Notes: generated by a model not told the origin, from the letters alone. Positions 1-52,424 are shown, counted from the whole stretch's first letter. The stretch: DNA of 52,424 nucleotides, filler included, from Bipalium vagum (GCA_037834085.1; 3 parts of 3 records of this genome joined end to end with filler, not necessarily neighbours in it), one strand, 5' to 3'. Made by a program: numbers and translations.

Positions 1-80
1 GTGCAGTAATTGTCTCACCAAATTTTAGAAAGTCGTAATGGATTACGCCAGCTGCAGACCACCAAACAGTTATCATAATA
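1..80 (-). mobile_element. mariner transposase fragment (Hsmar1/cecropia-like), runs off window start
   Basis: Reverse strand reads IMITVWWSAAGVIHYDFLKFGETITA, matching the mariner catalytic-domain segment VMVTVWWSAAGxIHYxFLxPGETIT. Confidence 0.85.
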
Positions 81-1749
81 TGTATATAACAAACAAAAAA
101 ATTGTGAAATTTCTAAAAACAAGTCTTTTACCATCAGTAGACAGACACTTCCACTATCAAGCAGCTCACCCTACAAAAGTTACTAAAAAAAAATAAACTA
201 GATAAAAGAAAGTGCTAATTTTTAATAAATAACATTTGGCCTTTATTACTACCATATCGCTTACAATTTTCCAATTTTTGATACTTATTATAATATATGA
301 ATCTCTTATTTGATTTTTTATTTATCGAACTTGAGATTATATAAATAGAACATTTTGTCTAAAATTCTATTTAAGTAACCATTATTTTAATTATTCTAAT
401 TGTTGGATTCTTATGTGACTTATTTTGATTATAGTTGAGCTACACTTACCCATCCGAATTGTTAGTCAAATTTTTATCATAACGATGAAGTCTATATATT
501 CTCAAACAACTATATAATCATAATATTTTACTACCAAAATAAATATAATCACTTTCATATCAGTATTAGAAATCAATGGCAATTTTAATGTATTTCTGTG
601 TATTTAAATCAAACATTTTACAAATTCCAGTAATTTTTTTCTTAAGTTGAAATAATAACGAATTATGAATAAAATCAATGCTAAAGTTGACTGACTTCCA
701 AATTTTCCAATTGCTTAGTAGGGAGAAACATTAGACCAACAGAGAAAATCATAACGTACAGTCACTGAATTTCTCAGAAATTTCAAATCATTAAGAATTG
801 TAATCATAATGAAAGAAATTGAAGAAAGAAAAAAATTTACTATTAATAAAATTGACGAAAGATAGAAAAGAAAAAATAAGAAATTAGATGAATCATTTTG
901 CATTTTACACTTAAACCAAGCGTTAAAACACTGAATTGGCAGTCCCTATAATCAGAAAAATATACAATATACATTAATCATAATTAGAAAAATCCGGTGA
1001 AGACAAATGGTGAATTAAATTATTTATTTATTTTATAAAATAATATCACTTAAATAATAGATCAATTAAATAATAATCATAATTATTTATTTATTCAAGA
1101 AGTCAAATTAAAGATCGTAAAAACATAGAAATTTAAAGAAAAATGAAGACTTATGGCAACCGGAGAAATAAGCTTAAATAAAAAACTGAAACTCCCAGAA
1201 GCTTTATTTAATGGCAATTCAGAATTCAGATTCGAAATAAATTCTAATCTTGATTTTTAATTGAGATTTATTAATATCATCTATTCCCGGATGTCAACCT
1301 GTAAGTAACAATAAAGTATTATCAACAATCTTTCAAGATAAACATTTTCAAAAACTTAAATATAGATATCGTCATTCATTTTTTGAACTTATATTATTTT
1401 TGTCAAAATCAAAAATTACATTGTTCAGATTTTTTTAATTTCCTGGATATTGATTTAAAATTTTAAAAAGATTATGAGATCACCAGAAACGTTAATTTTC
1501 CATTGCTTTGAAAAATGACTTTAAAAGTAAAGATTTTGATCCTTTTGTCTCAAACCAACCAAAGCATTCTACAACAAAAACAAAATCATTTTTTCCACGT
1601 TTCGATAACCAAGAAAACAAGTATTCAACGTCAGTCAATCTACATTAGTTTGTAAATCAAACAATTCTGAGCCAGTAACATTTTAATATTAGTATTTGTT
1701 TAAATAGATTATTTACTTTAAATTATTAATTCTTTTAAAATTCAAGTTT

Positions 1750-2090
1750 GATATTTTTGTTTATCCTACATACCACTAATCTACAGGATCATTGTCAAAT
1801 CGATTGATAAACTAGGCGGAATGTTCTGATCATCGTTTTTGTGACTATTAAGTGCCAAGGAATATTGATATTCATTGTGCAGAAAGCTTCCCAAATCCAA
1901 AGCAATCTGTTACAATAACGAGCAAATTTTCAAAAGCCATGCGCTCGTTACAGATAATTTCTTGTAAAACCCATTCATCTACTTTCTTCCAAAGTCAGCT
2001 ACAACGAAAACCAAATGGGTTTTCCTCAATTAAATTGATATTTTCCTTTGCCCTTCACCTTACGATAAATGTTCTTATAACATGAATGAA
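1750..2090 (-). mobile_element. decayed mariner transposase fragment (HTH/linker)
   Basis: Reverse strand ...IVTDCFGFGKLSAQ*ISIFL... resembles the mariner linker LGxRKLSARWVPxLL; contains stops. Confidence 0.55.
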
Positions 2091-5000
2091 TTTCAATAAA
2101 AATTGTCACAGACTTAGTTCAAAGTGTAATAAATGTAGATAATTATTTTCTTTTTTTCAAGTCATCATTCTGGGAACTTTTTGATTCAGTTTAAAATGAT
2201 AAGATAATAATTATAACAATAAACTTAAACTATTAGACTTAAATATTGTTCATGTGAATAATATATATAATAAAATTTAGAGAATTAAATGATTTTTAAA
2301 CGGACACTGAATTTTTGGAAATGAAAAACTTTCAATCATCCGGTACTCTCAATAAATCACTGAGAATACTGTGAGTGATATCAGTTATGCTGCTGAAAAA
2401 AGCAATGAAAAGGCAATTAACAAATGCAGTCAAGTAAAGATTTTTTATTTTATTAATATTACTTCAAGACAAGTTTCAAAAGGATGTAGTACCAGAGATA
2501 AAGAATTTTCTCAGTTTTCCAAAAGTACTTGAGTATTTCATGTTTAAAGCTTCATATCAAGATCAAAGATTTTTCTCCTCTTCCTTGTGATTACTTTTCC
2601 CTGTATTGCTAAACATTTAAAAAATAATTTGCAATATATTAAAATGTAATTTTGAACATTAAATTTGGTAATTAATATTATTCTATCGCTGAAGACCAAT
2701 ACCAATCGTTAATAGACACATTCCATAGACCTTCAATACCAGGAGAAACTCACCATTGACGTATAAACAGTCTAGGTTTCCTAATATCTTCCGGGAGTGT
2801 CTCTGTTTATCTTTCTAGAGTTCTAAATGTTTTAAGGATTAGTTGGACGAGTAATTGCTTTCAGTCCCTATGAATAATAAAAGGATCAGATCAAGTACGT
2901 AAAACTACCATGAAGTAACTGTAGTTTGATTTAATAGAGAAAATTAAATCCACACACAAGTTAATCAGTCTATTAAGTATTATGATAAAAAATAAAACGT
3001 AATAGGAAGTAATGAAAAATAAAATAAAACCAACAATAATCGAAAGAAATACATTGGATATTCTATTTATCAAATCAAAATTACTGTGGTGTAAAAAACA
3101 GTGTAAATTTATTTGAAAATTTAAAATATTTTTTTATAAATTAATTATGGAAAATTTGAATTAAATGAATTTAAAGAAAATAATATTTCAAAGTTAATAG
3201 GGTTTCAGAAAATTTCACTGATTAGACAAATGCCTAAATATCAAAATATTAAGAACTAGAAACAAAGTTAAAAGTAAAACATGGATTGAAGAAACAAAAC
3301 AGTGAATTTATGTAAGTAAGTACAAATTTTATATTTATAACTATTCTTTATTCTCAAAAATTTAGTATAGTATAGACGTTTATATTTATAAATGGAATAT
3401 TTATTCTATAAATCTCAATTTAACTTTAGATAGCTTATTATATCTAACGTGTAAATATAAATCATCGTTCTATTTTAGCTCAATTTGTATGATATTTTCA
3501 AAATTTTAATTTATTTATTAAATTAATAAATCTTATAAAACTGAGATTTTATTTATTAATTCTGAAGCTTAGTTCTAACTTCAGTTTATTTTCTCTAATT
3601 TGGTTGAAATTGTATTATTTTTGAATTTTACTTCAAGTTTGATTTGAGTAATATTTTAAGGGCGTTTATAAATTTACACATGCTTTGAACATTGATCTAT
3701 CGATGATGTTTTCTGATCAATAGTACTTCATATATTTTTCTTTTTTCATTTTTGTCAAAATTCACCAATATTTATATTATTAAATATTACAAACTTGGTA
3801 AAATTATTAAAGTAATAAATTCAAACCCATGAAATAATATAAAAACAAGAATTTAGGCACATATGTATATTTGTGTTTACTTACTGCTTTTTACGTGATA
3901 CATTGACAAAGATTATCTTAACTTTTATTTGTCATATGTTCTAACTTTTTGGTTTTTATTTAATGATATTTAATGGGATTCACAGAAAGCTTACTGTCTT
4001 GGTGAAAAAATTATTAATTATTTTGAAATGATGTCTTCTCTGTGAATTAAGTACATCATTTTTTTTAGAAAAATTTATAAACAATTCTTAACTGATATTA
4101 CCTTTAAAGTAATTAATTTATACTTGAGATAATTTTTGACTCAGGTTATTATCGACGTCTTTTTTTATTTTTTCTAAATCCTATTGGACAAAATTGTTGA
4201 TATTGACATACCACCAAGCTTATTCAGAAATCATTAACAAGCACTTATTCGAAAAATATTCATCAGATAATCACAAAACCGAAAATAATCAAATTGCAAA
4301 ATTTCTTTATATATTACAATATTTTATGTAAACAAAAATAATTCAGTGTAATGTCAAATACTCTTGATTTCTCTCGAAATTTAATCAATTTCTTCAGAAT
4401 ATCGATATTAAATTAATCACAACATTTGAAGTATGAAAATGATAAATGACAACTTTAGTAGAGCACAGAATTCAAAATTAATTTTAATGTTTTAAGTCTG
4501 TTGTGCATTAATTGGTTCATAAAAATAAATTACTGTCAGGAAATAGGTATTTTTGATTTCAATTATTTCAAGATGAAAATTTTGATGTAAACAATAATAA
4601 ACGTTGCAGAATGAATTCAAAAAAGAAAAATAAAAGAACTACTAAGCAAAGATTGATCTCAAAGACTGAAAGTTGCAGAAAAAAGTAAATATTGAAATGT
4701 TGTCGATAGTTTGTGCAAAAAACAGAACAATTCAGAAAGTAATGGAGAAAAAATTAGGTCATATAATATAGATAACGAAAATAAAAAGCCATATTAGAGA
4801 TCTTTTTAAAAATATTCAATATTTATCTATGTTAAAAGACAAAATCAAAGAAATTAGAATAGATGTTCCTTCATTATCAGAATTTATAAATAACCAGAAA
4901 AATTGACGAAATATGAACAGATAAAAAAGTAAGTATTTTGATAATTAAATATATCCTTGGTTTTCTCAAAAAATGCCGGATTTTATAAATACCACTAAGA

Positions 5001-5199
5001 TTTTTATACTCAAAAATATTAATGTATTTTTATATAAAATTATATTGTAAATCCACTAAAAATTTCTAGAATAGATCAAGATATATAAAAAACACTTAAT
5101 GCGCGCCTAAATAGACAAGCAGAAAGAAATACACGAATATTATAATATTTATGTAACACAGCAATCAAATTAAACAGGTTTTATTTTTCTATATAGTTA

Positions 5200-5415
5200 C
5201 CATATACAAAAAAATTTCCGCCAACAAGCACCCAAATCTCAGAAAACAAATTAATAAAACTTTTGAGGTTTTTTAAAATCCCCATCACTAAATTCCTCAT
5301 TTCTGCATTTGAAGCAATTTGTTAACCTATCAAGTTTGTCTTTAGGAATTTGAAATTTCATAAATCTGATGGAGCGAAATCTGGACTGTACGCTGGATAT
5401 CAAAGAACTTCAAAC
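5200..5415 (-). mobile_element. mariner transposase C-terminal fragment
   Basis: Reverse strand EVL*YPAYSPDFAPSDL corresponds to the YSPDLAPSD signature. Confidence 0.8.
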
Positions 5416-6045
5416 GCCTGGAAGAAACCAATAGCGAATCTAATGAGTAATTTGTCACACCACAAATAGGGTAAACAAAAAGAAGCGGGAAGTATTATTA
5501 ATTTAAAGAAAAAACAGAAACGTGAATTTATATTCTCGTTCTATAAAAATTTTTATATTTAGAATTGTGAATCTAATAATAATTTGTTGAGTTATGATAA
5601 ACTGAATTCTCTAATAATTGTTGGGCTTTGAGATGGTTGGGTATTATTTTTTTGTAAAGGTAGTGTACCAATCACAATTAAAAAGAGTTTGTCTAAAAAT
5701 TTTCTAATTCTTTTTTTTCAAATTTTATTTTTATGATAATGTACAAACTATGATTTTTACAATAAAATTTGTGATCGAATGCCAATCTTTTATATTTTAA
5801 GCAATTCAATCTGCACTAGGAAGGTTGCAGATGTTCAAAGAAAACAATAGCGAATCTATCAACTAATTTGTCAGATCGTAAGTGGTAGAAACTAAAACAA
5901 AAAGAAGCTGAAAAAATTAATAAGTTGAAGAAAAACAGAAACGTGAAATAATAATATCCCCATTCTGGAAAATTTTTAATCAATTAATTTTTTTATGTAA
6001 TCTAATAATTCAATTACAATTCTTAAGAGTTATAATAAACAGAAT
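5410..6045. repeat. diverged direct repeat, two copies of about 200 bp (about 5410-5610 and 5834-6045)
   Basis: Shared colinear blocks caatagcgaatcta, taatttgtca, aaacaaaaagaagc, aagaaaaa(a)cagaaacgtgaa, aatctaataat, gagttat-ataaac-gaat. Confidence 0.75.
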
Positions 6046-7340
6046 AATTTTAAGTTTTAATATTAGTTATTAAAAATTAATCTTGCAACTTTTTTTAAAC
6101 GGTGAAATTATGACTTGTGTCGCTCTATTTATACTGTTTTTTAGATGTTTTTATTTTGAAGTCATTCATTTATTTTTGTTATTACTTTACACTATTGCTG
6201 TTTTACTAATGTCACTGATGTTTCAAAATTTCCTCCTTACTTATTAGTTGTTTTATACCCTGTTATTATTTTTTTAATATTCAAAATGTATATATTTCGG
6301 AATTTTCATTATTATATTTATTTTATTCAATCTTTTGTTATTTCTTTTTGTTGTCGTTATTTTATTTGATTTAATATATTTCTTATTGTTATTAAGGTTT
6401 TTCATAAAGCCCTATTTATTAGGTCATAAGACTTCAGATAACATTATTTATTTTTTTATTTCTTTATTTACCTTATCTTATTATTTTTTTATATTACAGT
6501 TTTAGACAAAATCATCTATAGGTAAAATTTTATAATAAAAAATTTTATTATAAAATAAAATAAAAATTGTTTTCAATCACTAATGAATTTTAATAAAATC
6601 GAAATCACAAATAATTGATTTTTTGTAACATTGACAATTGATTGAGTTGACCTGATGTTCAGTTGAATTGACTTTTGGTAGTTTTTTTTTAGTAATTGGT
6701 TGCTTTTTAGGTAATCTCACATAATAAATTTTTATTATTGTAAACTAAGCTTTATAAATTAATTCTTAAACTAATTTTTTAAGGAACCTATTTTAAGAAC
6801 CTCTTTACAATATTTTTTTAATATGTATTTCTATTGTCGTCATTTTCATATTTTTATTATTAATTATTTATAATTTTTAATAGTAATCATTATTTTTTTT
6901 TGTTTTATTCTTAGATTCACAGGATCTCCGAATCCTATAATGATTTTATTTATTTGACTTTATATTTTAGGTTCACTTATTCATGAACACCCACAATTAA
7001 AGATTTATTTTATTATTATTTTCTTTTAGGTGCTCCTCATTCCACGGCTTCCCTAATCCTGATCATCCAAATGACAGCATAAGATTTTTTATTAAATTTA
7101 TTATTATATCATTATTTAATTTTATTACTTTTATTCTATTAGAAAAAAATTAATCATTTGATGAATTAGTCATAATTTTTATAATTTAGTCTTAAATCAT
7201 AAAAGAAATTCCTAATTTTAACCACTTCAAAATCATAAATGAATTTTTATTATAGTCTCAGGAATCCCAAGGATCCGACCATCGGTAATGTTATTGATTG
7301 TGTTTATTTTATTACATGATCACTGAGTCCATCATAAGTA

Positions 7341-7445
7341 AATCTGCTAGCCAGCATAAATAACTATTTTAACATCCTAAAGATAAATACGTCATCATAC
7401 CATTCACAAATAGAGGGGTTAGTTGAGCGATTCAATATGATATAA
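7341..7445 (+). mobile_element. Gypsy/Ginger-type (rve) integrase core fragment
   Basis: NLLASINNYFNILKINTSSYHSQIEGLVERFNMI* matches the TSxYHPQxxGLVERFN motif around the catalytic E. Confidence 0.8.
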
Positions 7446-7526
7446 TAATATATATATTATTTTTATTATTTTTATTTTAGATTTCCAGGTTAGTACCATG
7501 CAGTATGAAACGCAAACAATACATGT

Positions 7527-8560
7527 ATGAAGGATCAAGGATCACCTGATACTTCACTACAAAAATATAAAGAAACAAACATCCACAAAGCTTGCCATAC
7601 AGAGATGCTTTGGTTTATCAAAAATTCAGGATTGAAGACAATAAATACAACAGTCCCAAAACAATTCCCAAAGCGACCAAATTCAAGGAATGTGGAAACA
7701 GACAGAGATAGATGTTTTATTTTAAACAACATCCATGGTATATAAAAAAGATAAAATACCAGAAATGAACAATCAAAAACTACAAGAAAATTTATACATT
7801 CATAATATTATTCTTTCCATTCGGCTACACATCGGAGAAGTCGATACGGCTATCAACATGAGCAAGGAAGAAAGCCTGAAAGCCTGAAAGCCTTCCAACT
7901 AAAAGAACGAGCCAAACATATTTGCATATAGATATTACAGCCAGGAAGTGTCCTATCAATAGAAGTTTGCGAACATGAAACTCCATCAGTACTCCGCAAG
8001 AAGCCCATTAATTCCTACACCAGATAATAATGGTGAAACCTTCATAATAAACCCCTCCAATAACATCTCACAGATCACCACATCTAAAGATGCTAAAACC
8101 AATACAACTCATCTAGTGAATGTAACTCTGATGCGCCTCTCCGCAAAAATAATAATCAACTCAATCACACCTAGAAAAAGACTCCTCAAAATAAATACTT
8201 CTCAATTCGGACTAAGCGAAAAAGACATAATAAATCAATATGATGAAATACAGTGTAAAAAGGATTTGAGAGAAATATTAAGAGGAAAATTTTTAGTTTT
8301 TTAGTTAATACCATGCGAAATTCCATTTTTCATTTTAAGTGAAATCAGAAACAGCATCATGTCCATATCTACAATCAATCGGGGCATATGGTCAAAAACG
8401 CTTGGCTACAGTTTCCAAGGCAGTCTACGCGAAAGCAGTTCGTGACTGTTTCCTCAAAAGCGAAAAAGATGCTCGTATAATCAGAGAAATATATCGATCC
8501 ATATATAAAAATCGCATCCACAAGCCAAGAAAAAGAACCCATGCCACTGCAAGCAATTAG
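7527..8560 (+). pseudogene. decayed coding region of unknown protein; 3' part weakly DUF4806/BEN-like
   Basis: Higher-complexity broken ORFs (7527-7745, 7975-8304, 8339-8560). The segment SIGAYGQKRLATVSKAVYAKAVRDCF...IIREIYRSIYKNR resembles DUF4806/BEN helices by eye only. Confidence 0.3.
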
Positions 8561-9562
8561 ACCAATCCAACCAACGGCACCAGCAACCAAAGCAGACTAA
8601 ATATTAAACTTAGAGAATAATATAGATGATGATGAAACAACAAAATAAATTCAAAGAACAAAATATATTATTTTTATATTTTTCTGAAGCGAAAACACTC
8701 ATTTTGTCAAACAAACCTCATTGATTTGACTCATTTGACTTTATATGCAATTTCAATATTCTCAATGGGTTTATCGAAAAAATAAAATTTACTAAGAACA
8801 AGAAAAGTGAAATTTGTTAATGATAGCAAAAAATATCGAAAAAATTTTAAAAAACGTAAAATTGGAAGACAATGTAAAAGAATAAAATAGAATAGTAAAG
8901 AAAGGAATAAGACTTCAGATAACCTATAAACGAATTGAATAGATAAACTGATGTAAGAGAAGAGGTTTTCGAGAGTTGCCAAAAGGAAATATGAAAATTA
9001 CTGATCTGTAAGATTTTTTATTAATGAGTGGTATTTATTTTAAATTATAAATATTAAATAAAACAATATATTAAAATATTTGATCAGTATAAAGCCATTG
9101 TGAAAATAAATGTACTATAATCAAAGAAGTTTTCTTATAACGAAACGACAGATGATATTAATGTAGCTAACAATAATAAAAGAGCAATGTGATGTACCAA
9201 TCAGTAAACCATACGTTAGATTAACCTCAACTAGGAAGTTCTAAGAATTTGATATAGAAAATATAGAAAAAAAAAAGAAATATAGAAAAAAAGGTGAAGA
9301 AAAGCTCAACAAAATAGGAAAATGTTAATGTTAAAGATTAACTTCAAATCACCACTGAATCATCGTACAAAAATAATCATATAATCGTATAAGTTATTTT
9401 GTTTCATTAATGAAATTGATAATACCATTTAATGACGAAATCCATCATGTGTATGTACTATTTGGTTATCATCATTAAAAATTTCGAAGCACATATGTCT
9501 TATTCGTTCTTTGTGACATTTTTAATGACAGTATTTTTTTAGATTGCAAAAAAACATTACCC

Positions 9563-10561
9563 ATGGAATATCAAGTTTTGTGTAAAATTAGATCAAAGTG
9601 CTACCGAAAGATTGCAGATGATTAAAACTGTTTATTGTAAAGATGCCTCGAGTCTCGAAAAAAATGTATAAAAAAGTATTCAGAATTTCGAGATGGATAA
9701 GAGAGTATTCAAGATAATCCTTCCTGTGGCCCAACGATTTGTGGCCCAATGTACAAAAGCATCTGAGATTCTCAGAAAAGATATATATTTATCTATCAGA
9801 GTTATTAAGAAAATCAATAATATTCCCAGGACAACTGTACATCGCATTTTAACAGAAAACTTTGGAAAAAAGATTATTGTGATTACTACTATTTTTAAAA
9901 ATTCGTAATATCATAATCTTGTTTAGTCATTTACATACTACTTACATATTTAATCAATATAATAAATAATTACAGATTTAACTGAACAATCATTATAAAT
10001 TTTAATCTATAAAAATTGAAAATTACAAAAATTAACCAATATTTAACCAGAAAACTTATATTAATTGAGATGACAAGAACTACTGATTTAGATCAATAAT
10101 TCATTAGAATGATTGAAAAGCTGGAAAAACATTAAGTAAGGAATGGATTTCTCCAGATGATCAAAGACCGAAAAAAGAACGCATTCAAAAAGGAGTCAAG
10201 TCAAACATTGTTAACAGTTTTCTTCGATTCAAAAGGTATCATCCATAAAGAATTTGTCCCAGACAGTCAGACACATAAGCCGAAAACTATGTTGTCATGC
10301 ATGTATTGACAAATATTGAAAAAAGTAAATCGAAAACATCAGAACACAAAATAGGACATCCAAATGACACTCGTAACCGAGGTTTAGAGACATTTCTAAA
10401 GAGAATTTCCAGCATTGTTTTGAAATATTTTATAATCACATCCAAAGCTTTTTTGAATCTAAAGGAATGCATTTTGAATAAATTTGTTTAAACATGTTTT
10501 CATATTTTAATAGTTGTTTTTATTTCACACCAGTCACCTTTCTCATAGGACAGACCATGTA
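9563..10561 (+). mobile_element. decayed mariner (irritans-like) element
   Basis: Motifs IKFCVKLDQSATERLQMIKTVY, NIPRTTVHRILTENFGKK, EWISPDDQRPKK, TLLTVFFDSKGIIHKEFVPDSQT. The right end reverse-complements to a TACATGGTCTGTCC-type TIR. Confidence 0.8.
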
Positions 10562-11460
10562 TAAATTAAACATAATTTCATAATAATAATAATAAAACGC
10601 CGTGTGATATATAAAAGGAAGATGCAGAGAGATATAATAAGACTAAAAAATAGGTGATGTTTGTTAAGAAATTTTTGTAGACTTCAATCCAGATTTCTTC
10701 AGATTACGCTTGCATATATAAAAAGAATGATTATAAAAATAGAAATAATCAAATTTATTTCAAAATTTTAAATATGATAAATATTCAAAACGATAGATTA
10801 ATAAATATCAATTTTATAAAATATATTAATTTAATCATTTACTATTAATTATTAATTGAATAATTATTTTTATATATTATTAAGTAAATGACTAAAAATC
10901 AAACTAATAGACTTATCAATTTAAAAACAAAATAAGTCGATTAACAAGTTTTATATAAAATATATTGATTTTCTAAAATTAATCGATTATTATTAAGTTT
11001 TAATCAATATTTATTAATTTCAAAATATTTATTTTTTCTCTAAGCTGATTTTCTAGTTGTACCAATCGATAATTTCAAAAATCTCAATGATCAACCAAAA
11101 TTGAAGCATAATTTTGAAAAAATTAAGAGGTATAGTGAAATCACTGTAAATTATTGACAATCTACACATTAGTTTTATAAAAAATGATAAAAATCTGACA
11201 TACCAGATGCATTAAATCCATATGAAAAATTTTTCAATTTTCGTAAATTATTCTATCCAGATTGCGTTAGTCTTTCATTGAATAAATCTAAAAACGTAAT
11301 TAATCTTAATCAATGTTACAAAATTTAAATGCCAATCAAAATTCAAAATATATTTTCAAACAAAATATAAACATTTTAAGTAATATTTTTCAAAATATCA
11401 AAAATAAAAGTTGAAACATTTATTGAAAATATTTTATTTAATAAAACTGAGATTCATAAG

Positions 11461-11583
11461 CTAAAGTTTTTGGGAATCGGTATCGCTTAAATGACCTCGT
11501 ATTCTTGGTGGTGCAACTGGTGTTTCGACAGCTAGGTCATTTCTTGAACGAGCTAATGAACTACCTGTTTTAGATGCTTTGAT
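11461..11583 (-). CDS. probable terminal coding exon, likely the Pro-rich tail of the BAR-RhoGAP gene
   Basis: AG acceptor, then 41 codons IKASKTGSSLARSRNDLAVETPVAPPRIRGHLSDTDSQKL*, with AATAAA about 25 nt downstream. PxxPPR motif. Linkage to the RhoGAP crosses a gap and is inferred. Confidence 0.5.
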   Translation of the reverse strand: MKASKTGSSLARSRNDLAVETPVAPPRIRGHLSDTDSQKL

Positions 11584-13023
11584 CTTAGATAGATAATTTA
11601 GAAATGAAAATATGGAAAAAGATTCATTTTTAATTTTCATTAGACCAATTATAGATCTATAGAGATTAAAGTTATACCAAATTTCACAGGATATTACCGA
11701 AAAACTTCTTTACTCATTGGAACTCCTGCACTTATAGTTAAATTATATAATAGCATATCAATTTCGGTCAGATCGTTCCTGTTCATTCTATTTTAAAATT
11801 TTACTAAAAATTGAAATAATAAAACAAATAATTAATAAACAAAGACTTAAATATTAAATAACTTAAATTATTTAATGTCTTAAATTAAATTGATAAAATA
11901 ATTGAGTAAATATTCTTAAAATTTAAAAATGATTTGGAAGATTTTGATAATATTATGAAAAAAAATTGTTGTGTTCTTTCAATATTAACTAATAGCAAAA
12001 TCGATAATAAATATTTTCAAAAAATGAAATTTTCATATTTTTCAATTTTAGAGAAAATTAACTTCAATATCAAAATTAATAATACTTAAAAATATTTTTA
12101 AGGGTAATAAATATTAAAATTTCATTATCTTATATTTGATAATCATACACTTCTAGAGGTTTTACCCTGACATTAAAATAATCTTACGTATTAGTTACTC
12201 AAGTCATATTTTACTCCAAAACTCTTGGTCTGTCAAAATCGCAACTTTCGCTTGTACTCAAAAGGTATTCATTAATTTTTTATTAACCCTTTACTTATCG
12301 CTTATTTATACTTGCTTCGTTTATTTATTTATATTTGTATTATGTTGATCACACAATTTATTACATTGCTATATACACTTACTCCAATAATTATCCGTAG
12401 GATTATATATAAATTAACAAAGTTTTCATAGGATTTCTAAATATATTTCTGAATTTATTATTTAAAAGATTCCAAAGACAAAAGAATACTCCGCAGACAC
12501 CTGAAATCTCGTTGTTACATTGAGAAAAGAAAAAAATCAAGCATCCAGTATATTTTGGAAAAGTTTTCTCGTGATAGTAGCGTAAAAACTATTACTGGGC
12601 CAGGAAGACCAATAACAATTAAAGAAGATAGAAAAAATCAAAGAATTCTGGGAAAATGTTTATGTTTATTATCTCAATTAATTAATTTTAAAAAACGTTG
12701 AAAAAGAGGTTATTTTTAAGTCCGCTCAGAGCATAATTAGGATGAAAAATTGAAATTCAAACACAGAAAACTTCTTAAAGTTAAAATATAACAAATCAAA
12801 AATCAATATTTCCAAATTGTAATTCTTAACACAAAAGCAATACTGTTCTAAATAGGATTAAATTTTAATTGGCTTTTGAGAGTTTCTGGTTATTTAATTA
12901 ATTCCTTAAATTCTTTCTTGATCCTAAAAAGAGCTTATTTTTACACATTTTACAAATTAAATTAAAAATTATTATAATTGTAATATTGTAATTAGAACAC
13001 AATAATTTAAAATGACATACTAA

Positions 13024-13108
13024 ACACAAAGGGGATCCCGTTTGTACCCCTTTTTCCTATCCCATTCGTTCTTCAAAAACGTGTTTACAAATAAGATCCC
13101 CTTTGTGT
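13024..13108. repeat. perfect 14-bp inverted repeat (hairpin) upstream of pPolB
   Basis: acacaaaggggatc (13024-13037) and gatcccctttgtgt (13095-13108), 57-nt spacer. Confidence 0.85.
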
Positions 13109-13239
13109 GTCACATAGAATATAAATTTTTTTCATACACATAAAATATACAAAAAATCAAAAAATCAAAAAAATAATAAAAAAAAATCAAAAAATATTAA
13201 AAAATCAAAAATTAAAATTTTTTATTTTTCTTTAAAAAA

Positions 13240-13869
13240 ATGGCAAGCGAAAATAATAATAATCTAAAAAAGATAGCAAACCCAGAATTTAATATTGATG
13301 AATGGCAAGCTATAAATAAAAACTTACCTTTTGAAAATTGTCTTATTCCAGATAATTTATTTCACGATGATTTTAATCAGACAACCGAAATAGTAGATGG
13401 TAATTTGATTCATTATTTAAATTTTCATTATTAAAAAACATTTTGGTTCAGTTTTTCAATATAAGATTTCACCAGCAGATACAACTTCAAAAAATATTCG
13501 TAGTTGTTTAAATTTTATTTTAGAAACCGTTACAAATGATTCAGATAATTATAGAGTTAAGCTAACACTCTTACATCCTATAATTTATTCAAAACATGGT
13601 TCATTTCCTTTAACAATTAAAGATAATGTAATTAATTTATTATATTCCAAATTAGAAAATTTTTTAAAATCCGCTGAAGAAATAAATGTTGAAGACGTAA
13701 CTTTTGAATTTTTAATAATACCAATACTTCAAGGAAAGGGAAAAATTATATTAATTATAGTGTTAATAATTCTACAAATTTAATATTACAAGCTTTTGCA
13801 AAAAATTCTATTAATATAATTCAAAATAATGATACACTTTGTTTGGCTAGGGCAATAGTAACTTCTTTA
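13240..13869 (+). pseudogene. N-terminal region of Polinton-type protein-primed DNA polymerase B, frameshifted and truncated
   Basis: MASENNN... continues across two frameshifts to ...FLIIPILQGKG...KNSINIIQNNDTLCLARAIVTSL. IxNxDxLCLARAIV is characteristic of the N-terminal part of Polinton/adintovirus pPolB. Confidence 0.7.
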
Positions 13870-14584
13870 ACTTCTTTTTTATATTTTTTAATTTCTATTT
13901 TTATAAATTTATTAGATTCTAAATTTTCCAATCTTTTATTTTTAATAGTTAAGTTTGTATAGTTCTTTTGTAAATAATTATATTCGGCTTGATAATTATT
14001 TAATTTTTCTTGCATAATTTTATAATATTTGCCAATATCTTTTTTATTCTTTTCTTCGCTCTCTTTTATAATCAGAATTTCTGTGTTTAGTTTTTTTATT
14101 TTATCAAAATTTTTATCGTGAATATCACAGACAATTTTTTCTTATTTTTGATTTTGATTTTTTAAATTAGTAATTTTTGTATTCTGATTTTCCCAACATT
14201 TTTTATAATGATTTGTTTCATTTTTTATTTCTCTTATTTTTTCAAATAATTCTTTTTTTTCATTATTTAATATCAAATTTTTTTCATTTTTTTCAAAAAA
14301 TATTTTGTTTTTTTTGATCCGGCTTTTTAAAATAAATCTTCTTTCATCTCATTCTTCTTCTTCTTCTTATCCTCATCCTCGTCCTCGTTTTTATCCTTCT
14401 TCATATCACCCTTTGGAGAATCTTTCAACTCATTCTTCATCTCATCCTCATCCTTCCTCATCTCATCTTTTGGAGGAGTAGGAAGAAGAGAGTTATTTAA
14501 ATGCACTTGAGTTTTTTCATGTCTAGCTTAATTTGATTTTAAAATATATTTTTGATAGTATTCACAATAATAATTATCACGCAT
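13870..14584 (-). pseudogene. viral accessory ORF: degenerate C2H2-like Zn finger, D/E/K low-complexity tract, coiled coil
   Basis: MRDNYYCEYYQKYILKSN*ARHEKTQVHLNN..., then KDEDEMKNE/EDEDEDKKKKK, then heptad-like MQEKLNNYQAEYNYLQKNYTNLTIKNKRLENLE. Confidence 0.55.
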
Positions 14585-14613
14585 TTTTTAATAAAAAAAA
14601 ATAAAAAATGTAA

Positions 14614-14775
14614 CCCATCTAACAACTCTACAATTTAAAAAATATTTCGTAGTATACCTATATATAAAAAAAATATTTGTTTTAAAGATAAAATAATTGG
14701 GGACATTACATATCCCCAACTACAACTCCACAATTTAAAAAATATTTCTTAGTATACCTATACGAAAATAAATTT
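14614..14775. repeat. two-copy direct repeat (about 100-bp spacing) upstream of the Zn-finger ORF
   Basis: acaactctacaatttaaaaaatatttcgtagtatacctata versus acaactccacaatttaaaaaatatttcttagtatacctata. Confidence 0.85.
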
Positions 14776-14995
14776 TTTTTAAAAATGAAAAACAAAAAAA
14801 AATTATAAAAATTTAAAAAATATAAAATTTATAAAAAATTAAAAAAATAAATATATAAAAATTATAAAAATATATTATTTATAAAAATTAAAAAATATAT
14901 TGTTAAAAAATGTTATAAAAATTTAATAATTAATATATAATTTATTAATATTAAAAATTTATAAAAATATAAAACAGAAAAAAAATTCAATCAAT

Positions 14996-16126
14996 CTACT
15001 TCAAATTACTTTTAACTTTTGTTTCAATATTAAATATTTTTCCTGCTTTTAATTTTATTTCCTTAAATTTCTGTTGCAATAAAACAACATTTACTTTTCC
15101 TTTAAAATCTTTATCTTTTAAAATATGTAAAGTTATAACTGCTCCATTTAACAATAAATTTTCTGGTTGGTCTTTCAAATCAAAACAAAATATAGAATAT
15201 AATTTTTGAAATTCTAATAAAGATAATTGAGGATTGGAAGCTTATTTGCAAGCTTTTATATAATTCGAATAAGTTCTATTATTTTTTCCTTTCTCAAATT
15301 GAACAGGGTTTAAAGGATAGTAAGAATTTTTTACTTGTATTCTTAAAGCTTTTATTTTATCTTGATTTTTGTAAATTCAAATTCGGATTCTCTAAATCCA
15401 ATAAAAATATAAATTGGTTTATTTGGAATATTATATAATTGTAAAGTTTGAGTTGTTCCTTCTGTTAAATTTCTTTCTTCACAATGTCTTGATAAAAAAT
15501 TTACACTTATATTTTTTCCATCATCAATTCTAGAAATTAATTTTAATTCACTCTCAGGATTTAATTGTAATTCTGGAATGAATAATTTTAAATCAAGTAA
15601 TTTTATTTTTCCATCTCCGTTTGTTCCATAAAATATTTCTTTATCAATATTTATTTTTCGTGTAAAAGTAAATCCTCCTTGCATATTATATATAACTCCA
15701 TTAAAAATTTGTAAAAATCCAAACTTTAATTTTAAAGGAAATTCATCAAAAAATTTTTTATTTGAATATAATTTTTTTCTTGTTTTAAATCCTTTGTTAT
15801 CTTTATTTGAATCTTCTTTAATTTTATCAGGAACCCAACAAAATTTTTTAATTTTAAAGTTGGATTAGAAAATAAATAAGGAAAAAAGTTTTTTTGTAAT
15901 GTAATGTTTTCACCTGCTTTTATATTTGTTATTTCAATTTCAAAATCTAAAATTGCTTTTGATAAAACCAAAGCATTTGCTATTTGTAAAAAACTAAAAG
16001 TTAAATTTCCATTTTTATTTAAATTTGTTGCTGTTGTTGGATTTAAACAAATTTCTAAATAATCACATTTTTTACTGTTAAATCTTAATGATATGTATTT
16101 TTATCTAAGTTCAAATTATTACTCAT
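14996..16126 (-). pseudogene. double-jelly-roll major capsid protein (hexon-like)
   Basis: About 375 codons across frameshifts and stops: MSNNLNLDK...DYLEICLNPTTATNLNKNGNLTFSF...ENITLQKNFFPYLFSN...KIKLLDLKLFIPELQLNPESELKL...NKPIYIFIGF...RIQVKNSYYP...SIFCFDLKDQPENL. Beta-rich pattern of Polinton/adintovirus MCPs, adjacent to the ATPase. Confidence 0.8.
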
Positions 16127-16165
16127 TTTTTAGAAATAAAATTGATTTTTAAAATATTTTTATTT

Positions 16166-16878
16166 TTAAAATATTTGTAAAGGAATATATAAAAATAATA
16201 ATAAATTCATATGAAAATTATACAAATAATCAAAATCATTTTTCTCTATAAAATGAGCTAACATTTTTGAATATATTTGATTTTTATCATTTTATGAAAT
16301 TTTAAATAAAATTAAAACATTTGTATTATATCTTATACTTCTTAAATGTAAATCAAAAAATGATTGATATAAATAAATTACAAAACATTTATTATGTCTT
16401 CCTCTTGTAAAATACATTTCCATAATAGTTTGATTTTTTCCATTTATTACATCATCAAACATAATTAAATATTTTTTTATTTTATCTAATTTATCAGGAG
16501 GTTGAATTTCATTTGATTTATCACTCAATGTAACTTTTATGGTTTTTCTTTAAATTCAAAATTTTTATTTTCATCAAATTTTTTCTTTTCTTTATTTTTA
16601 AACTTTTCATAAATCTCATTTTTTGATAATCCTAATTTAAAACAATTTTTTATATATTTGAATGCTGGTTGAAGAAAAGCAGTAAAAAAAATAAAAAATA
16701 ATCAAAAAATAATCAAATTTTGAAGAATTTGGAGTTAATAACATTTTATTTAATAATTCGGTTTTTCTGATCCTGAAGGATCAATAATTAACATTCTAAA
16801 TATTGTGGGTAAGTTTTTGTGATTATTAATTTGAATTGCTATATTATCCAAAAAATCTGAACCAGATTTATTATCCAT
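16166..16878 (-). pseudogene. A32/FtsK-HerA-like DNA packaging ATPase
   Basis: Degenerate Walker A FRMLIIDPSGS(G)K(T)ELL, Walker B YLIMFDD, arginine finger FTRGRH, sensor VIYLYQSFF, then IRYNTNVLILFK. Confidence 0.92.
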
Positions 16879-16909
16879 TTTTTAATATTTTTTTGTTAAT
16901 ACTTTTTAG

Positions 16910-17071
16910 TTATACCTGATTTAAGTGTATTGTAAAACAAATTTCTTCATTAAAATCTATTAATTTCTCTTTATCATAAATTATTTTAAATCTAATTTCA
17001 TTAATTTTTTTGTAATCAAAGGAAAATAAATTGGAAATTTTGGTCTTTCAATAATTCTATATCCTTTTCGA
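16910..17071 (-). pseudogene. minor capsid protein (penton) C-terminal part
   Basis: KGYRIIERPKFPIYFPLITKK/INEIRFKIIYDKEKLIDFNEEICFTIHLNQV* matches the penton C-terminal pattern GYxIxExP..IYxP...I..I.I.I.D....IDF..E....LHL. The 5' part is lost in the gap. Confidence 0.75.
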
Positions 17072-17171
17072 NNNNNNNNNNNNNNNNNNNNNNNNNNNNN
17101 NNNNNNNNNNNNNNNTTAATTAATTAANNNNNNNNNNNNNNNNNNNNNNNNNNNNNNNNNNNNNNNNNNNN
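17072..17171. other. assembly gap (100 bp, Ns with TTAATTAATTAA spacer)
   Basis: N runs with a central six-frame-stop linker, identical to the second gap. Confidence 0.98.
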
Positions 17172-19479
17172 AAAGTTAATATACTTATAATATTTCTATG
17201 TAAAGAAAATTTGTAAAAAACGCGAGTTATTATGACTCACCCTAATATTAAGTCATAAAAATATTTTCTTATTGATTGGTTAAAAATTTTATTTTAATTG
17301 AAAAATAAGAAAAAAATATTAATTAATTAATAAAACAAATAATTAAAATATTTATTTAGCTCTCGTGAGAATTTTATTTTAAGTAATTCTAAGGAGAGTG
17401 ATTAAAGTTCAAATGAAATATTTTATTCATTTGTTACTTATATCTGTGACCTCTTCCAGCTAATCGATTAAAAGACAGCCATTATTATTGTTTTACCAAA
17501 GTGCCTACATTACACAGTTACAGACCATATTGAAATATATTAAATAAATATTTAATTACTGAGACTTATTTGGATTAAAATTTAATTTAAAAATTAACAT
17601 TAATTTAAAATGACAATTTCTGATTTGTTCAAAAGGAATAACAGTTTCAGACCTCTCACTTTAAACTAATTAAATAAACATGTAACAATATTTTCTTTAT
17701 TGAAATTAGAACCGTTTGATTGCATTTTCTTTTTTTAACAAGAAACAAGTTTGCTTATTCCTGTCGAATAAAAAGCTGTATTTTTGGAGAATACAAATCC
17801 TAGGAAAAATAATTGATTTTATCAAAATAAAAGCTTCAAATTGATATATATAATATTCTTACTTATACAATATTTAATATATTAATATATTTAATATATT
17901 TATATTAATAATATTTATTATAATAAACTTTATACTTAATACAATTACTTATGTACAAAAAAGTTTTTTGTAAAAAATAAATAATATTCTTATTTATATT
18001 TATACACAATAAAAGTACTACAACATTATAAAACGGAGTTCAACAAAAAATTTTTAGATGCCTTACTTAGACTTGACCATCGTTAAAATCAAGTTTGAAG
18101 TGTGACTCACTGTCCATAAAATTAGCCATTTTCAGAATTCTATTTTAAATGTTCGCCTGCCTAAGTTTCTAACATTCCACATAAACTTTATTTTTCAAAT
18201 TAGCTTAATTGAACCACGAAAAAGACTTGTTAAATCAACTAAAATATTATGGATATCTCATTGTTAGTATACTGTCATGAGGAAATTATGAAGAAACAAT
18301 TTTACATAATTTTGAAGCTCTGTGGAATATCCCAAAATGATGAAATTTTTTAGACAATTCTTTTTTGTGATTTATTGTAAAAAGGTTTTTTGTCATATGG
18401 GATAATTAACCTATACTAATACAATTAGTATTACTAGTATTTTATTATTTATTATTTACACACCTACCAAAAAACAAAGAAAGAATTATAGAAAATAGAA
18501 ATTACCATAAATAAAAATTAATGAAAATAAAATAATGTTTCTAAAAATAGAATTTAGTTAAATAAAATTATGAGTTTCTAAAAATATAAATTATCTGTAT
18601 CTAAAAATAGAAATTAGAGAAAAATATATAAACAGTATATTATATCAGTATAAACCTGCAAAAAATAGTTGAAAGACGCACAATAAAATTGCACAAAAAA
18701 CACAAATAAAGTGTACAGAGAGATATTCAAGGAAAATCGCGAATGAAGCAAGATTCCCAAATACAAGACGCTGTGAACAACTAGCAAGTTCTATTTTCAC
18801 ACTTAGTAATCAATTTTCTGTTTAAGTTCTCTAAATTCTGTACGATTATCGTCACAACAGTTTGATTTCTTTTTAAATTATCTTTACCGATTGACTTGGT
18901 AATATTATTAACAAACTCTTATAAAAAAGTGCTCGAAGCTTTTTCGCGAATCAAATAACGTTTTATTTCTTCCTATTTCCTTCTTTTTATTTTTACAATT
19001 TATACAGCTAACTAGCTGGTAAATCGCTGAGGATAATATCCAAGATAATTGGGACGCAAATACACAGGAAATATTTAAAAACCAATGGTGGTCTGGTTTA
19101 AAAATCGAAATACAATCTGCTATCATAATGTGATTACGCTAAGCTTGTGTCAATAGATTATCTTTAACTTTGCGTAATCACATTAATTAAAAAATTATAA
19201 AAATCCTGATTTCAAATAAAATTTCATGAAAATCTGTGTTCTCTTCGTTATTATTTTGTTTTATTTTGACAATTGAGTTGCTGTTTAAGTTTTACATTGT
19301 GAAAATACAAGTTTACATTTTACTATCTAAATTTGAAAATTAAATAAATCCTTCTTATTTTTATTATTTGTTACCTAAGTCCAATTTTGATATTTTTAAT
19401 CCAATCTTTACACCAAATTTTAGGAACTTAATAGTTACAATGATATTAAACTTATAAACGATTCTTAAAAAATAACTAC

Positions 19480-19628
19480 CAATTAACCGCTCGCATCCAT
19501 TCATCAAACAAATAACTCGTCAAAAGAGGTTCAGGTAAAGATCGTAGATACTGCTTCAAGCAATCAGCAATCACAAAATGATCGTAATATTTGATAATCC
19601 TTTCAACTCTGAAAACATTAAAGGCGCT
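19480..19628 (-). CDS. BAR-RhoGAP (ARHGAP17/44/SH3BP1-like) exon, GAP core
   Basis: cag|SAFNVFRVERIIKYYDHFVIADCLKQYLRSLPEPLLTSYLFDEWMRAVN|gt, containing the LKxYLRxLPEPL signature; in phase with the preceding exon. Confidence 0.92.
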
Positions 19629-19702
19629 CTGAATAGAAATTATTATTTTAAACAATTTCAAAAAATTTATCAGACAAATTTTCAAAACAAGTTTTAACAT
19701 AC

Positions 19703-19750
19703 TGATAGTGTGTCAACTTTATTTTTTCCTCCAGCTATTCTAAACAGGCC
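19703..19750 (-). CDS. BAR-RhoGAP exon with the catalytic arginine finger
   Basis: ttttcag|GLFRIAGGKNKVDTLS|gtatgt; 48 nt, phase 0/0; followed by a 74-nt intron. Confidence 0.93.
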
Positions 19751-20519
19751 CTGAAAAAAATAAATAAATAAAATATTTAATAATTTATTAATATTTAATT
19801 TAAATCAATAAAGTATAAATATATTGATAACTTAGTAAAACAAAGATTTTATAAAATAGTGAAAGTTGCATGGTAGCTAAACATTTCTTGCTTTATGAAA
19901 GTAAAACAATAAAAATGGATTTTTGAATGTGTAAATGTGGATTTTCTTCAATATTCTCTACTTAAATTCCGAGGTTTCCAAATTATTAAGTGCATCGAAT
20001 TTTGAACTATACTAATATTACTAAATATCGCATATTACAAAAACATTAAGCTCATAAAAGTAAATAAATATCATTATTTATCTTTAATATTTTACAAAGA
20101 ATTTATTTACTGGATCAAAAATGAAAAGGTTACATTGATATGAAATCAGTGCATTAATAAATTTTTGACAAAATACTTGGTTATTAAAACTGAATGGATT
20201 CGATTTCGTTGGTTTGATTGAAACTTATTTTAAAATGGTGTGTAACCATTATATCTACCATATAACATTATTCGTATAGAAATTAAAATGAATAAAGTTA
20301 AATTTTTTGGTTTTGGATGGTGTCGCTTTGTCTTGGATGGTGGATTGTCTTTTTTATTTGATGGTATATCCATTCTAAACTTACTTAGCATTCCTCATAT
20401 GTTCTTAATATTTAATGAAAATCATCTTGTTTCTTTTATCACATAACTAGATTTTTATTCAGTCTTCTGTGTTTCTAATCCTTTTACGTGTGGTATTCAA
20501 AACTTCTTAAAAAGTTGTG

Positions 20520-22003
20520 GTCTAAGCGTGGTCAATCATCTCAAACAATACCAAAAACTGAAAGACATCAGAAGGTCATGTTGTCCATACGGAGGTATAT
20601 CTTGAATACTACAATCACTTCCGATGTTTACTGTCACTAACTCGACAAGTTAATGAAGCAGAAATATCCGGAATTTGTTAATCGTTGACTTTTGTTTTCC
20701 ACCAAAACTACACAAAACCTTTTTTTCTTTCTCAATTCTGAATTCTTAAAGAATAATTCTGGATAATATATTTTATCAAGAACATATTTTGGTGGAAAAA
20801 TTCTTAACAAAGGAGATCAGAATCAAAGAAAATTAATGGTTTGTGTTTGGTGGTATATAAAAGATATTATTCACTGGAAATGCCGGAACGCAATCGAATT
20901 GTCAATATTGACTTATACTGAGTGGCTGATGCAATTGCCAAAAAACGACCAGAATAGAAAAAACCAATGTCTCAGTATAATATTGCTCGATCGCACGTTT
21001 CCAGCACGTGGTGAAAAGCTTTTGCAATTGGGGTGGGAAGTCCTCCTACAACTAAATTATTATCCTGAACTGGCACCAACAGATTATCAAATATTCTGTC
21101 CCTTCCAGAACTATTTGAAAGTTGTATTTAGAGAGACATTTTGGCCAGTAATCTTTTATAACGAGGGCATCAAGGATCGACCCATTCATGTGATGTACAT
21201 GTATGTTTTCCAGCATAATAGTGATTACGCTAATAATTTATATATACCTTTCTTCTACACTGATTCATTGTGTTTTGTTATCAGTAGGGCAACCAAATGA
21301 ATTTTTTGCACTTTTTGCATTATTTATTAAAAATTATAAATGCAATTTTGTTTAAATATTACTAACAAACTCCTTGGTTTCCGCAGATATAATATATCAT
21401 AGAGTAAAATGTACCTGTTCTCATGAATCTTTATAAAGTGAGCTTATTGCCATAAAATATTCATACGGAATTCTCATAGAATTTATTTATTTTTTAGAGG
21501 ATTAAGATAAGTGGATAGCATTTAATTGGATCATCATAAAGAAAATGATTTTGATAAAAATCCAATAAATTTAAAGAAATATCTTAATTCAAGATTAGAA
21601 AATCAAAATGTCTCCAAGCGATTACTCCAATATCATGAAATGTACTTCAATTTCAATTCAAATCGAAAGAGTTTTTCAATGCTAAAAGCCATTCTTCGAT
21701 CTCAGAGATATTTTAAACCAGATAATTTCGAGAATTATTTTATTTCCTATTTTAACGAATTGATTAATACCGATACCTGTGCAGTTGAATAAAATCTTTT
21801 AATCCATATCTAATTTTTAATACAAATTTTTTCTAAATATGTTTTAAATATTTTGCAAAGTAACTACATCATTTTATTAACAGAATAATTTGCATTTTTG
21901 CATTATTCTTAAGGAATTTTGCACTTTTTTCGAAAATCTTTGCATTTTTTTTGATGCCCTAGTTATCAGTAAAAAGTGCAATTACCTTTTTTCCATCTCA
22001 ATA
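20520..22003 (+). mobile_element. decayed mariner (Mos1/Hsmar1-like) catalytic fragments with right TIR, interrupted by a hAT insertion
   Basis: TITSDVYCH*LDKL, KKLMVCVWWYIKDIIHW, LLQLGWEVLLQLNYYPELAPTDYQIFCPFQNYL. Positions 21970-22003 reverse-complement to TATTGAGATGGAAAAAAGGTAATTGCAC, a mariner-type TIR. Confidence 0.85.
21285..21961 (+). mobile_element. non-autonomous hAT element with 8-bp TSD
   Basis: Termini TAGGGCAACCAAA...TTTGATGCCCTA with a perfect TSD GTTATCAG (21277-21284 and 21962-21969). Internal RKSFSMLKAILRSQR resembles the hAT dimerisation ERSFSxLK motif. Confidence 0.9.
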
Positions 22004-22299
22004 TTTGTAATTAAATTTCTTCTTTATTTAATTAAAAAACAAGATATGAAAGGTTAAAATTCAACATAAACCAATCAAAATTAATATAAAAAGGTGATAT
22101 TTATATTTTAATAAAAGAATATTCGAATTCGAATATTTATAAAATTAATCTGCGATTTTTATTTATTATATTTATCAAAATAATTACCATTTTCTCTTAA
22201 AATCGATATTAAGGAGAAATAAATAATTTAAAAATAAACAAAATTATCAATCTAAAGTAATGTACTGAAATGAAGATTGGGCTCAGAAATAAAATTCAC

Positions 22300-22427
22300 C
22301 TCTTCACATAGGATTGAAGGATTATCTAAATGCCTGATACACACTTCAAGAGTATAGGCGATATGTCTTCCAGATGTTATCAAATGTTGATTTAGCTCTC
22401 TTCCAAAGACTGGAATGGGATTGTTTG
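22300..22427 (-). CDS. BAR-RhoGAP exon, start of GAP domain
   Basis: tag|(A)NNPIPVFGRELNQHLITSGRHIAYTLEVCIRHLDNPSILCEE|gtgaat, matching PxFGxxLxxHLxxSGRxIAxxxExC of the RICH family; phase 1 joins the upstream exon. Confidence 0.93.
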
Positions 22428-22968
22428 CTAAATTATGAAGAATCATATTAACAAATTTTTATTAACAAAATAATATCAACATAATGAGTTCTCTTCGCTT
22501 TTTGATTCTTATTGGATCGTAAATTAAAAGTTTGACTTCTATTGTTGTATTCCAATATTAGACACATGTATTGTGATTTGGATTTGATATTTGGTTTTAA
22601 TGTTTCAATGTCAACATTTCGTCTTTAAAATCTTTATTTTACATCAATGTAGAAAACTAATTTGAGATGGGTATGGAAGAAATTCATTAGACACTGTTTA
22701 TTGTACGAAATCAAAAATAATTTAAAGGCAAAGATCTTGAAGAAACTAAAATTCTGTCATGGATAAAGATGATTTTGAAAGTGGAGATTTTGATCAAATT
22801 GAAATTAGATGAAGTTCTTCATATTTGTATAACAAGACGAGGTTTTTCTTGAAGAAGTTCCAATTCCATAAAAATGATATCAGTTGTATATACCTCAGAC
22901 TACTATTACATTTCACCTCTATCAATTAACTAAAAGAAGGAAAGAGGATACGAAACACAAAATAAATA

Positions 22969-23064
22969 CTCTAGAGTTCCGTGTATAACGCGAAGCGTGT
23001 TTTTTATAAAAATATCGTTTTTTTTTCTTTGTATAACCCGCGCGTTATAAACGGAACTTTAGGG
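22969..23064. mobile_element. 96-bp palindromic MITE (Tc1/mariner-pogo type), TA TSD
   Basis: ta|ctctagagttccgtgtataacgcg ... cgcgttataaacggaactttaggg|ta. Confidence 0.8.
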
Positions 23065-25139
23065 TAATCAAAATACTTTCAAAACTTTAACGGCAATCAA
23101 AATTGAAGAAAATATATTGAAAATAATTGTGACATTAGATGAAAATGAGTATTAATAAAAAAAAGGTTACTAAAATTTATAAAAAAAGAAAATGTCTTGA
23201 GAGAAACCAGGACTACATAATCTTCAGATACAAATAACCTTTGCAATTTATTCAAAAAAAAAATTTGACTTATCACTACAAAAAGTTAAGTTTTTTGAAA
23301 GTGTATCAAAAATTATTTTTTAAATAAATGAAATTTTGAGAATATTCTTTTCGAATAATTTTCTGACAATTAAAACAAAAAATCTATAAAATATTTATTA
23401 TTGAAAATCAACGCACCAATATTCAATTAACAAATAAGCGTTGGTTAAATTTTTGTTCGGTATATTTTGTTCAAAGTTTTACAACACTTTAGGACTGAAA
23501 CACTTTGCATAAAGTTTATGTAAATTTACTGAAACATTACATGAAATGTTATATTCTAACTCGAAAACAGATAACATAATGTAATATATAAATAAATACA
23601 AAGTTATTTGTAAAAATATTTTATACCATCAAAAAAATTTCTAAATAAAAATCCAAAATTATTTTAAAGCATTTTTTTATAATTTTAAAAAAACATGAAT
23701 ATAAGATTTTTAATTTATATATTTATTTTAATTAAATTAGGCATTATAAAAATCTTCGTCTCATTGGATTTGATCGTTCCAATCGTAGATTGTATTTCTT
23801 CACTACCTCTGGTTGTGTTGGAGTTTTAAAATCATTTTAGTTTTCAAATATAATTTATTTCTTTAAATCGAAGTTATTTTTGTATTCATTGTTTAAAAGT
23901 TAAACATTTTCTAATATTTAAACAAATTTAACTTCATAAATCGTATTAAATGTTATTAAAAACATGAAAAAATCTAAATTTAAGTTATAATAGGTGATTT
24001 AATGTATTAAACGATATGGAATTAACAGATATTGTTTTCGTCAAAATCACCTATAAGAAAAAGGGTCCCGTTATTAATAACACAATATCCGCATTATCGT
24101 ATTAAGCGAAGTCCACCGGATAACTAAAACATCAAAGTTTATAATATCCATGAAAATTTGAAAGCGTCCATAATATCATGTAACAATTTTATATTTTTAT
24201 TATATAATTAAACCTTAATTAAAGAAAACTTTAATTAATTGAAAGAATTCTGTATCGTACTGTATATATATATAATTTTAAAAAAAAGAAATAAATGAGA
24301 AAGATATCTGAAATAATTAAAATAATTCACTTACAAGACAAGCAGTAAATTAATTTGCCTCAGCTTGCTGAAAAATCTTTAAAAAGATGATACTTCAATT
24401 TTCCAATATGTCTTCACTAAGTAGAATGAGCACAGAAAGTAATTATAGAGCGAAAAAAACTTTCCACGCAGTATTACAGTAATAAAATATAATATAATAT
24501 TTTTAAAAAATATTGTACTTTATTTTGTAAATACAGAAAATTAATTTTAGATCATAATGGAAGAAACTCAAAAGGATTTCTTTATTGCACGATACCAAAA
24601 ATAACAATGGTCTTGAAAAAAATTCATTTGGGTATTGAAATTTTCACTAAACGATGATTTGAATATAACTAAAAATAAATGAAGTTCTGCAATTTATATA
24701 ACAAGATGAACTTCTCTTGAAAAGGTTCTAAAGCTATAATATGGAATCAGTTATATATTAATGAAAGTAACCATATTCAAGATGAACACTCTTTGGAAGA
24801 CCAAATGAAACTATAATACAAAAAATAAATAAAAGAAAGAAAAAGTAAAACTATCGTTTAATATACTAATGCCTATTCACAAGTAATAAGTTTTAAAGGT
24901 TTGAAATGTATGAATGTTTGTCAAGCAATAAATCTGTCAATACTTTTTTTATTGATTTCACATTTCTTATGCAGTTTTTCTTGCGCTTCTATAATATCTC
25001 ATCCAATTAATGCCTTTTTTTGTTTTTGATCTATTTGATTGTTTTAGAACATAGATGAAAAAAATTTACTTCGAGAAGTTATTAGAAAAAAGAGGCCTCG
25101 GTGGTTCACTTCCTGTGCGGCAGAACCCTTGCCAATTTG

Positions 25140-25350
25140 TAAAATGTCGAGGTCGGGTCAATGAAATCTTCGAGTCAAAACCCGCCACGTACCATAGGGC
25201 CGGAATCGAAAATTTGGCCAAAAGATGGCAACAATGCATAAATTACAATAGATTGTATTTCGAAGATTGAATTCGATTTCTTATTTATGCACACGCTTTT
25301 CATATTTTTTAAAGAGTCACCCAAGTTAACGGGATTTTTTCGAAAGCAAG
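25140..25350 (+). mobile_element. mariner transposase extreme C-terminus
   Basis: VNEIFESKPATYHRAGIENLAKRWQQCINYNRLYFED* corresponds to FFxSKPxxFYxxGIxxLxxRWQxCIxxxGxYFE. Confidence 0.85.
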
Positions 25351-26535
25351 AAAACAGAGTATACTAAAGTTAAGAAAGAGACAGTAAGAATAGAAAACCA
25401 TATTGATATAAAGAAAAAAGGAAATATTTTCCAAATCCTTTTCTTTCTGAGATTTTAAATGGATTCACTACAATCATTCCAAAAAGAAAATTAGTTTGAA
25501 GAAAGCTTTGAATAAGAAACAACCGGAATGGATAACAAGATGTTAATGTGATTTCGTACCATAACAACACCAAATAATATGATCATTCATGCAGTAAGCA
25601 TTACATTAAAGCTTACATTGGAATAAGACTCTAGTCTTATAAATAAAATACTGCTGTAAGATATTATTTAATTGGAGTCGATTTTATAAATAGGACTTTG
25701 TTTTGTAATTGGTTCATTAATTTTCAAAGCATTAGTAAAAGGAAGATTGTCAGAATACCTTTCACTACTTTTGTTCATAAAACAAAAAAATAATTATTTT
25801 AGGACATCTGTATACAGCCATATATGTTTTTCATTATAATAAATAACTTATTATCATAAACAAGAAAACAATATTGACTTAATTAAAAGCTAAGGTAGAA
25901 AAACATTTTAAAAACTAAAAAATAATGAAATTAGCAAATCAAAACAAGACAAATAATAAGATAATTTCGATTTCAGTGAATATGAAAGATACTTCTACCT
26001 GGGTAATCAATGGAATAAGCAGTGAGCTCCGGATAATAAAAAATATGAACAATTGGTTGCTTAAGGAAAATATGAAGAGCAAAAAATTTAAGAACGGAAA
26101 AAATCGATGATAATCCAGTTAAAAGAAAAAACAAGAGCAAAATTAATTTTTTTTAATTGTCCTCTCTTCTATGACCTATATGAAAGACGTTTTCACTGTC
26201 AGATTTTATTTCTGGGAAAACCTTAAGCAAATCAAAAACAAAATTAAATTCAAAGTATTGTTTCATGATAAAAAATAAATAATTTTGTATTAGATAACAC
26301 AGTCACGTGAAATGGTCATTTTCATTGGAATACAATTCAATTTAAAATTTCGGCAATTTAAATTTTTAGGGGTGCTAGAGAATAGCTGATAGTATTTTTA
26401 AAATCAGCATCAAAAACTGATCTTGATAAACAAAATTTTATTTGTGATGAGACATAAAAGTTTTTTGTTGACCACCGTAATTATAAACCTAGTCCTTTGT
26501 TCACAAGATTCAAATCGAAAATACACGATTTAATA

Positions 26536-27318
26536 TTAGGTTGTTTCTAAAATTCTGCCGATTTCTTACTAACACTTTAAAATTAAAACTACCTAGTTAA
26601 AAAAAAGATTTCATTTATTAAAAGTTTCCAGCGCTTTCAGTGACAAGTCTCCATTTAAAAACCAAATATTTTATTCCTAATTTAAAAATTTCTACGGTAT
26701 CACTATTGAAAAAGTATTTCCATTCTGATATCTGTACAGTGATGTGCAGATTATTTGTCACACAGAATTTTTGAAATCTGTCAATTCATAAGACTTGGAT
26801 AGCCTTACAAATTTTCCTTTAGATGACTGGATATTGTCACTGCATCCAAGCTCGTTATAATCACTAACTTAATCAATTTTGCTGTGGATCTTCCTCAATT
26901 AATTGTCGTAGCAAGTCCTCAATGAAATCAGAATGACATCCAGAGTGTTGGCATTCGTCAAAATCGAAATTTCATTTTCTAAATCTGAAAACCAATACTG
27001 ACATGTTCTAACTTTCAGTGCTTCAGCACAGAATGTGTTACTACTGGAATTTTCTTCTGTATTCATTATTTCTTTTAAGGAATGCATAAACAATGCACTT
27101 TGGAAAGTGATCTGTTATCGGTTGATCATCTTGGCACCAATTATTTGATCATCCTTAAATCTTTGTTTAATTAAATAAACAATATGAACAATTAAAACAA
27201 CTTGAATTGATTTCATTGATTTTACTACATGATAATATTGTTTCTTGATTATGTACATTAAGTAGAAATGAAAAAGTATGAAAGCACCTAAAATAATTTT
27301 TTTATATTTAATTTAATA
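26536..27318 (-). mobile_element. internally deleted mariner (N-terminal HTH remnant)
   Basis: FCAEALKVRTCQYWF motif; TATTAGGTTG-type TIR at 26536; the opposite end is degenerate. Confidence 0.65.
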
Positions 27319-27534
27319 TTCAATTTTTTTGCTCAGTAATATTTAGAATATTACTAAAATTGTATCATATTTGGTTTCCTGAAAGTGACCTTGTTATAAG
27401 ACACACCACAAGTTATTGTGTTGTTTTATTGACATAATTATTATAATATGTTAAGCAAACAATCTCCTTAACATTACTTTTTGTGGATAAAAGGTCCTTA
27501 GACTCTTACAGACTCATAACATTAACATATCATA

Positions 27535-28004
27535 GGCGGTACGGCTAAAAAGTACTTAGACTCTACCAGAAATAATGAAGATAACTGAACAGAATTTCTA
27601 TTAACAATACATATATATGTATAGGTCTATTTTCTTGACATAGTCACCGTTCATAACGACGCACTTATACCGCCAGATCTAAAATTGGGGATCCAGTCAT
27701 AGATGGTTGACACACACATGGTTTCTTCACCGTATACCCCTTTCAGCTCATTAGTAACTTCCTGTTTGGTAGCTTCCTTCAGTAGTAAAAACCGGATCAC
27801 ACTTCGAAATTCTACATCTTCAAACATTTTTTTGAATTTATCATGTATAGTGGAAACAAAAATTAGAACATATAAACAAATCATATATTTCAAACATACA
27901 TGTATAATATACATTGTATATATAATTATTATTTTATAATCAAAATTTTATTTAAATATATTCATTATTTCTGGTAGTCTAAATATTTTTTGAGCCTTTC
28001 CACT
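27535..28004 (-). mobile_element. internally deleted mariner with both TIRs and TA TSDs
   Basis: MFEDVEFRSVIRFLLLKEATKQEVTNELKGVYGEETMCVSTIYDWIPNFRSG (HTH). Inverted ends ggctaaaaagtacttagact..accagaaataatgaa and ttcattatttctggtagtctaaatattttttgagcc. Confidence 0.85.
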
Positions 28005-28414
28005 TATGATCATCATTCATGGGGTAATAATTACCTAAAAGCCTATTTAATGTGCAGTATTACATCACTCATCATATTGACCAGATATTTAATTTTCCAG
28101 TCAATGGAATAAAGATTTTTTAGAAAAAAGTATAGACCTCGGAAAATTATCAGGATCTTATTAGAAAACAGATTTCTTCCTAATTAGAATCTAGCTGATT
28201 TTTGAAAATGATTAAAAATACTTTTAATTAGTCTCTTTTTAATTTATTAATCATTTTGATATCCATTTTTTTATTTTTAAAATCAGTTACAACACTCTAT
28301 CAACTGAAATCTATACAAAGACTTTTGTATGAGCTTAGTTTTGAAAAATTTTACACAAAATATTTAAAATTACAAAGACAATAAATTGATTTTAAAAGAA
28401 ATTTGTGCCCTTAC

Positions 28415-28565
28415 CTATTATTGACTCTATATCCGGGAGAACATGTCCAATGGTTTTCAAACATTGCTGGTGGTAATTGACTTCGTTTTTCAACAAATTT
28501 AAAAAGGCTTTTGAAATATTGATGACAGAACTTTCAAATCTATAATGCTCTCGTAATGATAAATC
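28415..28565 (-). CDS. BAR-RhoGAP exon, last helix of the BAR domain
   Basis: tttag|DLSLREHYRFESSVINISKAFLNLLKNEVNYHQQCLKTIGHVLPDIESII(G)|gtaagg; 151 nt, phase 0/1. Aligns by eye to the RICH BAR end (D......Y.F......F..LL.....YH...L......LP). Confidence 0.88.
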
Positions 28566-29199
28566 CTAAAAAAATGAATAAAAATAAGAAAAATTTGGTA
28601 CTTTCCATAGAAAAAAAAACATATTGTGAAGATATGTAAATTTCATTAATAAAGATTTTTTACTTTATTTTTTTATTTTACTTTTATTTTTAAAAAGATG
28701 AAAAACATTAAATTAAATATTTAGTACATCTAAACAAAATATTTGATTTTCCTGAATTTTTGAAAAAAAAACAAGTAAATATCTAAAACTATATATTTTA
28801 TAAAGTAATACATTGTCATTGTAGCATTATAACTCTTGTTTATCAAACCCTTGGATTTTTTGATAAGTAGCTGCAACAAGCAGCGTTTTTCACAGTAATG
28901 AAAAAAATTAAAAAATTTGAAAATTTTAAGGTATGATATATGATGAATGTGAAAATATGTCCCAACCAAGCTTCAAAAGTTTTCGTTGAGTGGCCAAAAA
29001 TATGTGTTGTGTTTTAACTTGTCATGATGAGAAGTATACTTTTCCATTTGGAAAATGTAATAGTTGTATTCCGATTTCCTAAAAAATTAAATTGAAACAA
29101 GAAACTTAAGACACTAACTTATTGATTACTCCTTGAATATATCCTCTAATACTAAGGTAATCTGTAGATTAATTCTAAAAATCAAACCATATACAGTAA

Positions 29200-29990
29200 A
29201 GAAAGGTTCATGATGAATTTTAAGTCTTGGGACATATCAGTTTTACATCTGAGTAATACTACCATACTTGATTGACAGAATTTGTCTTTTCTCTGAGTTG
29301 TCCAGGCCTTTTTTCGAGAAATATGTTTACCAAATGTTTTCAAGTGAATTTATATCCATCGAATTATATTACTATCTTAAACAGCATATTGTGTTTGAAA
29401 AACGTCATCATTCTTTAAAATGTATGAAATGATTCTGATTTTTGCTAAAAGGAACCATTGCGATCAGGGAAAAGTTTTCGCAGCTCTAAAATAATGTTTA
29501 ACTTAAGAACCTTTTCTTTAAGCAGTGCTATTCATCATTTTGGACATGAGTTATAATAATCCAGTGTCCAAAAAATGCACCTCCAAAAATCACAATAAAT
29601 GACCTTTCTTCAGTCATCCTTGGTCCATATTTTGTAATTTTTTGCTCACCTTTTAGTTTCTTGTCATTAGACAGCTGCTACTTCTTTACTGGTCTTTTTG
29701 ATTGTCTCCCACATTCTAGAAACCTTCATCTAACCGTTGACGAGTTTATCTTGACTCTAACATTTCACAGCATGCCATTGTTCTTCTTAGGGCCTATTTT
29801 ATTAAAACGTTAAAACAATGAATTATTTCCTATTGAGGGTCATTTCCTATTTTATCAGCTTATTCCATGCTCCAACACTAACATTGCATTTTGCGATAGC
29901 CCGTTGAGTCATCGATGTGTGTTCGTGTAATCTAATGATTTTCATCCACTTTTGGGGTAATATGTTGATTTTTGGCATTAAAACATTAAA
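29200..29990 (-). mobile_element. highly decayed Tc1-like relic
   Basis: Remnants resembling VMVWGAF..G and MNS..Y motifs on the reverse strand; many disablements. Confidence 0.35.
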
Positions 29991-32900
29991 AGATTCTAAA
30001 AATAGATATGTTCACATTAATGTGCACAATACTGTAGTAGTAATAATAAGAAGTAATAATATTTGACTATTTTTAAATTAAAATAAAATACTTTCTTGAT
30101 AAATCGGAAATCAAAGATCTGTTAGCCCCATAGAAAAATTAAAATACATGTTTAATAATATGGTAGAAATAAGTAAAGTAGTCCATACAAAACAAGGAAA
30201 ATCTTAATGCCTCAATTTTTGCTTGTTTTTTAATTTTTTAACAAAACGGGTGTGGCTTTCTTTATGTTTGTCTTTGATTAAGTCATTTAAGTTCATTTTC
30301 CTGATAAAGAATTTATTATCTATTTTCTGATTCGATCACATATTTTTCAGAATAGTACGTGGTTATATTCGCCTCCTGTAGGTTATCAAAATTTCTTATT
30401 TTTGATTAAAATGGAACAATATTTTTTAATTTCTTCTCTTTCCTAAGAAAAAATAATTAATTTTTCTGTTTATCTATTCAGACTTGTCAGACCTCTGACT
30501 CTCTTCAAACAACTGAACTTTACGTTTTTAGCATTCTTTGGCAGAATTTATTCACTTAATATCTGTGAAATTTCTTTACATTTGCAGTTGATACTATTCC
30601 ATTTTTTACATTATTCCGTTAAAAATTTTTTTCTTATTGCATTTTTGGAGACCGTTTTTGAAATAAATGAGATCTCTCACAAAATAAATAAATAATACAT
30701 TAACAAAATAATGCATGATATTTTTTAAATAATTTAATCGATTGCAGAATTCGAATCTTAGCCTGCCATATTTAAATTTTGCTGACGAAATGGATTATGA
30801 TGAAGCAATGATTATAATTCATAACGAGTTTCAACTTGGAAATAATTTCATGCCAGCAAGTACGAATCTTGCAAACGAGTTTGAAGATGAAGGTCAGAAG
30901 TTTTCAATTAGTTTTCCAGAACTTTAACTTTCCTCATTTTTATTTTTATGTAATCACTTTTATCAAAATACTTAAGCTCAAATTTTAATTATAAAAAAAT
31001 AATAAATTATTTAATATTTTTATAAAGATAAATATAAAAAATATAATAATACTTTATAAAAATAATACTTTAAAAGAAAATGAATAAAAGTGATGTTAAA
31101 AATATAGATTAGATAAGAATTTTTTTAATTAGATTGTGAAAGATTGGAACATTTCCCAAAGATGTTAATGACGAAAGACAAATGGAGTGACGAAAAGATT
31201 TCAAGAATAAAGTACGATATACTTGTAATTGACAAGCGCCTAAGGCAGCCTTTTAATGACATTATATCAACTTACGATAGATCAAAGGGAAATCCTAAAT
31301 GACTGAAGAAATTAAAATATAAAATCATGGTCTGAAGAAACAGAAATGTCCTTAAACACGAACGACTGAACCCTGAAAGATTTTTATAAGAATTCATTTT
31401 GTAATTATAACAGTGAGCAAAGTAATTCTGGTAAATCGTCAAAAATCGTCTTTCAAGGATTAAAACAAAATATCCTTTAGAGATTACAAATTTATAATAA
31501 AGAACATACATGAACAAGTCGATAGAGCCAACTGAACACCAGCACCGTTGTTACTATATATTTCTGTGATTGTTTTATCTCAACAGAATTTCAACGTCAT
31601 GAACTGTTGTGACTTTCTCGGTTGTGTATAATATTTCTATAGCGGGGGAGAAATTTTATATCCTAATTGCTAGTTTCTCTAACTATTCTTTACATTTTCT
31701 ACCAGAATTTTTCTGGAAAGAAACATACATTTTTGAAAGAACTCTGATAAGTTGATCATTGTTTACAGAACAATTAAAATAGTAAATTAGTTAATTATTA
31801 GAGTTTATGTGAATATATTCCAATAACGTACAGTTTGATAAATAAAAATCAAAATTTCTTACGTTATAACCCCAATTATAAATAATATTATGAAATAGTT
31901 TTATTATTATATTTACTATAACCTTATTAAAACTCTACAATTAAACGAAATTCAAATATTCAATTTATGTTAGATTGGTTATTAATATAATAGACCCAAA
32001 TAAACCAAATTAATATAGATCATACAAGAACATAAATAGTTGGGTCTGGATATTTTCTGTTCTACCATACTATTTATACAAGTTGTTTCATAATTAACAT
32101 TCCATCTTTGTTTTTATTAATGTATTTAAATAAAATCAAATTTCAAATAATTTACATTTATCTAAATAAATCAATAAATTAAATAAATACTATCAATTAA
32201 AGACTGCATATTTCTCGTGAAGCTATACTAGAAGAGATGCGAATCTGTAGAATAAGCTATCCGAGAATTTGGAACTGCACTCAATATCAAAAGAAACTGT
32301 CAGTTACCTGATCGCCATACTGTCTATGCTTTGATTAAAATAACACAAAAAGTAATACAATCTGTTACACTGAATTGTCCAGGAAAAAAATCAATATTTA
32401 ATATAATTTTAGAGATATAATTTCAGGTATATTCATATGTACAAAGAACATGAAATACATGTTTTTATACCAAACCAATTTTTCAGTTCTCGTTACATTA
32501 TGTTATAAAAATTCTTTGTGTATTTTTGAAACAATAATCCACAAGTATTTTTCAGCTTTTCAACATTTCTTGACATTTGATTCATCTATCTACATCATTT
32601 TGTAAGTTTGTGTTCTAGTCAGAAAAGAATGAGATAAGCCTCAAATTCAACATCTTTCTATTTCCTTGTCTCTCGAGTCAAAAATCACATTTGCAAAACT
32701 AATATTCAAATGTACAAATTGAAAAAAATAATTAATATAAGCTTCCAACAGCATCCATTGGCTTTCAACAGCCTTTTCATTTTATGAAAACAGAAAATTA
32801 AAGATTCCAATAATAACGATGTTGAGCAAAACTGGACATATTCAATATTAAAAATAACATTTTGCACTTTTTAAATGACAATGAAAATTATTTTCACTTG

Positions 32901-34589
32901 GCGATGACATTAAATAAGTCATAACGATATTACCCCATAAGAAAATCCTTCGGAATTCCTTTTAGATTAATCTATACACAAAATATAAAATCCTTGGGCG
33001 AACTTGTTATTGTCACATCTCAATTAGAGTTTTATAACTCGCTTAATACTTGCGTTTATTAAATACACTAAAGCCAAATGAATTAATTCCAATAAACACA
33101 CTTAAATTTCGATCTCTTTTATCACATCAATAATTTAGTTTTAATATTATTTTATTTATATTTTATTTAACTATCATAATGTACTGGAATGATATCTGTA
33201 GTTTCTAATCGGTATAAATAATAGAACATATCCGGAGTGTTTATTAACATTTGTTTAAATATCATTTAAAAGTTTCATAATAATTAACTTATTTGTCTGT
33301 GCTTTGATGACAGATATCCCTTTCCATAATTAATTAAATAATACTAAATTTCACATGTATTCAAAAATACCAATAATCTTTATGTAACAATTTTTAAAAA
33401 AATTTAATCAATATTTAAAAAAAATTTTAAATTTACAAAAATTTTACTAACAATAATATCATTAAATAGATTAACTTACTATTGGGGAAAATTTATTACA
33501 TAATTTTTATTAAGAAAAAAATTTTCCATACAAGTAAATATGAGAAATGAACATTTTCCTTTTGAAAAAATATACATGAAGAATTTATTTAAAATTAAAC
33601 TTTCGTTTTGCTATTGATTAATATATTACTGGGTTCACAGACTTCTTGTTGACAAAAAAATGTCTCAAAAACAAAATATTTCTAAAATCTGTTTGATGAG
33701 AACTTCATAAAATAGTAAAGAAACGTTTTTTACTAAATAATAATAAAAAATATTATTATTATCAGTTTGACAGAAGTTAATAAAGTCAATTTTCAAGTTA
33801 AATCAATAATACACCAAGATTTAAATTTTATTAATCTTTTGTTTTAATCATTGTGATATTATTAAAAATATTATTTTTATTATTTATAGTAATAATAACA
33901 ATATTAAAAGAAGTACTAGAATCAAAGAAAATTACAAAAGCATCTAGCGACTAGCAACTTGATCTGTGTAAACAGAATTAAGAGCTCATTAATTATCTCA
34001 ATCTTTCTCATTAGAATAATTGATGGCAATTAAATCTCATGACAACAGACAGATCAAGGAATCAAAATTCTATAATTTTTCACAATTATTCAAATGTGCA
34101 CAAATTTTGAACCGAATTTATCCATGTTACTTGAGCCCAATGCAAGTGTCAGGTTTTCCAAGTTCTCTTTCTCAACGTAGCAACGAGCCTCGTTTTAATT
34201 GGTTGATTCGAGAAGATTTTATTTTATTGATTAAAACGCACAACTCTCGATATGGAACAATAATAAAACAAATATTTTTAAAAATCGATTTTATTTACAG
34301 AAAATTTTTGGGGGGGGGAACTTTTCGTAGGCTCTAGAGCCTAAGCACATTTTGTTGGAGTTATTATTCATTTTCATTAGTTATAGAATATTAATTTTCT
34401 CTCAACTTTTACGAATCATTCGCATACTGCTCACGTTTCAAACCCATGACAGAAACAAATGATTTATTTCTAATCAATAATCAAAGATTGAATTATTAAA
34501 TATAATTGAAGAAAAAATGGATTAATCAAACAAGTATATTACTAGAATATTTTATTTTCCAAATTAATCAGAAAACGTATTAGAATTTC

Positions 34590-34672
34590 CCAATAATAAT
34601 TTTTATTATTATTTATTCAGTACTGTTATCATTGCTATTGTTATTATATTATTATTTTTATTTTTATTTTTA

Positions 34673-34704
<32 letters not shown>

Positions 34705-34828
34705 TAATTATACAATATTATAGATCGGNNNNNNNNNNNNNNNNNNNNNNNNNNNNNNNNNNNNNNNNNNNNTTAATTAATTAANNNNNNNNNNNNNNNN
34801 NNNNNNNNNNNNNNNNNNNNNNNNNNNN

Positions 34829-34899
<71 letters not shown>

Positions 34900-34900
34900 G
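34590..34900. repeat. (ATT)n microsatellite flanking the second assembly gap (34729-34828)
   Basis: Pure ATT run at about 34829-34899 and degenerate ATT repeats left of the gap. Confidence 0.95.
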
Positions 34901-35639
34901 CAATTATATTTCATTTAAAATTAATTATTCCTTTACTTGATCAGCAATGATTATTTCTTTTCTTCTTTTAATTACCAACTCATTATTTTACGAAAAGTAT
35001 TTCAATTTTATTAATTAATATGATCGTTATACTTATTTTAGTTTCATATAAAAAATAATTATTTCATTTTTCAACAGAATATTTTAGAACAGAAATAATT
35101 TGAGATAATTTTCTGTTCAATGTTTGCTAAAGTACTTTCATTAGTTTAAATGACTACAAAGGTATTTTGATACATTAAATGCCTCGAGATGAAGATTTTT
35201 ATAAAATCTTATCATTAAAATTGTGAGTTTTACAAATTTTGACAAAAATCATTCGGTTTTAATAACTAATGAAAAATTAAATAAAAATAAAAATTATTAA
35301 TAATAATGATAATAGTTACAAAATATCGTGATAATAATCTAAGACTTCATGAAATTTTATTATGAATTTAACTTCATAAAATTTAAGGAATAGTTTTCAT
35401 TATAAAATAATCTTTAATAAAAATATGACTATTTAAAAAAACATATCCTTTGGTTTTGTTATCACACTTTAAGCTGTTCTTGATCAATACTATTTTTGTA
35501 TTATTAATACATGATAGAGTTTGATTATGATAATTAATTAATATAATATGAATAAAATATTTTAAAAATCTACTGTTTTGTAATATACTACTGTAGTACT
35601 ATAAGAATATATCCATATATTAGAGCACCGATTACTCGT

Positions 35640-36900
35640 CATTATCATTTCTCAGTAAACCAATCATTGGTCTTGACACAATCTTTCAACCGTTTAAAAA
35701 GTTTATGAAATGTTGAATTTTAAAATTTAAATCTTTTTCCGGATTAGCCAAGAAAATTTATGTTGCTTTGGTCGAGAGGTTGGATGAAATGAGATCACAA
35801 CTATACTGATGTTGACTTAGAATACCAAAGCCACAATATTCAATTGTGTAGCGTGATACGGCCATTTAGATTATTAGAATTTCATCGCTTTTTTATCAAC
35901 TCACAGTCAAACTCGCTATTAGTATACATCGACCTATTATCGCAATTAGTGGTTACACTACACCAATTTGATTCCAAAACGCTATCAACTATGACAGAAT
36001 ATTTTTGAGAAACATGCCTCCGTCATAGTTGAAAATATTCAAGTTTAATAGACAATATTGAAGACTATCAATACGCATCTCATCAGTCAAAAATGAGGGT
36101 CGAATAATTTTGAAATGGTTTTTTGCGCTTCATTTAACCTGTTTGATAAATTATCTTTTTCCCTGATTCGATTATTATCTTAAAATTTCAAGTGGACATT
36201 GTGATTTGTTCTAATCCAAAATACGGCTTTTCAGCTTTTAAAAAAAAGTCCAACTATATGGATCACAAGTGTTTTCTCAAAAAAATTGGTAAAGAGGATT
36301 CTCACCATACCCATTTCAGGTGTTATTAATGACATTTTCAATTGAAAGAACTACCACAAGCAAAAATTTATTAACGCTTCAGTATTCAACTTCATGAAAC
36401 CTGAAACTTCCAAATTAGTGCAATAATAATATAAACACAATTGATCATTTAGAAAGAAATTGCTTTTTCCTAGATATTGTTAAGGAACAACTTTAAAAAA
36501 TCATAATAAGAAGTATGTTCATGATTCCTACTTTATTCTCACTACATATTGGGAGTACCAGATTTTCTAATTCAGTGTTATATTTGAAATAAATAAATTT
36601 AATTGATTTGGAAACATCTTATTAAATTTTGTTTTTATTTTACAAAAACATTCACACTTCGCTCCCATTAATATGTTCTAATTCCAAATATTCGACAAAA
36701 CATTTTGATAATCGAATGCCCAATATATATACTCCTTTCAAGAAGAACCATTTAAAATTATTAATTCCAGGTGAACTTTCAGACCAGAAATCAAAATCCC
36801 CGAGATTATTTAATTCTCCTGGAAAAACCCTATGGCCTAATTAAATTCCTTCACATTTCGGAGTAAACTCTCTTTCGTAGACAACGCAGACAACAATCAT
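35640..36900 (-). mobile_element. decayed Tc1/mariner-superfamily relics (WPxxSPDLN-type)
   Basis: Reverse-strand WPYHATQLNIV (about 35835-35865) and WSESSPGINNFKWFF (about 36740-36790) resemble WPxxSPDLNPxDxxxW. Confidence 0.4.
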
Positions 36901-37129
36901 CTCTAATTAGCATTATTTTAAGCCGATCTGCTTCATTAATTATGCTCTGAAATTATCAATTAAATTCTTTGTGGTCATGAATCTTATTTATTTACTGTAC
37001 ATCTATGAGTACTCAGTTAAAGATATGGGGACATGTTTGGAATAAATGTGCTATGAAACTTAATTTTCCGTGACTTTTTAATATTTGTTTAATGTAGAGT
37101 TTTTTTGCTTCTGATTTTCCACTTCTATG

Positions 37130-37830
37130 AGTACTCAGAATTCACTGGTTTTGGTCTTGAAGAGATTGTTGAGCCACTTTTCCATATCTTTGTCTTGTTA
37201 AAAGAAATAGCCGACAGTCATTGATAAAAATGAGAAAAAGATAATATTTTGATGACCTAGGTCTGGAGAATGCGAAAATTTTGAAGGATTTAAAGCTCAT
37301 TCGATTTATTTGAAAGCACATTTAACACCGCAGAGGTATTTTCTTTGTGATTAGGACTTTTTTGTTGAATAAACTTGTTGACTCGATTCAACTGGGACTT
37401 TTTCATGTTCTTCCCAAATTCTTAGTACTTCCCATTGGACCACATTCAATCAATTCCGCGAATTAGATTTTAATATTTTACGAATGGCAGTTTTGCTTAA
37501 AACCTTTGCTTTGGTCTACATTAAAGACAAGCTTTGAATTTCAAGTTAATATAAAAGCAGAATTTGTTTTTAAATCTGAAATCTCGGTAGAAAAAATATT
37601 GTTTGTTATCCATCCATTTAAGGTGACACCGGATCGTATTGAGTTACATCTCACCTTGTTAGCCAATGTCTTGACTGTTTCAAGGTCATCCTCTGTGAAT
37701 GCTCGTTTTGAACTTTGATCCTTGAGTGATGCTGGAATGTACAATTTCAGAAATTGTTAAACTATTCCTTAGCAATTCTCCATTTTATAAAACATTTTGT
37801 GCCCAGATTCCAAAGGTCTCGCTCTTCTGC
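37130..37830 (-). mobile_element. decayed mariner transposase
   Basis: SLKDQSSKRAFTEDDLETVKTL (SLxDxxRSGRP region) and HSPDL...YYLF near 37240-37275. Confidence 0.65.
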
Positions 37831-38847
37831 AACTTTACACCTTAAAAGGTAATAAATGAAAGGTTTATTTCTCTGAAATTTGTACTACAAGAACTCTAAA
37901 AATTATTCAAACTTATTGAAAAAAAATATCTAAATTTTGTAGACCACTGCAAATGCTTAATTATAATTTTCTGTAGATAATCTAAGATTTTAAAATTAAA
38001 ATATATATCTAAGGTATTGTGTGAAATAATTTTCACTTTCGAACATGCTTATAAAAAAATGAATAAATATTTAATAAATGTATCAACCTAACAAAATGTG
38101 ATTTTTCCATAATGAAAATAGTATGGGAAAAATTGAAAATTTCAATTAAATATTATACACAAAAATTATCTTACAACCCATTATTGTATTTTTTTATCGA
38201 CTAAGAGATATTTTTTTATTACATCATTTATATTTATTATCTTATTACTGTTTATTATTTCTATCGTATTCAGTTAAATTTATTGTTTGAATGTGTGGTT
38301 ATAGAAATTATAAATAATGTTTATTTTTTTTAAAAATATTTTATATATTAAAAAAATAAAAAATCAATTATTATGTCTACTAAAATTCAATTACGTCTAC
38401 TTTTTCTAATAATAAATAAAATATAAATAAAACATCTATTAATTTAATTTTCAAAAAATATTTTATCAAAATATATTAATGACAAACAGTTCATTTAAAA
38501 ATATTTTTGAATTATTGATTATAAAAGATTGTTTGTTTTAAAGTGTTTATTTTATTTTAAGTCGTTTAAGGAAAAAAAATGTTTATTTAACTGAATCAAT
38601 AGTTAATAATAACAGAAATAATTTATGTAAAATTATTTTTTGGTGTCTTTATGTATGCAATATTATTAGTTAATAAAAATTTAGTTCAAATAAAATTATT
38701 GACATTTAAAAAAAATAATATATTTATTTCAGAGAATATACAAAATATAAAATCATTTCAAATAAGGATCATTATTTATTTATAATTTACGTAAAACCAT
38801 TTGTGATATATTACGTTAGAAATTATTTAGAAAAATTTAGCTTAATG

Positions 38848-39600
38848 CAGTGTGTTATATAAATAACCGAACTTTTCATTTAAATCATATACTTAAAGTT
38901 TCTTTTGTTTTAACTAATCTTTATTTTAAAATTACATCATTTATCTTTGAAAATCATCGACATTTATTTTATTCAAATTACAGGTTGAATTCTATCTGTA
39001 TTTAAATAAAGTTTTATATCATGCTTATGTCAGATTTACAATGGAAAAAATTGCAAATATTAAATTTTCTTTTAAAATCGGGAAAAAATTTAAAGAGACT
39101 TATGAATTGCTGCAAAGAGTTTATGGTAATGATTGCACATGTTATACACAAGTTTATAAATGGTTTACGCGATTAAAAAATGATCCTGATAGTTTAAATG
39201 ACGATTAAAAGCATGGGCATCCGGATGATGAGAATCGTCCATATTTGTTGGAAAAAGTTCGTGAAATCATTGCTTCTGTTGGTAAAATGACTGTCAGAAT
39301 ATTAACAGAAGAATTAAATACAAGTGTCATTACTATTTGGACAATTTTAACGAAAGATTTTGGTAAAAGAAAGTTTGCTCGCCATGCATTAAATGAATAC
39401 CAAAATAATATTGTAACGTTTTCCTCAATGCTATTGGAAAAAAATTCAGATTATATTGACTTGTAACTATAACTGGTGATGTGACGTGGTGTTTCTAATA
39501 TGATCCACAAATCAAGCGTCAAATTAGTGAATAGAAGTCTAGATGAGCCAAAACCCAACAAATTGCGTTTTCAAAATCAAGAATTAAGACAATCTTATTT
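38848..39600 (+). mobile_element. decayed mariner (irritans-like), 5' half
   Basis: From 39041: MEKIANIKFSFKIGKKFKETYELLQRVYGNDC..TQVYKWF...; later ITGDVTWCF*YDPQIKRQISE* (first catalytic D). Confidence 0.9.
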
Positions 39601-40066
39601 TTATAGAACATATCTTCTCTCATGTACTCTCGACTTTGTATGTTGTACTTTATATATATAACTTTTCCTTAGCATTAGACCTTTAGAAGAACTTTTTTTT
39701 GAGAATCGATAATTTATCTTTATATTTTTTCACCAAAATTCATTATATCATGATAATTGATGTCCAGAATTAAACGAAAAAATTTCACTTTTTATTCCAA
39801 ACGTTTCATTTAAGATTTGAACTTAAAAATAATTCTGAAATGATTCCAGCAACTGTTAATATTTTTCATTAAAAAATGATATTTCTCCTAAATGTGAGGT
39901 ATCAATCATTTTAGCCCATGATAAATATAAAAATAATTATACATACCTGAAATAAAAATCATAATAAAATATAAAAATTAAATTTGGTTAGTTTTCATTA
40001 ATGAGTAATTAATAATTAGAGTAATTTAATAACTAAATTAATAACAAAAAATCGTTTACATGATTA

Positions 40067-40150
40067 CGAGGGTTCTAAGAAAAAATCTCGGAGTCAATCC
40101 CAAGCAGTCGTTAGTAATTTTTACTCCGAGAACTTTTGTTAGAACCCTCA
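40067..40150. mobile_element. 84-bp MADE-like mariner MITE, TA TSD
   Basis: ta|cgagggttctaagaaaaaatctcggagt ... actccgagaacttttgttagaaccctca|ta. Confidence 0.88.
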
Positions 40151-40219
40151 TATGTTTAAGCAAATATAGTAAATATTTACTAAAATAATTTATTAGTCCA
40201 ATTAATTTTCATTTATTAG

Positions 40220-40276
40220 AACTTTCAGAAGTTGGGGATGGATAACGACAAAACTAATCCAAAATTTCAGCTTGAG
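40220..40276 (+). CDS. coiled-coil protein gene, first visible exon (candidate ATG at 40238)
   Basis: ttag|NFQKLGMDNDKTNPKFQLE|gttagg; a 51-nt intron leads to the next exon, phase 0. Confidence 0.7.
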
Positions 40277-40327
40277 GTTAGGAGATATTCTGGTTTTGAT
40301 TTGCTTTAAGGGTACCTTATTTTACAG

Positions 40328-40494
40328 CTCCAGCAAATGGAAAACCAACTTAAAGTAAAGGATGACAGAATCTCTCACTTGGACAATCAGAATAAAATTT
40401 TCAATCACCAAATTACCGATTTGGATAAGCTGCTCGAAAAGCGAAACTTGGAGCAGAGAGAATGTGAGAGACAAAAGTCCGAAATAGAAATGCA
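40328..40494 (+). CDS. coiled-coil protein gene, exon 2
   Basis: tttacag|LQQMENQLKVKDDRISHLDNQNKIFNHQITDLDKLLEKRNLEQRECERQKSEIEM(Q)|gtgagc; heptad pattern, elevated GC. Confidence 0.82.
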
Positions 40495-40869
40495 GTGAGC
40501 AAAATTGATTTTTTAACTTCAACTAAAATTTATTAATAATTAAATAAATAAAATATACCAAATGAAGATTATATCAGAAGAATCAATGTCACAAAACTTT
40601 ATATTATATATATATAATACTTGTGTTAGACCAAAGTTATTAATTATATAACTGGTAAAATATATAGAAAAGGCTGAAAACCCTTAGGAGTCAATTTCAC
40701 TTATTGGAAAAGCCGAAAAATAAACTCTTATTATTTCTAATTCACTTTTTTAATAAAAATTATTATTGTTATTATAATAATCACTGGTTTACAATTCTCA
40801 AGAAAGAAATATCAAACATGTTTTAAAGAACGTCAAAAAACATCTAGAATTTAACTGCTGTTGTTCGAA

Positions 40870-41690
40870 ATACATTTCCCACACTAATGTACGAATTCGC
40901 AAAACAGCTCTTCGTAGAAATTATTCTTACACTCTGAAAGTAATTCTAACACCGAGTCCTTTAAATCCTCAAATGATTCGAGTTGTCTACCGCGCATTTC
41001 CTTTGAAAAATGTTAGAAAAGCCAAAAGTCACTTGGTGCAAGGTCCGGACAATATGACGTATGTGAGACAACAGAAAACCAGGATTAGTGATTGCGATGG
41101 AGAAGAGAATACTTTTCTAGATTGGTGCATCGTCTTGCAAAGAGCCATAGTGGTAGACCTCTAGGCTTTCGTTGTAGAGAGCGTATCTCAGCGGTCAGTT
41201 CACAGTAGAAAGTACTGTTTATCTTAATGTTCTTGTCAACAAAATTTACTTTTATGGGTCCACTCCAATCTCAGAAAATAGAAAGTACCGGTCGTTGAGA
41301 CAAAATATTCGAGGAGTTCTCTCTTATTTGAGTCTCTATTCAAGAGAATCTTATTTGCTTGTAGGTATATAGAGAGTTTTGTGCACGTAAAATTAAGCCT
41401 ACTAGCCAGTTCCTTGATGGTAATCGTTAGTTCGTTTTTGACCAGTTGCTCGTATCGTTTCTTTAAATTATTTTCATCAATTTTTATGACGAGGAACGTC
41501 CTGACCGTACCTCATCATAAAAACTTTCTAACACGACGAAACTCGACAATCGAATAATAAATAATCGTTTTTGAAGGACGTTTATACCCGTACGTATCGA
41601 ATAGTTGATTCTGAGAAAATTGGCATTCGATTCTCCTCACAAGATTTGAAATTTGATGACACCTCTATATTTCCATTGAATCCATTTTTA
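40870..41690 (-). mobile_element. near full-length decayed mariner (Himar1/irritans-like) inside an intron of the coiled-coil gene
   Basis: MDSME..RGVIKF, YGYKRPSKTIIYYSIVEFRR..FYDEVRSGR, LLQDDAP, HTSYCPDLAPSDFWLF. Confidence 0.88.
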
Positions 41691-42102
41691 ATTCACACCT
41701 TATTTACTACAAAAGAAATGGTAAATAAAAACAAATTACATTTTCATTACCTATATAAATTGTATTTTCAAATATAATCAAATCACCAATTTCCAATTTC
41801 ATACCTAATCCGAGTATTTAGGATACGAATCACGTATATTAAAGATTATTTTTTAGCCGTAACCATAAATCTTTTTCTTATTTTTTTAACAAAAAAATTT
41901 TATTTTACACAGATCTTTCAATATTTAGAATAATTAAATAACAATTTTTTCTTTCATCTTGACCATTAAAATTGATTTTATGCTAATAAAATATTTGAGC
42001 TTGATAAATTAATTATTATTATTATTATCATCATCATCAAATATTTTAATTAATCAAAATTTATTAGGAAAAAGATTCCTTGATTATCATACCTTATATT
42101 AG

Positions 42103-42370
42103 ATTAAAAGGACAGGTGAAGAAAAACGAAAGAGTTCTGGAAGTAGTCAATGACACAATCAAGACCGCAATCAACAGTTGTTCCGAGTCCCCAGATATTC
42201 TTGAAAAGCTGCAGAGCATCAGGCAAATCCTCAACCATTACGATAATGTAAGGTTTTATAAACGCCCTACATATCCATTTATGAAAAGGCATTTTGTGTT
42301 TGGTTTTAAATTGGACTCAAAGTTTTCAGTCAATAATTTTAACTCGGAAAATTCTCAGATCAATATTTAA
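42103..42370 (+). CDS. coiled-coil protein gene, 3' exon(s)
   Basis: ttag|(Q)LKGQVKKNERVLEVVNDTIKTAINSCSESPDILEKLQSIRQILNHYDN; phase 2 matches exon 2. It then either splices 42248-42358 (gtaagg..ctcag) to INI* or reads through to the same stop. Confidence 0.8.
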
Positions 42371-44099
42371 CAAAATCCGATTTGAATTCATTTTAATTTT
42401 AATTATTTGAAAATATTTTTTTCATTAGTGATTAATATTAGACTACACAAAAAATCTTAAATTCCAATTATAATTATTATGTGTAGAACGACTTAACCAA
42501 GCAAAAAACTCTACGGTTATAATATATTTTGAACAGTAATTGTATTAATATTTGTTAATATTTATAATAATTAGGCTGTTGAAAAACCTCACACAAAACT
42601 TAAAGTTGGGTTCGTTCAGTCAGCACGGTTTTGCATAATAAAATAAGTCTACGTTTTTTATTTAATCGGAATACATTAATGAAACAAGTGCAATATCTCA
42701 ATTAATCTCTCAGAACATTCTACAGAATATCAAAATCAGAGATCCTCGACCTCCATAATAAATAATATATAATGAAATATAGATAATTATACATTGATTA
42801 TTTTATAATTCGTTCAGACCAATCCGACATAGAGATAATTTTCAGTGTTTAACCAAGATCGGGCAAAACATCTTGTATAATTTCTTAAATATTTATACAT
42901 TTTTGCTGTGTTTATTTTTTGTAACATTTTTAAATTTGTGATGTTTAACTTTCCAAAAATATCTTTTATATACAGGGTGTGCCAAAAGTCATAATTATTA
43001 TAAACAAACAATAATTACACAGGAATTTTCGAAAGTACCCATTATTATGTGTCAAAATGCTATAACTGCTTTTATTGATAGCCTTGTCAAATATATTGAG
43101 CTTGAGGAGAAACAAGTTGCGTAAAATAAAACTTAGAATGGTTTACTACTTTTTCATCATAAATAAGTCTTTTTATTCTAATGATCATTTTGCTAATGAT
43201 TTTAGGAACACCCTTCACATAATTTATTATATTTGTTTATTAAAACTATTTGTCATAAAGGAATTTAATTAATATTATGATACTTTAGTTATTACTGTTT
43301 TAATCATATTTTACAAATGAAACTAAAAAGATATTTATATAATATTATTCTTTTGAATAATTTCACTTTCTATTATCAAATAAGATTCGCATTAATCAAG
43401 TCTAGTAAAACCACTTTTATTCAATCATAAACTTTTATTATTTTAGAAGAAATAAAGGAAATTGAAGAAAAAATAATTATATAAATAAAATTGATAGCGA
43501 TAACCTTAACGTGATTATTTTCATCCTCGTGTATTTATTGTACCAATGATATATTTCATGGTCTTCTGTTTTTGTTTTGGAGTTGTGGAAGCTGATAATA
43601 TAAGTGTAATCAATCTTAAATTTCATTTCGCTCCTGAAAGTCGACACTCTTCAGACTCACGAATATCTGATTAAATTTCATGAGATATTCTGTCTACTTT
43701 CTGTTAAATTTATTTTATGGGCTTCGGGAGGTTATTTTTGATTTATCTTTTATTTGAATAAAATCTTTTTAAACTTATTTTAAAGTGTTTTATTCTCTAT
43801 TATAATATACCATATTTTTTAGATTAATAAAGAAATGGGGATGTTATATATGTAATTAATAAATATTAAGTTTTGGTTGACACTGCAGAAAATATATAAT
43901 GATAAATATAATTATAATAATATTGTCATCGGAATTTAATTAACAGGATCAATACATGGGGTATTTTGAAAATTTGGTATCGGGTACTTTAAGTGATATC
44001 CGCGTTTTGTAACTGAAAATCATAAAATTTGAGATGGAATTACTTTTAATCATTTTTGAATAAATTTAAATTAACGAGTTTCTTTGAAATGAAACTTAA

Positions 44100-44560
44100 A
44101 TATAATATGAAACTTTCAAAGGAAAACTATTTTCCGATGATTTACTATAATTTAAATTTGGCCTTACACAAAAGCAATGTCTAGATCACAAACAAAGAGT
44201 TGCTTTCTAATATTAATGATGTGTTTGAAATGATTGAAAGAGATCGACATGTTAAATACAGTTGCAAATGTTGGCAGTAGCATGAAATCAAATGAAACCA
44301 TTTTGTACAACCATCTGAAGGTACGAAAGCTTTGCAGTTGTTGAATCGCACACAAATTGACATCTAAAAAAATGTCATTTTAAATGATACCAATTTTTTT
44401 TCAGAAATTTAAAAAATGGCTTTCAAATTTAATTTAAAATACTGTCACTGATGATGAATGGGGATTTATTCGAAAGACTCTGAAAGTAAGAGAAAATCCA
44501 TTGAGTATTTCCAAACTAGAAATAACAATCGAAATCGAAAAATTATTCTCCATCATTACA
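44100..44560 (+). mobile_element. decayed mariner transposase fragment
   Basis: VFEMIERDRHVKY, TILYNHLKVRKLCSC*IAHKLT (WVPHxL linker), TVTDDEW. Confidence 0.8.
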
Positions 44561-46539
44561 ACATAGCTCTTACGTAGTGAGTTAGATTATTGATTTCGCA
44601 GTCACTAAAAAGTGAAATTAATGACCGTATTCTCCTGACCTCTTTTTGTTCCCAACCAGTAAAAAGAAATTACGTCATGAGCGTTTTTTGTCTCTTGAAA
44701 TAGCTATTGCAAAAGTGACAACTTCAGAATGGAAAAGTACTCCGAAAATAATTTTTAGCCTTAATTTCTAATAATATGTATTTATTGAAATAAGTAATAA
44801 AACGTATAAAATTAAGTTCTTTTGTCTTGGTATTAAAATAAATATTAATTTAATACATATGTATTTATTATATATATTTATTATATATGTATTTATTATT
44901 ATTAATTTATGTTTTTTTAATGAAATCATAATTTTTAAAAGAAGCAAAATTCATCTGTGCGGACTATTTGTAATGTTAAAGGTACATTTTGTCTAGGTTC
45001 TTTAGATTAATATACTAAGCTAAGAGGTTTTTAAAAATTTACAGGCAAAGATAAAAAAAGAGTAAAAATAAATTGAACGAATTAATTAAGACATACAACA
45101 AATCAAGAGTTCTGGACTTTGTAGAACAACTGAATAAGTTGAAGAAGATTTCTTTTCTCAATTTCATTGTTCTCTGAGGAAATGAAACAGTGGAGTGACT
45201 GTGAAAGCTCTCTGCAACACACTTCAAAACTATGGTTTTGTCAAATGAAGGTTACACTCTATTTAGAAGTTTATAGAATATTGTACAATGTTCATTATGA
45301 TTTTCTGACTTCTGGAAAATAAAACTAGGAATTATTTCGCAAAAATACAAAATACAAAAAAATATCTGACACTAAAGAAGATTTTATGATCATATTTCAG
45401 GATAAAGCCTTCCCATATGGACGTACAAATAAATAAAAAAAGTTACTGATAGACTCTATTTTACTTTCTATTTTTCATTTTGAAAACATCCTGGTATCTT
45501 CCACTTGTTCTATTTTCATATTTCCCTTCTTGTTTCGATTAAATGTGCTATTTCAGTTAATTATGACTGTTTGAATATTACTTGTTTAAGTTTAAAATTA
45601 AAGGTTAAATAATGCCATTGTTTCTTTAGCAGCCTCATAATATTATTGCTTATAATATTATTACAACCCTGTATTATTTACCTTTATTGAAATTGATAAA
45701 TAAAACTTTAAATTAATACTTATTTATTTAATATTAAAATAAAAATAAATATTATTATTAGTTATTCTTTGATTTATTAATAATTATTTATTAATAAACA
45801 AAAGAAATTGAAATATAAATTTTAAAAAATATTTGTTTATCTTACAAAAATTATTCTTTTTAAATTACATAATTTAATAAAGGCCTAAAAATTTTTGATT
45901 CATTAATTTAATCAAAGATGAAAAAAATATTTAATCTTAAATTGAATATCGTCTTCTCAGAAATTTGATACAATTTTATTTGTTCCATTCTGAACACAAA
46001 TATTTCTTTTAGGCATTGAATTTATTTCATTTTTTATATTACTTTTAGAAGATTTTCAAAAAGATTAAATTTTATTTATTTATTTTTAATTTTATTGAGT
46101 GAAACACTCTCAGTAATGATTATTTACGTCTATTGATTTATTTGTTAAATTCGCCTAAGACAAAAATTTTATTTTATTTTCATTTATTTTCATTGGAACA
46201 ATTAATTATAACTGATTAATAAACAGAATTAATATTTTTATTTTAAATTAAATTTAAATATTTTTTTAATCTTTTTTTCAAATTGTTTGAAAACCGCTTT
46301 AAAGAAAAGAAAATTTTTAAAATTTGCAATTTTTATCAAAGAAAAGTAAAATTATCAAATAATAAAATAATGAAAATTTTACCTCAACGAAATCTGTTCA
46401 ATAAAATTGAAGATGAATGTATAACAGTCATTGTTGGAAATTCTGAATTGATAATAATAATTATTAGTATTAATTATTATAGCTATCGAATCTTTTAGCC
46501 TTTTTCCCCCAATAAAAAAAATTAAATTAAAGCAATATA

Positions 46540-47280
46540 TAAGAAAGAAATTAAACTTTTATTAGATTCAACAGATTTTTCCAATCATCATTGAAAACAT
46601 TATCCTTCCACATCCATTCTTTCTGATACAAACCGATCTAATCTGTTAATATAAGATTCTATTTGCATGTGTTTTTGGATATAAAAATTAAAATTAATGG
46701 TTGACTTCCAAATAACGAAATCCAATTTTTCCAATATCATCATGAGCTTTCCGTTGATCACTTATAATAATTGTACTCCTTCGGTATACACTTTTAACCA
46801 TTTGTATTAGTTCTATTTTCAACTACCTCTAGATATATTTTTGATGGTTCATTACTGGTATCTGCAATTCCAAATACCCAGATTTCGTGTTCAGTTGCAC
46901 GGCCTCGATGATATTTAGGTTTATGTCTAAATAAACTTTCATCAATCTGGCATATAATTCCTTGACCACCTAATTTACAAGGATTTCCTTTAATAATTAT
47001 CACAACATTTTCTTAAGTCATCATAGATGTTAGTTAAAACTTTTTTATCAACATCGACTTCTTTCTTTATGTCTGTTTCTTTTTCATCTGTTGTCCATTT
47101 CCATAGCAACTTCAAATCAGTACTTAAATGAAATCGATATATCTCGAAAATAGAACCTGTCCGTAAGCTAATATATTTCTTATAATTGGCACATGTTATT
47201 TCCGTTTGCCTAAATGCTACAACATCCTTATTTCTTGTATATGCCTTGCATTTCATTAGCTTGATATAGCATAATACACC
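46540..47280 (-). mobile_element. Merlin (IS1595/ISXO2-like DDE) transposase pseudogene
   Basis: ISLRTGSIFE; KLGGQGIICQIDESLFRHKPKYHRGR...WVFGI; after a frameshift TIIISDQRKAH, EVNH, H.QIES, which together give the D,D,E motifs. Confidence 0.92.
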
Positions 47281-47290
47281 GTTTTCACCT

Positions 47291-47453
47291 CTATTTTGGA
47301 ATTGTAAAGGTTTGTTTTGACATTTTAAAGGTCTATTTTGACAATATTAAGTTTTCTGTAATTAACCAAAAAAAGAAATTAACCAATAATAGCCAAAATA
47401 GAATTTAACAATGTCAAAATAAACCTTAATATTGTCATAATATACATTTTCCG
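47291..47453. repeat. fold-back of 21-bp tandem units next to the Merlin 5' end
   Basis: Three units of about ctattttgacattttaaaggt (47291-47353) mirrored by inverted units (about 47386-47444). Confidence 0.75.
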
Positions 47454-47876
47454 TTTTCTCCCCCCAATAAAAATCTTTTACTTTTCCTCCCCACAAGCTA
47501 CTTATTTAATTGAGTTGATGAAAACCTTTCGACAAGTTATAATATCAATATGAAAGATTAGTGAAAAGAATATAAGTATTTTCCAATTGGAGAATATTAT
47601 AAATATAAAAAATAATTAATAAATGTATAAAAAAGAATGTATAACAATTGAACGGAGTCCTCAATGAGACCAAGGAGATTAAGATGATTCTCTTTGCCTT
47701 ATTTCTCATCTTACCTTTCCCGAAGAAAAGATATAATTTTCCTCGTGTTTTTTTCTAAATATTATTATTATTAATCAAATTCTTAAAATAATTAAAAAAT
47801 AAAATGTTAGGTTCTAACAGTATAAATTATTGTCATAAAATGCTTCTTGACGCCAAACTTGGGTTATAGTCAATAT

Positions 47877-48100
47877 TTACTGCTGTAAAATTATCAGTTT
47901 CTCTCCTTTGCTCGTGTACAGAGGTCTAAAGCCAGAAACATTGAACATTGTCTGACGATTTATTATTAATAACAGTTTTCGATGAGAGATATTCGCATCT
48001 CGCGCCATTTTCCAAAGCCAATAGTCCCTCTTGACACAAATAATTGAGTAATTTTCATAACAACATTTGACAGTTGCAGCTGGAGATCTCATTTGTCTTG
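47877..48100 (-). mobile_element. Tc1/mariner-superfamily HTH relic
   Basis: RSPAATVK...KMARDANISHR resembles RTP..VK....RKMARxxNISxR. Confidence 0.45.
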
Positions 48101-49580
48101 CTAATTATTTACCCACTTGTTATATCCGTATACTTTGTCTTAGAAATTCAATTATGAACTTCGAATTTCATTGTTGAAAATGGAATTGCTTTCTGAAAAA
48201 CGGCGAATTTTATCATTAATGGATCAAATGTTCAAAGAAATATTGGGAGAAATTATCATTTATTCTGAAACTTGTCTTTAATTAAATTGGCAAAGAAATT
48301 GTCAGAACATTATTTTATAAATGGAAAAGGACTCTTTTACTACTTTTATCATATTATTACCAAATATTATGAAAGAAGAATATTTAAATTAAATTATTAT
48401 TAACGCGAAATATAATATTGATAATAATCATTAAACAAACATATACCAATGATTTAAAATTCGAAATAATCTATCACTACCAGAGAAATAAAAATAAACT
48501 GTTTTATTATCATTAATTATGATTAAATTATTTTATATTCATAATATTCGTTAAATATTTCATTTTTATTAAGGCAATAATTATTGATTAAGATTCGTTT
48601 AATAATAATAATTGAAATTATAGTACTTGAAAAAATTAATAATTGTTATTACTTTTATCATCAAGTAATCACTTCGTAAACCCTTAATGTAATTCATTCC
48701 ATAAAATTGAATGAGATAAGTTATTGGAGAATAATTGGCTGACCTTTGAATTTCAGAGCGAAGTTGACAGATTTGATAGAAAGCAATATTTGGATCTCCA
48801 GGATAAGTCGAACTCAGTCCAACAGGAAGTAATATTTGAAGTTTAAATAATATTTCTTGCAAATGGGAAAATCAAATTATTCTCTTCTCATCATTTTCAG
48901 TCATCAAATATTAATTATAAAATTTTGCCAAGTTTTAGTATTAATATTTTTTAAAATAAAATAATAATAATAATAATACAAGTTAAATGAATAAATAAAA
49001 TTCATGGAACTAAAATGAAACCATTAATAAATAAAATAACTTTCAAGTAATAAATTTTATATTGAAAAAGTGCTTACATGCTGCTGGTTGAATGAAGGGA
49101 AAGGAATGGATTGATTGATCCCATTAACTTGTCATCAGAAATGTTTTGTTTACCAATGCCCGCTTGACTTTTTATAATGTTCCCTCACGCAATATTGCTA
49201 TATTGCTTGCCATGTTATATTAGTTTGAAAATGTTGTCTTGTTCTTGCACCTTAGCTGATCCATCTAGATAGAGAAAATGTGCAGTTGAAGGAAATGCTC
49301 AGAGAGGTAATTATGTCTCTTTATCTTATTTTAATATGGCTTTTTATGATAATGATAATTGTAATTCTTCACGAGAAATTATCAGATATTAATAAATCAT
49401 TTTTTTCATGAAATATTTATGATAATATTAAATAAATAGATAAGTTTATTGGCTTTTCTTTATTTTAAAATAAATAATAATATTTTCTCAAGACTTTTTT
49501 AAAGTGCTTTCAAAAGAAAATTTATATAAATATTAAAGAAATTTAAAAAGTTTAAAAATTATTTTAATGAGTTGCATCCT

Positions 49581-49662
49581 TTTATGGTGTGCATTATAGT
49601 ATGGTTGTGTAATTGGTCCATATTTCTTTGAAAATGCTAGTGGTGAAACTGTTAGTGTTAGT
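49581..49662 (+). mobile_element. Tc1/mariner-superfamily (rosa/DD41D-like) transposase scrap
   Basis: LWCAL*YGCVIGPYFFENASGETVSV corresponds to VWCAL...GIIGPYFFEN..G.TVTV. Confidence 0.7.
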
Positions 49663-51317
49663 TTTTAATCATCAAATATTATTTATAAAAATTTTCAAGT
49701 TGTTGTAATAGTTTTTAATATTTTTGTAAAATGAAATTGTTAGCTGCGATATCAGCAAAATCAGTCAAAGTTTGAACAATATATTTTTGAATTTTTTTTA
49801 AAACAATAATACGTAAACAAATTTTCCATTCTTAATAAATTAATATATTGTGCCATTTAATATTACAATTCATTTCAATAAAAATTATTTTAAAATAAAT
49901 ATTAAAATTAAATTAATTAAAAATTTAAATTAGGCACATTACAAAATATAACAATTATGAATGTTTAAATATTCACAGAAATAAAATAAAGTATAAAATA
50001 ATAATTATTATTATTGTTAAATATATCATAATTTTTTTAAAAAAATTCGTTAAGCAATAAAATTAATTAATTTAGGAAAAACAAAAATCTCAATTGATTC
50101 AGGAAAAGGATAAATCATTATCAGTTCAATTAAGAAATGAAATTAAAAAGTAATTGCAATTGCTTATGTAATTAATTTAAATTACTTCATTTACGTTTGA
50201 GAATATTATTATCGTCATAATTATCATGATGATTATTATTATTTCTAATATTATTATATTATATCATTTATTATTTTCTCCATTTTAAGAGCTATTTATA
50301 AAAGTATTATTTAAAATGTATTTTTCTTTGAATTCATAAAAAATTGAAAAAATTGCCTTTGAGGAAATTATTTGTTTACAAAACATGTTTTTTATGGATT
50401 CAGTTATAAAATATGGGAAATGATTGAACTGTTATTGCCGATCAGTGTTATAATATTCTTGATTTTGGTAGTAAACATGTGAAGCGATTGTCCTGCCCGT
50501 AATCCCCTTCTACTAAGAATCCAAAAACGATAATTTGTCCGTTCTTTCATTTTCTTGATCCCAATAATTTGTTTACTTTGCAGCGACTAATTAAATAATT
50601 TTTAAAAATCTAAAAGCCTAATAAACATTATTAAAACAGTAATTTACTCCTATAAATAATAAATTTTTATGGGATCAAACCATTCTATAAGTGCTTCATA
50701 CTTATTACTTTAGTGAACGTTAATATCATTCATTGGTCCAATGAAAGTATTAAATTATTCGGTGGTTGACCTTGTTCTCCGAATTTGTTTAAATTAATTA
50801 ATTTAAATACTAATAGCATCTCAATGTAAAATGTTATCAAATTTTTTGCATGTATATTGGGTTTTGATATGCAGTATGTATAATTAATTTTAATTATGTT
50901 TGTACGCGGAAATCGAATATTTTAAAATGACAATTTTGTGAAAATAAAGCAATTTGTAGGAAGCATTAATTTTCATTTTCAATCCCTAAAAGTTATGCTG
51001 GCTACCGTAAATCTGTTATTGGAATTAATTTAGACCAGCATTGTAGGCCTTCAGGCACGTACATGTTGCAGCACTATGTCGATGTGAATTTTGTTCGATG
51101 ATTTTTGATAGAATCGATTAATGATTAATAATTAATTAATGATATTTTAATGTTTTAAATACAATTTCATAAAGAACATTGACGTGGTCTCTGATGAAGA
51201 CCCAGTCATATGAGATATACTTAATTTAATAATACCTTTTGACTTATTTAATACACTGGTAGTAGATGTTGTGGAGGGTGCAGATAGATCATTCATGCTC
51301 ATTATGGTGGTTTAAAC

Positions 51318-52424
51318 TAGGGATGGGTAATAATAACTTCTTATTAATATTATTAAGAAAATTATTAAAAAGAATCTTAATAAGAAATTGATTTATTATT
51401 GGAAATTATTATTAATATGGATATTTCAAAAAAAATAAAAAGAACAAGAAGAAAAAGAAGCATGGTATGGGAATATTTTGTTGAAATAGATTGCCAGTAT
51501 GCCAAATGTAAATTATGCGCAACATTAATTAAAATGAACGGTTACACAAATGGAATGCTTAATCATATAAGTGAATTCGATCCTTTACAAGAAACAAATG
51601 TTGGAAATGAAATCATCCCTAAAGATTGTCCTGAAAAACTTCTTTATCAACTGATGATTGATGAAAACCTGCCTTTTTCCTTTTTAGAAATTTTATTTAT
51701 TCTTTAAATGCAAGTTTTAAAGTTCCGTTCAGAAAGAATTTTACTTCAAATATCTTGCCAAAAATGTTTAACAAGGCAATAGGTAATCTTAGAAATATTT
51801 TAAGTAATGTAGAATCTATTTCGATAACCACGGATACTTGGACATCAATTAATATGGAGTCATACATGTCTCTGACTGTACATTATATTGATCAAAATTT
51901 TAATTTAAACCGCTATCTTCTTGATTTCTTTTACTTCCCGGAGAAACACACTTCACAAAAAATTTATGATAATATTGTAAAAATATTAGAAGAATGGGAG
52001 CTACTTACTAAAAATATAGTAATCATCCACGATAATGCACCTAACATTGTCAAATTAGTTGAAAGGCAATTTCAAGGTAACTTACGTTGTTGTGCTCATT
52101 CATTACAAGTTGTTATTAATCACGCCCTTAAAAATAATAATATACAAAAACTACTTAAACTGTTCCGATCACTTGTATGTCATTTTAAACATAGCTCCAC
52201 CGCCTATGCTAATTTAGAAAAGCAGCAAGAAATTCTCAATTTTCTCAACCATTCACTTATTCAAGACACCCCTTGTTGGAACAGATGTTTGAATATGCTC
52301 CGAAGGTTTATTGAGCAAAAAATGGCAATTTATAATGTTTTGCTTGGACAAAAGAAAATTGATTTAATTACTAAAATTAGTGACGACGACTTTAAAGTTA
52401 TTGATTTAGTTATTAAATACTTGG
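51318..52424 (+). mobile_element. hAT (Ac-group, ZBED1/4-like) transposon, 5' part, frameshifted; continues beyond window
   Basis: TAGGGATG terminus at 51318; BED finger SMVWEYF...AKCKLC...GMLNH; ISITTDTWTS (first D), SYMSLTVHYID, IHDNAPN (second D), RCCAHSLQ, LIQDTPCWN. Confidence 0.93.

Follow-up and report, generated by a model that had tools for sequence, protein, structure and literature searches.

The viral gene pieces at 13024–17071 of the window (the whole stretch of DNA analysed, 52,424 nt with filler included) raise the question of what kind of virus left them, whether they all belonged to one element, and whether any of them could still work. Read in six frames, the minus strand yields parts of four genes: the last (3′) fifth of a penton gene, a gene for an A32-type packaging ATPase, one for a double-jelly-roll major capsid protein (MCP), and a Zn-finger/coiled-coil ORF; the penton, ATPase and MCP pieces are directly adjacent. 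Facing these capsid-module genes from the plus strand is a protein-primed PolB N-terminus of ~200 codons. All five pieces were found where the initial annotation had placed and oriented them, and all five are broken as assembled. The element has a GC content of 19.5%, and the whole window of ~25%. With good probability the locus is what remains of a group 2 Polinton (Polintoviricetes, adintovirus-like), a dead copy that has lost internal parts and is nonfunctional as assembled; such a copy can neither replicate nor make virions, and it likely represents a new lineage, not a new kind of element. Its features are the following.

13024–13108, no strand: perfect 14-bp inverted repeat forming a stem-loop, arms 13024–13037 and 13095–13108.
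13240–13865, plus strand: protein-primed PolB 5′ stub in three frame pieces, with the D1 terminal-protein domain and the first vOTU helix with its Cys.
13866–14584, minus strand: broken Zn-finger ORF with an N-terminal U1-like finger, an acidic/basic low-complexity stretch and a coiled-coil-like end.
14585–14995, no strand: AT-rich spacer carrying a pair of imperfect direct repeats, each of 71 nt.
14996–16126, minus strand: MCP pseudogene in four frame pieces, with one internal stop and ~32 homologue residues lacking a counterpart.
16166–16878, minus strand: A32-type packaging ATPase pseudogene in four frame pieces, with one internal stop and a degenerate Walker A.
16910–17071, minus strand: 3′ end (last ~50 codons) of a single-jelly-roll penton gene in two frame pieces, its 5′ four fifths cut off by the gap.
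17072–17171, no strand: assembly gap, in which a 12-nt linker that has stops in all six frames is set between two runs of 44 N.

The longest open piece of the MCP (15352–15864) matched Pfam PF21738 (DJR-like_dom) with 36 bits, above the curated cut-off, and a full HMMER search with this piece returned 60 proteins at E values up to 0.001; PF21738 was found in 35 of the 36 MCP homologues scanned. The best homologue, P0002 (413 aa), spans 15005–16126 in four frame pieces at 49–63% identity, its residues 96–127 (~32) having no counterpart in the window MCP, and the fragment P0029 is 67–76% identical to the window MCP. The product had been annotated as a double jelly roll, and the natural homologue P0002 folds as one: its AF2 model (pLDDT 88.6) matched in Foldseek the double-jelly-roll capsids of iridovirus, PBCV-1, mavirus, Sputnik and PRD1 at 9–12% identity, and in BFVD adintovirus and MELD entries. 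A word-index search with the MCP piece gave no match among longer proteins, a PDB sequence search with the MCP profile gave nothing significant, and an IMG/VR scan gave no MCP relative. A metagenome scan with six MCPs produced 406 pattern matches, from which 32 loci were confirmed, and the ORFs of these loci, later joined by those of L088, fed the profiles. Judged by its sequence and by the modelled fold of P0002, the window MCP is a Maverick-Polinton-type double-jelly-roll capsid protein; it is not of the virophage or other Polinton-like-virus type, its sequence relatives at 29–63% identity being of Polinton type and virophage MCPs matching by fold only, at 9–12%. One of the loci, L027, carries two tandem PF21738-type MCP paralogues (7718–10825, plus strand) beside an adenain protease and an S74 chaperone-domain protein.

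Similarity of the ATPase ends at 16208, and P0001, a protein carrying PF04665 (37 bits), covers 16208–16857 in register in four frame pieces at 50–73% identity; among 68 candidates it was the one protein matched by the piece 16295–16549 (78% identity on the query piece). The window ATPase is 47% identical to that of L002, and related ATPases were reported from Glomus and Rhizophagus; a PDB sequence search with the ATPase homologue found nothing significant and an IMG/VR scan no ATPase relative. The best matches of the ATPase are Polinton A32 ATPases, and together with the double jelly roll of the MCP homologue they support the proposed Polinton/adintovirus identity. A penton profile built from six sequences picked out the two penton pieces from 2308 window pieces (E 9e-6 and 0.005), the match covering the C-terminal end of the profile, positions 207–258 of 258. 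The modelled L002 penton homologue (pLDDT 78.7) had the mavirus penton as its best fold match (E 4e-11), with the adenovirus penton also alike, and as read from this model the window penton is a mavirus-like single jelly roll.

The finger at 14584 on the minus strand matched zf-U1 weakly (E 0.027) and the finger of the L002 integrase ORF at E 2e-6 among 2508 pieces, and it contains a stop. The coiled-coil part of the ORF had no homologue among the metagenome loci, and neither PLA2 nor integrase was found behind the finger in the window. In L002, a single ORF (5188–6513, minus strand) encodes an rve integrase fused to a PLA2-like domain and a U1-like Zn finger. The direct repeats of the adjoining spacer (14622–14692 and 14722–14792; family D12) lie 100 nt apart and are 80% alike. 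At the other side of the PolB stub, the 14-bp inverted repeat had 2 exact matches against 0.09 expected by chance, and the stem-loop folds with a z of -3.08, one of 200 shuffles folding equally well; the rest of the window contains no partner for it at ≤2 mismatches. This stem-loop is possibly part of the left end of the element.

Identification of the PolB stub relied on profiles. Single-sequence searches for its D1 domain detected nothing, a word-index search with the PolB piece found no match among longer proteins, and IMG/VR scans for the window PolB motif gave 0, 0 and 2 matches, the 2 by chance. A motif scan of genome contigs yielded 38 stretches, 24 of them with the motif in frame, from which 9 were chosen by eye for a polymerase-like upstream domain to make up the profile set and 15 were left out. 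With the motif omitted, the D1 profile ranked window 13421–13780 first of 762 pieces (8.5 bits, E 0.14), with a score above all 2000 shuffles, and with the motif included the PolB profile reached E 5e-4 in the window. Supportively, the spacing from D1 to the motif is 28.7 codons in the window versus 27–32 in 10 of 10. All three long ORFs sharing the vOTU motif of the window are PF03175 polymerases (137–153 bits), which suggests, indirectly by way of these motif-sharing ORFs, that the stub is of the Alpha (PF03175-strong) type, where we infer the mapping of PF03175 scores to the Alpha and Beta classes from the wording of Starrett 2021. The names of the N-terminal domains, a terminal protein followed by the start of a vOTU protease, follow passages of PMC11161782, and the Cys in the motif would be the catalytic Cys of the vOTU. 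The PolB ends at ~13865 inside the vOTU motif with its catalytic core missing, and profiles of both PolB cores found neither exonuclease nor palm domain in the window, be it left or right of the gap. The minus-strand coiled-coil ORF ends at the same junction, head-on to the stub.

Terminal inverted repeats and a 6-bp target-site duplication are hallmarks of Polintons. In this copy neither a terminal inverted repeat pair nor a target-site duplication nor an integrase can be demonstrated, because the gap hides or precedes the right end; at the left there is only the local stem-loop. Profiles for rve integrase, adenain-type protease, pX and PZ had no match among the 2308 window pieces, the element being cut by the deletion and the gap; integrase and protease had not been visible to the first reading either. 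Nor was PLA2 seen in the window, where the element is incomplete and the integrase profile included PLA2-bearing ORFs. The rve integrase was present in the relatives L001, L002, L009, L024 and L088. There is no second copy of the element or of its left end in the window; an identical gap (44 N, 12-nt linker, 44 N) lies at 34729–34828. The damage had been described as a modest number of frameshifts and stops, and these are indeed present, but deletions add to them, most of the PolB is missing and the element is incomplete.

The placement of the capsid module was assessed with a quick MCP tree of 46 rows, which carries SH-aLRT supports only, without bootstrap or named references, which leaves out the shorter fragments among the matches, and in which the window MCP pieces fill 36% and 26% of the columns. 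The window MCP joined P0002 inside an 11-row clade (SH-aLRT 100) with L001, L002 and L003, and the other-class MCPs of L085, L086 and L089, which have no PF21738, grouped apart (SH-aLRT 99–100). L001 and L002 carry PLA2 and rve, and L003 carries pPolB. By this company the capsid module is of the PLA2-linked (group 2 / Mayetiola-class) Polinton type; its nearest kin are metagenome proteins at 50–78% identity, in a comparison outside which stand named reference proteins that may be closer. Polinton-type genes also occurred in contigs of bacterial metagenome-assembled genomes (L085, L086, L088, L089 and L090, from G001, G002, G003 and G005, and L039, L048, L056 and L057), L085, L086 and L088 having near-complete Polinton gene sets, and these are probably contamination of the bins by eukaryote viruses.

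The two nearest MCP relatives with a visible PolB do not share the class suggested for the stub. Both members of the wider MCP clade of the window in which a PolB is visible, L003 (41 bits on PF03175) and L019, have one of the other class. L088 shares the PolB motif class of the window and sits in the sister MCP clade on a long branch. This mismatch between the PolB and MCP classes gives weak support to a replicase swap or a two-element chimera. In the latter case, ~13865 would be the meeting point of two Polintons, one with an Alpha PolB contributing its left end and one with the other PolB class contributing its capsid module; nested insertion or recombination would have joined them, and decay would have followed. 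Both ORFs stop at this one junction, and since two MCP relatives have the other PolB class while L088 stands in the sister clade, a chimera fits this part of the evidence as well as a single element does. We nevertheless consider two elements unlikely: GC3 is equally very low on both sides (0.08 in the PolB versus 0.04–0.10 in the capsid pieces), the PolB reads inward from a start that is ~215 nt away from the left stem-loop, an arrangement shared with L088, the class contrast comes from n=2 relatives with the L088 branch long, and replicase swaps within single elements are described in passages of PMC10748475 and bioRxiv 2026.10.13.758929. For the reading as a dead group 2 Polinton speak also the persistent coding-type composition of the viral pieces (GC1 and GC2 >> GC3) and L088 itself, a natural element that couples the PolB motif class of the window with PLA2, rve, A32, penton and a PF21738 MCP; against it stand the weak D1 match (E 0.14), the empty single-sequence searches and the PolB class of the two MCP relatives.

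If the single-element reading is taken further, the locus may, quite tentatively, preserve a group 2 lineage that is very AT-rich, uncatalogued and so far met as metagenome fragments only, in which an Alpha-type PolB was swapped onto an MCP subclade whose other visible members have the divergent PolB class. If true, this would tie an environmental lineage to a host genome and would document that one main PolB class replaced the other inside a single capsid clade. Exchange of replicases among Polintons is known, with both swapped classes within group 2 according to passages of PMC10748475.

The genomic surroundings bear on integration, host and age. Two flanking features are the following.

10190–10345, plus strand: decayed mariner transposase piece (PF01359, E 2e-4, 21.6 bits, below the cut-off of 24).
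19480–19750, minus strand: RhoGAP gene in two exons with a 94-nt GT-AG intron (PF00620, 38 bits), beyond the gap.

No gap separates the mariner relic at ~10190 from the viral genes, and integration is therefore supported. Mariner (Mos1-type) relics occur at 9560–10345 (plus), 20767–21300 (plus), 27654–27947 (minus) and 38951–39205 (plus), with Pfam HTH_48 above the cut-off at 27654 and 38951 and Transposase_1 below the cut-off at the other two. At 51384–52424 (plus), a BED zinc finger (PF02892) is followed by a frame open to the end of the window, whose product is likely a hAT-type transposase. A GC-richer, exon-like open stretch at 11461–11600 (minus) with a Pro-rich motif and no Pfam match is possibly a host exon, and 12453–12701, which had no Pfam match, has at most a Tc1-like look. 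Both RhoGAP splice acceptors have TTTTCAG as their last bases; the remainder of the domain was not found, a search for further RhoGAP exons in the window had no clear result, and a position of the element inside a RhoGAP intron is not claimed. The RhoGAP exons, Mos1-type HTH domains, BED finger and mariner relic, read partly through the distribution of mariner elements among hosts, suggest an invertebrate genome. An animal host, as first proposed, is likely, and a fungal one is a lesser possibility in view of the related ATPases reported from Glomus and Rhizophagus.

For the age of the copy, 4 of 37 invariant residues differ in the MCP versus 2–11 of 45–54 in intact relatives left out in turn, and 4 of 24 in the ATPase versus 1–5 of 27–31 in intact relatives (one distant ATPase having 28 of 54). 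Because so few invariant residues have changed (8 of 61, no more than in intact relatives) and codon-position GC in the viral pieces is still of the coding type, these sequences suggest a young relic, in place of the moderately old insertion first supposed. The mutational signature rests on too few sites to read (8 changes, 3 of them GC-to-AT transitions). Many frame changes beside so few substitutions, 17 A/T runs of ≥6 per kb in the region and a gap directly adjoining the element would also be expected if the organism carried a mostly unbroken element and homopolymer errors or an assembly misjoin accounted for the majority of the breaks. Some frameshifts could indeed be assembly errors, but homopolymer slips do not account for the in-frame stops in the MCP, ATPase and Zn finger, the degenerate Walker A, the ~32-codon MCP loss or the missing PolB core, and for the stops, the internal loss and the missing core such an origin is unlikely; an intact element is accordingly very improbable. 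Least probable of all is that the host kept one piece, such as the Zn-finger ORF or the stem-loop, for its own function: the stem-loop arms are perfect amid broken surroundings, but no viral frame is open beyond 170 codons and the Zn-finger ORF has a stop within its finger. Among sequencing runs, two share 0.35 and 0.08 of the words and no RNA run is listed, matches that carry no weight in these readings.

The dead single Polinton copy thus remains the preferred reading, and a history can be proposed for it. By analogy with its family, the parent virus would have had linear DNA that was copied by a TP-vOTU-PolB, packed by the ATPase into an MCP/penton capsid and inserted by an rve integrase, an integrase of the kind found in the relatives L001, L002, L009 and L088. 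A group 2 Polinton likely integrated fairly recently in the germ line of its host, probably an invertebrate, and presumably did so through its integrase. A later deletion would have removed the PolB core and probably neighbouring genes, and the same deletion would have left the PolB stub and the Zn-finger ORF abutting head-on near 13865; small indels, stops and the ~32-codon loss may then have disabled the capsid module, and the copy would since have decayed neutrally, likely without function.

Endogenous Polintons are widespread in invertebrates, passages of PMC10748475 giving 20,702 pPolB1 homologues in 960 genomes, and degraded adintoviruses have been reported from the germlines of many animals (PMC8502044); one more dead copy therefore changes little, and by itself it would neither surprise a specialist nor open a long-standing question. 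What it offers is a link to a host genome for a capsid lineage that is otherwise represented, among the closest members found here, by metagenome sequences throughout; it may also add one case to the replicase-capsid mosaicism that has been described before.

Among known systems, the closest are the group 2 Maverick-Polintons or Alpha adintoviruses of the Mayetiola class, placed in Polintoviricetes and Eupolintoviridae (the current family name according to passages of PMC12451622; formerly Adintoviridae), which, as far as passages of PMC8502044, PMC12451622 and bioRxiv 2026.06.19.733378 describe them, have a PF21738 MCP, a penton and an A32 ATPase like the window. Their PolB has a TP and vOTU N-terminus and belongs to the PF03175-strong class, as the window stub may do. 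Group 2 relatives carry PLA2, pX and rve, whereas the window copy is broken and has no PolB core, integrase, protease, PLA2 or pX. Gene order and orientation in L001–L003 are unlike those of the window; in L002 other genes separate the penton, ATPase and MCP, which in the window are directly adjacent, and the N-terminal Zn finger common to both heads a PLA2-integrase ORF in L002 but a low-complexity coiled coil in the window. The adintovirus relic on human chromosome 7 (PMC8502044) is, like the window copy, a germ-line element with pseudogenised hexon and PolB, but it is described as Beta class and highly disrupted, whereas the window has a group 2-type capsid module of high similarity to intact relatives.
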